A stretch of DNA of 64,000 nucleotides from the NCBI GenBank assembly GCA_963785235.1, contig CAWAUM010000011.1, positions 192,001 to 256,000 on the forward strand. The letters are read 5' to 3'. The position numbers were made by a program, and so were the translations under genes. The DNA is from an uncultured delta proteobacterium. GTDB lineage: Bacteria > Desulfobacterota > Desulfomonilia > UBA1062. The notes under the pieces were generated by a model. That model saw nothing but the letters and a program-made list of their open reading frames with translations. It had not been told where the DNA came from and made no database searches. Below, piece by piece: positions 1 through 64,000 of this stretch. How positions within the stretch are numbered: the first letter of the stretch is position 1; every line of letters begins with the position of its first letter.

Positions 1-2550
1 TCCTTGCCTGCCACATCGCCCGTCACATAGGTGACCCTCCTGAGGTTCTTGTGATAAATGGTCTTTTCCTCAATGCCTTCATGCGCCATGACAAGCTCTG
101 CCAAAGGAACGAAGCCGCCTGAGGGCTTCGGTACAGCGATCGAGAGCAGCCTGTTCAGGTCGGACCTTTGATCAAGGGGCATGCGGAGCATGATCTCCAC
201 CGGCTCCTTTTCGCTTTCCATGTGCGCCAGTCCGGCACCGGCACCGCTCAGGGCAATATGGATGACCTGGGCAATAGACTGGGTGCTTATGCCGCTTTGC
301 TCTGCCTTTTCCTGATCTACCTCGATACTGATTTTTTTCTGGTCATCCTCCACAAACCAGTCCACATCCACCACGCCTTCGGTCTTCTCAAATATGCCGC
401 GAATTTGTTTCGCAATCTCCACCTGCCTGGTCGTGTCCGGGCCATAGATCTCCGCCACCAGCGTACTCAGAACCGGCGGGCCCGGCGGGATCTCGGCCAC
501 CTTGATGCGGGCCGCATATTTGTCGCCGATCTTCTTGAGTGTAGGCCTCAGGCGCTTGGCTATATCATGGCTTTGCGCCTTGCGGTCCGACTTGGCCACG
601 AAATTAACCTGGATGTCAGCCACGTTGCTGCCGCTTCTCAAGTAGTAATGCCTCACCAGTCCGTTGAAATTGTATGGCGATGCAGTGCCTACATAGGCCT
701 GGTAGTCCGTGACCTCGGGTACGGTCTTCAGGTACTCAGCCATCTCCCGCGTGAGGGCAGCCGTCTCCTCCAGGGTCCTGCCCTCGGGCATGTCGATGAT
801 GACCTGCAGTTCGCTCTTGTTGTCAAAGGGGAGCATTTTTACCGTGACGGCCTTCAAGGGAAGGAGGGCCATGGCAAGTACAAGCAGCCCCAAGATCACC
901 GCAAAGGCCATCCGCCTTTTCTTCGATACGTCAAGGAGCGGGCCAAGAAGTTTCTCATAGAGCGCTCTGGAGCTTTCCGCCTTCCTCATTCTCCGGTTCA
1001 TGGCGCACGTTTTTCAGGACAATGTAGGCAAGCCACGGGCTTACGATAAAGGCGACGAGCAGGGAAAACAGCATGGCAGCGGATGCCCCCACCGGGATCG
1101 GCCTCATGTACGGCCCCATAAGGCCCGAGACAAAGGCCATGGGCAGCAGGGCTGCGATGACTGCGAAGGTGGCCAGGATGGTGGGGTTGCCCACCTCATC
1201 TACGGCAAAGACCGCTGTTAAGGGCTCGATTGCATGCATGCGGAAGTGGCGGGTGATGTTTTCAACCACCACGATGGCGTCATCCACCAGGATGCCGATG
1301 GAAAAGATCAGGGCGAACAGGGTGACCCGGTTGAGCGTATACCCGTAGAGATAATTGATGAGAAGCGTCAGTGCCAGGGTGACCGGCACGGCAACCGCGA
1401 CGACGACAGCCTCCCGGCGGCCCAGGGCAAGGGCGATAAGGACAATGACCGAAAAGGTGGCGATGAGCATATGGTACAGCAGTTCGTTTGACTTTTCCTT
1501 TGCGGTTTCACCATAATCCCTTGTGACCGTCACCTGCACGTCTCTTGGAAGGAGCGTGCCCCTGAGGGCCTCAACCTTGTGCAGGGCGTCCTCGGCCACG
1601 ACACTGGCATTGGCGCCCTTCTTTTTGGAGATCGCCAGGGTCACTGCCTCGTACTGCCCGGCAGGATCGGCCTTTAATCCCTTGTGGGATGCGGCCGGAC
1701 CAAGGCCCATGAAGACATAGTTTGCAGGCTCTTCCGGACGGTCGGTGATGGTTGCGACATCATGCAGGTATACAGGCCTATTATTATCTACATTGATCAC
1801 GATATTGCCGATATCCGTGGCGTCTGTTAGAAACCGGCCTGTCTCCACGATGGTTTCCAGGTTTCCTGCCGGAAAGGCGCCCGAGCCGATGATGACATTT
1901 GCCTCCTGGAGTTTGTTCATGATCTGGAAGGCAGATACATGGTGGGCCTGCAGGCGCGCCGGGTCCAGGGTGATGAGGACCTGGCGGCGCTGCCCCCCGG
2001 TCACTGAGCTTTCCGAGACATCCTGGCCCTTTTTGATCTCCTCGCTGAGCTGCATGGCAACCCGGCGCAGCTCATAGCCGGAGTATTGCGGTTTGTCGCT
2101 CCACAGGGTGAGCGCCAGGATGGGGACGTCGTCGATGGACTTGGGCTTTACCATCGGCTGTGATACGCCCGGCGGGATGATGTCATAGTTGGACATGAGC
2201 TTGTTGTAGAGCTTCACCAGGCTTTCTTCCATGTTTTCGCCCACGTAGAAGCGAACAATGGTCAGGTTGGAACCGGGCCTGACAATGGAATAGACATATT
2301 CCACCCCCTTGATCTCCCAGAGGAGCTTCTCCATAGGGTAAGTGACCAGCTGCTCAACCTCTTTCGGGGAGGCTCCGGGAAAGGCCACCATGACATCGAT
2401 CATGGGCACCACGATCTGGGGTTCTTCCTCACGGGGCGTGACCATGACGGCAAAGACACCCATGAGCAGTGCTGCAAACACCATCAGCGGGGTGAGTTTT
2501 GAAGTGATGAAGGCCTTGGCGATCCTGCCGGAGATGCCGATCATCTTCAT
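1..2550 (-). CDS. Efflux RND transporter permease subunit (AcrB/AcrD/AcrF family); frameshift near 965; runs off the left edge
   Basis: ORF 955-2550 has [21 protein letters not shown] and multiple TM segments. A second frame continues YEKLLGPLL...[21 protein letters not shown]...[19 protein letters not shown] to the window edge. Confidence 0.9.
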
Positions 2551-3680
2551 TGTCCGTTCTGTGCCTCTATGATGCCACCGTCCACGACCTTTTCGATGCC
2601 GGAGGTGATGATCCGTTCATGGGGAGAAAGTCCGGAAAGGACCTCAGTGCCCTGCGCTGATTTCCGGCCTTCTTGTATCAGCCGGTAGGTGATGACGCCC
2701 TTTGCGTCGACTACATACACACCGGTAAGCTGCCCTTTCCGGATGATTGCGCCGGCCGGCACGAGGAGAACCTCCTTCTTCCCGACCGGTATTTTCACCC
2801 GCACATAGAGGCCGCTTCTCAGTTCTTTATCCGGCAGCCCTATCTTCACAATGAAGGACCGTGAGCTGGGGCTTATATCCGGAAGGATGTCCCTCACTAT
2901 ACCATCAAGACGCCTCCCCAGGGCATCGATCGTCACCTCCACTGGCATGCCTGTCCTGATCTTGCCTGAGAGGCCTTCGTCAATGGCCGCCTCCACATAG
3001 GCATCGCCCAGTGCCTCAATGACAAGCAGCGGGATGCCAGGCGAGGCCATGCTGCCTATATCGAGGTATTTTTTTGTCACAACGCCGGCAGCAGGGGCAA
3101 CGATACGGGTGAAGGCCAGGAAGGTCTTTGCCTCATCCGCCATGGCCTGTGCGCGCATGAAATCTGCATAGGCCATGTTCCGTTTCGCCTCTATCTGGTC
3201 CTTTTCCTGAGTCGAGATGCTCTTCTGCTCAAAGAGGGCGGAAAAGCGCTTCCAGGTTATCTCGTTCATGTCCCTGTTCTGGCGGGCAGCCTCCAGGGCC
3301 ATGGCAGCCGCATTCATGCGTTCTCTTGCATCACGGTCATCAATGGTGAGCAGCAGCTGTCCTGCCTTGACCCTGTCTCCCTCCCGGACCATAAAGGAGG
3401 TGACGGCCCCCATGACGCGGCTGGAGATGATGCTTGTGCGGTCCGATCTGATGGTGCCCGATGTCTCGTATATCTCGTCGGTCTGTTTGGGCATCACGGA
3501 AGTGATGGTGACCCCTGTGACCGAGGGGCGTTCGATTCCTTTCTTTTCGTGTTTTGCCTCGCATCCTGTCAGAACACTACCGAGAATGATCATGCATGCA
3601 AGAAAACAGACAGTGCCTGGGGAGTAAGCACCCTGTGAGCGCTTTCTTCCGATATCCTTGTGGATGTGTCTCATGTACAT
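2547..3680 (-). CDS. Efflux RND periplasmic adaptor (membrane fusion protein), lipoprotein-like
   Basis: VLTGC lipobox, [13 protein letters not shown] lipoyl motif, [11 protein letters not shown]; overlaps the permease start. Confidence 0.92.
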
Positions 3681-3845
3681 ATCTCCTGTTATGCGAGGTA
3701 TATCAGAAAAGAAAAGTGTTCCAATATATAGTACTTATACTGTGCTGCACTTTAAAATCAATATCATCTGCAGATTGAGCCTCATGAACAGTGCCCGGAT
3801 CGAATCCGGATATGCATTATATCTAGTCATTGTTGATAAGAGTTT

Positions 3846-3863
3846 CATTGATTCAGATCAATG
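3846..3863. promoter_or_regulatory. FNR/Dnr-type box CATTGAT-TCAG-ATCAATG upstream of the RND operon
   Basis: Exact TTGAT-N4-ATCAA at 3848-3861. A minus-strand TATAAT at 3816-3821 points toward the MFP gene. Confidence 0.7.
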
Positions 3864-3955
3864 GAATGTATTGTTACGGACCGGCGAAGAGATTTCGCTG
3901 AGGAGGGGCCGTGCAGAAAGATGGCCATGAGGGCCATCCTCAGGTGATAAGAGTC

Positions 3956-4958
3956 TTATCCGCGCCCGCCGTAGTAGCGCGACGGCCCTTCCAGGCACCC
4001 CCACCCGCACTCGGTGAAGATCCTCCGGCAGCTCGCCACGGTCTCGCCGCGTCCGTCCTCGGTCTTTTCCATCACATCGCGCGGGTTGGCGCCCACTTCC
4101 GCCCAGAACAGGTTGGCCCCGGCCAAGCCCCCCAGCGTGCAGGGCTCGTGGGTGCAGTTTCCGGCCACCGTCCTGGGCATGCCGAGCCTCGTGACGGCCA
4201 CGATCTGGGCCATGCGGAGCTCGGTGATGGTGCCGAGCTTGGCCATCTCGGTGCCCGGGATGGGGATGCGCCTGGCCGCCCCGCTGTAGGCAGGGTTGAC
4301 CGACGCCGTGTAGCAGATGAGGTCCGCGAGCTCTTCGTTGGTGTGCTCGGGGCCCACGGGCTCCACGCAGGTGCCCACCAGGAGGCCCGCCTCCTGGAAG
4401 TTGCGGATGCTCTCCATGCGCTTCTTTGGGGACAACCGGGAGTCGATGCCCTCCCTCAGGCGCAGGGCGTGATAGACCCCGGCGATCCCGGCATCCTTCA
4501 TCTGCTTTGCAGCTTCGACGGTCTGGTCGCCCACGTTGGCGATGAGGATGGTCTCGGCCTTGAGGTTTCTCCTGATCTCCCGGGACATGTCCAGGAACAG
4601 CTCGAAGGGGTATTTGGCAGTGGTCATGACAAATACCGCATTGGCCCCGTCCTGTTCAAACTGCCGTGCATAAGCCACGGCCTGCTCCGGGTGTGATCCG
4701 GGTCTCTTCTTTAAAGACATTGTTCACCCGGGCAAATGAGCAGAACCTGCAGTCGGCCGGGCAGGGCGCCAGGTTGAGCGCCATCTGGGCATGCACCTCG
4801 GCCCTGTTGCCGGTGAGCTCCTTGGATATTCGGTTGGCCTCGGCCATGACGAGGTAGGTCTCGGGTGAGTCCTCACGCAGGCCCAGGAGGTCTATGAGTT
4901 CCTGGCGGGAAGGGAGCACCCCGTCTCTGGATCGTTTTATGGTGTCATTGATGTTCAC
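3956..4958 (-). CDS. Radical SAM protein (biotin-synthase-like, function unknown); frameshift near 4690
   Basis: GTG start at 4958 after GAGGGT; CPADCRFC motif in the tail of ORF 4656-6416; continues in ORF 3956-4720 (PEQAVAYARQFEQDGANAVFVMTT...). Confidence 0.85.
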
Positions 4959-5038
4959 ACATACCCTCGTTTCATCAGCGGATTCTTCATACATACCAGG
5001 TATAGGGTTCCGCGCAAGGCCTTTTCCGTTCAAGAACT

Positions 5039-6416
5039 TCACAGGGGCTCTGCGGCCTGGTGCCGTTTTTGACACATCCGGTACACTGCCGGGATGAGCG
5101 AAACCAGCACGATGAGGCCGATGCCCAGGAGCAGGTTTGTGGACACGTGCCCCTTGAGCAGGTTCAGGAGCGAGCTGGAAAACACGATGAACGCAATGCA
5201 GGCGGGCAGCGATAATTCCCATGAGAACCAGTGCCCGGCACAGTACGCCCTTCGGTCTCTCCCCGGCCCAGTACGTCCTCTCCCGGGAAGCGGATGCATG
5301 GATGGTCTTTCTGAAATGGCCCTTCAGGCGCAGCCTGTACAGGTAGGTCATATGCCCCCCGGCCACTGGACTCCTGCCGTTCAGGGCCATCTCGGGCTCG
5401 CAGAGTAGATCGAGGACATGGACGGTTTTTGAATGTGAGCCCATCTTCCGGGTGCATCCTGCGCAGTAGGTGGCCACCATACTGCCCTTGACCTCGGCTG
5501 CGGTGCGTTCCATCCAGCGGCCTGCCAGGTCGGGAGACAAAACATCGACCCCGGCCCCGCTGCCGCAGCACAGGGTCTGCTCCCTCGCATGGTCCATGTC
5601 ATGGAAAACCACACCGGCCCTGTCGAGATGTCTGCGCACCGCGTCGTGGCAGTCCGAGTGGAACCGGGTGCCGCACGGGTCGTGGAGCACGACCTCGCCC
5701 CTGTTCACGCCGGAGGCATCTTGAGCCATGGGCAGCACCTCGTAGATCATCCGCACATGGAGCCCGGTGCCGTACTCCTTGAACATGTCGTAGCAGTTGG
5801 GGCAGACCACGATGACCTCACGCACCCCATGTTCCACGAGATATGCGCCCATTTCATCCATCATGGCCCTTGAAAAGGCATCACGGCCAAGGCCCTGGGA
5901 TATGCGGCCGCAGCAGTCGAGCACGATGCCCAGGCTGGGGTCTTCCTTCCTTAATCTCTCGAAGATCTCTTTTGTCCTGGCCGGCCGTGTGCCCGGAAAG
6001 GCGCACCCCGGGAAGAGCACAGTCTCACACCCCCTGGGCAGGCCGTAGTAGGTGAAGCGCTTGGACATGCCGGTGCGTTCATAGCCCCAAAGCCCCTTGT
6101 GCTCGGGGAACGTCCCCTTGCCGCGATCAACGGATTCCCTGCGCATCTCCAGGAACATGTGGGCCGGTTCCGCATGAACAGGGCAGACAGCGGTGCAGAG
6201 CCTGCACAGGCTGCATTCGAAGGGCATGGCGAGACTCTGAGGGTTCGCCGGGTCATAACCGCTGGCGATCTCACCGGGCGTACCGTACTTCTGCAGGAAG
6301 GCGCATTCGTCGCGGCAGGCCCCGCAGTCCGTGCAGTTCTCCCGCACCCGGGCCAGGCTCTCCCGGAGACCTGCCCGCAGAGGGGGTGCTGCATCATGGG
6401 TTTTCCGGTCTTTCAT
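5039..6416 (-). CDS. (Fe-S)-binding protein (two ferredoxin-type Cys motifs plus two CCG domains) with a remnant C-terminal VTT/TVP38 tail
   Basis: CTDCGACRDEC, CSLCRLCTAVCP, FPGC, DCCG, VCPNC, HDPC, LCCG, YCAGC. The tail LPACIAFIVFSSSLL... lies in another frame (ORF 5039-5299). Confidence 0.85.
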
Positions 6417-6478
6417 AAATTATGGGGGCCTCTGAGAATTGATAGATTTACAGAAAGATATGAAATCTCATCTACGGT

Positions 6479-6547
6479 GTCATTCCCGCGGAGGCGGGAA
6501 TCCAGTAATTTTGTGTGTTGCTGGACTACCGCTTTCGCGGGGTTGGA
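6479..6547. repeat. REP/dRS3-like palindromic intergenic repeat
   Basis: GTCATTCCCGCGGAGGCGGGAATCCAG ... CTGGACTACCGCTTTCGCGGGGTTG; contains ATTCCC-N8-GGGAAT at 6482-6501. Confidence 0.7.
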
Positions 6548-6563
6548 TTTCATTCTACTGTTT

Positions 6564-7077
6564 TTAGTCGACCTTGCCGAGGGGGTAGTCTGCCTCGTCC
6601 CAGGCCTTGATGCCGCCCGGGAAGCGGTACACGTTCTTGTACCCGAGCTTCTTGGCCCACATGGCTCCGTTGTGGCTGCGGGTGCACTTCACGAAGCCGC
6701 AGTAGAACACGATGGTCTTATCCTTGTCCTGGCCGAGGAGTTTCACGAGCGCGTCCTGTGGTCTTGTCGTCGAGAGAGGTCATCTCCGGGATGGGGAACT
6801 CCATCTGGACCGCGCCCTTGACATGCTGCTTCTTATAGCTCGCTTCATAAGGCATCGTGTCTACGACGAGCATGTCCTTTTTCTGGTCAATCATATCCTT
6901 GAGCTCCTTGGCCGTGACCATGTCATAGCCGCCTCTGGCCACTTCACGGGCAAAGGTCACCGCGATCTGCTCGGTGTCCAGCTCCTTGGTGCCCCAGGCA
7001 GCCAGCGCGCTGGATGCAAAAGCGGCCACAAATACTGCGACCATGACGAATCCGATCATTCCCTTCAGTGTCTTCAT
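6564..7077 (-). CDS. Exported rhodanese-like protein; frameshift near 6755
   Basis: Signal peptide, then VVDTMPYEASYKKQHVKGA; second frame IVFYCGFVKCTRSHNGAMWA...YRFPGGIKAW. Confidence 0.88.
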
Positions 7078-7107
7078 AGTGTTCTTCTCCTCTTTGAGAA
7101 TATTTTT

Positions 7108-7601
7108 CTACTCAGTTCCTTCAGATCTGCCAGCATCCGGGGCGGCTCTGGCCTCTGGCATGACCATGGATTTTCCTGAGCGTGCCCACCTGGAAAGGTA
7201 CAGGTAGGGCACCACGATCCCACCCAGCACCAGGTCCCGCCAGAAGGCCTGCACCAGGCCTGCCTGCTTTGCCAGGTCGTCGGCCCCGAAGCACCCGCAG
7301 TCCACGTCCAGGTTCAGCGATATGCCGTAGCCCAGGACACAGATGAACATGCCCAGCAGGCCTGCGATGACGGCGAGGCTGCCCCGGATGTCCAGGAGCA
7401 GGCCGATGCCGGCCACGGTCTCGATGATGGGAAGGCCTACAGCCACTACGGGCAGGAGCATCTCGGGCACCAGGTCGTACCCGGAGATGGTCCGGGCAAA
7501 GGCCTTGGGGTCCAAGAGCTTGACCACCCGCCGTAGATGAACAGGGCCGCAAGGGCAACACGGACGACCCGGTAGGGCCAGATCCATGCAGACAAAGGCA
7601 T
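7108..7601 (-). CDS. MauE/DoxX family redox-associated membrane protein; frameshift near 7530
   Basis: N-terminus MPLSAWIWPYRVVRVALAALFIYGG joins VKLLDPKAFA...DVDCGCFG...FWRDLVL. Confidence 0.85.
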
Positions 7602-7971
7602 GGATAAGACCAATCACCCCTGTCCGATGTCTCTTTCTGATGTATCATCTTCTTTGTCCCCGGGAAAGTTTCCCTGATTTCGATTGCAAAACACCCACCT
7701 GATCTCAAGGGCCTGGCCTTGATGGTGAGCGCAGCGGGTTCGAGATATTATCTAGCCCAATAAGCCGCACATATCCAATTCATTGATCCTATTGATGCAC
7801 CCGCGTTCATTCATATTTTGCATGAGGCATACCTGTTAAATGCATGCTACAGTCATACATGTTCCGATAACGATGTTCTGCATGGGACCATTCGGCGACC
7901 CGATTGAGCAGCGAACTCTGCAGTATTGCTTTCAAAACGAGGGATGACCCACGCTTACAAAGGAGGCTCTC

Positions 7972-8040
7972 ATGAAGTACGGTGCACGTAACGCTATACA
8001 GGCCAGGGTGAAGTCAGTGAAAAAGGGCGATATCATGTCC
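7972..8040 (+). pseudogene. Truncated TOBE/Mop (molybdate-binding) gene, first ~23 codons only
   Basis: AAAGGAGG RBS, then MKYGARNAIQARVKSVKKGDIMS, matching the Mop/TOBE N-terminus (ARN motif). After that the frame reads the antisense of the neighbouring gene. Confidence 0.65.
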
Positions 8041-8051
8041 CCCAATTCAGC

Positions 8052-9024
8052 CTATGCCGCAAAGGTCAGCTTTGTCCCCGACATGTTGAGGATGAACTTG
8101 CTCCGGCATCTCGCGTTCAATGTGCATGATGGCCTTGCGGCCCGTGCAGTGGGTGGGCACCACGTAGAGCGGGTTAAGCGCCTTGAGTTCTTCGGTGGTC
8201 CGCTCGATGATGGGCTCGAAGAGGGGGCCGCTCAGGTGGAACCCTCCCATGACCGCGTATACCTTCTCAACGCCGGTGGTCTTCATGGCATGGCGAACCG
8301 TGTTGACCACGCCCGCGTGGGAACATCCGGTGAGGACCACTAGACCCTTGCCCTTCACGTTCACCGCGATACCCGTGTCATCTTCGATGGGGTCCCACTT
8401 TTCCTTGCCTGCCTTCTACCCGGTGGGCGATGGGGAAACCCTTCTCGAATTCGGTAAGCCGGGGGATCTCGCCGAGGAACAGGGCACTGTCCGTCCAGGA
8501 GCGGGTAGGGCTCGGTGGTTTCCATGAGTTTGATCCCCTCCTTGAGCACCGCGTCCCTGGTGAACTCGGGAAAGTAGACCTTGATCTCCTCGCCGAACTT
8601 CAGGTACCGGGGCTTCATGAAGACCCCGGGGTGGCAGACGAATTCGACCTTGTCCTTTTCCCCCTTGAGGAGCGAACTGAACATTGAAAAGCCGCCGGTG
8701 TGGTCCGAATGCCCGTGGGACAGCACCATGGCCTTCACGGAGCCGATGTCGGCGCCCAGCAGGGCGGCGTTCCTGGCCGCGCCGTCCTCGGAGAAACCCG
8801 AAGTCGAAGAGCAGGGATGAGACGTTGCCCTGGGCATGGACGCTCACCAGTGCCGAAAAACCGTGCTCGGCCAGGATGGAGTTCTTGATCTGCATGTCCT
8901 TCAGGGGGTTCGCCCGCTGGATGACTGCCGAGTTGTCCAGCGCCGTGACGTCGATGTAGTTGTCCTGCAGGGTCAGGATCTCCACCTTGTCCGCTTCAAG
9001 AATCCTCATATATGCCTCCTTCAT
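8052..9024 (-). CDS. MBL-fold metallo-hydrolase (COG1237-like); several frameshifts
   Basis: AEHGFSALV, LLFDFG, VLSHGHSDHTGG, VLTGCSHAG, MGGFHL and PTHCTG spread over ORFs 8416-9024, 8361-8837 and 8047-8364. Confidence 0.85.
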
Positions 9025-9099
9025 GCGCGCCGTCTAAGCGTCGTGCGGCAAGAGATGTCAATCTTGTACCTCTTAAATTGGGTAATCACTGAGACATCG

Positions 9100-9618
9100 T
9101 TACATTTTCAATAGACGTGAACCCTTTTTATTGAACACATTCATGAGCATGTTAAAGAATTGCATGAGTTTCAGTGTGGCAAATATGGCCTTCTGTTCTC
9201 CTGGCGGATAGGTTCTGCTGAAGGTCTCGTCCACGCTTTTATCCGGGAAGTCACCTTCATAGAGGACATAGGTTCGGACCCAATTCAATGCAATCCAGAC
9301 CTGCTCGTCGAAATCCTCTTTTCTAAGAAGCCCAAGAAGCTGGATATCTTCTTTTCTGAGACCTGCGATTCGACCGAATCGATAATGTGCATTGGTTCAG
9401 GCATTGCAGTCGTTGGTGCTCGCTACAGTCAACATGATCATCTCGCGAAAGCCCGGAGAAATAGCTCTCCCAAAATACACCCGGATCAAGTCGGGAGTAT
9501 AGGTGAGCAATTCAACCAGATTGTGCAAGAAATGGATGGGGTCTTTGAATTTGCGCTGCACAAACTGGCCAGGTCGATTGAACTTATCCCTTTCGTAGAA
9601 TAACGTGGTGAGTTTCAT
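9100..9618 (-). CDS. AhpD/carboxymuconolactone-decarboxylase-like protein, probable selenoprotein (CxxU), 172 aa
   Basis: ATG 9618; REMIMLTVASTNDCNA-TGA(9397-9399)-TNAHYRFGRIAGL... continues in frame into ORF 9100-9288; hairpin CGATTC-GGTC-GAATCG starts 15 nt after the UGA. Confidence 0.8.
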
Positions 9619-10943
9619 AGTGCCCCTGTCAGGACCGCTTGTGGCGGGCACGGCCCTTTGCTGCAGGTAGCTGCGGCCTGCATGGCGGCCTGATCCCTTG
9701 AGAAGTGCTCCCTTATGATGAGCCTGGAGAGCATGTCGGCCTGAATGTGGAAACGCTTGCTCAACACCAGGGCGCACCCGATGGTAATGGCCTCGCCCGT
9801 ATCTTTGTTCCTGGCAAAACCCACGAACCAGTTACGCCTGCCTTTTGGGTTGTCGCCGTCCATGCTTCCGCTCTTCCCGCCCATGGCAAGATGTTTGAGC
9901 ACCCTGTCCGACGACACTCCCCTGAAACTTTTCGCCACGGTGCCCGACTTCACGGTCTTCTCCATCATGGCCCGTAAGCTCTCTGCCGTACCCGCCCTCA
10001 TGACAGGGACCCTCTCGTCTTTTTCGGTCTTTACCAGCCTCGGTTTGACCATGTAGCCCCCGTTCAGGGCAGAAGTCACCATCTCGGCGGCATGAAGCGG
10101 TGATATGCGGGTCTGCCTGTTGAAGCCGCATGCCAGCTCTGCAAGGTTATATTCATCCCTGGGTGAGAAAGTGACGGATGCAGGAGATTCGAAGACTCTT
10201 AATGGCGATTGCCCGAACCCCAGTTTTCTGGCGGTCAGATTAATGGGCGCTTCGCCGAGATATATGGTTCCGAGCTTTCCGAATATGACGTTGTTCGATT
10301 TGGCAAAGGCATCCGTAAGGGTCAGGTCTGCGCTCCACCTGTCCCTCTTGTTTGTGAGCTGCCTTTTGTAAAGGGTATGGGCATTGCCGGTGTAGAAAAA
10401 CCTGGTGTCCCCTTGAAACCCTTTCTGCTCCATGGCGGCAGCTGCCGTGACCAGCTTGAAAATGCTGGCTGCGATCTCCGTATTGAGTGCCAGGGTGCAG
10501 TCTTCACCGGAAGGGGACTTGCCGTAGGCTGCAAGGATGTCACCGCTACGTGAGTCCATGACGACCACTGCACCCTGATAGAGCTTGTACCTGGCTGACA
10601 TATCAGTGATGAACTGCTGGAGCTCCCAGTCTATGGTGAGGTTACGGTTTTTGATCAGATCTTCACTTATATGAACGAGATCGTCTTTCCTCAGGGCTGC
10701 AGGTTTTGACTGAACCGGCGTCTGCCTGGCGAGTGCGGAACCCTTTGCCGTGGCCATATGGGCTGCTGAAGACTTGCCTGCAGAAATATCGCCTCCTTTG
10801 GCAACAACTTTGTCCCTGCTGCCCGGAGCCAGGAGGAACCACCCTGCCAGCAGGACGATTAAGAGCAGAAGATGCCGAAGACGCGGGAAGTGTCTTCTCT
10901 TCTTTCTCAGCAGATATGAGTCATCATAAACGTATTTGTTCAT
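9615..10943 (-). CDS. Penicillin-binding transpeptidase domain protein
   Basis: N-terminal TM; SIFK (SxxK), SNN (SxN) and KSG motifs; probable start MNKYVY at 10943. Confidence 0.85.
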   Translation of the reverse strand: MNKYVYDDSYLLRKKRRHFPRLRHLLLLIVLLAGWFLLAPGSRDKVVAKGGDISAGKSSAAHMATAKGSALARQTPVQSKPAALRKDDLVHISEDLIKNRNLTIDWELQQFITDMSARYKLYQGAVVVMDSRSGDILAAYGKSPSGEDCTLALNTEIAASIFKLVTAAAAMEQKGFQGDTRFFYTGNAHTLYKRQLTNKRDRWSADLTLTDAFAKSNNVIFGKLGTIYLGEAPINLTARKLGFGQSPLRVFESPASVTFSPRDEYNLAELACGFNRQTRISPLHAAEMVTSALNGGYMVKPRLVKTEKDERVPVMRAGTAESLRAMMEKTVKSGTVAKSFRGVSSDRVLKHLAMGGKSGSMDGDNPKGRRNWFVGFARNKDTGEAITIGCALVLSKRFHIQADMLSRLIIREHFSRDQAAMQAAATCSKGPCPPQAVLTGAL

Positions 10944-11263
10944 TGGTCGATATTTAATAGGTTTTTTACACAGGTAGACCGGATATGTCAACGAAGATAG
11001 ACTCTAAAGGCCAGTCCGTACCCTTCGCCATGGAGTCGCCGCCGTGACGGGGTGTGGGAGCAACTCATGGAAATGGGCCATGTCCCGACTCCTCGGTCTC
11101 AGGGTCATCTATAACATCGAGGGTTTTCCTCAGCCTTGAAAAGGCCCTTCATGCGGTGTACTCCATGCACGGTCCAAAAGAAATCCACTGTACTCCTGAT
11201 GAAAGCACTGGTAGGAAACAAGGGAATGTATCCGTGTAGAATCTCCAGAGGAGGGCAGGTATA

Positions 11264-12181
11264 GTGAGCATGCTGTTCAAGGTTGCAGGGCTGATCACTG
11301 CATGTATGGCTTTCCTGTGCCCGGCTGCCTTAGGGGCCGAGGCTTCCCAAGGCATGACCTACGCCCAGGCAGTGATTCTGGGCATCACCGAGGGGCTCAC
11401 CGAGTACCTGCCCGTCAGCTCCACCGGTCATTTGTACCTGGTCTCCCGATTGATGGGCCTCGGGTCCCCGGGTGCCGGGAAGGCAGCCACGGATGCCTAC
11501 GTGATCGCCATCCAGATCGGGGCCATCCTGGCGGTGGCGTGGCTCTACCCGAAACGGATCTCCTCCATGGCCCTTGGGTTCCTGGGGCGCGACAAGGCAG
11601 GGCTCTCCCTGGCCCTGAGCACCTGCACTGCCTTTTTGCCTGCAGCCGTTATCGGCATCATCTTCGGGGACCTCATCAAGGCACATCTCTTCGGTCTCTG
11701 GCCCGTCACATGTGCACTGCTGGCAGGGGGTCTGGCCATCCTTGTGGTGGCAAAGCGGGTCCACAGAGGTGCAGGCGAGGGCCTGCACATCGAGAACCTG
11801 AGCATGCGTATGGCGCTGATCATCGGTTTCATCCAGTGCATCGCCATGTGGCCCGGCGTGAGCAGAAGCCTCGTCACCATCTTAGGAGGCGTGCTGGTGG
11901 GGCTATCTGTCCAGGCCGCCGTGGAGTTCAGCTTTCTGTTGGGTCTCATCACTTTAGGCGCCGCCACGTGCTACGAGATCGTCAGGGAGGGGCCCGGAAT
12001 GCTTCTCCAATTTGGGCTGATATCGCCTGTAATCGGCATCGTTACCGCCTTCTTCTCCGCCGTGGCTGCGGTGAAGTGGATGGTCGCCTACCTCAACCGG
12101 CACGGGCTTGAGATCTTCGGGTACTACCGGATTGTGTTGGGTGTGTGTGTCATGGCGCTGATCTTTGCCGGGTTTTTCTGA
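11264..12181 (+). CDS. uppP: Undecaprenyl-diphosphate phosphatase
   Basis: GITEGLTEYLPVSSTGH, IQIGAILAV, PGVSRS, AVEFSFLL. Confidence 0.95.
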   Translation: MSMLFKVAGLITACMAFLCPAALGAEASQGMTYAQAVILGITEGLTEYLPVSSTGHLYLVSRLMGLGSPGAGKAATDAYVIAIQIGAILAVAWLYPKRISSMALGFLGRDKAGLSLALSTCTAFLPAAVIGIIFGDLIKAHLFGLWPVTCALLAGGLAILVVAKRVHRGAGEGLHIENLSMRMALIIGFIQCIAMWPGVSRSLVTILGGVLVGLSVQAAVEFSFLLGLITLGAATCYEIVREGPGMLLQFGLISPVIGIVTAFFSAVAAVKWMVAYLNRHGLEIFGYYRIVLGVCVMALIFAGFF

Positions 12182-12275
12182 AGATAAAGAACTACTGCCA
12201 TGAGCGCTCAACAGAGAGATTTCGATAAGGAGGCTGCGATCAAAGTCGCTTCTGCATAGATCCCGTTTTTCCTGC

Positions 12276-12320
12276 TTGACAGGCCGGCATTATTCCCTCA
12301 TTATTGGCATATGCTAATAA
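12276..12320 (+). promoter_or_regulatory. Sigma70 promoter (TTGACA-17-CATTAT) overlapped by the palindrome TTATTGGCATATGCTAATAA
   Basis: TTGACA 12276-12281, CATTAT 12299-12304, near-perfect 20-bp palindrome 12301-12320 just upstream of the DUF134 gene. Confidence 0.7.
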
Positions 12321-12334
12321 TGGAGTTCAGATAA

Positions 12335-12826
12335 GTGTCCCGCCCCATAAAATGCAGAAGGGTTGGATTCGTCCCTGACGTACTCTACTTCAAACCCGCA
12401 GGCATCCCCATGAGGGACCTGGAGGAAGTGGAGCTGAGCCTGGACGAGCTTGAATCAATCCGCCTGGCTGACCTCGAAGGGATGTACCAGGAAGATGCTG
12501 CCGGATACATGTGCATCTCCAGGCAGACCTTTGCGAATATCCTCACTTCCGCCCGCAATAAGATTGCCGAATGCCTGATACGGGGCAAGGCCCTGCGGAT
12601 AGAAGGGGGCCGTGTGGAGACGAAGGATAGAGAATTCGTATGCATGGATTGCAGTCATGCCTGGAGCCTGCCGTTGGTATCGAAATGCCCGTCTGTCTGT
12701 CCGCGCTGTAATGGGGAGACTATCAGCCGGATGCTTTCCGATCAGGCAAGTGGAACTGGTAAAGGAAACGGCTGTACAAGAAGAAAACGCTGCTGCAGAA
12801 AAAACTCACAGGAGGAACCATCATGA
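12335..12826 (+). CDS. DUF134 domain protein (predicted DNA-binding) with C-terminal zinc ribbon
   Basis: RPIKCRRV..FKPAGIP..ELESIRLADLEG..ISRQTF; CMDC...CPRC. Confidence 0.9.
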   Translation: MSRPIKCRRVGFVPDVLYFKPAGIPMRDLEEVELSLDELESIRLADLEGMYQEDAAGYMCISRQTFANILTSARNKIAECLIRGKALRIEGGRVETKDREFVCMDCSHAWSLPLVSKCPSVCPRCNGETISRMLSDQASGTGKGNGCTRRKRCCRKNSQEEPS

Positions 12827-13191
12827 ACATTTGTATGCCCATAGAAAAAGACGAAGGATTGAACTCGGTGGTGTATGGTCATTTCGGGAGTGCACCGTAT
12901 TTTGCCATCTATAACACCCAGAGCAAGGAAATGGAGGTCATAGACAACGGCAACCTGCACCACACCCATGGGCAGTGCAGCCCCATTGCCGCATTGTCCG
13001 GCAGATCCATAGATGTCCTGGCCACAGGTGGGATCGGCGCAGGGGCCATCGAGCGGTTGCGCACCATGGGGGTAAAGGTCTGCCGGGTGGGTTCCGGAAA
13101 CACCGTAGCCGATATCATCCGGATCCATGAGCAGGATGGATTGAAGGAAGTCCAGGGGAATGATGTGTGCGATCACCACTCCTGTCATTGA
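12823..13191 (+). CDS. NifB/NifX family (FeMo-cofactor-binding-like) protein
   Basis: HFGSAPYF, GGIGAGA, His/Cys-rich tail CDHHSCH. Confidence 0.9.
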   Translation: MNICMPIEKDEGLNSVVYGHFGSAPYFAIYNTQSKEMEVIDNGNLHHTHGQCSPIAALSGRSIDVLATGGIGAGAIERLRTMGVKVCRVGSGNTVADIIRIHEQDGLKEVQGNDVCDHHSCH

Positions 13192-13227
13192 TTCCTTCTG
13201 AAGGAAACTACCTGTCTTTCTCCTTCT

Positions 13228-13253
13228 TGTAACCTTTTACTCACCTGAGCGTT
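13228..13253 (+). promoter_or_regulatory. Putative ECF promoter 1, TGTAACCT-N14-CGTT
   Basis: Same motif and spacing recur at 13745 and 15144, each upstream of a gene of the ECF locus. Confidence 0.75.
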
Positions 13254-13286
13254 CTCATGGTACAACAAAACAAGAAGGAGGAGCAC

Positions 13287-13652
13287 ATGAGAAAATCGGC
13301 AAGATCTGGTTTGGTCACTTTTCCTGGTTCTGATATTCGCCTTCAGCGCCGCCTATGCCCAGGACAGGGACAGGTCAAGGGACAGGGACCGTGACAAGTC
13401 ATGCCTGTCCTATCAATACGAGCAGAAGTCAGGGTTCAGCCTGAGCTGACAACAAGGACAGGACACAGGGACAGGGACAAGGATAAATCCTGTTTGTCGT
13501 ATGACAGGACAAGAGACAGGGACAGAAAACGTGACAAATCCTGCCTGTCTTATCAGGATGAGCAGGGCACAGAGTACAGCCCATTCAACAAGCAGAACAG
13601 GAAACGGGGTGGAGACCGGGACCGGAAGCGCGACGGGTCCTGCGTATCGTAA
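13287..13652 (+). CDS. Secreted low-complexity protein with four RDRD-x-x-D-x-SC repeats (frameshifted in this assembly)
   Basis: AAGGAGGAG RBS; signal peptide ...FLVLIFAFSAAYA-QD; repeats DRDRDKSCLSY, RDRDKDKSCLSY, RDRDRKRDKSCLSY, DRDRKRDGSCVS. Confidence 0.7.
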
Positions 13653-13689
13653 GGAATCATTCCATAGCGGTTCATGAATCGGAACAGGC

Positions 13690-13721
13690 ACAGGGGCGGG
13701 CGATAGAGTCCGCCCCTGTTT
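13690..13721 (+). terminator. Intrinsic terminator-like hairpin
   Basis: ACAGGGGCGGGC-GATAGA-GTCCGCCCCTGT followed by TT. Confidence 0.6.
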
Positions 13722-13744
13722 ACTCAAAGGTAAACTTGCCTTTG

Positions 13745-13770
13745 TGTAACCTTGCGGCTATTCCATCGTT
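13745..13770 (+). promoter_or_regulatory. Putative ECF promoter 2 (autoregulatory, near-leaderless)
   Basis: TGTAACCT-N14-CGTT ending 12 nt before the sigma ATG. Confidence 0.75.
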
Positions 13771-13782
13771 ATAGGGTGAACA

Positions 13783-14262
13783 ATGCAGAGCCATACATCC
13801 ATGTTTGAACAGTACAAGTCCAAGCTCTTTTCCTACCTGATGCGCATGAACGGAAATTACGACCTTTCCCAGGACATCCTCCAGGATACCTTCAGGCGCT
13901 ACCTGGAGCATTACTCAAGCCAGGATGCATCCGCCTCACTGCTGTTCACCATCGCGCGCAACGCCCTGATCGATCACTTTAGAAAAAACCGGTCCCATAG
14001 CCCGCTGGATGAGGAACAACACCATGATCATGGGAATAACGCCGAGCAGCATGTCCTGATAAAAGAAAGTTATAGAAGGATGCTTCATGCATTGAACATT
14101 CTGCCTGAGGAAGAACGGGAGGTGCTCTCGCTTGCCGTTAGCAGCGAGCTGCCATACTCTGAGATCGCCTCCATCATGAACCTGACCGAAGCGAACGTGA
14201 AGGTAAAGATTCACCGGGCAAGACAGAAATTAAAAGAGATCCTCCAAGGAGGTCAGCCATGA
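13783..14262 (+). CDS. ECF RNA polymerase sigma factor
   Basis: Region 2 (DILQDTF, LFTIARNALIDHFRK) and region 4 (YSEIASIMNLTEANVKVKIHRAR) only. Confidence 0.95.
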   Translation: MQSHTSMFEQYKSKLFSYLMRMNGNYDLSQDILQDTFRRYLEHYSSQDASASLLFTIARNALIDHFRKNRSHSPLDEEQHHDHGNNAEQHVLIKESYRRMLHALNILPEEEREVLSLAVSSELPYSEIASIMNLTEANVKVKIHRARQKLKEILQGGQP

Positions 14263-14825
14263 AAGACGAGCTGATCAGTTTGTTCATCGATGACGAGATG
14301 GAACTGGACGAAAAGATAGAATTTGTGGAGCAGGTGTATACGGACGCTGCATTCAAGGCCAGCACCATCGAATTCCTGCAGATGGAGAAAGACATAAGGG
14401 GCGATGTGGTTGCGCAGGTGCCCGAAGTGAGCGTCCCTGCGAGAAAGACCGCACCAAGGGTATTCCGCCCCGTGCATCTTGCTGCTGCTTCTCTGGCCGC
14501 TGCTGCAGCATTACTGTTCTTTCTGTTCTGGCCGGTACGTCAGGGGGCTCCCATGCCGAATGAGCCCTACCGGTTTGTACTCTATCGCCCCGATGTTGCC
14601 GAGGCGGCGATTGCAGGCGACTTCACGGGCTGGGGCCAGGTGCCGCTGCAGCGCATCGGATCGAGCGGCTACTGGGAGATTACCCTGGACCTCCCCAGGG
14701 GTGAGCACCGGTATATATTCATCCTCGGCGGCACAACACGGGTCCCTGATCCCACGGTCATGACACGGGAGAAGGATGATTTCGGGGGTGAAAACTCAAT
14801 CCTCATGACAGGGACCAGCATATGA
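14259..14825 (+). CDS. Putative anti-sigma factor: N-terminal zf-HC2-like helix, one TM, C-terminal glycogen-binding (CBM48/AMPK1_CBM-like) domain
   Basis: LISLFIDDEM, TM AAASLAAAAALLFFLFW, IAGDFTGW, YWEITLDLPRGEHRYIFILGG, DP, DDFGGENSIL. Confidence 0.8.
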   Translation: MKDELISLFIDDEMELDEKIEFVEQVYTDAAFKASTIEFLQMEKDIRGDVVAQVPEVSVPARKTAPRVFRPVHLAAASLAAAAALLFFLFWPVRQGAPMPNEPYRFVLYRPDVAEAAIAGDFTGWGQVPLQRIGSSGYWEITLDLPRGEHRYIFILGGTTRVPDPTVMTREKDDFGGENSILMTGTSI

Positions 14826-15148
14826 AACGCCTGTGCATCCTGCTCTGGGCATTACTTCTACTCACTCAGGGGTGTGCGCACCATAACCTCAAGGTCGCGG
14901 GCGATACCATCACCCTTACCCTCATTGCACCACGATCGGATGACGTGCAGTTTGCATGCTCCCTCGATGGGTTTGTGCCGCACCCGGCCCGCAAGGTGGA
15001 TGACTCAACATGGGAAGTTAAGCTTCCTTCAGCAAGCGAGTTCAGCTATTTCTACCTGGTGGACGGGAAGGTCTTTGCGCCGGAGTGCGCATATACGGAG
15101 CTGGATGATTTCGGATCAAGAAACTGCATGTATGTCCCCGGGATGTAA
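14822..15148 (+). CDS. Lipoprotein with a glycogen-binding (CBM48-like) domain
   Basis: Lipobox TQGC; WEVKLP, YFYLVDG, DDFGSRNC. Confidence 0.75.
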   Translation: MKRLCILLWALLLLTQGCAHHNLKVAGDTITLTLIAPRSDDVQFACSLDGFVPHPARKVDDSTWEVKLPSASEFSYFYLVDGKVFAPECAYTELDDFGSRNCMYVPGM

Positions 15149-15169
15149 CCTCCATGCCCCTGATCCGTT
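15144..15169 (+). promoter_or_regulatory. Putative ECF promoter 3
   Basis: TGTAACCT-N14-CGTT upstream of the 15203 gene. Confidence 0.75.
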
Positions 15170-15202
15170 TATAGCTAAGACATCATTGAAAAGGAGAGAA
15201 TC

Positions 15203-16262
15203 ATGAAGAGGCTGATACCCATTCTATTCATATTGTTCCTGGGCACCTCCGCGGCGTTCGCCGACGCGATAGATGACGGGCTCGGACAGAACACATCCGC
15301 ACAGGTAAGATCGAGCACAAGGGAGATGGTTAAGGTCGGCATCACGGAAAACGATGCCGTTTCCCTTACCCGGACCATGGTCCAGAACAGGTATCAGGAG
15401 CGTCAGATCCTGCAGGTGCACAAGACTATCCGGGAAGCAAAGCTTGCAGGCCTGCCGCCCGAGCCTCTCATGAACAAGCTCCGCGAGGGCATTGCAAAAC
15501 AGGTTCATCCGGAGCGTGTTGCACAGGCCATAGAGCAGACGCGGGGACGGTATGCGTATGCGTATGGAAAGGCAAAGAGCATTGCCCCTGATGAGGGGAA
15601 GGTCTCATCCCTCGGTAATGCCATTGCCGAAGGAATGGCAGCCGGAATGCGCTCAGCAGATGTGGATGCGATCGCCCAAAGACTTCAGGACCGCACACGG
15701 ACCATGGCTACGGACCAGCGCAGCAAGCTCGCCACACAGAGCTTCATGACCGCCAGGGACATGACAAGACAAGGCGTCTCCCCGGCAACAGGGACGGATG
15801 TCGTGTGCCAGGCACTGGAACGTTCGTGGCAATACCGTGATATGGAAAAGCTCAGAAGCTCATTCATGACGCGCGCCCGCCTCGGGGACGTGCAGGGGCT
15901 CGCCATGAGATATTCCCATGCCATCAGGAGCGGTGTTGATTCAAGCCAGATCGATTCGCATCAGGCTCAGGGGATATCCGGACAGGGCGCCAGAAAAGGC
16001 GGAGGATCACAAGGCAGCGGCCAGGGTACGGGACAGGGCGGCCCTGCATCCGGAGGCAAGGGTGGACCTTCAGGCGAAGGGGGGCCGGTTCAGGTGGAGG
16101 GAGTTCATCCGGTGGAAGTGGCGCTTCTGGCGGCGGCAGCGGTTCTTCCGGCAGTGGCTCTTCGGCAGCGGACGGTGGCGGTTCCGGATCTGGCAGCGGT
16201 TCAGGTTCGGGTGCCGGCGAAGCAGTGGTGGTTCCGGAGCGGGAGGCCGAGGTGGTCATTGA
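15203..16262 (+). CDS. Secreted helical protein with a long Gly/Ser-rich tail (frameshifts in the tail)
   Basis: Signal peptide, GLPPEPLMNKLREGIAK core. The tail reads GGGSQGSGQGTGQGG... and continues GSGGGSSSGG...GGRGGH-stop in alternate frames. Confidence 0.7.
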
Positions 16263-16552
16263 GAACAATATGAAAAAAATGCTATTCGTCATGCAAACAA
16301 GGAGGTAATCCTGAAAACAAAGGGGAGAAAGAGTCAGGGAATAGGATTACAGCATGTGGCATATTTCTTCTCCCCCTTCTTTGGTCCTTTACCCCCCCTG
16401 CAGGCTTCGACCCTCAGCTTTACAAAAAAAGAGGAGCTCATATTCTTGCGTTAAATGGGATTCTCTGCATAGTATCCAGGGTGAGATTTGCCAAGGTAAA
16501 GGCGTGCTCTGGCCTGAGTATTATGATCCAGAAGCAGTAGTACTGGCCGGTC

Positions 16553-17242
16553 CTATTCCCCTTCGGAGAGGTCTTCAAGTGCCTTGCGGTCCAGAATAGT
16601 GATCATCTTCCCCTGAACTTCCAGTACGCGATCGTTCTGCATCTTTCTGAGTGCCCGGGAAAGGGCCTCGGGTGTTGATCCGAGTATCTTGGACAGCTCA
16701 CGATGGCTGATGGGCAGCTCAATCCTTTCCCCGTTCCCCTTATTTTCACGGACCTGGGTGAGGATGAGAAATGAGGCCAAACGCTGGGGGATCTCCTTGA
16801 GCGCCAGGGACTCGATGAGTGTCATGGATTCCTTGAGCCGGCGGGATAACACCCTCAGGATGTTCAGGAGGAGCGCGGGCTCTTTCATGACGATCTCCTC
16901 CACTGCTGCGCCTGGAATGGTGAGGATGTCGGACTTTTTCAGAGCCACAGTCTCTGCGGGAAAGTCATGGGTGGCAAAGGCGGTGCACAGACCGAAAGGT
17001 TCCCCTGGCCCTAAAAGGTACAGGGTCTGTTCCTTGCCCTCCATGGAGGTCTTGGAGAGTTTCACCTGCCCTGAAACAACGACAAAGAACGCCTTGACCA
17101 GGTCTGTCTCGGCAATGATCATCTCTCCGGGCTGGTATGTCCCGATGAGAACACGCCGGGAAAGGGCCTCCAGTACTTCATCGGAGAGCCCCTGGAAGAG
17201 TGCTATGTCCTGAATCTGTTTGCGCGTGTCCATAAAAATCAT
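16553..17242 (-). CDS. Crp/Fnr family transcriptional regulator (Dnr/HcpR-like, no N-terminal Cys cluster)
   Basis: cNMP domain SGQVKLSK..GKEQTL..GPGEPFG; HTH ELSKILGSTPEALSRAL. Confidence 0.92.
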   Translation of the reverse strand: MIFMDTRKQIQDIALFQGLSDEVLEALSRRVLIGTYQPGEMIIAETDLVKAFFVVVSGQVKLSKTSMEGKEQTLYLLGPGEPFGLCTAFATHDFPAETVALKKSDILTIPGAAVEEIVMKEPALLLNILRVLSRRLKESMTLIESLALKEIPQRLASFLILTQVRENKGNGERIELPISHRELSKILGSTPEALSRALRKMQNDRVLEVQGKMITILDRKALEDLSEGE

Positions 17243-17244
17243 TC

Positions 17245-17262
17245 CATTGATCTAGATCAATG
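17245..17262. promoter_or_regulatory. Perfect palindromic FNR-type box CATTGATCTAGATCAATG
   Basis: TTGAT-CTAG-ATCAA between the divergent Crp/Fnr gene and trxA. Confidence 0.8.
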
Positions 17263-17366
17263 ACCATACCACTGATCCGACCTATATGTAACATCATGGG
17301 ATGAGGCCTTGTTATCATAAAGAAGAATCCCGGGGCAAAAGAATTCACAGCTGTAAGGAGTGTAAA

Positions 17367-17702
17367 ATGACGGATAAAGAATACGTAACCCATGCCGATG
17401 ACAACACGTTTGATGCCCTTGCCTTAAAGGCTGAAAGCCCGGCCCTGGTGGATTTCTGGGCGCCCTGGTGCGGACCCTGCCGGGCTATCGGGCCGGTTCT
17501 GGAAGAGGTAGCCAGGGAATATGACGGACGGGTGAATGTGGTGAAGGTGAACGTTGACGAGAGCCCTGAGACATCGAGAAAATACGGGGTCAGGAGCATC
17601 CCCACCTTATTGTTCATAAACCGGGGACAGGTCCGGGAGACGCAGATAGGCTCGCTCCCCAAGGCACAACTCACGGCTTTTATAGACAGGAACTTAAAGT
17701 AA
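17367..17702 (+). CDS. trxA: Thioredoxin
   Basis: VDFWAPWCGPC, YGVRSIPTL; AAGGAG RBS. Confidence 0.95.
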   Translation: MTDKEYVTHADDNTFDALALKAESPALVDFWAPWCGPCRAIGPVLEEVAREYDGRVNVVKVNVDESPETSRKYGVRSIPTLLFINRGQVRETQIGSLPKAQLTAFIDRNLK

Positions 17703-17740
17703 TACCCTGTAAACCACAAAGAGAGAAAGGAAGGTCGGCT

Positions 17741-17896
17741 ATGAGCGATTTCTGGATATTCATAATAGCACTGGGTGCCTGGTTCTTTATCCAGACCTGG
17801 CTGCTCCCAAAGCTGGGTGTCCGCACCTGAGCATCGGGACCGGCCTGCCGGGCGGCAGACAAGACAGACCATAAGAAAATAGGACCGAGGGTTTAA
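17741..17896 (+). CDS. Small membrane protein, candidate selenoprotein (51 aa if UGA at 17828 is Sec; 29 aa otherwise)
   Basis: AAAGGAAGG RBS; MSDFWIFIIALGAWFFIQTWLLPKLGVRT-TGA-ASGPACRAADKTDHKKIGPRV-TAA; hairpin CTGCC-GGGC-GGCAG 14 nt after the UGA. Confidence 0.6.
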
Positions 17897-18057
17897 AGAT
17901 GAGATCAGGCCAGGCATCACCTGTGCGGAATTCTACGATGCATGCCTTCGGCCTAACGAATACCATAACCGGTTTGTTTTTTATTTTTATATGACCGTAC
18001 CATTGAATTGTCCGGATACGATCTTATTACATTATTACTTAAAAAAAGGAGGGCATT

Positions 18058-18264
18058 ATGACCAAAAATATGGGGACCGTTGACCGGGTCATCAGGGCAG
18101 TCCTGGCTATTGTTGTTCTTCTCCTGTATCTGGCGGGCGCTATAACCGGTATTGCAGCTGTCATCCTGGGTATCTTTGCTGCGATCTTCATCATCACAAG
18201 CATTGCAGGCTACTGCCCGCTTTATGTGCCCTTGAAGATTTCCACCAGAAAGCATGTTTCATAA
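18058..18264 (+). CDS. DUF2892 (YgaP-like) membrane protein
   Basis: NMGTVDRVIR...GYCPLY. Confidence 0.9.
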   Translation: MTKNMGTVDRVIRAVLAIVVLLLYLAGAITGIAAVILGIFAAIFIITSIAGYCPLYVPLKISTRKHVS

Positions 18265-18289
18265 TGAAAAAACCCTCCAGGAGGTAATC

Positions 18290-19579
18290 ATGAAGAGAGG
18301 TAGTATCATTGTAGCAATGGCATTTCTGGCCAGTATCGGAATAAGCTCAGTCGCCCTTGCCACCAACGGCGACAACCTCATCGGCATCGGGCCCAATGCA
18401 CGCGCCATGGGCGGCGTCGGCATAGCAGCCCCGCAGGACGCCATCAGCTCGGTCTTTGCCAACCCTGCAAGCCTCTGTACAGGCCCCTACTGCCCGTCAA
18501 CATCGTTTGATTTTGCGGGCACGCTCTTTATGCCCCATGTAAAGGCAGAGGTAAGGCATGCCACCTCCACGGTAAAGGACTCGAGCGAGAGTGCCGTTTA
18601 TGCCATTCCGGCTATCGGGATTTCCGTGCCTATTACGGACAAGCTGCCTGTATGGAGGTTCGGCATTGCCGCCTACGGCGTTACGGGTCTCGGCGTGGAT
18701 TACCGGGGCGGGGATCTTGATAACCCCTCGTATTATAATTTCGGGGGAGGGGTCACTGCGCCGCTTATCCAGGGGGATTATACCTCGCTCCAGGTCATGA
18801 AGTTTGCGCCTGCACTGGGCGTGCTGCTCACGGATAAGCTCTCCTTAGGCATGGCCGTTCACATCGACTATGCAATGCTTGATCTCAGAAATGGCACCTC
18901 TCCGGACTATACCGCCGGGGTGCAGTTAGGTCTTATCTTCATGCCCACCGATTTCATCAACCTGGGATTCAGTTACATCACCCCCCAGGAAACCGTCCAT
19001 GACAACATCAACCTCCCCAACCTGGAGAGATTGAAGCTGGAATCACCCCATCAGCTTGGAGCAGGCATCTCCTATGAGATACCGTCTGCCATGAACCTCC
19101 TGGTGGAGACCGATATAAAGTGGCTGAACTGGGCGAATGCCGCAGGCTACAAGGACTTTGACTGGAAAAACCAGTGGGTCTATGCCATCGGGGTGAAGGT
19201 GGAGCCGGTCAAGAAGCTCACCCTCAGGGCCGGATTCAACTATGCCAAGAGCCCTGTTGAAGAGCACGACGGGTTCAACGGCAGCTTCAACCCGGCAACA
19301 GGACAGCCCAACAGTGCGGTCAATGTCCAGGGAACCATATTCCCTGCCTACTACTACGAGACCTTTAGGATCATCGGCTTCCCGGCCGTGGTGGAAAAGC
19401 ATGTGACCTGTGGCGTCGGCTACAGCTTCACTGAGCGATTCTCCATGAACCTGGGCTATATGCACGCCTTTGAAAAGACCATCTCCGAGAGCGGCACCGA
19501 CCCCTTCGGGCAGCCTGTTACCCTGAAATCCAAGCTGAGCGAGGACAGCCTCGACTTCGGGCTCACCTGGTACTTCTAA
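18290..19579 (+). CDS. OmpP1/FadL family outer-membrane channel
   Basis: Signal peptide, ATNG..IGIG..ARAMGG, NPA, terminal aromatic YF. Confidence 0.88.
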   Translation: MKRGSIIVAMAFLASIGISSVALATNGDNLIGIGPNARAMGGVGIAAPQDAISSVFANPASLCTGPYCPSTSFDFAGTLFMPHVKAEVRHATSTVKDSSESAVYAIPAIGISVPITDKLPVWRFGIAAYGVTGLGVDYRGGDLDNPSYYNFGGGVTAPLIQGDYTSLQVMKFAPALGVLLTDKLSLGMAVHIDYAMLDLRNGTSPDYTAGVQLGLIFMPTDFINLGFSYITPQETVHDNINLPNLERLKLESPHQLGAGISYEIPSAMNLLVETDIKWLNWANAAGYKDFDWKNQWVYAIGVKVEPVKKLTLRAGFNYAKSPVEEHDGFNGSFNPATGQPNSAVNVQGTIFPAYYYETFRIIGFPAVVEKHVTCGVGYSFTERFSMNLGYMHAFEKTISESGTDPFGQPVTLKSKLSEDSLDFGLTWYF

Positions 19580-19645
19580 AAGGTGTTGGGTAATAGGTAA
19601 GCTGGGCAGAAGAAAGATACACGGAGTCGAGAAAACAGGAGATTG

Positions 19646-20879
19646 ATGATGAAAAAAATCTTGATCATCGGGGCCGGGACAGCAGGGACCATGATGTCGG
19701 TTCACCTGTCGCGCAAGCTGGACCGGAAGGAATGGACCATCACGGTTCTGGACAAAGATGAGAACCATTATTACCAGCCCGGGTATCTCTTCATGCCATT
19801 CGGGATCTATACAAAACACGATGTGATCCGCAAAGGTGCGAAATATATCCCAGCAGGGGTCGAATATCTGCTGGCCGAGGCCGAGCAGATCGTTGCCGAC
19901 CAGAACCGTGTCAAACTGAAAGACGGCCGCGAGATCGCCTATGACATCCTGATCATTGCCACCGGCACCACCATCCATCCCGAAGAGACCCAAGGCATGA
20001 TGGAAAATGGCTGGCGCGAGAACATCTTTGATTTCTACACCGCTGACGGCGCCGAGGCCCTGGGCAGGAAACTGCCCGGTTTCAAGGGCGGCAAGGTGGC
20101 GATACATGTGGCGGAGATGCCCATCAAATGCCCGGTGGCGCCCCTGGAAATCGCATTCATGACCGACTGGTATTTCACGCAGAGAGGGATCCGCAAGGAC
20201 GTGGCCATGGATTTCGTCACCCCCCTGGCAGGGGCCTTCAGCAAACCTCTCACCGCCAAGGTCATGGGTCACATGCTGGGTGAGCGCGGGATCAACATGG
20301 TGGCCGATTTCGGAACCGAGCGGGTCGAACCCGGAAAACTCATCAGTTATGATAACCGCAGCGTGGATTACGACCTCCTGATCACTACACCGACCAACAT
20401 GGGTGATGCACTCATGGCACGTTCCGGTCTGGGAGACGATCTCAACTTTGTGCCGACAGACAAACACACCCTGCAGGCTGCAGCCAAAGACAACATCTTC
20501 GCCCTGGGCGACGCCACCAACCTGCCCAGTTCCAAGGCCGGCTCGGTGGTCCATTTCCAGTCCGAGATCCTCACCGAGAACATCCTGAGCTATATCAAGC
20601 GGCAAGGAGCTTAAGGCCAGCTTTGACGGGCATTCCAACTGCTTCATAGAATCGGGCTACGGCAAGGCCTTTCTCCTCGATTTCAATTACGACCTGGATC
20701 CGGTGGAAGGCACCTATCCGTTTCCCGTAGTGGGCCCTTTCAGCCTGCTGAAGGAGACCCGCCTCAACCACCTCGGCAAACTGTCCATGAAATTTGTCTA
20801 TTGGAACATCCTGCTCAGGGGCATCCCCGTGCCCGGAATTACCTCCAAGATGGGCAGGGCAGGCAAGATAATTCCTTAA
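19646..20879 (+). CDS. sqr: Sulfide:quinone oxidoreductase-like flavoprotein (type III-like); frameshift near 20605
   Basis: GAGTAG, HYYQPG, IKCPVAPLE, FALGDA, SKAGS; second frame FDGHSNCFIESGYGKAFLLDFNY...NHLGKL to TAA 20877-20879. Confidence 0.85.
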
Positions 20880-20943
20880 GGAGTCCGTTACCGCATCAAA
20901 AACATAAGGTATCGGGAAACCGATGCATGCAAAGGAGATGAAC

Positions 20944-21258
20944 ATGGCCACAAAAGAGATTGCAGGAAAAACTTTAAATGTAACGGAAGACGGGTATCTC
21001 ACTGATCCGTCCCAGTGGACGCGGGAGGTGGCACAGGCCATTGCCGCCGAAGAGGGCATTACCCTCACGGATGCGCATTGGAAGGTGATCGACTTTTTGA
21101 AGAAGGACTTCGCCGCGACCGGTGTACTGGCATCCATGCGGCGGATAAACAAGACCGGCGGTATCCCCACCAAGGAACTCTATGATCTGTTCCCGGATGG
21201 ACCGCTCAAGAAGGCCGCCCGCATCGCCGGACTGGCCAGGCCCACAAGCTGCGTATAA
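20944..21258 (+). CDS. TusE/DsrC family sulfur relay protein (terminal Cys only)
   Basis: EDGYLTDPSQW, LTDAHWKVIDFL, LFPDGP..AARIAGLARPTSCV. Confidence 0.92.
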   Translation: MATKEIAGKTLNVTEDGYLTDPSQWTREVAQAIAAEEGITLTDAHWKVIDFLKKDFAATGVLASMRRINKTGGIPTKELYDLFPDGPLKKAARIAGLARPTSCV

Positions 21259-21271
21259 AGGGGAGGACATC

Positions 21272-21742
21272 ATGGCTGACGAAAAGATTAAGAAGGTATC
21301 GATTGTCTGTTCCAAGGGATCCCTCGAAGGGATCTATCCGGCCCTGATCATGGCCAACGGAGCCCGTATGGAAGGGATCGAGGTGAACCTCTTTTTCACC
21401 TTTTTCGGGATGGACGCCATCACCAAGAAGAAGATAAAAAAGATCAAGGTCGCCACCGTCGGCAACCCGGCCATGGGCATACCGACGCTTATCGGCGCAC
21501 TGCCCGGCATGTCCGCCCTTGCCACCAAGATGATGCAGAAAAAGATGGACGCCCTCGATATCCCGCCCATCGACGAATTTATCGAGATGATCAGCGCGGC
21601 AGGCGGCAAACTCTATGCCTGCAAGGCCAGCGTAGACATGTTCGACCTGAAAAAGGAGGACTTTGTCGACGAGGTTCAAAGCATACTGACCGTGGGGGAC
21701 TTTTATGCCCTCGCCGCTGGAGGCCAGATAATCTTTACCTGA
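21272..21742 (+). CDS. DsrE/DsrF/DrsH-like (DsrE2) sulfurtransferase family protein
   Basis: YPALIMANGA, LFFTFFG, LYACKAS. Confidence 0.9.
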   Translation: MADEKIKKVSIVCSKGSLEGIYPALIMANGARMEGIEVNLFFTFFGMDAITKKKIKKIKVATVGNPAMGIPTLIGALPGMSALATKMMQKKMDALDIPPIDEFIEMISAAGGKLYACKASVDMFDLKKEDFVDEVQSILTVGDFYALAAGGQIIFT

Positions 21743-21839
21743 TCGTGCCAGCTGTCATGGACAACATCGTGTCACCCATGATAGGTTAAGCGGTAGCTGG
21801 TAACCCAGCCCATGATTGATTACCTGTTAGGGGGAGCAC

Positions 21840-22409
21840 ATGAGCAAGGTCAGCATCGGCGCAAATACCTTTGTCTATCCCATGCCCGTAACCCTGCTGG
21901 GTGCCATGGTGGGCGGAAAACCCAACTTTATGGCGCTCGGCTGGTTGAGCAGGGTCAATGCCAACCCTCCGCTTTTGGGCATAGGGGTGGGGAAACACCA
22001 CTACACCATCAAGGGGATCGAGGAATCCAAAGCCTTCAGCATCAGCTATCCGAGCGCTGATATGATGGATATCACGGATTACTGCGGCATCGTATCAGGT
22101 GAAAAGGCCGACAAGGCGGGCCTTTTCGAGGTGTTCTACGGCGAGCTGAAAAACGCGCCCATGATTACGCAGTGCCCCTTATGTCTGGAGTGCCGGCTTG
22201 TGGAAAAGAACGAGTACGCCACCAACATGTGGTTTGTGGGGGAGATCGTAGGCGGTTATGTCGATGAACACTGTCTGAAGGATGGCAAGCTTGACATCAA
22301 GAAGATGAACCCCCTGTTGCTCACCATGCCCGACAACTCTTATTGGACAGTGGGAGACTATACCGGTAAGGCCTGGGGGTCGGGCAAGGACTTTAAAAAG
22401 AGGAAGTGA
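21840..22409 (+). CDS. Flavin reductase family protein (flavoredoxin-like)
   Basis: YPMPVTLLG, DYCGIVSG, APMITQCPLCLEC, FVGEI. Confidence 0.9.
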   Translation: MSKVSIGANTFVYPMPVTLLGAMVGGKPNFMALGWLSRVNANPPLLGIGVGKHHYTIKGIEESKAFSISYPSADMMDITDYCGIVSGEKADKAGLFEVFYGELKNAPMITQCPLCLECRLVEKNEYATNMWFVGEIVGGYVDEHCLKDGKLDIKKMNPLLLTMPDNSYWTVGDYTGKAWGSGKDFKKRK

Positions 22410-22497
22410 CCTGCCTGATTACCCTGGATTTGATCCAACCGCATTTATGAGACAAACCTGCCTTGAATGTTCTCCTATTTAGGTATGGAGGTAAGCA

Positions 22498-22914
22498 ATG
22501 AAGTCCTTTCGCAAAGAGCTCTGGTTCAATACGGATAAACGAGTAGAGTTCATCAATATTACACCACAAATTAATCAGTGCCTCAAAGAAAGCGGGATCA
22601 GAGAAGGCCTGGTTCTCGTAAATGCCATGCACATAACGGCCAGTATCTTTATCAATGACGATGAAGGCGGGCTTCACCATGACTTCGAGGTATGGCTTGA
22701 AAGACTAGCGCCCCACGGCCCTGTCACCCAGTACCATCACAACGTTGGAGAGGACAACGCGGATGGCCATATGAAGCGGCAGATAATGGGCCGGGAGGTG
22801 GTAGTAGCTATTACCGAAGGTGTGCTCGATTTCGGCCCCTGGGAGCAGATATTCTACGGCGAGTTCGACGGCAGGCGCAGGAAGCGGGTGTTGGTGAAGA
22901 TCATAGGGGAGTAA
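22498..22914 (+). CDS. yjbQ: YjbQ family protein (UPF0047)
   Basis: [29 protein letters not shown]. Confidence 0.9.
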
Positions 22915-22988
22915 AAGAAGGGTTTAGCTTTTGAGTTCAAAAGAACTACGACGGATCACGGAAACATAAGCCCTGCTTACGGATTTGA

Positions 22989-23183
22989 TCATCCCTTCCA
23001 GTGGATGCATTCCACAGGACATGAGTCGATGGCATCCTGGATAAGGTCTTCAGGACCTCCCTCAGGCTTGATTACCTCGGCAATATTCTTTTCTTCGTTC
23101 AGCCTGAACACCTCCGGGCAGGTATCCTGACATACGCCGCATCCGATGCATTCTTCTTCCACAAGATAGACAACCCTGCTCAT
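22989..23183 (-). CDS. Single-cluster ferredoxin
   Basis: CIGCGVC..CPEVF...SCPVECI. Confidence 0.93.
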   Translation of the reverse strand: MSRVVYLVEEECIGCGVCQDTCPEVFRLNEEKNIAEVIKPEGGPEDLIQDAIDSCPVECIHWKG

Positions 23184-23207
23184 AAAACCTCCTGAGAGTT
23201 CGAATCG

Positions 23208-23468
23208 TCAGACACTGATTTTTTTCAGTTCATCCATCGGGCACCTGAACGGGAATGTCCCGGTCATGAAGAATCCCGCTATTGCTTCGACGATCAGTCG
23301 ATCATGGAAGGGCTCGTTGAAGCTGCATGTCTGCCCTCTTGCTTTTTTCCTATGCTCATAAACACGGATAAGATGGTCACCCATGATATCGATAACGTCG
23401 AACAATGGGTCCATCGTAGCGGCTTGCGTTGTTTTTGAGACATTGCTTTTATAATTCTTCTTATGCAT
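23208..23468 (-). CDS. Hypothetical protein
   Basis: GAGGAGG RBS before the ATG at 23468; upstream of and co-oriented with the ferredoxin. Confidence 0.5.
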   Translation of the reverse strand: MHKKNYKSNVSKTTQAATMDPLFDVIDIMGDHLIRVYEHRKKARGQTCSFNEPFHDRLIVEAIAGFFMTGTFPFRCPMDELKKISV

Positions 23469-23687
23469 ACGTAGCCTCCTCGCCCATGGGGAATGATAGT
23501 GATATGGGGTTGATATATACAATTCCCGTACCAAGTGCGATAATATGAAATGCCAAATAAAAACAAAAAGATATCAGAACGTAAAAACCGAAGGTCATCA
23601 TAGTATCTCTCATCTCGCAGGATGAGTCTTGTCTGGCAGGACTCATCCAATGAAAAAAGGCTTCTGCATAACTGGGAAAAAAAGTAC

Positions 23688-23759
23688 CCATTCAGAACAC
23701 GTATCTCGCACTAACTCTGTTAATATGTCGGTATAGGACGAGATACTTGTTCTGAACGG
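23688..23759. repeat. Inverted repeat with 21-bp arms (CCRTTCAGAACA-N-GTATCTCG)
   Basis: Arms 23688-23708 and 23739-23759 with 2 mismatches; related to the repeats at 40134 and 47729. Confidence 0.7.
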
Positions 23760-23923
23760 CCTGATCCTTGTCTGAATCTCAAAAAGATATTGAAGCTGTG
23801 CGATGGTCTCTCAGAGGGAAGCAGGCTTGTTTGATCCATTGAAGAGGGTGTATGCTAGGAGAGTGATTCCGGGCATCCTTTTCTCATATGCCCGGTTTGA
23901 ATAATGACAACCAGGGGGCATCT

Positions 23924-24709
23924 ATGGACTTTGAAACCATTATTCTCGATCAATCAAACGGCATTTCCACTATCCGGATGAACCGGCCCAAGGAGATGAA
24001 CACCCTGAACTTCGGGCTTACAAAGGACATCCTCAAGGCATTGGAGGTGTGCTGGGACGATGCTGCAACAAAGGTGGTCGTCATCACGGGAAGCGGCAAG
24101 GCCTTCTGCGCGGGTGGTGATGTCGTTGCCTTCAAGGACGCCGCTGACATGGGTGACGCCACTAGGCAGATGACCAAGGACTTTGACCCGCTCATCTCGG
24201 GCATCAGAAGAATACATAAGCCGGTCATCGCCATGATCAACGGGGTTTGCATGGGTGCCGGCCTGTCACTTGCCGCTGCCTGCGACCTGCGCATCTGCGC
24301 GGCATCGTGTGTGTTCCGCCAGGCCTACACATCGGTGGGCCTCACTCCCGATGGTGCCTGGAGCCTGCACGTACCGCTGCTCATCGGGTTCGGACACGCA
24401 AGTGAGCTTATCTTCACAGACCCCATGATAGATGCCAAGAGGGCCTGCGAGATGGGCCTGGTAACCGAGGTGGTGGACGATGCGGAGCTCGAGGCCAGGA
24501 CCATGGAAAAGGCCGGGCGCATGGCCAGGGGGCCGCTAACGGCCTATGCCATTGCCAAGGATAACCTGAACCGGGCCATGCTCGCACTACTGGAGTCTCA
24601 GCTTGAGCAGGAACGCTTAGGCATCATGAAGGCCGGCAGGACTCATGACGCCGGCGAAGGGATTGCTGCCATCCTGGAGAGGCGTAAACCGGAATTCACC
24701 GGGGAATAA
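23924..24709 (+). CDS. Enoyl-CoA hydratase/isomerase family protein
   Basis: AFCAGGD, KPVIAMING..GAG, CDLRI, GLTPDGA. Confidence 0.93.
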   Translation: MDFETIILDQSNGISTIRMNRPKEMNTLNFGLTKDILKALEVCWDDAATKVVVITGSGKAFCAGGDVVAFKDAADMGDATRQMTKDFDPLISGIRRIHKPVIAMINGVCMGAGLSLAAACDLRICAASCVFRQAYTSVGLTPDGAWSLHVPLLIGFGHASELIFTDPMIDAKRACEMGLVTEVVDDAELEARTMEKAGRMARGPLTAYAIAKDNLNRAMLALLESQLEQERLGIMKAGRTHDAGEGIAAILERRKPEFTGE

Positions 24710-24722
24710 TTTCTAAGGACCT

Positions 24723-25472
24723 ATGAGCACGCTCCTGATAATCAATGCCGATGACCTGGGCTTGAGCAGAGAGGTCAATGCCGGGATAGTATGGTGTCTT
24801 GAGCATGGCTTTGTAAGTGATGCATCCCTTTTGGTAAAGGCTGTCTATGCTGAGGAGGCAGTGGCAGGGCTCAAGGCATTAGATATCAGACATGTTGGTA
24901 TACATATTAACCTTGATGAGGTGTTTGGCTGGAGACCGGGCGGCATTGAGCGTATAGCAAGGCCAGTACTTATGGGTATGATGAAAGACCAGGGATTTCT
25001 TCAGGAGTGTGCACATGAGGCCAGGGATCAGATAGAGACCTTCTTCTCTCTTGGCCTTATACCCACACACATGGATACCCACCATCATGTGCACGGGTTC
25101 TTTCCCATCTTCCAGATACTTGTCGATCTCTTGCGGGAATACGGTATTCCGGCGCTGAGGTTCAGCAGGCACGGATACCTCCTTCCCACGCGCAAAAATA
25201 TTCCCTATGATAATGAAATCTTTGCACATATGGAAGATATACTCAGACGCAAGGGCATAGTGTATTGCCCACACTTTTTGGAAGGCGCCATGAGAGTCCA
25301 TGATGCCATTTTGGGGGCAACAGAGCTTGTGGTACACCCTTCCCTTGGTGGAGATCCATGGAGAGCGGAAGAGTTGGAGATCCTTCAATCAAAGGCAAAG
25401 GCCGACAACCTGGGGCATAGTCGTATAAAACCGGTCAGCTTCAGGGATCTTATTCAAGAAAAGGACACCTGA
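24723..25472 (+). CDS. ChbG/HpnK (YdjC) family deacetylase
   Basis: IINADDLG, GIHINL, THMDTHHHVH, ELVVHP. Confidence 0.9.
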   Translation: MSTLLIINADDLGLSREVNAGIVWCLEHGFVSDASLLVKAVYAEEAVAGLKALDIRHVGIHINLDEVFGWRPGGIERIARPVLMGMMKDQGFLQECAHEARDQIETFFSLGLIPTHMDTHHHVHGFFPIFQILVDLLREYGIPALRFSRHGYLLPTRKNIPYDNEIFAHMEDILRRKGIVYCPHFLEGAMRVHDAILGATELVVHPSLGGDPWRAEELEILQSKAKADNLGHSRIKPVSFRDLIQEKDT

Positions 25473-25479
25473 TTCATGA

Positions 25480-25743
25480 TTATGTTTTTTTGTCCAGTTC
25501 CCTGTTCCGTAAGGTTATACTCATATCTGCCAGTACCATGAGGCCGTTTACGGCATAAAGCGTTACCACCCAGTCAAGGTTGTAGAATACCTTGTGGAGA
25601 ATGCCAGCCATGTAACCCACAAAAACGATAATGAGGAATGCCATGCTTTTGCCCTTGGCGGTCCTGGATGAGATGGACTTATAGATGGATGCCGGCCAGG
25701 CTGACCCGAAACAGATAAGCATGGTTATCTCGAATATGCTCAT
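25480..25743 (-). CDS. Small 3-TM membrane protein (PQ-loop/SemiSWEET-like)
   Basis: MLICFGSAWP..YKS...AKGKS; three hydrophobic segments. Confidence 0.65.
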   Translation of the reverse strand: MSIFEITMLICFGSAWPASIYKSISSRTAKGKSMAFLIIVFVGYMAGILHKVFYNLDWVVTLYAVNGLMVLADMSITLRNRELDKKT

Positions 25744-25890
25744 GCAAGATTTCCCTCCTTTATCGCTGCCTGTTTAGCGTCTAAGGATAGGTAACATGGA
25801 TAACGCTGAGATGACAGACTAAGCACGATCGTTCAAATATTTTATTCCGGATTTCTTGCACTATGATGAACGGTGAGGCACTTCATGAAT

Positions 25891-25926
25891 AAAGGCCAGA
25901 GGGCTATAAGAAACCCTCCGGCCTTT
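25891..25926 (-). terminator. Hairpin downstream of pilC
   Basis: AAAGGCCAGAGGG...CCCTCCGGCCTTT. Confidence 0.55.
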
Positions 25927-25949
25927 ATATTTATCCATGAGGAAATGAC

Positions 25950-27143
25950 TTACATAGCCGATGCCATTTTGAAGATGGGCAGATACATGGCCACCACGAC
26001 AAAGCCGATGATGCCGCCCAGGAAGACCATGAGCATGGGCTCCAATGCAGAGGTCAGGGCCTCTACCGCCGTATCCACCTCTTCATCATAAAAATCTGCT
26101 ATCTTTCCCAGCATCTGATCCATAGCGCCTGTTGCCTCGCCTACGGCAATCATCTGCACTACCATGCCCGGGAAGAGGCCTGTCTGCTCCAGGGGGTCGG
26201 ACATGGTCCTTCCTTCGCTGATGGCCGTTCTCACAGTCCTTATGGCGTTTTCAATAATCATATTGCCGGCCGTTTTTGATGTTATCTCAAGGCCGTCCAT
26301 GATGGGAACACCCGATGAGATCATGGTGCCCAGGGTTCGGGTGAACTTTGCCACAGCTACTTTCCTTATGAGCGACCCGAATACCGGGAGCCTTAACATC
26401 ATCTTGTCGGTGTAGAAACGTCCCTTCTCCTGAGTCCTCACCCATTTGAACCCAACGATAAATGCGATGATGAAGCCGATCATAGCCCACCAGAAATTCC
26501 GGAAGAAGGCGCTTAAGTTCACTATGAACTGGGTGGGGGCAGGCAATGAGGAGCCGAACTGTTTGAACATATCACTGAAGGTAGGGATAACGAAGATCAT
26601 GAGGACCGCCACCACACCAAAGGCAACACACAACACTATGATGGGGTATGTCATGGCGCCCTTGACCTTGTTCTTCAGGGCTTCATTCTTCTCCATGTAC
26701 ACGGCAAGGCGGTTCAGTACCGTATCGAGCACACCGCCCACTTCACCTGCTGCGACGAGGTTTACATAGAGGCTGTCAAAGACTTTCGGGTGTTTGCTCA
26801 GGGCATCTGCAAAGGTGCTCCCTCCTTCAACATCCCCTTTAATTTGTGATGTCACTTTCTTGAAACTCGGATTGGGTTGCTGGGATGATAATATGTCAAG
26901 GCACTGGACGAGCGGCAACCCGGCATTGATCATGGTGGAGAACTGCCTGGTGAAAATGACAATTTCCCTTGTCTTGATCTTCTGCTCGAAGAGGCTGATA
27001 TTCTTGGGCTTAGCTTTCAGTTTTGTAGGGACGATCCTCTGTCGCTTGAGGATCAAGGCGGCAGCGGCCTTATCGGTAGCCTCGATTTCGCCCTTCTTGA
27101 TACTACCGTTGGCGAGCTTGCCTTCCCAGACGAATACTGACAT
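25950..27143 (-). CDS. pilC: Type IV pilus platform protein PilC
   Basis: FTRQFSTMINAGLPL, AGEVGGVLD, AMYLPIF. Confidence 0.95.
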   Translation of the reverse strand: MSVFVWEGKLANGSIKKGEIEATDKAAAALILKRQRIVPTKLKAKPKNISLFEQKIKTREIVIFTRQFSTMINAGLPLVQCLDILSSQQPNPSFKKVTSQIKGDVEGGSTFADALSKHPKVFDSLYVNLVAAGEVGGVLDTVLNRLAVYMEKNEALKNKVKGAMTYPIIVLCVAFGVVAVLMIFVIPTFSDMFKQFGSSLPAPTQFIVNLSAFFRNFWWAMIGFIIAFIVGFKWVRTQEKGRFYTDKMMLRLPVFGSLIRKVAVAKFTRTLGTMISSGVPIMDGLEITSKTAGNMIIENAIRTVRTAISEGRTMSDPLEQTGLFPGMVVQMIAVGEATGAMDQMLGKIADFYDEEVDTAVEALTSALEPMLMVFLGGIIGFVVVAMYLPIFKMASAM

Positions 27144-27146
27144 GGG

Positions 27147-28250
27147 TTACCTCCTATCCGTTCCGGATACGTTCCTGTGCTGTGCAGGTGAAGCTATCAT
27201 CTGCCGTAGCTCCTCAGGGTCCATGGACCTTCCCAGGGCATCATCCAAGGATATAAGTTTACGCATATAGAGATTCAGAAGAGTCTGGTTCATGGTCTGC
27301 ATGCCGTGCTTTGTCTGCCCTACCTGCATCTGGGAGTAGATCTGGTGCATCTTGTCTTCCCTGATGAGGTTCCGTATGGCAGGTGTCATCATCATCACCT
27401 CGGCGCCGAGCACCCTGCCTTTTCCATCCAGCCTGGGGATGAGCTGTTGGGAGATAACCGCCTCAAGTACAAAGGCCATCTGGGCGCGAACCTGCGACTG
27501 CTGGTGAGACGGGAACGCATCTACGACGCGGTTAACTGTCTGGACTGCTGAGTTTGTGTGCAAGGTGGCGAACACGAGGTGGCCTGTCTCGGAGATCGTG
27601 AGTGCTGCCTGCATGGTCTCCAGGTCTCTCATCTCTCCGATGAATACAACGTCAGGGTCCTGCCTGAGGATGTATTTAAGGGCAGTCACAAAGCTCTTGG
27701 TATCAGCGCCGATTTCACGCTGGTTAACCAGGCAGCCTTTGTGTTTGTGAACGAACTCTATGGGGTCTTCAATGGTTACGATATGATCATGACGCTCAGT
27801 ATTGATCTTGTCTAAGAATGCGGCCAATGTCGTGGATTTTCCGCATCCAGTCGGCCCTGTCACCAGGATCAGGCCCCGGGGAAGCGAGGTGAGTTTCTGC
27901 ACAACCGGCGGTAAGCCCAATGATTCGAGTGCCAGGATCTCATAGGGGATCATCCTGAATACGCCTGCCAGGGCACCCCTCTGGATAAAGATATTGGCCC
28001 TGAATCGTGCAACACTCTTGATGCCGAAGGAGAGGTCCAGCTCCTGTTCCTCTTCGAACTTATGCTTCTGAGCCTCGGTGAGAATGGAATAGAGCAGTTC
28101 GCGGGTTGACTTGGGGTCCATTACCGGTACATCCAGGGGATAGAGCTGTCCCCTGACCCGGATCTGGGGGGGTGATCCCGTAGTGATATGCAAGTCTGAA
28201 GCGCCTTTTTCAACCATGGATTTGAGCAAGTCATAAATAGAATGTTCCAA
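27147..28250 (-). CDS. pilT: Type IV pilus retraction ATPase PilT
   Basis: GPTGCGKSTT, LRQDPD, TLHTNS, AIRNLIRE, GMQT. Confidence 0.96.
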   Translation of the reverse strand: MEHSIYDLLKSMVEKGASDLHITTGSPPQIRVRGQLYPLDVPVMDPKSTRELLYSILTEAQKHKFEEEQELDLSFGIKSVARFRANIFIQRGALAGVFRMIPYEILALESLGLPPVVQKLTSLPRGLILVTGPTGCGKSTTLAAFLDKINTERHDHIVTIEDPIEFVHKHKGCLVNQREIGADTKSFVTALKYILRQDPDVVFIGEMRDLETMQAALTISETGHLVFATLHTNSAVQTVNRVVDAFPSHQQSQVRAQMAFVLEAVISQQLIPRLDGKGRVLGAEVMMMTPAIRNLIREDKMHQIYSQMQVGQTKHGMQTMNQTLLNLYMRKLISLDDALGRSMDPEELRQMIASPAQHRNVSGTDRR

Positions 28251-28263
28251 TGAATCCTCCTGA

Positions 28264-29973
28264 TTAATCGGCCATTGTTGTTCTTAAGATCTCTGCCACT
28301 GAGATAGACCCATCAAGGACTTTTGAAAGGCCGCTTTGCCTCAGTGTCTTCATACCCTGGGAGATGGCCTGGTTCTTAATTTCGGATCCGGATGCACCCA
28401 TGAGGACAAGCTCCCGTATGGCCTCTCCTACGGGCATAACTTCATACAGCGCTATCCTTCCCTTGTAGCCTGTGTTTCCGCATGAAGGGCAGCCCCTTCC
28501 TATCATACACTCGGCACTGTTCGCAGTTTCACGGTCCAGGCCCATCTGGATAAGTGTTTCATGGGAGGTTTCTTCATCCCTTGTTTTGCATTGGGTGCAA
28601 ATCTTGCGTGCAAGTCTCTGTGCCACGATCAGGTTGACGGAAGATGCCACCAGGAAAGGTTCTATACCCATGTTGAGCAGCCTGTTTATCGTTGAAGGGG
28701 CATCATTGGTATGGAGCGTTGAGAGTACGAGATGTCCTGTCAAAGCAGCCTTGATGCCTATCTCTGCGGTTTCGAAATCCCGGATTTCTCCTACGAGGAT
28801 GATGTCCGGGTCCTGCCGGAGGAAGGATCTAAGGGCAGTGGCGAAGGTCAGGCCGATTTCCTCATGCATCTGGACCTGATTCACCCCGGGCAGATTGTAT
28901 TCTACCGGGTCTTCGGCAGTGGATATGTTGCAGTCGATTTTATTGAGCTCTGAAAGCGCTGAATACAATGTTGTTGTCTTACCGGAACCTGTGGGGCCGG
29001 TTACAAGGACCATACCCCATGGCTTGTAGATGGCCTCTTTGAAACGTACAAGGGCCTCTTCTTCAAAACCGAGCTTGGCCATGTCAAGCTGGAGGTTCGA
29101 TTTGTCAAGGATTCTCAATACGACCTTTTCGCCGTAAAGGGTGGGCAGCACCGAAACCCGGAATTCCACCTCCTTGCCGCCTTGTATCTTAAGTTTGATT
29201 CTGCCGTCCTGGGGCAGTCTCCTTTCGGCGATATCAAGCTTTGCCATGATCTTCAGTCTCGAGACCAGCGCGTTTTTCATTCGGATCGGTGGTTTCATGG
29301 CCTCATGGAGCATGCCGTCCAGCCTGAATCTTATCCTTAAGAATTTTTCATAGGGTTCGATATGAATATCGCTCGCCCCTTTTTTAATTGCATCCACAAG
29401 GGTCAGGTTTACCAGTTTGATGACAGGGGCCTGGTCTGCTTCCCTTTCCAGGTCTCCTACCGCGAGGTCGTCACCCTCGGAAGCGATTTCGACTGCCCCC
29501 CCACCATACTCCTCCATGCTGTTAAGGGCATCATCAAGAGATGCGCTCTGGTCATAGAAATGATCTATAGCCCATTTGAGCGAATCCTCCGAGGTTACAA
29601 AAACTTCAATGGAATAACCTGTCAGGAACTTGAGGTCATCAACTGCGAAAATATTAGCAGGATCGGTCATGGCCACCTTCAGGGTGGCACCGTTTCGATC
29701 AAAGGGGATGGCATGGTATTTCTGGACAACATTTATAGGGATGAGCTTTACAATTTCAGGGTCAGGACTCAGGTTCTTAAGGATAACCGCCGGCAGCCGA
29801 TATTGTTTGCCGAGAAAATCTACCAGCTGCTCCTCGCTGAGGTGTCCGAGTTTGACAAGCTGGGATCCCAGCCGGACTCCCGAGATTTTCTGTGCCTTCT
29901 GTGCCTCAAGGAGTTGGTCGCTTGTAATAAGAGCATTTTTTACTAACTGCTCGCCAATACGCTCATTTGCCAT
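28264..29973 (-). CDS. pilB: Type IV pilus assembly ATPase PilB
   Basis: N-terminal RIGEQL/RLGSQL, ERRLPQDG, GPTGSGKTTT, Zn-binding CxxC pairs. Confidence 0.96.
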   Translation of the reverse strand: MANERIGEQLVKNALITSDQLLEAQKAQKISGVRLGSQLVKLGHLSEEQLVDFLGKQYRLPAVILKNLSPDPEIVKLIPINVVQKYHAIPFDRNGATLKVAMTDPANIFAVDDLKFLTGYSIEVFVTSEDSLKWAIDHFYDQSASLDDALNSMEEYGGGAVEIASEGDDLAVGDLEREADQAPVIKLVNLTLVDAIKKGASDIHIEPYEKFLRIRFRLDGMLHEAMKPPIRMKNALVSRLKIMAKLDIAERRLPQDGRIKLKIQGGKEVEFRVSVLPTLYGEKVVLRILDKSNLQLDMAKLGFEEEALVRFKEAIYKPWGMVLVTGPTGSGKTTTLYSALSELNKIDCNISTAEDPVEYNLPGVNQVQMHEEIGLTFATALRSFLRQDPDIILVGEIRDFETAEIGIKAALTGHLVLSTLHTNDAPSTINRLLNMGIEPFLVASSVNLIVAQRLARKICTQCKTRDEETSHETLIQMGLDRETANSAECMIGRGCPSCGNTGYKGRIALYEVMPVGEAIRELVLMGASGSEIKNQAISQGMKTLRQSGLSKVLDGSISVAEILRTTMAD

Positions 29974-30139
29974 AAATCACCTTCCTAATGACTATCGGCA
30001 ATTGGAGAGGCTGACTTTAACAAGGTAAAATCAGCATTCAAAGGTGTAATCTTTCTCGTCAGAATAAAGTTTAATTATCCTAACACCATGAGCCAAAAAA
30101 CCAGGGTATAATGATAATAATTAAGGCGTTATGCTATCT

Positions 30140-30472
30140 TCAGGCGTCTTTTTTTTCCTTTTTTGCCCGGATCTGGTTAATGGAGATGACTTTAGCATCT
30201 TGGATGCCGGTCTTTCTAAGGGTCTGTGATTTCTGATGCCCTGATCTTTCAAGAGATAAGATTTGAATGGGTATGTCTTTCATGGTAAATGATGATCCCT
30301 CGAGGTATTCTCTCTTGAGTATCCATGATATCTCTTGGGGTGGGAAACTCAGGAATAGGAGTTTAACCTGATACCACTTGGGTTTTATATCAGCCTCTAT
30401 AGCCTCTATCCTTGCATATACAGAAGGTTTATTATCAATATGGATGATGACAACATCACCGATGGAATTCAT
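30140..30472 (-). CDS. Hypothetical protein
   Basis: 110-aa ORF upstream of pilB with plausible globular composition. Confidence 0.65.
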   Translation of the reverse strand: MNSIGDVVIIHIDNKPSVYARIEAIEADIKPKWYQVKLLFLSFPPQEISWILKREYLEGSSFTMKDIPIQILSLERSGHQKSQTLRKTGIQDAKVISINQIRAKKEKKDA

Positions 30473-30648
30473 GGCGTCTGTCTATCACAAAGGGTGGAAC
30501 GATATCTACTTTAGATATGGTGATAATGGAGCTTTGTTCAATCGGAAATCAGGTATAATATGAACAGGTGGGAGAATTGATGGCTCTGAAGGCTTGATAA
30601 ATCCTTTTATTTATTTTTTTATACCGGAAAGTCGATGGTGGATAAGAG

Positions 30649-31617
30649 ATGGCTGAAGAGATCCTATTCGTTGATGACGAAGAATATATTCTTGATATTG
30701 CTCAGCAGATATTTGCTGAACGGGATATAACCATCCTTACTGCCCTGGGCGCCGATGAAGCCCTTGATATAATCAGTAAGCATGAGATAGCCGTGCTTGT
30801 CTCTGATAACCACATGCCCGGCATGAAGGGTATCGATCTCCTCTCCAGGGTTAAGGTCCTTTCTCCTGATACGGTGAAGATTCTCATGACAGGATTTGCC
30901 GACCTGGAGACGGCATTAGATGCCATCAACAGGGTGGAGGTTTTCCGGTTTATCGTCAAACCATGGGAGAATACCCAGCTTGTAGGTATTGTAGAAGATG
31001 CCCTGGAGCGTTATCGTCTCGTCAAGTCCATCCTCAGAGGGGATGAAAACATGATGCGTTCCCTGGTCCATGCCCTTGAGCTTAAAGACCCCTATACCAG
31101 GGGGCACTCGGAGCGGGTAGCCGGTTATGCACTCATGATTGCAGAGCGCCTTGGTCTGCCGGAAGAGGTATTGACCTCGTTGAGCTACGGCAGCTGGCTG
31201 CATGATTGCGGAAAGATAGGAGTCTCTGAGAACATTCTCAATAACGAAGGACCCCTGGATGAGGCGGAAATCCATATTATCAGGAACCACCCCCTGTGGG
31301 GGGCGGATATGGCCAGGAAAGGTCATCTGACCCGTACCATTGTGGATGTCATTCTTTCCCATCATGAGCGTTACGATGGAAAGGGATATCCGTCAGGTCT
31401 GGCAGGTGAAGAGATCATTCTTGAGTCACGAATCGTCAGCGTGGCGGATATCTATGATGCATTGACCACTGAGCGTCCCTACCGTATGGCCTATACCCGC
31501 GAAAGGGCATTGGAGATGCTGATTTCCATGAAGGGTAATGTTCTTGACCCGGAATTGGTGGACTGCTTTGTTTCCATCATGCAAGGGGATGGAAGCCAGG
31601 GCGAAAGCCTCAATTAG
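30649..31617 (+). CDS. Response regulator with HD-GYP phosphodiesterase domain
   Basis: REC (FVDDE, SDNHMPG, KPW); HSERV, LHDCGKIG, HHERYDGKGYP. Confidence 0.93.
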   Translation: MAEEILFVDDEEYILDIAQQIFAERDITILTALGADEALDIISKHEIAVLVSDNHMPGMKGIDLLSRVKVLSPDTVKILMTGFADLETALDAINRVEVFRFIVKPWENTQLVGIVEDALERYRLVKSILRGDENMMRSLVHALELKDPYTRGHSERVAGYALMIAERLGLPEEVLTSLSYGSWLHDCGKIGVSENILNNEGPLDEAEIHIIRNHPLWGADMARKGHLTRTIVDVILSHHERYDGKGYPSGLAGEEIILESRIVSVADIYDALTTERPYRMAYTRERALEMLISMKGNVLDPELVDCFVSIMQGDGSQGESLN

Positions 31618-31689
31618 GGGTTTCCAAAAAGGATTGCCGGTATGGATTGAATGTTAAGACCTGTGAACGACTACTATAAAATTGTTAAT

Positions 31690-31719
31690 GACCCCCGGGG
31701 TGATAGTATCCCGGGGGTC
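31690..31719 (-). terminator. Hairpin after the tRNA pair
   Basis: GACCCCCGGG...CCCGGGGGTC directly 3' of tRNA-Glu. Confidence 0.65.
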
Positions 31720-31721
31720 TT

Positions 31722-31799
<78 letters not shown>

Positions 31800-31805
31800 A
31801 TACAA

Positions 31806-31878
31806 TGAGCCAGGAGGGACTCGAACCCTCGACCACCGGATTAAAAGTCCGATGCTCTACCGACTGAGCTACTGGCTC
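31806..31878 (-). tRNA. tRNA-Lys(UUU)
   Basis: GAGCCAGTAGCTCAGTCGGTAGAGC...CTTTTAA...GGTTCGAGTCCC..CTGGCTCA; CCA not encoded. Confidence 0.95.
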
Positions 31879-32053
31879 AGTTCGAACCCCCCTATGTCAT
31901 GGATGGGGGAAAATATCAAGGATAAAAAGCCTTCGATTGATGCAGGGAAGCCTTTGTATTGTAAGGCATCATGATCCGTGAATAGAGCAATTACCTTTGA
32001 TACGTTAATGGTGTTTTCTGTGAGACGGTAGTTGTGCTATAGACTTAGACGCT

Positions 32054-32275
32054 ATGATCTGGGTGATACTCTATATTCCAATTGCCATTTATATGAGCTA
32101 TTCGTATGCCTCACGCCTTGAGCCCATTTCATGGGTAATTGTCTTTGGCGTTATCCTGGGGTTTTGTCTTGTAGAGTGTATGATGGTTAGAAAAGACCTT
32201 TCCCGTTCGAAGACAGCCCTGATGATCATGTGTCTCACCCTGGTATCGCTTCTTGGGGGAATGATATTTCGTTAA
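32054..32275 (+). CDS. Small hypothetical membrane protein
   Basis: 73-aa ORF with three hydrophobic stretches. Confidence 0.55.
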   Translation: MIWVILYIPIAIYMSYSYASRLEPISWVIVFGVILGFCLVECMMVRKDLSRSKTALMIMCLTLVSLLGGMIFR

Positions 32276-32322
32276 GGGAACTAACCTGGATTCGGCGTTT
32301 TAGAAGCGAAAAAAAGGTTTAA

Positions 32323-32601
32323 TCACATGTCTTCGGAGTAGGTATAGTCATAAACCTTGGACACTCTGATCCCCTGGATGGAGAAGAAGAACTCGTCACC
32401 TTTTTCTACGCCGCTTACTTCCGCAACTCCCGACTCCTGGGCCTGGAAGATTTTGGTGTTTCCGAAATCGAAAATGGGTAAGGCCTTGCTTGTATAGGTC
32501 CAGATAGTGCCATCATCAGAGATGGTTGAAATGATATACTCACCCTGCTTCAACCATTTCTTTATACCCTGGAATTCGAATCTTGTATTGTCCCTATACA
32601 T
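32323..32601 (-). CDS. Hypothetical protein
   Basis: 92-aa ORF filling the gap downstream of cimA; purine-rich RBS. Confidence 0.55.
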   Translation of the reverse strand: MYRDNTRFEFQGIKKWLKQGEYIISTISDDGTIWTYTSKALPIFDFGNTKIFQAQESGVAEVSGVEKGDEFFFSIQGIRVSKVYDYTYSEDM

Positions 32602-32676
32602 GGTGGCCTTCTCTCTTCATAGCTGATTCCTTTCTAATAGTACTTATCGGAAGCGAAGAGAGAAGGCTTAAGGCTT

Positions 32677-34269
32677 TTACTTGAGGCGCCTCACCTTTTT
32701 TGAATCTTTGTAGAGTTTGTAGTCCATACTGTCTACCAGGGCCATCCATGAGGCCTCAAGTATGTTGCTTGATACCCCTACGGTATACCAATGGTCCTTC
32801 TTATCGCCTGACTCGATGAGAACCCTGACCACTGACTCGGTGCCGGTCCTGGATGAGATCACCCGGACTTTATAGTCCAGAAGCTCGACTTCTTCGATGC
32901 CAGGGTAAAACTTCTGCAGGGCCTTCCTGAGTGCTTTGTCCAGCGCATTGACCGGTCCGTTACCCAGTGCGGCAGTATGCTCGATATTACCATCCACCTC
33001 GATCATGATGGTGGCCTCGGACATGGGATCGGTGTCATCGCTTCTGCGTTCCGTATTCACCCGGAATCCCTTGAGCTTGAAGGAGCGCATGTGTTCACCC
33101 AGGGACTTCTTCATAAGGAGCTCTAAAGAGGCGTCAGCGCCTTCAAACTGAAAACCGCAATCCTCAAGGTCTTTTATGATCTTCACGATATCGTTGGCAG
33201 CCGTATCATCCTTGGATAAGTCAATGTTCAGCTCACGTGCCTTATAGAGGATATTGCTCTTTCCGGACTGTTCGGAAACAAGGACCTTGCGATGATTCCC
33301 CACAAGCTCTGGTGAAATGTGCTCATAGGTTGTGGGATCATCGATTACGGCACTCACATGGATACCGCCTTTATGGGCAAAGGCGGATTCGCCCACATAG
33401 GGCTGGTGTTTGTTGTGGGATAGGTTGGCAATGTCGTCAAAGAACCGCGAAAGGTCACTGAGCAGCATCATTTTGGAGGTAGGTATGGTTTCATAGCCGA
33501 GCTTGATGCTCAAGTTGGGGATGATGGAGCACAGGTTTGCATTCCCGCACCTCTCCCCAATACCGTTTATCGTACCATGGACGTGGTCAATGCCTGCCTG
33601 TACGGCGCAGATGGTATTTGCAACGGCAAGATCGCTGTCATTGTGGCAATGGATGCCCATCGGGGTGCCCAGCTCGCCCTTCAGGAAGCCGATGATGCCA
33701 AGCACCTCAGAGGGTAGTGTGCCGCCGTTGGTGTCGCACAGGATGATCCTGTCAACCCCGCCTGCAATGGCAGCCTTCAAGGTTGATAAGGCATATTCCC
33801 TGTTTGCCTTAAATCCATCAAAGAAGTGCTCTGCATCGAAAAATACCGAACTGAAAGAACCCTTCAGATAAGCCACGGTATCGCGGATCATCCGTATGTT
33901 TTCATCCAGAGAGCACCCGATGCCGCCGGCTCCCTTGACATGGGTGTCCCATGATTTTCCGAAAATGGTCACCCCGTCAGGTTTCGCATTAATGAGGTGC
34001 CTTATCATTCTGTCGTTTTCCGGGAGTTTGCCGGGTTTGCAGGTACTGCCGAAGGCCATGATCTTCGAATGGGTGATTGCGAGCGACTTGATCTTGCCAA
34101 ACAGGCGATCATCTTTGGGATTGGCCCCTGGCCAGCCGGCCTCGATGTAGTCCAGTCCAAGCTGGTCAAGTTTTACGATGATGGCGCATTTGTCATCCAG
34201 CGAGAGGCTTATATCTTCTGACTGGGCTCCATCTCGCAGCGTGGTGTCATAGATCTCGATCTTGCTCAA
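32677..34269 (-). CDS. cimA: Citramalate synthase
   Basis: YDTTLRDGAQ, FFDAEHFFDG, HCHND, GERCGN, AFAHKGGIH, LeuA-type regulatory domain. Confidence 0.92.
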   Translation of the reverse strand: MSKIEIYDTTLRDGAQSEDISLSLDDKCAIIVKLDQLGLDYIEAGWPGANPKDDRLFGKIKSLAITHSKIMAFGSTCKPGKLPENDRMIRHLINAKPDGVTIFGKSWDTHVKGAGGIGCSLDENIRMIRDTVAYLKGSFSSVFFDAEHFFDGFKANREYALSTLKAAIAGGVDRIILCDTNGGTLPSEVLGIIGFLKGELGTPMGIHCHNDSDLAVANTICAVQAGIDHVHGTINGIGERCGNANLCSIIPNLSIKLGYETIPTSKMMLLSDLSRFFDDIANLSHNKHQPYVGESAFAHKGGIHVSAVIDDPTTYEHISPELVGNHRKVLVSEQSGKSNILYKARELNIDLSKDDTAANDIVKIIKDLEDCGFQFEGADASLELLMKKSLGEHMRSFKLKGFRVNTERRSDDTDPMSEATIMIEVDGNIEHTAALGNGPVNALDKALRKALQKFYPGIEEVELLDYKVRVISSRTGTESVVRVLIESGDKKDHWYTVGVSSNILEASWMALVDSMDYKLYKDSKKVRRLK

Positions 34270-35498
34270 AGGGCGCTCCTGGGCTTGTCGAGCTCAAAGG
34301 CCTCGTGAAGAACGCGTACGCCGAGCTCGATGAATTTCTCATCAATAACGCAGGAGACCTTGATCTCGGATGTGGAGATCATCTGGATGTTGATCCCCAC
34401 ATCGGACAGCGCCTTGAACATCTTGGAAGCGACACCTGCATGGGATCTCATGCCTACGCCTACAATGGACAGCTTGGCGATGGAAGGGTCACCCGCAACA
34501 TCACGGACCCCGATCTCGTCGGCCAATTTTCTGACGATCCCAAGGGCCTTGTCAAAGTCGGTCTTGGTGACCGTGAAGCTCATATCTGCAAGCTTTCCGT
34601 CAGCCGAGACGTTCTGGATGATCATATCCACATTGATGTCCTTTTCCGACAGGGGGGAGAAGATCTTTGCCGCTACACCGGGTTTATCCTGAACGCCCAG
34701 GAGGGTAATCTTGGCCTCGTTCTTGTCATACGTAATGCCTGATACAACTTCTTTCTCCATCTCATCATCCTCCAGGGTGGTAAGGGTCCCTCCATCATCC
34801 GAGAAGGTGCTTTTCACCAGTATGGGAATATTGTATTTCTTGGCGAATTCCACTGAACGGGTCTGAAGGACCTTGGCGCCCAACGATGCCATCTCGAGCA
34901 TCTCGTCATAGGATATCTTATCGAGCCGCCTCGCCTTGTCGCATATGTTGGGGTCGCAGGTGTATACCCCATCCACATCGGTGTAGATCTCGCAAAGTTC
35001 TGCGCCCAGCACTGCGGCCAGTGCAACGGCCGACGTGTCTGAACCTCCTCTGCCGAGTGTTGTGATATCCCTGTTTTCCGTGATTCCCTGGAACCCGGCG
35101 ACAACCGCCACCTCTTTCGCCTCAAAGGCCTTTTTCAGGGCAGTTGCATCTATGTCGAGGATACGCGCCTTCATGAATGCATCATCGGTCTTGATTCCGA
35201 TCTGAAAACCTAAGAGCGAGCGAGCAGGAATTCCCAAGTCCTTGAGTGCCATGGCTAAGAGGCCGGTGGTCACCTGTTCACCTGTGGAAACGATGACATC
35301 CATTTCCCTGGGGTCAGGTGAAGGGGAAAGCTCCTTAGCGAGCTTGATGAGCTTGTCCGTCTCTCCTGACATGGCGGAAACAACCACTACTACATCGTTG
35401 CCTTCACGATACCTCTTGGCAACCTTGCCTGCAACGAATTTAATCTTTTCCAGAGAGCCGACGGAGGTTCCGCCATACTTCTGAACAATTATACCCAT
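34266..35498 (-). CDS. lysC: Aspartate kinase
   Basis: QKYGGTSV, TTLGRGGSD, two ACT domains, STSEIK. Confidence 0.96.
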   Translation of the reverse strand: MGIIVQKYGGTSVGSLEKIKFVAGKVAKRYREGNDVVVVVSAMSGETDKLIKLAKELSPSPDPREMDVIVSTGEQVTTGLLAMALKDLGIPARSLLGFQIGIKTDDAFMKARILDIDATALKKAFEAKEVAVVAGFQGITENRDITTLGRGGSDTSAVALAAVLGAELCEIYTDVDGVYTCDPNICDKARRLDKISYDEMLEMASLGAKVLQTRSVEFAKKYNIPILVKSTFSDDGGTLTTLEDDEMEKEVVSGITYDKNEAKITLLGVQDKPGVAAKIFSPLSEKDINVDMIIQNVSADGKLADMSFTVTKTDFDKALGIVRKLADEIGVRDVAGDPSIAKLSIVGVGMRSHAGVASKMFKALSDVGINIQMISTSEIKVSCVIDEKFIELGVRVLHEAFELDKPRSAL

Positions 35499-35499
35499 A

Positions 35500-35997
35500 T
35501 CAATTCACCCATCGTTGTGTACATCCAGTGTCCTGTTGGATGACTCGGTAAAGGTCACTTATGATCCACGGGAGATCATGTGTTGAGATAGTGATCTCCC
35601 TTTTATTCTCACCCGCATGATCGATGGTGATATCAACGGTTGTGCCCTGAAAAAAGCCGCAAGCACGCTCAGCCCACTCGACAATAATGACATGATCCGT
35701 GTCCATGAAGTCTTCAAGCCCGAGATTTCCTATCTCTTCAGAGTCTAGCCTATAAAGATCTACATGGATTATGTCAAGCCTTGCATTGTACAGGTTCACC
35801 AGGGTGAAGCTCGGACTGACCACTGTCGTGGTCGTTTCGGGATCCATGCCTTTGACAATGCCCTTGGTGAGCAGCGTCTTGCCTGCGCCTAACTCGCCAT
35901 TGAGAAGGAGGATCTCTCCGCCTGTGAGCCTTGAGCCTATAAGTGCCCCGAGTGAAAAAGTTTCTTCAGGAGAGTTGGAGATGAAGTCGTGTCTCAT
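35500..35997 (-). CDS. tsaE: tRNA threonylcarbamoyladenosine biosynthesis ATPase TsaE
   Basis: GELGAGKT, SPSF, HVDLYRL, IVEW. Confidence 0.95.
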   Translation of the reverse strand: MRHDFISNSPEETFSLGALIGSRLTGGEILLLNGELGAGKTLLTKGIVKGMDPETTTTVVSPSFTLVNLYNARLDIIHVDLYRLDSEEIGNLGLEDFMDTDHVIIVEWAERACGFFQGTTVDITIDHAGENKREITISTHDLPWIISDLYRVIQQDTGCTQRWVN

Positions 35998-36371
35998 ATG
36001 CCCTCTAGAATCACAACTGCTACGGCGCAGCCCTTGTCATGAGATATGCTCACATGGAGTTTCACCACGCCTAAGCTCTGTGAGAGTTCATGGGCCTTAC
36101 CGGTCAATGTCAGATGAGGTGCTCCATCGTGCATGTCTACTGTGATGTCCTTAAAGGGGACGCCGGAGGATCTTCCGGCAGAAAGCGCCTTATAGGCAGC
36201 CTCTTTTACGGCAAACCTCCCGGCAAGGCATGTGGCGGAATCATATCTCTTCATGCAGTAGGTTATTTCGTCTGAGGAAAAGATCCGCTCAAGGAAACGC
36301 CTGCCATACTTTTGTAATAGGGTGTTGATGCGAGTGATATCGACGATGTCAGTACCAAGGCCAATGACCAT
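35994..36371 (-). CDS. acpS: Holo-ACP synthase
   Basis: GLGTDIV, AGRFAVKEA, VSISHD. Confidence 0.95.
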   Translation of the reverse strand: MVIGLGTDIVDITRINTLLQKYGRRFLERIFSSDEITYCMKRYDSATCLAGRFAVKEAAYKALSAGRSSGVPFKDITVDMHDGAPHLTLTGKAHELSQSLGVVKLHVSISHDKGCAVAVVILEGI

Positions 36372-37590
36372 TTACGCCCCCATGATGGCCCGGATAACCG
36401 AACGCACCCTGTGTGCATGCATACAGTTATGGACGCGCACCAGATCCACGCCATCTAGGGCAGCCCAGGCGGTTATTGCGTCTGTACCTTCTTCGCGTTG
36501 ATCAATAGCGCAATCAAGGATTGTGCCGATAAAGGATTTTTTCGAGTGACCTGCCATAATGGGCACGTGAAGCGACTTGAACTCGGATATATGGCGCATG
36601 ATGGAGAGGTTTCCCTGAAGGTCTTTGCCGAAACCAAGCCCCGGGTCTGCGATGATGGACTCAGGAGAGATCCCTGCAGCAAGGCATGCCTCGATGCGCT
36701 CGTCCAGGAAGGTGTATATATCGCCGATAATGTCTTTATAGATCGTATCGTCCTGCATGGTCTTGGGCGTACCCCGCATGTGCATCAGGATAACCCCGCA
36801 TCCGCTTTCCCGGGCGAGGTTCATCATGTCAGGGTCACTTCTGAGCGCACTGATATCATTGATAATGGTGGCGCCTTCATGAAGGGCTGCTCCGGGCCAC
36901 TGCGGCCTTGGTTGTATCGATGCTGATGGGGATGGTAAGAGCCCTGGCCAGTTCTTTGATAATGGGGGCTATTCTTGAGGTTTCCTCAATTGCATCAACG
37001 CTCAGAGATCCCGGCCTTGATGATTCACCTCCAACATCGATAATTTCGGCGCCCTGCCTTACCATCTCCAGGGCATGTTGGAGTGCTGTGTCAGGGTCAA
37101 GGTATTTCCCTCCATCGGAAAAGGAATCAGGTGTCACATTCAGGATTCCCATGATGACCGGTAATTCCATCCACTTCAGGTTTTTCCCGCAGAGGTTGAG
37201 CTCTAGGGGTCCATTTTCAGAGAATACCTGTTCACGGATGCTCTGAGCCAGAGGTTCCAGGCCCGTCTGAAGCATGAGCTTGTCTGTCAGGAGTCTGAAG
37301 TGCCGGAGGTCACCCATTATCACGCAGTCCGAGGTTTCAACCTTTCCTGAAACCACATGCCTATGGACTGCCACATCGCCGCCGATGGACAGCATGCTCT
37401 GCTTGATGATATTGGCTGCGTAGAGCTTTACCCCCTTTACCAGGAGGTTTACATGATTGAGCTTAGGAACCAGATAGGCCAGTGAGGCCGGATCGACGCC
37501 GCAGGAGAGTAGAACGCCCTCGTCTGCATCAAAGATCCGCCTAGCTTGCGGCAGCCCCTTCCTGGACGATCCTGTCGATCTCTGCGCCAT
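36372..37590 (-). CDS. folP: Dihydropteroate synthase with N-terminal extension; frameshift near 36890; start uncertain
   Basis: MGILNVTPDSFSDGG, GGESSRPG, ISIDT; second frame ILMHMRGTP, DPGLGFGK, SKKS, VRVHN. Confidence 0.92.
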
Positions 37591-39359
37591 CGATGACCTC
37601 TTTTTCCAGCAGGGTCTGGGCTATCTTGTGGAGGATGTCGAGGTTGTCCTCAACAATACCCCTCGTCTTGTTATAGCAGTCCATAACGATCGTCTTCACC
37701 TCGTCGTCGATCTTCTGGGCAGTCAGTTCACTGTAGTCAACCCGCTTGGAGATCTCTCTACCTAAAAAGATCTCCTGTTCTACCTTGCCGAAGCTCAAGG
37801 GCCCCAGCGAGCTCATGCCCCATTCCGTGACCATATGCCTGGCCATGTCGGTGGCCCGCTCGATATCATTTCCTGCGCCGGTAGTAAGAATGCCTAAGAC
37901 CAGCTCTTCGGAAGCCCTTCCGCCCATGAGAACGGAGATGGTGGCAAGCAGAAACTCCTTGCTGTAGGTGTGCCTGTCATCGATGGGGAGCTGCTGGGTA
38001 ATGCCCATGGCGCGTCCCCTGGGGATGATGCTTACCTTGTAGACAGGGTCTGCATTCGGCAAGCTTCTTGGCCACCAGGGCATGGCCGGCCTCATGGTAT
38101 GCGGTGGTCTTCTTCTCCTCATCCGAGATCACCATGCTCTTGCGCTCCACACCCATAAGGACCTTGTCCTTGGCCTGCTCCATGTCTTCCATCATTACCT
38201 TTGTCCGTGTTTTACGGGCGGCAAGAAGCGCAGACTCATTTACGAGATTGGACAGGTCAGCCCCTGAAAAACCGGGTGTGGCCTTGGCAAGTATTGCCAG
38301 ATTGACATCATCGGCCATAGGGATATTGCGGGTATGTACCTTGAGGATGCCCTCTCTGCCTTTTACATCAGGGAATGCCACTATTACCTGGCGGTCGAAC
38401 CTGCCCGGACGGAGAAGGGCCGGGTCCAGGACGTCCGGTCGATTTGTCGCTGCCATGAGGATGACGCCCTCGTTGGATTCGAAGCCATCCATCTCAACCA
38501 GGAGCTGGTTCAGGGTCTGTTCGCGCTCGTCATGGCCGCCGCCGAGGCCGGCCCCCCTGTGCCTGCCCACGGCATCGATCTCATCAATAAAGATAATGCA
38601 TGGGGCATGCTGTTTGCCCTGGGCAAAGAGGTCCCGCACACGTGATGCGCCCACACCTACGAACATCTCCACGAAGTCGGAGCCGGACATGCTGAAGAAG
38701 GGAACGCCAGCCTCACCCGCAACTGCCTTTGCAAGGAGGGTCTTTCCTGTCCCCGGGGGGCCCAGGAGCAGCACCCCTTTTGGTATCCGGCCGCCCAGCG
38801 TGGTGAATCGCTTGGGTTCCTTGAGGAATTCTATGATCTCCTCCAACTCCTCCTTAGCCTCATCCACGCCTGCCACATCAGCAAAGGTGACCTTCATTTT
38901 ATCCTGGGTCATGAGCCTGGCCTTGCTCCTGCCAAAGCTCATGGCCTTGGTTCCGCCGGTTTGCATCTGCCTCATGAACAGGACCCAGACACCGATGAGC
39001 AGCAGCATTGGAATCCATGAGATGAGCGCAGAGAGGTACCAGGGAGATTCATCCTTTGGTTTGGCTATGATTGAGACATTCTTTGCCGTAAGACGCTCCA
39101 CAAGTTTTGGATCATCCGGGGTATAGCTGTCAAAGAGCTTTCCGTTTACCAGCGTCCCCTTGATCTCATTGCCCTGGATGGTGACTTCTTTTAATTCGCC
39201 TTTATCCAGGACCTTGAGAAATTCGCTGAAGGATAGGGTGGCGGTCTGTTTTGTGGGCTGATTGAAAAGGTGGAAGAGCATCACCCCGATAAGGGCGATG
39301 ACCACCCACAACGCCACGGTCTTAATCATGCTCGTATTTGAGTTCATGAGAGGACTCAC
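37541..39359 (-). CDS. ftsH: ATP-dependent zinc metalloprotease FtsH; frameshift near 38060
   Basis: Two TMs, [32 protein letters not shown]; C-terminal part in ORF 37541-38122. Confidence 0.96.
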
Positions 39360-40009
39360 TGTTTTGCGTTCGGCGTAGTTGATGGTGAGGAACCAAGAGA
39401 GGCCAGCAAGGTTTTGGCCATCTCGGAATAGTTTTCAGAAACAGCGCTCAAACATTGTCTCGCCTCACTACCTTTTCCCATGGCAATCAATGCATTGGCC
39501 TTAAGGAACAGGGCCTGATCTTTAAGGTCTTTGGATGCGTTCTCAATGCAGGTATCCAGGATCGGTATGGCCTTGGCAGGCTCATTTTGCTGCAAGTATG
39601 CACCGGCTGTTATGAGGATAGCCTGCCAGTGGAATGTATCCTTGTCGGCCCATTTGTTAATGAACTCATCCGCATATGCCAGGGCCATTTTCTGGTTGCC
39701 TTGATCGAAAGACATTCTGGCCAGCCTCAATTTGGCGAGCTTGCCTGCCTTTGTATCGGAATACTCCTGGGCAACCTGGAGAGACATCTGGGGATTATTG
39801 GAAGCCTTCATGTATGCATTCATGCCGTTGAGTTCCCTACTGGTCTTCCAGTAGTAAACCCCATATCCTCCAGCCAGGATACAAACAAGGACAACCGCAC
39901 CGATGATGAATTGCTGCGGATGCTCTTTTATCCATACAAGTACGCTGTTTGTCGTGGTTATGAATTCATCTGGTGTATTGAGTATGTCTTTGCGTGTAAT
40001 TCGTGCCAT
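39356..40009 (-). CDS. YfgM-like membrane-anchored TPR protein
   Basis: PDEFIT, single [15 protein letters not shown]-like helices. Confidence 0.75.
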
Positions 40010-40093
40010 GTCTATTCAACCTCCGAGTAGATAGGAAGTATATAGTAACTCTAACAGGTGTATGTCAATTGTGTATTATCCGCAATAAAGATA

Positions 40094-40313
40094 AACCCGG
40101 ATTTTTGCGTTTAAGATGCGTAAAACTTGATCCGCTCAAATCAGTGATCTTGCAGCCTCTGATGAGTTCGCATTTTCCCAGTCCTTCAGGGCTGCAAGAT
40201 CACTGATTTGAGCAAACCTATAAGAAACAATTTATCACCATGAGTCTTATGTGTAAGGCACTCATGGAGTGTTTCGTGTGTTTATGGGTACATTCAAATG
40301 CAAGATCTGTGTT
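40094..40313 (+). mobile_element. MITE-like element, copy A (imperfect ~17-bp terminal IRs, internal perfect 24-bp IR)
   Basis: Left end AACCCGGATTTTTGCG, right end TGCAAGATCTGTGTT; internal IR 40134-40157/40190-40213; body homologous to 60115-60252. Confidence 0.65.
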
Positions 40314-40333
40314 CAACGGTAAAATTAGGGGAT

Positions 40334-40366
40334 AAAAAAGCCCCTGCACTTATCGTGCAGGGGCTT
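40334..40366 (-). terminator. Intrinsic terminator after pilQ
   Basis: AAGCCCCTGCAC-GATAA-GTGCAGGGGC followed by T6 on the minus strand. Confidence 0.8.
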
Positions 40367-40407
40367 GGATCGTTGTTATAATCCGGTGGTATTCTTAGTC
40401 CCAGTGA

Positions 40408-42243
40408 CTAATGCATGGCCACAGGCTCTAGGATCTGGGGTGTTATGAATATCAGGAGTTCCTTCTTGCTCTTTGAATTTGTTGTCCCCTTAAAGAGATA
40501 TCCGAGCACCGGTAGATCACCCAGAAATGGGACTTTTTGAATATTCTCTCGATCTTCTTCCTCGATGATGCCGCCGATGACGCTTGTTTCGCCGTTTTTC
40601 ACCAATACCTCTGTTACAGCTTCACGGGCTGCTATGGAAGGGTCACCCAGCGAATTGTTGATGGAGCCTAAAGAGTTTCTCTTTACATTAACCTCCATAT
40701 TCACGCTCCCGTCAAAGGCTATCCTCGGGGTTACCTCAAGGACGAGATCAATGTCCTTCAATTCGGTTGAAAGCTGGCCTTCTTGGTTTCTGACGATATA
40801 CGGATATTTTTCACCCTGACGGATTACCGCTTTCTTGTTGTCCATGGTGACGATCTTGGGCCTTGATAACACATTCACGTTTCCCGTGGTCTCGCCGATA
40901 TCGAGTCGCAGATCAAGAGCGACTGCAGTGCTGCCAAGACGTCCTACGGAAACGCCGAATCCCGCAGCCTGGTTGGTGGGGAAGTTCACCGCCATGGAAG
41001 GGTTGGGGACTGAAGTGGTGCTCCAGGTGTTACCGGAGCCGGGGAGTACGGTGGTGTTAAAGGGATTTACGGTTGGTCCGGTATTGACACCCGATAGGCC
41101 GAAAAGATATTTGCCTGACTGGTTTCTCGTTGAGCCCCCCCACTGAACGCCGAGACCCCTGGTGAAGTCGCTGTCTGCCTGGATTATCCTGGCTGAGATG
41201 AGCACCTGTGGTGTGGGCTTGTCAAGCCTTCTTACCATGGCGCTGATCTCATCGACACTCCTCTGGATATCTTTTACAATCAGGACGTTGGTTCTGTTTT
41301 CCGCAGTGATATTGCCCCGCTCGGACATGAGTCCTACCTCTTTGCCCTTGATCACGCTGGTGATTTCAGAAGCCTTTGCGAAGTTTACCGGGATGACCGA
41401 GGTGACAAGGGGCTCAAGCTGCTCCTTGGTTTTCTTTGAGGCCAGCTGTCGATCCTGAGCCTGTTTTATCTTGTCTGCAGGGGCAATGCGCACCACATTG
41501 CCCATAACCATCTTATCAAGGTCCTTGCTTTCCAGGACAACATCCAAGGCCTGGTCCCAGGGGACATCCTTGAGCCTTATGGTGATAGTCCCTTTGACCT
41601 CATCAGAGGTTACGATATTGAGTCCGCTCACGTCGGCGATGATCCTTATGATATTGTGGATATCCGCATTCTGGAAATCCAGGGTGATCTTTTCACCTAT
41701 ATACTTAGGGCCGGCATCCGTATTTATGATGTTGCTCTGGAACGGGGGTTCTTGGGACAGACCTTTGATATATGGTGTTTTGGATTCAGAGCTTTCCTGG
41801 TTCTGTATGGTAGCAGTCGTTGTGCCCAGCGCCACGGTCTTTAACGGCTGAACCTTATTCTTGATATCCTCTGGGATATCGAAGTCCATGATAAGGAGCT
41901 TGTTGTCCTGGGACACAAAGTAGGGGGTCATCTGCTTCATGGCAATATCAAAGACCACATCCTCTTTGTCCTGTCTGGGAAGGATCTCCTGAATGGCTGT
42001 TGCAAACTCGGAGGTGATATACGGCCGTGCAAGGCTGTTTGGTATTTTCGCCTTGTTCACCCTCAGCACGATGCTGTTGCCTTCACGGTTCACGTCGTAG
42101 GCAGCCTGTCCGTCAAGGCCGATCTGGAGCCTTGATTTGTTCTCCACATTCATGAAGTCCACACTCTTGATGGTCAATCCGAATGCGGTCAGCGGCATGG
42201 CCAGCAAGCCGATTATGAGTACTAGGATGGTATGTCTCTTCAT
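40408..42243 (-). CDS. pilQ: Type IV pilus secretin PilQ
   Basis: AMIN-like N-terminus, ITLDFQNADI, VPWDQALD, KVPFLGDLPVLGYLF, ELLIFITP. Confidence 0.95.
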   Translation of the reverse strand: MKRHTILVLIIGLLAMPLTAFGLTIKSVDFMNVENKSRLQIGLDGQAAYDVNREGNSIVLRVNKAKIPNSLARPYITSEFATAIQEILPRQDKEDVVFDIAMKQMTPYFVSQDNKLLIMDFDIPEDIKNKVQPLKTVALGTTTATIQNQESSESKTPYIKGLSQEPPFQSNIINTDAGPKYIGEKITLDFQNADIHNIIRIIADVSGLNIVTSDEVKGTITIRLKDVPWDQALDVVLESKDLDKMVMGNVVRIAPADKIKQAQDRQLASKKTKEQLEPLVTSVIPVNFAKASEITSVIKGKEVGLMSERGNITAENRTNVLIVKDIQRSVDEISAMVRRLDKPTPQVLISARIIQADSDFTRGLGVQWGGSTRNQSGKYLFGLSGVNTGPTVNPFNTTVLPGSGNTWSTTSVPNPSMAVNFPTNQAAGFGVSVGRLGSTAVALDLRLDIGETTGNVNVLSRPKIVTMDNKKAVIRQGEKYPYIVRNQEGQLSTELKDIDLVLEVTPRIAFDGSVNMEVNVKRNSLGSINNSLGDPSIAAREAVTEVLVKNGETSVIGGIIEEEDRENIQKVPFLGDLPVLGYLFKGTTNSKSKKELLIFITPQILEPVAMH

Positions 42244-42244
42244 G

Positions 42245-42769
42245 CTACTTTACCCCCTCTTCCTTCTTGAGAGCCAATACAACTTCTCGGGTGGTTATGC
42301 GACCCATGTAGTCTTTGAAGTGTTGTTTGATGGTAACGCCGTCTTTTGCAACCCTGGTGACAATTCCATTATTATCACCGATAAGTGTGCCTTCGGTGAT
42401 AATGTATCCCATTCCTGATGAATCCTGGATAAGGGCACGGTTCTGTTTGGAGAGGATAACTCCAACGACATAGACCTGTGAAATGGAGAGCCTCTGGAGC
42501 GCATCCGGACCCTTATCGCTACCCTGGCCTATCTCACCTGGGTTGATACCCGCGAAGGGCTGGAAAGGGTCGCGAATGCCTATTATTTGGTATTCCGGTT
42601 TTTTCTCTTCCTCCTGGACAAGCACCGGTGTAACCACTTCAGCCTTTTTCTGGGTTGCGGGATGCGGGGGCTGACCTGTTGTACCTGTTGACGGCTGCTT
42701 GCAACCTGGCAAGGCGAAGAGCACTCCGGTCAAAAGCACGATCAGGAAGGAGTAGATAATTCTTTTCAT
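42245..42769 (-). CDS. pilP: Pilus assembly lipoprotein PilP
   Basis: LPGC lipobox, RDPFQP, operon position. Confidence 0.9.
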   Translation of the reverse strand: MKRIIYSFLIVLLTGVLFALPGCKQPSTGTTGQPPHPATQKKAEVVTPVLVQEEEKKPEYQIIGIRDPFQPFAGINPGEIGQGSDKGPDALQRLSISQVYVVGVILSKQNRALIQDSSGMGYIITEGTLIGDNNGIVTRVAKDGVTIKQHFKDYMGRITTREVVLALKKEEGVK

Positions 42770-43383
42770 TTCTTCCCTCCTTTAGCTGCATCCGCAACTG
42801 GTGGTTCGGGCTTTGCCGTTTCAATGAACTTATAGGTAACGGCCTTGCAGGACGTGGCCACCATCGTACCGCCCGCGGGGTCTTTTTTAGGGGTGCCTGT
42901 AGAGATGTCCACGATGTTGACTATCCTGGGCATCCTGGAAACATTGTTAAAGAAGGTTACTATGTCGCGGTATTTCCCCTCAACCTGGATATCTACCGGG
43001 ATCTCAGCAAAAAAGTTCTTGGCAACCTCGGGCAAGGGTTTGAAAAGTTTAAACTGCAACCCCGCTGCTGTCCCCAGCGAGGAGACATTTTCCAGCAGTG
43101 TCGGTATTTCACTTTTATCAGGGAGTTGTTTCAGGGCAATGTAGAGCTTGGCCCTTGTTTGTTCAAGTTCGGCAAGGTACCTGGCTTTTTCCTTTACGAT
43201 CACCTTTTTGGCTGCAAGCTCGGACTTGAGTTGATTCAACTCCGGCTCTATGGTCCTGATATCGGTGAGTACCGGTTTGTAGAATACCTGCCAGTAGACA
43301 CCGAGGATTGCAGCCAGGATGACCACGAGGACAAGCACCTTAATAAGCGCTTTCTGTCGTAAGAGTATATCGATTATATTCAT
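42766..43383 (-). CDS. pilO: Type IV pilus protein PilO
   Basis: TM, coiled coil, LPDKSEIPTLL, FFAEIPV, PRIVNI. Confidence 0.92.
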   Translation of the reverse strand: MNIIDILLRQKALIKVLVLVVILAAILGVYWQVFYKPVLTDIRTIEPELNQLKSELAAKKVIVKEKARYLAELEQTRAKLYIALKQLPDKSEIPTLLENVSSLGTAAGLQFKLFKPLPEVAKNFFAEIPVDIQVEGKYRDIVTFFNNVSRMPRIVNIVDISTGTPKKDPAGGTMVATSCKAVTYKFIETAKPEPPVADAAKGGKK

Positions 43384-43391
43384 AATCTACC

Positions 43392-43925
43392 TCAGGCTGA
43401 CAACTTAATCGTGCACGTGATGGAAAACTTCTGTTTGCCCCCTTCTTGTTGAGAGAGCACAAGGGTCACATTATCGAAATGCTTGGATGCCTGAAGCTGT
43501 TTCATGAATGTGGCAATGGTGGTATTGTCCACTGCCTGACCTTCTATCACCATGCTGTCGCCCTTGTTGCTCAGAGAGGTGAGCCATGCCTTATCGGGGA
43601 TTATTGTGCTCAATTCATCCAGTACTTCCACCGGGCCGGTTTTCTTGGCATTGAGGTCTTGGATTACATCGAGCTTTTTTTCCAGCTCCTGTTTTTGTTG
43701 TTTGAACTTTTCGATCTCGCCGGCTTCAACGGTGAGCTTCTTGATCTCTATCTTTGTGGCTGCAACTTCCCTTATGAGGGATTCCCTCTGTGATACAATA
43801 GAGGCTTGGACGAACCATTCAAAGATGAGCGTGAGAACAACACAGAGGCCTATAAGGACTATATGCTCCACCAGGGCCTTTTTCCTCAGTTCCAGCCGGA
43901 TGGGTAATAGATTTATCTTTACCAT
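43392..43925 (-). CDS. pilN: Type IV pilus protein PilN
   Basis: INLLP N-terminal motif, TM, coiled coil. Confidence 0.92.
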   Translation of the reverse strand: MVKINLLPIRLELRKKALVEHIVLIGLCVVLTLIFEWFVQASIVSQRESLIREVAATKIEIKKLTVEAGEIEKFKQQKQELEKKLDVIQDLNAKKTGPVEVLDELSTIIPDKAWLTSLSNKGDSMVIEGQAVDNTTIATFMKQLQASKHFDNVTLVLSQQEGGKQKFSITCTIKLSA

Positions 43926-44977
43926 TTATAGTCGGCCCTCCTTAATGCAAGGCCCACGGCCACAGCCATCTGTGGTGCGATATAGGCCATATATTCCGGG
44001 TCAAACACCCTATCGTCCCATTTGATATTATTAAAGGGATTGACCACCTCAACCGGGATCTCCATCTGTTTCTCCAGCAGCTTGACAAGACCTGGTATCT
44101 TGCTGGATCCGCCACTCATGTAGATCTTCTCGATATTCTCATTGACCATGGTGGACAGGAAAAAGTCCAGTGTCCGCCTGATTTCCTGGACATAGGTTTC
44201 TGATGCCATCTTAAAGATGTAGTTGATCTTCTCAAGGTCGATGCCCTCGATGTTCGCCCCGGTCTTAATGTTCTCAGCCCGTTCGTAACTCACGCTGAAT
44301 TCGCGCTGGATCCTCTCTGTAAGCTGTCTGCCACCCATGGAGATGTCACGTGCAAAGATCGACATGCCGTCTTTAATGACATTGATGTTGATCATGGAGG
44401 CTCCGGCGTTCACGAGCGCCACAATAGACTCCGTAGCATCCGGGTAGTTGACTTCATACATGCTCTCCAGGGAGAAGACGTCGATGTCCATGAGCATGGG
44501 CTTTAAGCCGGCATTCTTTACGGCTGAAGAGTAATCATCAACCAATTCCCTCTTGGCGGCTACGATGAGCACATCCATCATGTCTGTTCGCTCCAGGCTC
44601 TCGCCTAAGATGAAGGAGTCAAAATAGACATCGTTAATATCAAAGGGTATATACTGCTCCGCCTCAACAGGGAGTGTCTGTCTGAGTTCAGCTTCGCTCT
44701 GGAGGGGGAGTTCGGCCTTTTTCACAATAACGGAATGGCCGGATATTGCAGTGGCCGCGCCGCGGGACCTCACCTTCAGGTTTTCCCTGAGGTTCTTGAT
44801 GGTATCCACCACGGTCTCAGAATCCATAATATCCTTGTCTACGATACACTCGGCAGGGATCAGGCCAAGCCCTAAGGCCTTAAGCTGGTAGCCGCTTCGT
44901 GTCTTGGCTATATCCACCATCTTGATGGATTGTGAGCCGATATCCAAACCAAGCAGATTTTTTTCAAAAAACATCAC
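43919..44977 (-). CDS. pilM: Type IV pilus assembly protein PilM
   Basis: GLDIGSQSIK, EAEQYIPF, SGGSS, AVGLALR. Confidence 0.95.
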   Translation of the reverse strand: MMFFEKNLLGLDIGSQSIKMVDIAKTRSGYQLKALGLGLIPAECIVDKDIMDSETVVDTIKNLRENLKVRSRGAATAISGHSVIVKKAELPLQSEAELRQTLPVEAEQYIPFDINDVYFDSFILGESLERTDMMDVLIVAAKRELVDDYSSAVKNAGLKPMLMDIDVFSLESMYEVNYPDATESIVALVNAGASMININVIKDGMSIFARDISMGGRQLTERIQREFSVSYERAENIKTGANIEGIDLEKINYIFKMASETYVQEIRRTLDFFLSTMVNENIEKIYMSGGSSKIPGLVKLLEKQMEIPVEVVNPFNNIKWDDRVFDPEYMAYIAPQMAVAVGLALRRADYKW

Positions 44978-44989
44978 ACCACCCCGCGA

Positions 44990-45277
44990 TCAAGACTTTT
45001 TCTTTTTGAACACTACGATGGTATCTCCGGATCTCACCAAGTTCAACTCCTTTACGATCACATGCTCGATGTATGCCATGTTGTCTTTGAGCATAGTGGC
45101 TTCCTGCATCAGCGAAGCATTTTCCTTTTCGAGCGCTGCAGTTCGATTTTTCAGAGTAGCAAGCTCGCGGTGGAGTTGATAACCTCGAATGATCCCCTTC
45201 TCGCCTGGAAGAGTGAACACGAGCAGTAACGCAATAACCAAGATCAAACCAAAGGTTAAGGAATGCGTAACTGTCAT
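44990..45277 (-). CDS. ftsB: Septum formation initiator (FtsB/DivIC family)
   Basis: TM, GEKG, leucine-zipper coil, YIEHVIVKELNLVRSGD. Confidence 0.8.
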   Translation of the reverse strand: MTVTHSLTFGLILVIALLLVFTLPGEKGIIRGYQLHRELATLKNRTAALEKENASLMQEATMLKDNMAYIEHVIVKELNLVRSGDTIVVFKKKKS

Positions 45278-45466
45278 TGTGTTTACTATACTCCATTTGT
45301 ATTGGGATCGCATTAAAAATCAGTTCTTCCCTATGCATAGCCTATCTATCGGGAAGGGGAAAGTGAATCTTTAGGAAAATATCAAATTGGTAACAGAGGT
45401 TGTCGAGGGAATAGGAATTTGGCTTGCCGGGTTACGATGTCGTAATGATAGTTCCCATTGTGATGG

Positions 45467-46120
45467 TCATCTTGAGAACCGGTAATGGATCCCTGTGCCC
45501 AAACCCAGAAGAAAGCCGCCAATATGGGAAAACCACGCCACCGAACTTGCAGAGTGCATACTGAGGTACCCATGTACACCCTGGATGAAGAACCAGATGA
45601 GGATGAAGATAATGGAAGGGACCTCAATAATCTCAATCAGCAGAATCAATGGGATCAATGTAAGAATACGACCCTTGGGGTTCAGGATAAGATAGGCCCC
45701 CATGACGGCTGCAATGGCACCTGAGGCGCCCACCACAGGGACGGATGACTGGGGATTTATTATGGTGTGTGCATAGAAGGCTGCAAAGATTGCAACGATA
45801 TAGAAGAGCATAAAGCGAATTACTCCCAGATTCTTTTCCAAGGGCGGGCCGAAGACTGACAAGAAGATGAGATTACCGATGAGATGGATGTAGCCTGAAT
45901 GGATGAACCCCGAGGCAAGAATGGCCGTATGTACCTTTAAAAAATTTGTATTGCCTACGATGAGGTACCCGGCAATATCAGCAGGGCTTACGCGAAACAT
46001 ATGAAATAGCTGTTCGCCGAGCCTGATCTCCTGAATGAACATAGCTAGGTTCAAGATTATAAGACAGGCGGTTGCTGGGGCAAAACCTCTGGGGGCGCTT
46101 GTGTCCCGGACGGGGATCAT
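45467..46120 (-). CDS. Rhomboid family intramembrane serine protease
   Basis: FIH..HLIGN, GASG, AWFSHIGGF. Confidence 0.92.
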   Translation of the reverse strand: MIPVRDTSAPRGFAPATACLIILNLAMFIQEIRLGEQLFHMFRVSPADIAGYLIVGNTNFLKVHTAILASGFIHSGYIHLIGNLIFLSVFGPPLEKNLGVIRFMLFYIVAIFAAFYAHTIINPQSSVPVVGASGAIAAVMGAYLILNPKGRILTLIPLILLIEIIEVPSIIFILIWFFIQGVHGYLSMHSASSVAWFSHIGGFLLGLGTGIHYRFSR

Positions 46121-46188
46121 GGGTGAAGCAATACCATGAAAAGATCTATGGGGCAAGGTGATCGCATTATGGTATATATGTACTTGCC

Positions 46189-46407
46189 ATGAGACAACTC
46201 GGGACCCCGCTTATCTTTGCCGGTATCATAGTGATACTTCTGGGCATCTTTTTTAGTATGGGAGGCAGCTTATCCTGGCTGGGAAGGTTGCCCGGCGATA
46301 TGAGGATTACAAGGCCGGGCTTCAATTTCTATTTCCCCATAACAACGTCCATATTTTTAAGCATCATAGTCAGCCTGGTGCTGTACCTTATCAGGCATTT
46401 CAGATGA
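46189..46407 (+). CDS. DUF2905 family membrane protein
   Basis: LGRLPGD..FYFPITTS. Confidence 0.9.
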   Translation: MRQLGTPLIFAGIIVILLGIFFSMGGSLSWLGRLPGDMRITRPGFNFYFPITTSIFLSIIVSLVLYLIRHFR

Positions 46408-47675
46408 GAGATGTGTCTTTAGACAACTTCATTGCATGGTTTGTTCGCATGAACTCAAAGGCCAGCTTTACCTTTGATGAAGGGGGGAGAGCATTTCATC
46501 CGGTTGCACCTTCTCATCCGGTTAATCTTTACATCCACATTCCATTTTGCGTGCAGCTCTGCCCGTACTGCTCTTTCCACCGTTATCAATTTGAAGAGGG
46601 TGTGGCCAGGGAATATTTCCTGGCATTGAGACAGGAGTTGCAGCTCTATGCGCAGAAGGGTTTTTGTTTCTCATCGGTCTATATAGGGGGCGGAACCCCA
46701 ACGGTCCTGATGGATGAGCTTTTTTGTACCATCGGGCTCATCAATACCCTGTTCTCTCCGGCAGAGATTTCTGTAGAGACAAACCCGGACCGTCTTGATA
46801 AAGGGCTCCTGGCTTCTCTTGCCAATGCGGGGGTGGGAAGGGTATCGGTGGGCATCCAGAGCTTTTCTGACGAGATCTTGAAGGCTATCGGGCGATATGA
46901 AAAGTACGGCAGCGGAGATGAACTGGCCCACAAGGTCTCAGAGGCAATGGGTATTGTGGAAACCTTGAATGTGGACATGATATACAACTTCCCCATTCAG
47001 GACTCCTCTATGCTCGAACATGACCTCAGGACACTTCTGAAGATTCTCCCGGACCAGGTCACCTTCTATCCTCTTATGATATCCCAGGCCACCCGTGCTC
47101 AGATGGAAGGTATCATGGGGAAAGGCAGCCCTGAGACAGGGAGGTTTTTTTATGCCATGATTACATCAGAGCTTGAATCTGTGTATACGCCAAATTCAGC
47201 GTGGTGCTTTTCCCGGGGCGGTGCACCCATGATCGATGAATACGTGGTTGGCGGCCAGGAGTACGCAGGAGCCGGTAGCGGTGCCTTTGGTCTGGTGAAT
47301 GGGGTAATGTATGCGAATACCTTTTCACTACCAGAGTATGTGAAATCGATAAAATCCTCTAAGCTGCCCATCAAACATGCCAAGACCTTCTCGCGCCATG
47401 AAATGGCCCGCTACTGCCTTCTCATGAACCTTTTCGGACTCAAGCTTGATCTCGGATTATTCAGACAACGTTTCGGGCATTCCGTGTGGAGGCTGCTCGG
47501 GCCGGAGATACTCTTTTTTATTCTGGCCGGGGCTTTTCGCATAACACCCGGACAGATAAGCCTGACCAAGCGTGGGCGATACTACTGGGTCATCATGATG
47601 AGAGAATTCTTTACCGGTGTGGACAATTTTCGTGATGCAAGCAGGGAGGCTGTTCTCCTTAAAGCAGGCGATTGA
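46404..47675 (+). CDS. HemN-like class C radical SAM protein, probable menaquinone methyltransferase (MenK/MqnK-like)
   Basis: YIHIPFCVQLCPYCSF, GGGTPT, QVTFYPLM, AWCFS, IDEYV, GAGSGAF, MMREFFTG. Confidence 0.7.
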   Translation: MRDVSLDNFIAWFVRMNSKASFTFDEGGRAFHPVAPSHPVNLYIHIPFCVQLCPYCSFHRYQFEEGVAREYFLALRQELQLYAQKGFCFSSVYIGGGTPTVLMDELFCTIGLINTLFSPAEISVETNPDRLDKGLLASLANAGVGRVSVGIQSFSDEILKAIGRYEKYGSGDELAHKVSEAMGIVETLNVDMIYNFPIQDSSMLEHDLRTLLKILPDQVTFYPLMISQATRAQMEGIMGKGSPETGRFFYAMITSELESVYTPNSAWCFSRGGAPMIDEYVVGGQEYAGAGSGAFGLVNGVMYANTFSLPEYVKSIKSSKLPIKHAKTFSRHEMARYCLLMNLFGLKLDLGLFRQRFGHSVWRLLGPEILFFILAGAFRITPGQISLTKRGRYYWVIMMREFFTGVDNFRDASREAVLLKAGD

Positions 47676-47728
47676 AGTGACCCCTGCATAGCCTTCCAGA
47701 CATTTTGTTGCGAGAGGAAAAAACCTTA

Positions 47729-47779
47729 CCCGTTCAAAACATGCATCTTGGTGAAACCAAGATGCATGTTTTGAACGGG
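47729..47779. repeat. Perfect 24-bp inverted repeat with a 3-nt loop between convergent genes
   Basis: CCCGTTCAAAACATGCATCTTGGT-GAA-ACCAAGATGCATGTTTTGAACGGG. Confidence 0.9.
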
Positions 47780-47845
47780 CCAATTTTTGGTTTGCATCTC
47801 AAGGATTCTTTTGTTGTGAAATGTTCTGATGAGGGTAAAAAGCCC

Positions 47846-49192
47846 TCAAGCCGACTCACTGTCAAGCTTCTCAATGAGGAAATCAATCTCCCGCTTCACC
47901 TTGAGGTTCTGTGTGTACTGGGCCTCGATTGTCTCTAGGGAGTGGATGACAGAGGAGTGCTTCCGGGAGAAGGCCTCGCCAATGATCTGCAGCGGCTCCT
48001 CAGTATAACGTCTGCACAGGAAGATAGCCACCTGGCGTGGATATACGATGTCCTTCTTCCGTGAAGGTGAGACAATCTTGTCTTTGGGTATGGAAAAATT
48101 TTTCGAGATGAAATCAAGAATATACGGGATGTTTATCCGCTGCTGTTTTTCCAGGGTCCCTTCAAGGAGTTCCCGGGCAAGCTCCAGGGTGATCGTACGC
48201 TTCATGAGAGAGCTCATGGCGGAAATGGTCATCACCGCACTTTCCAAGTCCCTGATGCTGGTATGGATGGTATTGCTCATGAACTCCACCACCTCATCGG
48301 GCATGCTTACCCCGTTCTTTTTTGCCTTGTGGCGGACAATCTTGGCCCTCGTTGTCTTATCAGGGCGCTTGATATCGATAACGAGCCCAGAAGATAAGCG
48401 TGACCTGAGTCCCTTGTCGATCTGGGGTATGGAAGTGGGCGGACGGAAGCCCGAGAGGATCACCTGCTTGCCCGCACTGATGAGGTCGTCAAGCACATGG
48501 CATAATTCAACCTGGGTCTTTTCCTTATTTTTGAAGAGATGGACATCATCAATAAAAAAGATATCCATGTTTTGGCTTCGGTATGAGCTTTTGAAGGAAC
48601 TGAGAAAATTGTTTCTCACCGAGTGGACATAATCCTGCGTAAAGTCCCTGGCTGTAGTGTACCGCACACTGGTCCCATTGCGTAATGAAACGAGCTTGTT
48701 CCCTATGGCATGGGAGATGTGGCTCTTTCCAAGACCCACATCGGAATAAAAGTACAGAGGGTTATACCGGCGCAGATCCCCTTCGGAGACCGCAAGTGCC
48801 GCCTCATAGGCAAAGGCATTGCATTTGCCCACTACAAACTCGTCAAAGGTGAATTGGGCATTGAGTCCGGATGAGGCCGGCGTTGGAAGATGTGAGGGCA
48901 GGCTCATCTGAATGGGAAGGCTATCAGCCTGCGCCGGCCTTTGTGCCTGATGCTCGCTGAGAGGATTTACGCAGAACTCAACATCTGCCGGTCTGCCGAG
49001 ATGAGACCTGACAGATGAGATGATAAGATCTTTATAAACCCGGGATATATGCCTCTGGGCAAAGACATTGGGACAGCGGACAAAGACAGTGCCATCCTCC
49101 TCACAGATATCGATCTGGTCTATGAGCGCCCTGTCCGATGCGGCATGCGACATTGAGAGAATAGATTCTTTAATAATTGCAAAGTGATTCAC
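47846..49192 (-). CDS. dnaA: DnaA-family protein (divergent, probably a paralog)
   Basis: FTFDEFVVGKCN, YNPLYF..VGLGKSH, IDDVH, RSRLSSG, domain IV PRQVAIFLCR; no dnaN or rpmH nearby. Confidence 0.85.
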   Translation of the reverse strand: MNHFAIIKESILSMSHAASDRALIDQIDICEEDGTVFVRCPNVFAQRHISRVYKDLIISSVRSHLGRPADVEFCVNPLSEHQAQRPAQADSLPIQMSLPSHLPTPASSGLNAQFTFDEFVVGKCNAFAYEAALAVSEGDLRRYNPLYFYSDVGLGKSHISHAIGNKLVSLRNGTSVRYTTARDFTQDYVHSVRNNFLSSFKSSYRSQNMDIFFIDDVHLFKNKEKTQVELCHVLDDLISAGKQVILSGFRPPTSIPQIDKGLRSRLSSGLVIDIKRPDKTTRAKIVRHKAKKNGVSMPDEVVEFMSNTIHTSIRDLESAVMTISAMSSLMKRTITLELARELLEGTLEKQQRINIPYILDFISKNFSIPKDKIVSPSRKKDIVYPRQVAIFLCRRYTEEPLQIIGEAFSRKHSSVIHSLETIEAQYTQNLKVKREIDFLIEKLDSESA

Positions 49193-49450
49193 AAAAAACC
49201 CCCACAGAGAGTAAATTCATAGTTAACGGGTGACATAATGGGTCTAGTGAAAAAAAAGGTCAAAGGTGAAACACCCCGGTTATAGGTAGACCGTGTTAAT
49301 TTTGTGTAAAGGGAAATAACTATAGTAATATTAATAACATGAATAGCGGATCGCGACATTCAGGGCATCTGGTGGCACCCGTTCAGGACTCTGGTCGTAC
49401 CTGGTTCCGGAAGTCTTATCTACATTTTGTAGAAAACTGATGAGCTCTTA

Positions 49451-50885
49451 TTATCTTGATCTTTCTTTGAAAACTTTGAGATTACGATAGATGAGTGAAT
49501 ACTGCCCGGCAGGTTTTGCCCAGCTCACATCGAGTTCCATTGCATTGCTTATCATAGCATTAAGCAGGTCTCTCTCATCTTTAAAGATTCTGCATGCCTG
49601 TGAGACCGCATGCAGCAGTGCTTCCGTGTCTGGGGTAGGTCACCCGCAGGCCTGTGGGGTTATCGCCTTCGCCAAGGGCAGTGACCGTATCCCGTAAGCC
49701 CCCTACACCGGTAACGATGGGGATGGTACCATAGCGCATGCTGATCAGCTGGTTTAGCCCGCACGGCTCGAACCGGGAAGGCATGAGAAAAAAATCAGAT
49801 CCTGCCTCGATGGCATGGGCCTTTGTCTCATCGAACCCTATGAAGATACCGACCTGTCCGCCGAATTCCTGATGGAGTTCGGCGAGTTTGCGCTCAAAGG
49901 CAGGGTTCCCGTTTCCGAGAATGACTAATTTGGCACCCATGGCCGCTATCTTCGGGATGGCATCCAGTACGCAATCGATGCCCTTCTGCTCAACGAGGCG
50001 GCTGATGAGCCCGAATACCGGGGCGTCGTCAAGGGCCAATGAGAACATCTCCAGTAGAGCCCTTTTGCACAAGGCCTTGCCCTTTAAATCCCTTGCAGAA
50101 TACTGAGAAGCTATGAGGATGTCTTCAGCCGGATTCCATGTATCGATATCTATGCCGTTGGCAATACCGGTGAGCTTATATGAAATGGCTTTGAGGAGCC
50201 CATCGAGGCCGCTTCCGAACTCACTTGTCTGGATCTCCTGGGCATAAGTGGGGCTCACGGTATTCACTGCATCGGCAAATATAAGCCCGGCCTTCATGAT
50301 GTTTATCCTGCCATAATATTCCATGGCATCAGGGTGGAATAACTCGTGCGGCAGGAAGAGCATGGACCAGAGTATGGCATCGAAGAGGCCCTGGTAGGCT
50401 AGGTTATGGATGGTGAACAGGCTGCCGACCTTCTCGATGCCTGCGTCTTTCATGTAGGCAAGCACCAGGGCTGTCTGCCAGTCATTGCAGTGGACGATAT
50501 CCACATCACCCATGAGCCTGATCATCTCCACACATGCCCGCGAGAAGAAGGCGAAGCGCTCGAGGTTATCCGGATAATCGTAGCCCGCAAAGGAATACAG
50601 ACCTGTCCGGTCAGAGAACAGCGGATGCGAAATGAAGTAGGTCGTGCCATGCGAGAAGATCTTCGCTTCCGAAATCCCCGTTCCGGTGAGGACCGATATA
50701 TCGCCATGGGGCTTCAGTGCAAGTCCCATGTTCATGACTTCACGGTACAGCGGCATCACCACGGAACAATCAATACCCTGCCGGTTAAGCTCGGCAGGCA
50801 GGGCCGCGCTTACATCCGCCAGTCCCCCGGTCTTTGCATACGGAGTGACCTCGGATGAACATACCAATACCTTCATAACAGCCAT
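49451..50885 (-). CDS. glgA: Glycogen synthase; frameshift near 49630
   Basis: KTGGLADV, HCNDWQT, TIHNLAYQG, SRLVEQKG, PSRFEPCGL; C-terminus ...DVSWAKPAGQY... in another frame to TAA 49451. Confidence 0.94.
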
Positions 50886-50936
50886 AGTTTATACCATACA
50901 CTAAGAATGGTCGGGCAGTAAAGACAAGGGAGTACA

Positions 50937-51112
50937 AACCCGGATTTTACAGGTGGACATGTCCATGAATAGGTTCTGTACTTCAGAAGCACCTTAAACA
51001 GTAAACCAAAAGTGTCCATGGATTGCTTTTAAAATAGGCCGTTCATCCTTCACTTGCAGCTCAGGACAGAAATTAGCATTCCCAAACTGCATGAATGCAC
51101 AAAATCCATGGG
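50937..51112 (-). mobile_element. Degenerate MITE-like element, copy C
   Basis: Starts AACCCGGATTTTACA and ends TGCACAAAATCC; partial identity to the reverse complement of copy A. Confidence 0.45.
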
Positions 51113-51243
51113 ATACAAGGGGTTCTTCCTATGGAAGTATCCTTTTATATCAGAGAAAAGATCCCTGCATAAAAATAAAAGATCACACATGACATCAGAA
51201 CGTGAGGTTTACTTTTAGTGCGCTATCGGGTTAAGCTGAGTTC

Positions 51244-51840
51244 ATGACCAGGGAGGAGTTTGAAATATCGCTTAAGGAATTCGAGTCGCAGATCAAGAAG
51301 AAGCTCCCCTCCATGATCAACAGCTACCTCATGAATCGAGGGAACCGTGAGTTTGAAACGGCCTTCACCCATCTTGTGGAGATCCTGGGCAGACAGAGGA
51401 AGAATCTCCTGAAGGACCTGACCAGGGTGGCAAGGCTCGAACAGAAGACCCGGTACTTCAATGCCACCAATAATATGGATTCCCAGCTCAGGAGCATGGG
51501 AAACAGAGATGCCTTGAAACAACAGACGAAATTGCGGCAGCATCGTGTCCATGCACCGCTTGTCTATGACCTCGGGGCAGGGCCTGAAGCGGGTGACCTC
51601 CTGAACGCCGATGATTTAGGCGTCTTGCTGGAGACTACGGAAAAGGTATCCATCGACCATGAGGTGAGGATAAGCCTCTCAGGGAAAAAGGCGCGCGGCA
51701 AGGCCATGTGGTCAATCCCTGATGAGACAGGCCGCATGGAGACGGGGGTCAAACTGCTCAATCCATCTGAGGATTTCCTGGAAGAACTCAAGAAGATTAT
51801 CAAGAAGCCTGCAAAAAAGCAGAAAAATCCTCATGATTGA
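51244..51840 (+). CDS. Hypothetical protein with possible C-terminal PilZ-like domain
   Basis: Helical N-half; RQHR...NADDLGVLL...RGKAMWS...GVKL resembles the PilZ beta-barrel pattern. Confidence 0.55.
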   Translation: MTREEFEISLKEFESQIKKKLPSMINSYLMNRGNREFETAFTHLVEILGRQRKNLLKDLTRVARLEQKTRYFNATNNMDSQLRSMGNRDALKQQTKLRQHRVHAPLVYDLGAGPEAGDLLNADDLGVLLETTEKVSIDHEVRISLSGKKARGKAMWSIPDETGRMETGVKLLNPSEDFLEELKKIIKKPAKKQKNPHD

Positions 51841-51874
51841 CACCCCTACGGGTGCATAGTATTCCTTTATAAGT

Positions 51875-53080
51875 ATGAGATTCGCTATTCTCACCTTAGG
51901 ATGCAAGGTCAACCAATATGAAAGCCAGCGGATCAGGCAGGGGCTTGTCACAGCAGGCCACACGGAGCAGTCCTTTGCTGAACCCGGCGCCGAGTGTTAC
52001 ATCATCAATACCTGTACCATCACCCATAAGGCCGATGCTGAAACGCGCAGGGTAATCCGCAAGGCACTGAGCCTAGGCGGTAGGGTAATAGTAACAGGCT
52101 GCCAGGCTGTTGTAGATGCCAAAGGCATCAGGGAGGTCTCCGAGGCAATTGAGATAGCCACGCCGGATCATCTCTCCGAGATACTCCAGGTAGACCTGCC
52201 ATCCATTATTACAGGCTTCGGCGATCACCATCGGGCCTTTGTGAAGGTCCAGCAAGGATGTGACAAGTATTGCACGTACTGTATCGTCCCTTTTGCCAGA
52301 GGAAGGCCTGTGAGCAGGCCTTGGCAGGAGGTTGTCACTGAGGTGAGAACCCTTTATGATAAGGGTTTTCATGAGGTGGTGCTTACCGGGATCAATATCG
52401 GTCTGTATGAGGGAGGGCTTTCAAGGCTTGTGGAAAGGGTGCTTTCCCACACATCCATCCCAAGGATCAGGGTAAGCTCCATGGAACCCTGGACCGTTGA
52501 AGACGGGCTCATATCCATAATCAAGGACAACTCCAGGCTCTGCAAACACCTTCACCTGCCGTTGCAGCACGGAAGCGATTCCATTCTTCGAGTCATGGGA
52601 AGGCCGTATACGGCCTCATATTTCAGGTCACTCATAGACCGAATCAGGAATGCGCTACCTGAGGCTGCAATCGGCCTGGACGTTATCGTGGGATTCCCAG
52701 GTGAGGATGACAAATCTTTTGAGGAATCCTATAGCCTTATCGAAGACCTCTATGTAACCTATTTCCATGTCTTCCCCTTCTCGCCAAGGCAAGGCACTGC
52801 CGCCGCTCTACTGCCCGGACGCCCGGATGAGGCGGCTGTGAAGAAGAGGTCTTCCCACCTCAGGGCTTTATCCAGAGAAAAGAGGCATGCCTTTGCCTGT
52901 TCACGACAGGGCATGGTTGAGGAAGTGCTTGTCACCGGGATTTGTGAGGGGCATTTTCATGGAGTGACCTCGAATTATCTTACCGTTCAGGCCCAGGGTA
53001 GTGTAACGCCAGGAAACATTGTGAGCGTTCTTCTCAAAAGTATGGAAGGGCAAACCCTTACAGGAGAGCTCGTTGGATAA
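51875..53080 (+). CDS. mtaB: tRNA methylthiotransferase MtaB
   Basis: TLGCKVNQYES, INTCTIT, VTGC, QQGCDKYCTYCIVP, HVFPFSPRQGT. Confidence 0.9.
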   Translation: MRFAILTLGCKVNQYESQRIRQGLVTAGHTEQSFAEPGAECYIINTCTITHKADAETRRVIRKALSLGGRVIVTGCQAVVDAKGIREVSEAIEIATPDHLSEILQVDLPSIITGFGDHHRAFVKVQQGCDKYCTYCIVPFARGRPVSRPWQEVVTEVRTLYDKGFHEVVLTGINIGLYEGGLSRLVERVLSHTSIPRIRVSSMEPWTVEDGLISIIKDNSRLCKHLHLPLQHGSDSILRVMGRPYTASYFRSLIDRIRNALPEAAIGLDVIVGFPGEDDKSFEESYSLIEDLYVTYFHVFPFSPRQGTAAALLPGRPDEAAVKKRSSHLRALSREKRHAFACSRQGMVEEVLVTGICEGHFHGVTSNYLTVQAQGSVTPGNIVSVLLKSMEGQTLTGELVG

Positions 53081-54789
53081 CAGCACCCTGGTAGATTCCT
53101 TGCTTGAGATGGCATTCGCGTTAGAGTTCCTGGAAGAGAATCCTTTCAAGGCAAAGGCATATGAGAAGGCTGCCAGATCTCTGTCCGGAATTGCCACACC
53201 CATGGAAGAACTCATCGATACAGGCGCAATAAGCCATATAGAGGGAGTCGGAAAGACCATCGCCGCAACGCTTACGGCCTGGGTGAAGGATCATGATTTT
53301 TCTGCATTGAAAGATCTGCAAGCCAGGCTGCCAGGTGGATTCGATGAATTGATAAAGGTGCCGGGGCTCGGGATGAAGAGGCTGAAGCTCCTGTCTAAGG
53401 AGCTTAACATCTCTACACTTGATGAGCTTCTTGAGGCAATAAATACGAGCAGGCTTTCATCCGTTAAGGGTTTCTCCGATAAAAGCATTGCCAAGCTCAG
53501 AGGCTCTGTGCAGGCTATCCTCGATTACCGGGGATGGTTTCTGCTTGATGCCGGGTGGGACTGGGCAGCAACTTATATATCACTCCTTAAGGATAGCGGA
53601 CTTAATGTGCAGGTCAGTGGTGTCTGCCGCAGGTCCATGGAGATTATCTCTGCCATCGACCTCCTCGTAGAAGATGGCCCCGGTATGCATGACGCACTTG
53701 TTCAGTGCATTACCGGCATCCCTGATATGCAGCTTGTCCACGATGGGGCCGTACTTGTGGCGACATATCCCGGCAAGCCCCCTGCAAGGATCCACACCGT
53801 ATCTCAGGCCTTGGTTGTACCTGCCCTGTTTATCACAACCGGCTCGGATGCCCATGTGGAAATGGTGAACAGGCACGGGGCGCTGCGATCCGTCCGGGTC
53901 AGCTATGAAGGGGTCTTTAAAGACGAGGTGCTTGTGCCTATTCAAGCCGAATGGGAGATTTATGATCTGTTCGGCATGCACTACCTCCCACCCGAGGTAA
54001 GGGAGGGCAGGCCCATGGAGATGGACCTTGCCTTGAACTGCAGTGTGCCTGAGCTTATTGTGCAAGAAGACCTGAAAGGTATCATCCATGTCCATTCCAC
54101 CTATAGCGACGGCAAGGCTACGTCTGGCCGACATGGTGCAGGGCGCTCATGAGAGAGGTTATTCCTGGATAGGCATCTCTGATCACAGCAAGAGCGCCTA
54201 TTATGCAGGTGGATTGAGCGTGAAGGACCTGAAGCGGCAGTTCGAGGAAATCCATGAGCTCTCCCACATATTCCCTGATATGACGATCTTCAAGGGGATC
54301 GAATCCGATATCCTGCCCGACGGCTCACTGGATTATCCTCAGGCCGTGCTCAAACAATTCGATTTTGTCATTGCCAGCATCCATTCCCACATGGATATGG
54401 ACAGATCGACCATGACAGAGCGTATCATAAAGGCCATCCGCAATCCCTTTACCACCATACTTGGCCACCCCACAGGCAGGGTACTGCTTGCCCGCAGGCC
54501 CTATGAGGTGGATATGGCCGCAGTTCTGGCAGAGGCGGCAGGCCTTGGTGTCATAGTGGAGCTCAATGCCAACCCCTTAAGGCTCGACCTGGACTGGCGA
54601 CTTATGCCGGACTTCACTGCAAAGGGAGGGCGTGTTGTCATAGCACCTGATGCCCATAGCGTTTCCGGGCTTGATGATATGCGTTATGGCCTGGCCATTG
54701 CCAGGAAAGGCCTGCTCTTAAGGGACTCCTGCATGAATGCACTCAGTGCCCGGGAAGCGAGGGAGGCGTTTAAAATCAGGTGGTCATAG
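53073..54789 (+). CDS. polX: PolX family protein with PHP domain; frameshift near 54120
   Basis: ENPFKAKAYEKAA, HhH VPGLG, FITTGSDAH, PPEVRE; PHP motifs HVHSTYSDG, SDHS, GIESDI, GHPTGR, PDAH. Confidence 0.88.
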
Positions 54790-55686
54790 AGTGCGCCGGT
54801 GTTTCTTACTGCTATGAGGTCGCGCTGGCGATGAATGGGCGCTTGTTGATATGGACCTGAAGATCGGCCAGGGTGAAAAGGTCGTCATCGCAGGGCCGGC
54901 AGGATCAGGAAAGACCACCCTGCTGCAACTGCTGGATGCACTGATCCTGCCCACCAAAGGAGACATCCTCTATGACGGTATCAGTGTGCGTACACTCGCC
55001 AGGAAGAAGGGCCTTACAATGGTGCGCAGGCGTATGGGGGTCCTATTCCAGTTCCCTGAAGACCAGTTTTTCCAGGAGACTGCTTATGACGAGCTTGTCT
55101 TTGCCATGAGGAATTTTTATCGACCTCACAAGGGGAGTTGGAAGAAAGGGCATACCATGTCACTGCGGGTTTCGGCCTTGAGCTTGAGCGGCTCAAAAAC
55201 ACGTCGCCATTTCGTTTGAGCTCAGGAGAGAAGCGAAAACTCGCCTTAGCATCCGCCCTCATGATAGGCCCTGAGATATTGATGCTGGATGAACCCACAG
55301 CAGGCCTCGATGCCTCAGGCAGGCGCGAACTTACGGGTATGATATCTTCACTTGCGGATACAACCGTCATCATTGTCACCCACAACCAGGAGGATTTCCT
55401 CTCTCTGAATGATCGTTTTATCGGTATCACTTCAGGCAGAAAGGTCATTGATGTGAGGAAGGAGGAACTTCTTGATAAGATCGAGGCCATGGATGCCTCC
55501 GGTATCGATGCCCCGCTTGTACTCCTGGTCCAGCACTGGCTAAAACGCTCAGGCCTTGCATTGGATCATACCTTTTATGAAATGGATGAACTCATTGGCT
55601 TTCTCAGGGAAAAAAGTGCTCATGAAAAGTGCTTTAAGGAAGCCAATCATCCTCTACTTGTCGTTACCCTTTTGTGTATTGACTAA
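54780..55686 (+). CDS. ECF-type/cobalt ABC transporter ATP-binding protein (EcfA-like); frameshifted, start uncertain
   Basis: GPAGSGKTT, FQFPEDQFF, LSSGEKRK, LDEPTAGLD, VTH. Confidence 0.8.
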
Positions 55687-55730
55687 TACCACCTTCAGTC
55701 TTAATCTATTGTTTCATGGAGGATACACCC

Positions 55731-56247
55731 ATGTCGAGCTTTGTTGAAATGAAGGTGGCAGGCATTGCGCTTGACCCCACCAACAATGCCCCCATCGTGG
55801 TCCTGCGTGACCTTGATGGCAAGTTCATCCTCCCCATCTGGATCGGCATTATGGAGGCAAGCGCCATAGCTTCAGCACTTGAAGGGGTTCAGTATTCAAG
55901 GCCCATGACCCATGATCTTTTCAGGTCTTTCATCGAAACGTTAGGCGCCACCATTGAAAAGATAGAGGTAGTTGATATCAGGGACAATGTATTCTATGCA
56001 CTTATCACCATCATCCATGGCGGAAACCGTCTTACCATTGATGCGAGGCCATCGGATGCCATAGCCATAGCGCTTCGCACCAAGTCCGCCATCTTTGTGG
56101 CAAGTCATGTGATAAAAGACGCCATCCACCTGGACTCCAAGAGCAAGTGCCGGCAAGGTCATGGTGGGGTTCGAGCAGGATACCGAGAAGCTCAAGGAGA
56201 TCCTTGAGAAGATGAATCCGGAGGACTTCGGTAAGTTCAAGGCTTAG
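55731..56247 (+). CDS. Bifunctional nuclease family protein (DUF151); frameshift near 56150
   Basis: LPIWIG..EA, RPMTHDL, DARPSDAIAIA; tail EKLKEILEKMNPEDFGKFKA in another frame. Confidence 0.9.
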
Positions 56248-56305
56248 CCTCTTTCGGCATTTTGTATTGATAGACTTGGCTGCATCGTGTATTTCCCATT
56301 GATAT

Positions 56306-58621
56306 ATGCATGCCCATGACTCTGCTCATCAAAAGGCGAAAAAGATCAGCAAGGCCATCTTCGAGACCATTGTCGAGATGGCATATGAGGGCATCTTTGT
56401 ATATCAGGGTCGCCGGTTTTTCTATGTAAACACCGCATTTGAGCGCATGCTTGGATATTCTGCCGAGGAACTCGATGAAATGGGTTTCAAGGATGTATTG
56501 GATGCAAGCTCTTCCGCCCTTATGGAACAGCGTTATCTTGCCCTGATCAGGGGTGAGGATATCCGCCCAAGGCGCGTGGACGTGATCTTCCGGACCAGGA
56601 CCGGACATGAACGCATCATCTCGCTGTCCACATCGGCCATCACCCTGGTCGGCGGTATCAGGGCCACCCTGAATATCGCCCGCGACATCACCAGGCGCAA
56701 AGGTATGGAAAACAGCCTGGAGTCAACGAACAAATTTCTGGCCGGTCTCATTGCAAGTTCATCCGATGCCATCGTTGCCTCTGACCTGAAGGGAAGGGCA
56801 CTAATCTTTAACAAGGCAGCCGAGGAGATCACGGGGTATAGCGCCGAGGACATGCTCAACCACAAAACCAACATAGCCGATTTCATGGTGCCGGGCGAGC
56901 GTGACCGGATCCTGGCCATCCTGGATGAGGGCACCGAGGAGGTCCCCAGGTGGGTCGTGGGCGAAGAGACCTCAATCTACCACAAGGACGGTACACTCGT
57001 CCCCATATCGATTTCCGTGTCCTATCTGTATTCCGAAGAGAAACCCGTCGCAGCCATCAGCGTCTTCCGCGACCTCAGGCCCTTGAAGAAGGTGGAGAAT
57101 AAGCTCCGGGAGTCGGTGCAGAAATACCAGATGCTTGTGGAAAAGACCGCCGACGGTATCTTTGTCTACCAGGATCATTGCTTCAAATACACCAATCCTG
57201 CGTTCAGGGAGTTGCTTGGTTATAATGAAGAGGAACTCCTGCACAAGGGTCTCAAAGATATCGTGAGGCCGGAGCTGGCCGGGATGATCGAGGCGCGTTA
57301 TACCAAACGAATCCAGGGTGAAAAGGTGCCGGACCAGTACGAGATTGCCCTGTGCAGCAAAGACGGCAACTGGCGCGCCTTTGAGATCACTCCTTCGGTC
57401 ATCGAGTATGAAGGCGGACTTGCGACCCAGAATGTAATAAGGGACATAACCCAAAAGAGAGAGGCCCAGAAGGCGCTTCGTGCCAGTGAGTCCAAGTACC
57501 GAGCCACCGTGGAGCATACCGGCACGGCCATGATGATCCTGAATGAAGACTACACGATAACCTTTGCGAATAACCAGCTGGAAAAGCTCAGCGGTTACAC
57601 CAAGGAGGAGATCGAAGGTAAGATGCACTGGACCGATGTGGTGCATCCCGATGACGTGGAACGCATGAAGGGCTACCACATGGCCAGGAGGCAAGGGGAT
57701 AAGGATGCTCCATCCCAGTATGAGTTCCGGTTCATAGACAAGGCAGGCAATGTCAGGGACTCCTTCCTCACCATAGGCATGATACCCGGCACCAGGCAGA
57801 GCATTGTCTCCATCATGGACATTACCCAGATCAAGCAGATGCAGCGCGAGCTGGAGCAGACAAGGAAGATGGCCATCTTAGGCGAGATGTCCGCCCATGT
57901 GGCCCATGAGGTAAGAAACCCGCTGCAGAAGATTAAGACCGGTGTCGAGCTGCTGTCCAACTCATTATCGGTGGATGAGCGGCAGCGCAGACAACTCGAC
58001 GGAGTGAAGCACGGGGTGGACAACCTGGAAAAGTTCGTCACCCAGATCCTCGAATGGACGCGCTCGGGTGAACTCAGGCCCAGGCCTCACCGCATCAGCA
58101 ATATCATTGATGGCCTGCTGTTCAACATTGAGGACGCCTTCAGTCTAAAAGAGGTTAAGGTCCAGACCTTCTATGACCCGGATGCCGACATTGTTGTCGT
58201 GGACGGCATCCAGCTCCGGCAGGTCTTTGGAAACATCATAGATAACGCCCTGGATGCCATGCCCCATGGAGGGTCGTTGAAAATCTCCTCAACCTTCGTT
58301 CCCAGGCACCCCTTTGCGGCAGGGAAAGAGGTTGTTGTCCTTGATGCCTCTGAGATACGCATTGAAGATACCGGCAGCGGCATTGCCAAGGAAGACCTGG
58401 AACGTATATTCCAGCCTTTCTTTACAAAGAAGGCCAAGGGAACCGGGCTTGGTCTTGCCCTGGTGAAGAAGGTCATTGACATGCACCACGGCGAGGTTGA
58501 GGCCTTAAGCGCCAAAGGCAAGGGCTCTGAGTTTATTATCAGGATCCCCTGTGAAAAGGGTGGTTCCTTGCGGGCTTCAGACAGCCGGACAGTCGGGGCC
58601 CATAAAAAACACAAAGGCTAA
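56306..58621 (+). CDS. Cytoplasmic multi-PAS sensor histidine kinase
   Basis: Four PAS-like repeats, AHEVRNPL, NIIDNA, DTGSG, FFTKK, GTGLGL; no TM. Confidence 0.93.
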   Translation: MHAHDSAHQKAKKISKAIFETIVEMAYEGIFVYQGRRFFYVNTAFERMLGYSAEELDEMGFKDVLDASSSALMEQRYLALIRGEDIRPRRVDVIFRTRTGHERIISLSTSAITLVGGIRATLNIARDITRRKGMENSLESTNKFLAGLIASSSDAIVASDLKGRALIFNKAAEEITGYSAEDMLNHKTNIADFMVPGERDRILAILDEGTEEVPRWVVGEETSIYHKDGTLVPISISVSYLYSEEKPVAAISVFRDLRPLKKVENKLRESVQKYQMLVEKTADGIFVYQDHCFKYTNPAFRELLGYNEEELLHKGLKDIVRPELAGMIEARYTKRIQGEKVPDQYEIALCSKDGNWRAFEITPSVIEYEGGLATQNVIRDITQKREAQKALRASESKYRATVEHTGTAMMILNEDYTITFANNQLEKLSGYTKEEIEGKMHWTDVVHPDDVERMKGYHMARRQGDKDAPSQYEFRFIDKAGNVRDSFLTIGMIPGTRQSIVSIMDITQIKQMQRELEQTRKMAILGEMSAHVAHEVRNPLQKIKTGVELLSNSLSVDERQRRQLDGVKHGVDNLEKFVTQILEWTRSGELRPRPHRISNIIDGLLFNIEDAFSLKEVKVQTFYDPDADIVVVDGIQLRQVFGNIIDNALDAMPHGGSLKISSTFVPRHPFAAGKEVVVLDASEIRIEDTGSGIAKEDLERIFQPFFTKKAKGTGLGLALVKKVIDMHHGEVEALSAKGKGSEFIIRIPCEKGGSLRASDSRTVGAHKKHKG

Positions 58622-58629
58622 GGAGACGC

Positions 58630-60073
58630 GTGGAAGATAAAAAAAAGGTCCTGCTCGTGGATGATGAAGAGGTATTTCTTGAACAACTCAAGGACGCCCT
58701 TGAAAACTCGAGCCTTGACCTCCAGATAGATACCGCATCCGACGGTGTGGAGGCCCTGGAGAAGATAGAGGCGAATCACCATGACATCGTCATCACGGAC
58801 GTCAAGATGCCCAGGATGGACGGGTATAGCCTCCTGAAAGAGATCCAGAACCGCTTCCCGTCCACCTATGTTGTGGTGATCACCGCATTCGGGAGCATAT
58901 CCGGGGCGGTTGAGGCCATTAAGTACGGGGCGTATGACTTCCTGGAAAAACCTTTCAACATGGACTCGCTTGAGATATCGCTGACCAAGATCCTCAGGCA
59001 GCACGAGATCCTCAAAGAAAATATCGTCCTCAAGGGTCAGATCCAGCAGCACACCGAGGGGCTGGACCAGCTTGTGGGGTCCCATCCCAAGATGCAGAGG
59101 CTCTATGAGCAGATACTGACCGCCTCAGAGACGGACCTCACCGTGCTCATTTTAGGTGAGACCGGCACCGGAAAGGAGCTCATCGCCCGTTCCATCCACT
59201 CCAGGAGTGACAGACGCTCCAAGCCCTTTGTGGTGATCAACTGCGCCGCCATACCCGAGAACCTTCTGGAATCGGAATTCTTCGGCCACGAGAAGGGGGC
59301 CTTCAGCGGCGCCATTTCCCAGAGGATAGGCAAGTTCGAAAAGGCCCATACCGGCACGCTCTTCCTCGATGAGATAGGCGACATCCCGCTGGACCTCCAG
59401 GCCAAGATCCTGCGCGTGATAGAAGACCACAAGATCACGCGCATCGGCAGCAACCGCGAGGTGGAGCTGGACTTCCGGGTGATCTGCGCCACGAACCGGC
59501 CCATCCAGGACATGATCAAGAAGGAGCTTTTCAGGGAAGACCTCTACTACCGCATCAGCGTTTTCCCCATCATCGTTCCGCCTCTGCGGGATCGGAAGGA
59601 AGATATCTCGCTGCTCTCCGGCCATTTTATCGCCAAGAATCTCAAGAGGCTCAACTCCAGTGTAAAGGGGATCTCGCCAAAGGCCATGGATCAGCTTACC
59701 GCATATCCGTGGCCGGGCAATGTCCGGGAGCTGGAGAACAGTATCCAGCACGCCATGGTCTCTACCCGCGCCGAGCTCATCACCGGATTCTCCGAACTGC
59801 GCAATGTCGCGGTGGGCACACAGGCCAGCGCCGCCCATATCCATGACAGAGGAGCCCACCATATGGGTGGAGGCAGGCGAAGGGAACGACTATCATACCA
59901 TCAAGCAGACCCTGCTTGAGCAGTTCGAACGGAAGTATCTTGCCCACCTGCTGGATAAGCACGGCGGCGTCATTGCCGAGGCGGCCAGGGAGTCGGGCCT
60001 GAATTACAAGACATTCTACCTGAAGGTGGAGAAGTATCAGCTCACCAGGAAGAGAGAAAGAATACCGCAGTGA
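58630..60073 (+). CDS. Sigma-54-dependent response regulator (NtrC family); frameshift near 59845
   Basis: REC, GETGTGKE, GAFSGA, FLDEIGD, WPGNVRELEN; HTH AARESGLNYKTFY in another frame. Confidence 0.92.
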
Positions 60074-60114
60074 TGCCAGAAAAATAGTATACACAAGATC
60101 GAGAAGTACCTTTT

Positions 60115-60252
60115 AATCTGGAGGTTGCAGTTGAAAGTGCCCATGAGCACTCCATGCCCTTCGTGAGCGGCTTAAGCATAAGACTCATGGTGGTGATCTA
60201 TAATATTTTAACGGATTAAGTTTTAACACATCCTGAATGCAAAATCCGGGTT
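60115..60252 (-). mobile_element. MITE-like element, copy B
   Basis: Reverse complement AACCCGGATTTTGCATTCAGGATGTGTTAAAACTTAATCCGTTAAAA...CACCATGAGTCTTATG... aligns with copy A but lacks its internal hairpin. Confidence 0.65.
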
Positions 60253-60360
60253 ATTGTTGTCTCCCGGAGACAACATACCCACAAAGCTCTTGACAGACAT
60301 ACCCTGCCCATATATTAAGATTCACTTCGTAGCAGTGATACTAAGGAGGATACAGAGTTA

Positions 60361-60627
60361 ATGGCTAACCATGCTTCAGCCCTGAAGAGACAGCGCCAGA
60401 GTGAAAAACGGCGTTCAAGGAATAGAGGTCACAAGTCCGCTATTAATACGACCGTCAAGAAGGTTCTCACTTCTATAAGCGCCAAAGAATCTGATAAGGC
60501 ACGTGAATTATCCCGTGAGGCAGTGGCCCTAATGGACAGCGCCGTTACCAAGGGTGTGCTGCACAGGAAGACCGCTTCCCGGAAGATCTCACGCCTCACC
60601 AAGATGGTGAACGCCCAGGTTTCTTAA
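60361..60627 (+). CDS. rpsT: 30S ribosomal protein S20
   Basis: MANHASALKR..RNR..KGVLHRKTASRKISRL. Confidence 0.97.
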   Translation: MANHASALKRQRQSEKRRSRNRGHKSAINTTVKKVLTSISAKESDKARELSREAVALMDSAVTKGVLHRKTASRKISRLTKMVNAQVS

Positions 60628-60630
60628 GGC

Positions 60631-61628
60631 TTAAGGCCTGCCGGATATCCTTCCCTCATTCCTGGGGGAAAGCACAAGCCGCCCGATCAATTCGGTCAGG
60701 GCCGCATATACGTGTATCAGTGAGCTCGATTTTATCTGTTGTTCTATCCCGCGGACATCTTTAAGCAGAGTGGTAAGTTGCGCAATGCTCCATGAGGACT
60801 TGCGCCTCATGGCCTTGTCTGCCACGAAGTCGTGGATCTTCATCTTCTTCCAGTCGTGTGCCGGAAAGCACTACATAGTGGGTGATGATCTGGTTTTCTA
60901 TCCTGCTGATTATCTCCAGCTCGGCGACACCTGAGAGCTCAAGTTCATAGAGGCGTGACAGGGCATCCTTTTTCCGGTCGAACAGCGCATCAAGGAATGC
61001 AAATATTACGGGTTCATGCGTGCGCATGACTGCCTCATGAACATCCTTGCCGGTTATGGAGGGGCTCTGGTGGGCGTACAGGCACAGTTTCTGAATCTCG
61101 CTGTCCAGATACCACATGCTGCTTCCCCCGGTCATGTCGGCAAGCAGCACGGCAGCATCCCTGTCAATCTTCTTCCCATGCAGCGGCGTCCTTTCCATGA
61201 TCCAGTTGATTCGCTCGCCCCTGTTCTTGATGGACTCGAAACGGACTATCTCAGCCTTGCCATCGAATTTCTTGATAAGCTTGTTCAGTTCCTTATCCGT
61301 CTTCTCAATCTCCATGAATCAGGATGAAGGTTGTGATTTCGCATGGATTATCAAGGTAGAGTATCACCTGGTCCAGCTGCTTGGCAGAAAGCTTCTGGCC
61401 GTTTTTGATGATGACGACCCTTTGCTCAGACAGGAAGGGCATGGTGTTGCACAGGCTTATGATCTCATTCATACTCAGGTCTTCTTCAGCGTTGAAGGTA
61501 GCCCAGTTCATGGATATGTTCTCGCCCAGCTGTTGTTTTAATCTTACGAGCTCCTCCTCAACAAGGAACGTCTCCTGGGCTATGAAAACGGAATTGGAAA
61601 GCGGGCTTTGAGGTTTCTTTGTGCTCAT
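60631..61628 (-). CDS. holA: DNA polymerase III subunit delta; two frameshifts
   Basis: TMPFLSEQRVVII, YLDNP, EIQKL, IEQQIKS; conserved leuS-lptE-holA-rpsT context. Confidence 0.82.
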
Positions 61629-62101
61629 AGCTGCAGTACTGCAACGGCCCGGGCGATCTGCAGGGAGACCTGTCTGCAGGCCTCATCCAGGGCATCTTCG
61701 TCCTGGCCTCCTTCTGAGAAGGTCCCGGTATCGGAAAAGGTTGCCTGCCAGAGGGACTTACCCGAGGTATCGCTTAAGTTTGCAAGCACACTGATGGTAA
61801 GCCGGTAACGGTTCCCGCTCTTGAGTGAGTTGGAGGTGATGGTCTCGCGGGATGAAGATACCATGGAGCATGTGAGTCTGTATTTTGCGTCTTTGTTTGA
61901 TATCATGCCCATGGAGGCGAATGACTGCTCCAGGAATGAGTCCAGCACAATGGCGGCCTCACGAAGATGGGTCTTGTTCGTGCTCGGGTCCAGGGCGATC
62001 TTTCTGCCGCCCTCGGCCCCTTCCGGCAAAAATCCGTATCTGCAGGAGATAAGGCTACTTGCCAGCAGCAACAATAATATTAATGATCTTGTTCGGGACA
62101 T
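61625..62101 (-). CDS. lptE: LPS assembly lipoprotein LptE-like
   Basis: Lipobox LISC-RYG; position between leuS and holA. Confidence 0.7.
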   Translation of the reverse strand: MSRTRSLILLLLLASSLISCRYGFLPEGAEGGRKIALDPSTNKTHLREAAIVLDSFLEQSFASMGMISNKDAKYRLTCSMVSSSRETITSNSLKSGNRYRLTISVLANLSDTSGKSLWQATFSDTGTFSEGGQDEDALDEACRQVSLQIARAVAVLQL

Positions 62102-64000
62102 AGATGACCTTGCGTATGGATACCCCTTCGATAAAGCGCTTCACGTTCGTGTCGGAATACGCAGCGGTTTCCACCTCAGCCTGAGGCGTATCCTTGGGCA
62201 TTTCGATGGTGGCGCGCAGCTTGCCGTTCACCTGTACCGCGATTGTCACATTCGAGTCCTGGGCCCATGTGGGATCGAATTCGGGCCAGGGGTGCTCGAA
62301 GAGCCTGCCTGACAACCCTATGGTTTCCCACAGCTCATCGGCGATATGCGGGACAAAGGGCGAGAGCATGATGATCAGGTGCTCGATGGAATACTTCAGC
62401 ACAGCCGCTTCTTCGGCGTCCTTTACCACTTCTTTTGTCTTATAGAGATCGTTTATGAGCTCCATCATGGCGGCTATGGCCGTATTGAACCGGAAGCGCT
62501 TGTCTATGTCCTCAGTGACCTTGCGGATGGTCTGGTGTGTCTTCCTCATGATGGGCTCTACGGATGCCGGTACCCGGGTAACCTTAGATGTCCCCTCCAT
62601 TGCCTTGATGTCCATGGCAAGACGCCAGAGCCGGGTCAGAAACCGGTAGGTCCCCTCAATACCCTGGTCGCTCCAGTCCATGTCCTTCTCGGGCGGGGCG
62701 GCAAAGAGGGTGAAGAGCCTGGTGGCGTCAGCGCCGTAGCGTGCTATCATGTCTTCGGGATCAATCACGTTACCCTTGGACTTACTCATCTTGGCGCCGT
62801 CTTTGATGACCATGCCCTGGGTCAGCAGCCTCTCAAACGGTTCATCAAATGCCACATAACCCAGGTCGCGCAGCACCATGGTAAAGAACCGTGAGTACAT
62901 GAGGTGCAATATGGCATGCTCGATGCCGCCGATGTACTGGTCCACCGGCATCCAGTACGCAACCTCCTTGGCGTCAAAGGCCTTGTCCTTGTGGTTGGGG
63001 CTGGTATAGCGGATGAAGTACCAGGAGGACTCCACAAAGGTGTCCATGGTGTCGGTCTCACGCTTGGCCTTGCCGCCGCATGAAGGGCACTTCGTGTTCA
63101 CGAATGACTCCACCTGGGCTATGGGTGATTCGCCGGCGCCGGTGAGCTTTACGTCCTCGGGCAGGATAATGGGCAGGTCTTCTTTTTTTACCGGGACGGT
63201 TCCGCACTTTTCGCAGTGCACCACCGGGATGGGTGCGCCCCAGTAACGCTGTCTCGATATGCCCCAGTCACGCAGTTTGAAGTTGATTGTGGGCTCACCC
63301 CTGCCAAGGGACTGGAGATGTTCGGTGATGCCCTTCATGGCGTCGGTATTCTTCATGCCGTTGAACTGCTGTGAATTCACCAGCACACCTTCACCCTCGT
63401 AGGCAGCTTCCATAGTCTCCGCCTTGAGTTCTTCGCCCTCAGGCTGGATGACCACTATGATGGTAAGGCCGTATTTCTTGGCAAACTCGAAGTCGCGCTG
63501 ATCGTGCGAGGGCACGGCCATGACTGCGCCGGTGCCGTAGTCATACAGCACGAAGTTGGCCACATAGATGGGCATCAGAAAGCCGGTGAGCGGATTTGTG
63601 CAGTATTTGCCCGTGAACACGCCCTCTTTCTCATAGGAATCCGAGGTACGGGTGATCTTGTCCTCCTTGAGGGTCTTGTCTATAAAGGCCTTCACTGCTC
63701 CTTCCTGGCCGGTCCCTTTGGGCAGGGTCTTGGCCAGGGGGTGCTCCGGCGCAATGCTCATGAAGGTGGCGCCATAGAGGGTATCGGGTCTGGTGGTGAA
63801 GACCTCGATGTCATCATTGGTGCCATCGATGGCAAACTTCAGGAGCGAGCCTGTGCTCCTGCCGATCCAGTTTCTCTGCATGGTCAGCACGCGCTCGGGC
63901 CAGCCTTCTTTGAGGCGCTCGGTATTGTCTAGAAGCTCCTGGGCGTATTTGGTGATCTTGAAGAACCACTGGTCGTATTCCCTGAGGTACACCTGTGTGC
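62055..64000 (-). CDS. leuS: Leucine--tRNA ligase (5' part outside the window)
   Basis: QWFFKIT, TTRPDT editing domain, DWGISRQRYWGAPIP, KMSKS, QVNGKLR. Confidence 0.98.
   Translation of the reverse strand, partial: TQVYLREYDQWFFKITKYAQELLDNTERLKEGWPERVLTMQRNWIGRSTGSLLKFAIDGTNDDIEVFTTRPDTLYGATFMSIAPEHPLAKTLPKGTGQEGAVKAFIDKTLKEDKITRTSDSYEKEGVFTGKYCTNPLTGFLMPIYVANFVLYDYGTGAVMAVPSHDQRDFEFAKKYGLTIIVVIQPEGEELKAETMEAAYEGEGVLVNSQQFNGMKNTDAMKGITEHLQSLGRGEPTINFKLRDWGISRQRYWGAPIPVVHCEKCGTVPVKKEDLPIILPEDVKLTGAGESPIAQVESFVNTKCPSCGGKAKRETDTMDTFVESSWYFIRYTSPNHKDKAFDAKEVAYWMPVDQYIGGIEHAILHLMYSRFFTMVLRDLGYVAFDEPFERLLTQGMVIKDGAKMSKSKGNVIDPEDMIARYGADATRLFTLFAAPPEKDMDWSDQGIEGTYRFLTRLWRLAMDIKAMEGTSKVTRVPASVEPIMRKTHQTIRKVTEDIDKRFRFNTAIAAMMELINDLYKTKEVVKDAEEAAVLKYSIEHLIIMLSPFVPHIADELWETIGLSGRLFEHPWPEFDPTWAQDSNVTIAVQVNGKLRATIEMPKDTPQAEVETAAYSDTNVKRFIEGVSIRKVIYVPNKIINIIVAAGK

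What the first reader, a model, noticed from the sequence alone, without database searches (positions are those of the whole stretch)
17741..17896. Unannotated membrane microprotein with probable selenocysteine (T-U-x5-C) right after thioredoxin
Seen: a good RBS and a 29-codon ORF with one TM ending LPKLGVRT-TGA. The frame stays open for 21 more codons (ASGPACRAADK...) to TAA, with a Cys six residues after the UGA. A GC hairpin CTGCC-GGGC-GGCAG has its G-starting loop 19 nt from the UGA. Known: bacterial SECIS elements lie just 3' of the UGA with a G at the start of the apical loop. Inference: a tiny membrane-anchored redox selenoprotein in the trxA-sqr-tusE-dsrE cluster, invisible to standard gene callers.
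Basis: partly seen in the sequence, partly recalled or inferred. Interest (0 to 1): 0.78.

Follow-up and report, generated by a model that had tools for sequence, protein, structure and literature searches.

The report
Tiny membrane selenoprotein, undescribed widespread family
The short gene after thioredoxin most likely encodes a 51-residue membrane-anchored protein containing selenocysteine, one member of a large and apparently undescribed bacterial family tied to thioredoxin and sulfur-stress genes.

Summary

- **The ORF.** ORF 17741-17830 has 29 codons, one hydrophobic helix, and ends ...LPKLGVRT-TGA. Past the TGA it stays open to TAA at 17894-17896, with U30 and C36.
- **Relatives.** The aligned codon is TGA in 106 and TGC/TGT in 14. 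After the TGA the frame stays open and conserved, with a Cys 4-7 residues on in 80 of 106.
- **Hairpin.** Sec-type genes carry a stable hairpin whose loop starts 17-29 nt from the UGA, with G in the first two loop bases in 104 of 106. Mean energy is -9.4 kcal/mol, against -3.3 in Cys-type genes and -3.9 after synonymous recoding. The window's own hairpin is not significant alone.
- **Novelty.** No Pfam, NCBIfam, PDB or Rfam match, and no match among 119 selenoprotein families in a 2026 review.
- **Function (inferred).** Neighbours are enriched in thioredoxin, rhodanese, ArsR, SQR and DsrE genes, and one natural fusion to thioredoxin exists. A thioredoxin-recycled Se-S redox couple at the membrane is my best guess.
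- **Not checked.** Sec machinery in this genome could not be examined.

The parts
17729..17734 (+). Ribosome-binding site GGAAGG, 6 nt before the ATG
   Evidence: Read directly from the sequence.
17741..17896 (+). Full selenoprotein ORF: 51 residues with U30, plus the TAA stop
   Evidence: Translation with TGA=U. It is 78% identical to the L077 homologue and 61% to L033 over the whole length, including the part after the UGA.
17744..17812 (+). Single transmembrane helix (residues 2-24), with conserved W14, Q18, W20, L22 and P23
   Evidence: AF2 model gives a helix at 2-24; mean pLDDT is 88 for residues 1-10 and 85 for residues 11-20. W14, W20 and P23 are invariant across the 113 aligned sequences, though the search pattern itself required them. 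Position 18 is Q or N in 107 of 120 loci. The equivalent segment is hydrophobic in all 120 loci.
17828..17830 (+). In-frame UGA, read as selenocysteine 30
   Evidence: The aligned codon is TGA in 106 loci and TGC/TGT in 14 of 120. Cys is aligned here in 10 full-length homologues.
17846..17848 (+). TGC, Cys36: the likely resolving cysteine (U-x5-C), lying inside the 5' arm of the hairpin
   Evidence: A Cys follows 4-7 residues after U in 80 of 106 Sec-type loci. The matching Cys35 column is invariant in the 24 Cys-type sequences.
17845..17858 (+). bSECIS-like apical stem-loop CUGCC-GGGC-GGCAG, with the loop starting 22 nt from the U of UGA
   Evidence: Energy is -6.8 kcal/mol, not significant alone. 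Across the family, 106 Sec-type sequences average -9.43 against -3.30 in 14 Cys-type and -3.92 after synonymous recoding. L043, L077 and L033 carry the same stem with loops GGUC, GGAC and GGUC; L033 has one G-U wobble.
17301..17702 (+). Thioredoxin TrxA, 38 nt upstream on the same strand; the likely reductant
   Evidence: PF00085 at 1.5e-30 and TIGR01068 at 121 bits against a cutoff of 96.8. Thioredoxin genes recur beside family members, and one in-frame fusion exists.
18058..18264 (+). YgaP-like TM (DUF2892) small membrane protein, downstream neighbour
   Evidence: PF11127 at 5.8e-21. The same family sits directly downstream of the microprotein in L003 and L042.
19643..20879 (+). Type III sulfide:quinone reductase, Cys form (HSNC), broken by a frameshift near 20600-20612
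   Evidence: NF049943 matches in two frames: 452.7 bits on model positions 1-318 and 125.7 bits on 320-405. Three-frame translation shows the break.
20923..21258 (+). TusE/DsrC sulfur-relay protein
   Evidence: PF04358 at 3.3e-34; TIGR03342 at 89.7 bits.
21272..21742 (+). DsrE2-like sulfur carrier
   Evidence: PF13686 at 1.5e-34. NF047629 scores 109.5 bits, which is below its cutoff of 210.
16553..17242 (-). Crp/Fnr-family regulator, divergent from trxA
   Evidence: PF13545 and PF00027; NF006901 at 2e-33.

Best explanation
**What the sequence and comparisons show**

- 17741-17896 is one gene for a 51-residue protein.
- Its parts are an N-terminal transmembrane helix (about residues 2-24) and a conserved juxtamembrane motif L-P-K-L-G-V-x-T-U-x(5)-C. 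A short, charged, unstructured tail follows.
- It belongs to a large family found in Planctomycetota, Desulfobacterota-type 'Deltaproteobacteria', Myxococcota, Acidobacteriota, Spirochaetota and others.
- The codon after the invariant Thr in that family is either UGA or a Cys codon.
- The UGA forms carry a stable hairpin with the geometry of a bacterial SECIS.

**Inferred from established knowledge of bacterial Sec decoding**

- SelB with Sec-tRNA(Sec) binds the hairpin, which overlaps the Cys36 codon, and inserts selenocysteine at UGA 17828-17830.
- Without selenium, the product would be the 29-residue helix alone.

**Inferred from charge bias, gene context and one fusion (lower confidence, about 0.4)**

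- The helix inserts N-out/C-in, placing Sec30 and Cys36 at the cytoplasmic membrane surface.
- The two residues cycle between selenol/thiol and an intramolecular selenenylsulfide.
- The adjacent thioredoxin re-reduces them.
- The oxidant or substrate is a membrane-proximal reactive sulfur species or a peroxide. The sulfane sulfur or polysulfide made by the neighbouring SQR is one candidate.

The confidence figure below applies to the identity claim (a genuine Sec-encoding gene of a new family), not to the detailed chemistry.
For: **1. Sec/Cys pairs**

- 10 of 15 hits in a full HMMER scan of 1.84 billion representatives are proteins of 49-63 aa with Cys aligned at U30. Four more are 29-aa forms ending ...G[VI]xT.
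- The same pattern matches the window once and matched 0 of 100 shuffles.

**2. Translation beyond the UGA**

- In the 106 TGA loci the first Cys sits at +5 in 72, +6 in 6, +4 in 1 and +7 in 1.
- Residues +1, +2 and +3 are mostly [ML]-S-[GP].

**3. Hairpin specific to Sec forms**

- Mean best hairpin is -9.43 kcal/mol in 106 Sec-type sequences. It is -3.30 in 14 Cys-type (Mann-Whitney p = 1.6e-7) and -4.43 in shuffles.
- After synonymous recoding the mean is -3.92 (Wilcoxon p = 2.6e-19).
- The loop starts 17-29 nt from the U of UGA, and 104 of 106 have G in the first two loop bases. This fits the consensus quoted in PMC13188914.
- Stem sequences differ widely between lineages while pairing is kept.

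**4. Link to thioredoxin and sulfur or redox stress**

- trxA lies 38 nt upstream.
- 3 of 4 longer database hits carry a thioredoxin domain. One of them, P0144, is a clean in-frame fusion.
- Within 5 kb in 80 loci the counts are ArsR 16, Trx 12, MBL-rhodanese 11, DUF302 8, SQR-like 7, and 35 of 80 with any of these.
- Rhodanese is the commonest Pfam family among 427 neighbouring ORFs, with 9 hits.

**5. Topology**

- Mean K+R is 0.21 in the N flank and 1.75 in the C flank.
- The C flank is the more basic in 97 of 120 loci.
Against: - No Sec machinery lies in the window, and no tRNA-Sec was found in the window or in any fetched flank. The rest of the genome could not be examined.
- The window's own hairpin has only 5 bp and is matched by 9% of shuffles. 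RNAfold gives z = -0.64.
- RNAalifold found no consensus structure on the MAFFT alignment, because the hairpins are out of register.
- No Rfam family matched.
- The neighbouring type III SQR matches the 'selenoprotein subtype' model but uses Cys here. This organism therefore does not use Sec wherever it could.
- The window carries many frameshifted genes, so local sequence quality is imperfect. Against that, the same TGA and the same downstream frame occur in independent assemblies L077 and L033.
- About 20 Sec-type members have no nearby Cys. They carry U-x-VPxPRRSAR instead, and many end in GC-stop. A simple U-x4/5-C redox couple cannot be the universal mechanism.
- Gene context is heterogeneous: 45 of 80 loci have none of the listed sulfur or redox neighbours. 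No background frequency was computed.
Confidence: 0.85

Rival explanations
1. The gene really ends at UGA, giving a 29-residue hydrophobic microprotein. The hairpin is an ordinary RNA element such as an attenuator, stabiliser or terminator. The open frame behind it is incidental.
For: - Public annotation already lists the 29-aa form, and three near-identical 29-aa variants exist.
- The window hairpin alone is not significant.
- Sec machinery is unverified.
Against: - Amino-acid conservation continues after the UGA in 106 of 106 TGA loci, with a Cys at +4 to +7 in 80 of them.
- Full-length homologues have a sense Cys codon at exactly that position.
- Cys-type genes lack the hairpin.
- A terminator would not need a G-first loop at a fixed distance from the UGA.
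Confidence: 0.04
2. The UGA is read through, but not as selenocysteine. Possibilities are near-cognate Trp, Cys or Arg insertion stimulated by the hairpin, or a lineage-specific reassignment of the codon.
For: - Downstream conservation shows translation but not the identity of the inserted residue.
- No sel genes were seen.
Against: - The homologous residue is always Cys (14 of 14 non-TGA loci). That is the signature of Sec/Cys families.
- The hairpin geometry matches the bSECIS consensus.
- Carriers span at least six phyla that use the standard code. TGA also terminates many of these same ORFs.
- Several Planctomycetes are reported to have complete Sec-insertion gene sets (passages of PMC4807772).
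Confidence: 0.05
3. It is a selenoprotein with a different job: a membrane peptide that binds or hands over a soft metal or metalloid (Hg, As, Cu, Cd, or Se/Te itself) through Sec and Cys. It would be under ArsR-type control, by analogy with small Cys-pair mercury transport proteins.
For: - ArsR-family regulators are the commonest neighbour, in 16 of 80 loci.
- Efflux components are fairly frequent: AcrB-type in 5 of 427 neighbouring ORFs.
- A putative mercuric transport selenoprotein family exists (Table 1 of PMC13188914).
Against: - No heavy-metal-associated, MerR, ArsB/ACR3 or ArsC family appears among the most frequent neighbour families.
- ArsR-type neighbours often sit beside MBL-rhodanese, TauE or SQR genes (L019, L022, L036, L044). 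From my own recall, that is the layout of persulfide-responsive operons.
- The thioredoxin adjacency and fusion point to redox turnover.
Confidence: 0.15
4. The UGA works mainly as a selenium-sensing switch. With selenium the 51-aa form is made; without it, the 29-aa helix. The ratio, or the ribosome pausing itself, would regulate a partner or the downstream genes.
For: - Sec-type genes greatly outnumber Cys-type (106 against 14 of 120), which is unusual if Sec were only a better catalyst.
- The truncated product would still be a complete membrane helix.
Against: - The conserved residues cluster around U and C, not only in the helix.
- Downstream genes are not conserved across loci.
- In the window, 161 nt with a T-rich tract separate the ORF from the next gene.
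Confidence: 0.1

Closest known systems
Bacterial Sec/Cys redox selenoproteins decoded through a coding-region bSECIS, as inventoried in PMC13188914 Table 1 (119 families)
   Same: - In-frame UGA.
- Cys-containing homologues aligned at the UGA.
- TGA-containing homologues in other taxa.
- Stem-loop with G in the first two loop bases, 16-37 nt from the UGA.
- A nearby Cys suited to a selenenylsulfide.
   Different: - No thioredoxin-like or other known fold.
- Only about 50-60 residues, with a single membrane helix.
- Sec-to-Cys spacing is x4 or x5 rather than the usual UxxC or CxxU.
- No Pfam or NCBIfam model matches, including those for the 'hypothetical' selenoprotein families.
- Sec forms outnumber Cys forms in the genome scan.
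Eukaryotic SELENOS and SELENOK. For SELENOS: a transmembrane protein whose Sec188 is proposed to form a selenosulfide with Cys174 (abstract in the listing of PMC3628699). SELENOK and the cytosolic, unstructured tail are from my own recall.
   Same: Works alike in outline: a membrane anchor plus a tail carrying a Sec/Cys pair.
   Different: - No sequence relationship: no Pfam match of any kind.
- Sec sits immediately next to the helix, not at the C-terminus.
- The SECIS is bacterial and lies inside the coding region.
- This is analogy, not membership.
YeeE/YedE thiosulfate-transporter selenoprotein subtype (motif GUxSG; PMC13188914 Table 1) and the UGSC-containing protein family (NF041046)
   Same: - Short motif resemblance: this family reads T-U-[ML]-S-G-x-C.
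- A sulfur-handling context.
   Different: - YeeE is a large multi-pass transporter.
- Neither PF04143 nor NF041046 matched any of the 15 family members tested at E <= 1.
- The resemblance rests on 3-4 residues.
YgaP-like TM / DUF2892 small membrane proteins (PF11127), the downstream neighbour
   Same: - Small, membrane-embedded and Cys-bearing.
- Found in rhodanese and sulfur contexts.
- Adjacent to the microprotein in the window, L003 and L042.
   Different: - A different family with a longer hydrophobic region.
- No similarity was detected.
- A possible partner, not a relative.

Membership tests
Bacterial selenoprotein gene (UGA decoded as Sec) | In-frame UGA with the reading frame continuing to another stop | tested here: met
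   UGA at 17828-17830, followed by 21 more codons to TAA at 17894-17896.
Bacterial selenoprotein gene (UGA decoded as Sec) | Homologues with Cys aligned to the UGA (Sec/Cys pair) | tested here: met
   10 full-length Cys forms among 15 representative hits. 14 of 120 loci carry TGC or TGT at the aligned codon.
Bacterial selenoprotein gene (UGA decoded as Sec) | TGA-containing homologues in other organisms, with protein-level conservation downstream of the TGA | tested here: met
   106 of 120 loci have TGA. A Cys follows at +4 to +7 in 80 of those 106, and residues +1 to +3 are mostly [ML]-S-[GP].
Bacterial selenoprotein gene (UGA decoded as Sec) | bSECIS: a stem-loop just 3' of the UGA, with G in the first two positions of a small apical loop, 16-37 nt from the UGA (consensus quoted from PMC13188914) | tested here: met
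   - Window: 5-bp stem, loop GGGC, starting 19 nt after the UGA. It is weak on its own.
- Family: 104 of 106 have G in the first two loop bases, and loops start 17-29 nt from the U.
- Family: mean energy is -9.43 kcal/mol, against -3.30 in Cys forms and -3.92 after recoding.
Bacterial selenoprotein gene (UGA decoded as Sec) | selA, selB, selC (tRNA-Sec) and selD present in the same genome | not testable with these tools
   None lies in the 64-kb window or in the flanks of the 120 loci. The rest of the genome is not available.
Bacterial selenoprotein gene (UGA decoded as Sec) | Selenium shown in the protein (75Se labelling or mass spectrometry) | not testable with these tools
   This needs an experiment.
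Any already modelled selenoprotein or protein family (Pfam-A, NCBIfam release 20.0) | Significant match to the family HMM | tested here: not met
   - No family matched the window protein at E <= 1.
- Across 15 family members only chance-level hits appeared, the best at E = 0.027.
- None of the 120 listed database relatives has a precomputed Pfam domain.
SELENOK / SELENOS (eukaryotic membrane selenoproteins) | Sequence homology to the family | tested here: not met
   The Pfam-A scan gave no match of any kind, and no PDB relative was found. Whether that Pfam copy holds models for these two families was not checked. The architecture is analogous only.
YeeE/YedE (PF04143) selenoprotein subtype | Match to PF04143 and a multi-pass architecture | tested here: not met
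   No match. The AF2 model shows a single helix at residues 2-24.

The most novel reading that the evidence does not exclude
This may be a founding example of a bacterial 'minimal' membrane selenoenzyme: a peptide of about 50 residues whose only catalytic equipment is a Sec/Cys pair held at the membrane surface. Thioredoxin would recycle it. It would detoxify or relay membrane-generated sulfane sulfur or lipid peroxides, making it a prokaryotic functional counterpart of SELENOS, SELENOK or GPX4. Because Sec forms dominate (106 of 120), it could be one of the most widespread uses of selenium in Planctomycetota, Desulfobacterota, Myxococcota and Acidobacteriota. Routine annotation would have missed it because the gene is truncated to 29 codons.
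Probability: 0.3. Interest if true: 0.85.

Novelty: new variant of a known kind. Interest (0 to 1): 0.74.

Why it matters
- **It would enlarge the known selenoproteome.** Bacterial selenoproteomes are counted from known families. A short gene truncated at 29 codons escapes both gene callers and family models. If this family is real, many genomes have been missing a selenoprotein. A profile search found 1,786 protein clusters at 90% identity.
- **It is a new architecture.** A single-pass membrane-anchored microprotein is absent from the 2026 inventory of prokaryotic selenoprotein families.
- **It is unusually tractable.** The peptide can be made by chemical synthesis. One carrier is a cultured isolate (L061, Tautonia sp. 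JC769). The thioredoxin link gives an immediate biochemical assay.
- **It shows an RNA signal shaping a protein.** Tail motifs such as C-A-V-[DS]-P-R and C-x-P-S-S-[AV] are encoded by the hairpin arms.

Tried and rejected
- **Single-sequence word-index search**. It found only the 29-aa near-identical cluster and was uninformative until the index-free HMMER scan.
- **The search for related loci with alignment A1**. It failed because no stretch was conserved enough. I used my own degenerate pattern instead.
- **RNAalifold on a MAFFT alignment of 106 post-UGA segments**. It returned no consensus pairs, because hairpin position varies by several nucleotides. I used per-sequence hairpin scoring with three controls instead. 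I did not build a covariance model.
- **Rfam**, at gathering threshold and at permissive E-value. Only chance-level matches appeared (mir-9230 at E = 2.9, HrrF at E = 5.1).
- **Other selenoprotein genes in the window, as a proxy for Sec machinery**. The two best read-through candidates, 3735-6416(-) and 6712-7536(+), translate to junk or to frame-fused neighbouring genes. Rejected.
- **tRNA-Sec in the window and in the flanks of all loci**. None found.
- **Homodimer prediction for a Cys-form member, two copies, alignment A6**. No verdict (score 0.01, mark 0.42). It counts neither for nor against self-association.
- **AF2 model**. Helix at residues 2-24, the rest at low confidence. I ran no fold search because the model holds nothing beyond one helix.
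- **Profile search of the PDB**. No hits.
- **ESM Atlas**. Only an unnamed 56-aa Planctomycetota cluster at 0.88, a lead of no functional value.
- **Second Sec at the terminal TGA of the GC-TGA subgroup.** I considered this and rejected it: nothing is conserved after that TGA.
- **Cys-codon covariation** (UGC pairs with G in 30 of 30, UGU with A in 16 of 17). I report it only as an illustration, because choosing the best hairpin forces pairing.
Full report
**1. The observation**

GGAAGG (17729-17734) precedes ATG 17741. The 29 codons read MSDFWIFIIALGAWFFIQTWLLPKLGVRT, followed by TGA at 17828-17830. Read with TGA=U, the frame continues as ASGPACRAADKTDHKKIGPRV to TAA at 17894-17896, giving 51 residues with U30 and C36.

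The hairpin is CTGCC (17845-17849), GGGC, GGCAG (17854-17858). Its loop starts 19 nt after the UGA.

- On its own the hairpin is unremarkable. RNAfold of 17828-17900 gives z = -0.64, with 45 of 200 shuffles folding as well.
- My hairpin scorer found 183 of 2000 shuffles of the same 40 nt at least as stable.
- The truncated 29-aa form is already in public protein collections. There are three near-identical unnamed variants, and the exact window sequence occurs on 4 contigs.

**2. Is it a known family?**

No.

- Pfam-A and NCBIfam (release 20.0, June 2026) give nothing at E <= 1 for the 51-aa or the 29-aa form.
- They give only chance-level hits for 15 family members.
- A profile search of PDB sequences found nothing.
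- The ESM Atlas returned only an unnamed 56-aa cluster: 123 members, mostly Planctomycetota, score 0.88.

**3. Relatives**

An index-free HMMER scan of 1.84 billion representatives gave 15 hits at E <= 1e-3.

| Hits | Description |
|---|---|
| 10 | 49-63 aa proteins that align through the UGA, with Cys at that column: ...LP[KR]LG[IV]xT-C-[ML]SGxC... |
| 4 | 29-aa forms ending ...G[VI]xT |
| 1 | P0010, an unrelated Cys-rich repeat protein, which I dropped |

I then scanned one genome per species (genome contigs). The degenerate pattern was W14-N15-W20-x-L-P-x-[LF]-G-[IVM]-x-T, followed by TGA, TGC or TGT with equal standing.

- The pattern matches the window once and matched 0 of 100 shuffles.
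- All 120 have a start codon 9-23 codons before W14 (12-13 codons in 100 of them). All have a hydrophobic 19-residue segment, with a minimum mean Kyte-Doolittle score of 1.39.
- The codon at position 30 is TGA in 106, TGC in 9 and TGT in 5.

By record title, the 80 loci listed with titles divide as follows (my count):

| Label in record title | Loci |
|---|---|
| Planctomycetota | 34 |
| 'Deltaproteobacteria' / Desulfobacterota-type | 23 |
| Acidobacteriota | 9 |
| Myxococcota | 5 |
| Spirochaetota | 3 |
| Other or unspecified | 6 |

All but one (L061, Tautonia sp. JC769) are MAGs.

A profile of 113 members found 1,786 protein clusters (23-153 aa) at E <= 1e-3 among 2,934 candidates. Every one of the 120 listed is unnamed or called 'hypothetical protein', and none has a Pfam domain.

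**4. Translation continues past the UGA**

- In the 106 TGA loci the frame stays open.
- The first Cys is at +5 in 72, +6 in 6, +4 in 1 and +7 in 1. That is 80 of 106 within 4-7 residues.
- Residues +1, +2 and +3 are mostly M/L, S and G/P.
- About 20 loci, with Myxococcota or Acidobacteriota labels, form a subgroup reading U-x-V-P-x-P-R-R-S-A-R. Many end in G-C followed by a TGA. Nothing is conserved after that second TGA, so I read it as a true stop.
- The window's closest relatives keep the same frame and motif. L077 reads ...LPKLGVRT-U-ASGQACRTADKK (78% identity). L033 reads ...LPRLGVPT-U-ASGPSCRSADKT (61% identity).

**5. The hairpin, judged across the family**

For each sequence I scored the best simple hairpin between +8 and +48 from the U of UGA. 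The set was 105 Sec-type loci plus the window. L085 was dropped because it contains Ns.

| Set | Mean best hairpin (kcal/mol) | Test |
|---|---|---|
| 106 Sec-type | -9.43 | reference |
| 14 Cys-type | -3.30 | Mann-Whitney p = 1.6e-7 |
| Mononucleotide shuffles | -4.43 | p = 1e-28 |
| Synonymous recoding | -3.92 | Wilcoxon p = 2.6e-19 |

- In the recoding control the protein was kept and codons were redrawn. The real hairpin beat at least 19 of 20 recodings in 63 of 106 sequences.
- Loops start 17-29 nt from the U, with a mode of 22. Loops are 3-5 nt long in 101 of 106.
- 104 of 106 have a G in the first two loop bases. The commonest loops are GGUC (24), GGA (15) and AGUU (11).
- Stem sequences differ greatly between lineages while pairing is kept. 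Examples are CUGCC/GGCAG, GCGCGG/CCGCGC, GGACCG/CGGUCC and GUUGCUC/GAGCAAC.
- The Cys codon is part of the 5' arm in 47 sequences. There, UGC faces G in 30 of 30 and UGU faces A in 16 of 17. This is illustrative only, because my hairpin choice enforces pairing.

Results against the hairpin reading:

- Rfam has no match.

**6. What could not be shown**

- The window holds no sel genes. Its only tRNAs are Glu and Lys.
- No tRNA-Sec lies in any fetched flank.
- Other read-through candidates in the window are not credible.
- The Sec trait of this organism is therefore untested.
- Passages of PMC4807772 report full Sec-insertion gene sets in several Planctomycetes. The trait does therefore occur in the phylum that carries the family most often.
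- My pattern could not detect homologues ending in TAA or TAG at position 30.

**7. Anatomy and topology**

- AF2 with the 113-sequence alignment gives one helix at residues 2-24. The rest is low confidence, with a mean pLDDT of 67.4.
- W14, W20, P23, G26, T29 and position 30 are invariant and L22 is nearly invariant, but the search pattern required those positions.
- Independently of the pattern, position 18 is Q or N in 107 of 120 loci and position 24 is R or K in 100 of 120.
- Mean K+R is 0.21 in the first five residues and 1.75 in the 15 residues from P23. The C side is the more basic in 97 of 120.
- By the positive-inside rule, this predicts N-out/C-in, with Sec and Cys at the cytoplasmic face. 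This is an inference.

**8. Context and function**

In the window the gene sits in this neighbourhood:

| Position | Gene |
|---|---|
| Divergent, upstream | Crp/Fnr-family regulator |
| 38 nt upstream, same strand | trxA |
| Downstream | YgaP-like TM protein |
| Downstream | FadL-like outer-membrane protein |
| Downstream | Type III SQR (matches NF049943 over two frames; frameshifted; Cys form HSNC) |
| Downstream | TusE/DsrC |
| Downstream | DsrE2-like carrier |
| Downstream | Flavin reductase |

L077 shares this synteny: Trx, DUF2892, DsrC and an SQR-like gene.

Across the 80 loci with 5-kb flanks, local HMMs gave these counts:

| Neighbour type | Loci of 80 |
|---|---|
| ArsR-type regulator | 16 |
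| Thioredoxin | 12 |
| MBL-rhodanese | 11 |
| zf-HC2 anti-sigma | 11 |
| DUF302 | 8 |
| SQR-like | 7 |
| TauE | 3 |
| DsrE | 3 |

- 35 of 80 loci have at least one sulfur or redox neighbour, so 45 have none. I computed no background frequency.
- Among 427 neighbouring ORFs, the commonest Pfam families are Rhodanese (9), Thioredoxin (6), HTH_20 (6), YgaP-like_TM (at least 5), ACR_tran (5), AhpC-TSA (3) and cytochrome bd subunit I (3).
- Of 59 same-strand immediate neighbours, 25 have no Pfam family.
- A search for longer relatives gave 4 hits, of which 3 carry a thioredoxin domain.
- P0144 (163 aa) is a clean in-frame fusion of a Cys-type member to a TrxA-type domain (TIGR01068, 122 bits).
- P0143 and P0145 look like ORFs running across adjacent microprotein and trx genes.
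- P0145 and P0146 end at ...GVPT, which is presumably the Sec TGA.

Best reading: a Sec/Cys couple at the membrane surface cycles through a selenenylsulfide. Thioredoxin re-reduces it. The couple acts on reactive sulfur species or peroxides. The chemistry is inferred, not shown. The VPxPRRSAR subgroup, which has no nearby Cys, shows the simple couple is not universal.

**9. Comparison with what is known, and novelty**

I read Table 1 of PMC13188914 in full (119 families and subfamilies; section 7, parts 1-2). No entry has this architecture or motif.

- The 'hypothetical' families listed there all have NCBIfam models, and none matched. These are GOS_B, GOS_C, DG, DW, DF, OS_HP3-5 and UGSC.
- The deep-Sep paper PMC12013277 (passages) adds only DG, DW and DF.
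- Haft & Tolstoy 2025 (PMC12013261) is not held. Its families do appear in the review's table.
- Full-text searches found no description.

I therefore rate it a new family of a known kind of system: standard bacterial Sec decoding with an unusual architecture. It works like SELENOS or SELENOK in outline but is not related to them. Supplements of these papers were not consulted.

**10. Verdict**

My confidence that this is a real Sec-encoding gene of an undescribed, widespread family is about 0.85. My confidence in the thioredoxin-coupled sulfur or peroxide redox mechanism is about 0.4.

Noticed in passing
window 19643-20879: [quoted passage not shown] It is therefore broken by a single frameshift near 20600-20612. 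At the family's HxxU position it has Cys (HSNC, TGC).
   Followed up: partly
window 955-2550, 36372-37590, 37977-39359, 55138-55686, 60761-61628, 3735-6416: Many genes look split or truncated. Affected are AcrB (N-terminal half only), folP (two pieces), ftsH (cut inside the M41 domain), an ABC ATPase fragment, and holA (two pieces). An Fe-S/CCG protein also runs in frame into a radical-SAM-like start. This suggests indel errors in the assembly or widespread pseudogenes.
   Followed up: partly
window 17897-18057: A 161-nt spacer lies between the microprotein and the DUF2892 gene. It contains a T-rich tract (about 17975-17993) and a long predicted pairing. Folding of 17800-18010 gives z = -1.73, which is not significant, and no Rfam family matched. 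The simple terminator scan found nothing here.
   Followed up: partly
L006, L007, L013, L016, L029, L048, L069, L070, L072, L082, L094, L099, L100, L102 and others: A subgroup (Myxococcota and Acidobacteriota labels) replaces U-x4-C with U-x-V-P-x-P-R-R-S-A-R. About nine of them end in G-C directly before a TGA stop. Nothing is conserved beyond that TGA. The distal C-terminal Cys may be the resolving residue in this subgroup.
   Followed up: partly
L092, L093 (300-nt flanks): The Sec-type ORF runs on in frame into what looks like a separate FmdB-type zinc-ribbon gene (MPI[FY]EYRC..C). The FmdB family is itself listed as a selenoprotein family in the 2026 review's table.
   Followed up: no
family-wide, e.g. 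L005, L009, L042, L066 and L010, L017, L021, L022: Recurrent tail motifs are the translation of the hairpin arms. C-A-V-[DS]-P-R corresponds to GCGCGG-UGGAU-CCGCGC, and C-x-P-S-S-[AV] to NNNCCG-AGUU-CGGNNN. The RNA signal therefore dictates part of the protein sequence.
   Followed up: partly
L003, L008 and 9 further loci: zf-HC2 anti-sigma-factor genes lie within 5 kb in 11 of 80 loci. In L003 and L008 they sit directly upstream on the same strand. In L003 the order is anti-sigma, microprotein, YgaP-like TM. This hints at ECF-sigma control in Planctomycetota.
   Followed up: no
L064:3728-4876 (- strand): A Cys-type family member is followed at 62 nt by a DsbD/CcdA-type membrane domain fused to a thioredoxin domain, which is a transmembrane electron-transfer module.
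   Followed up: no
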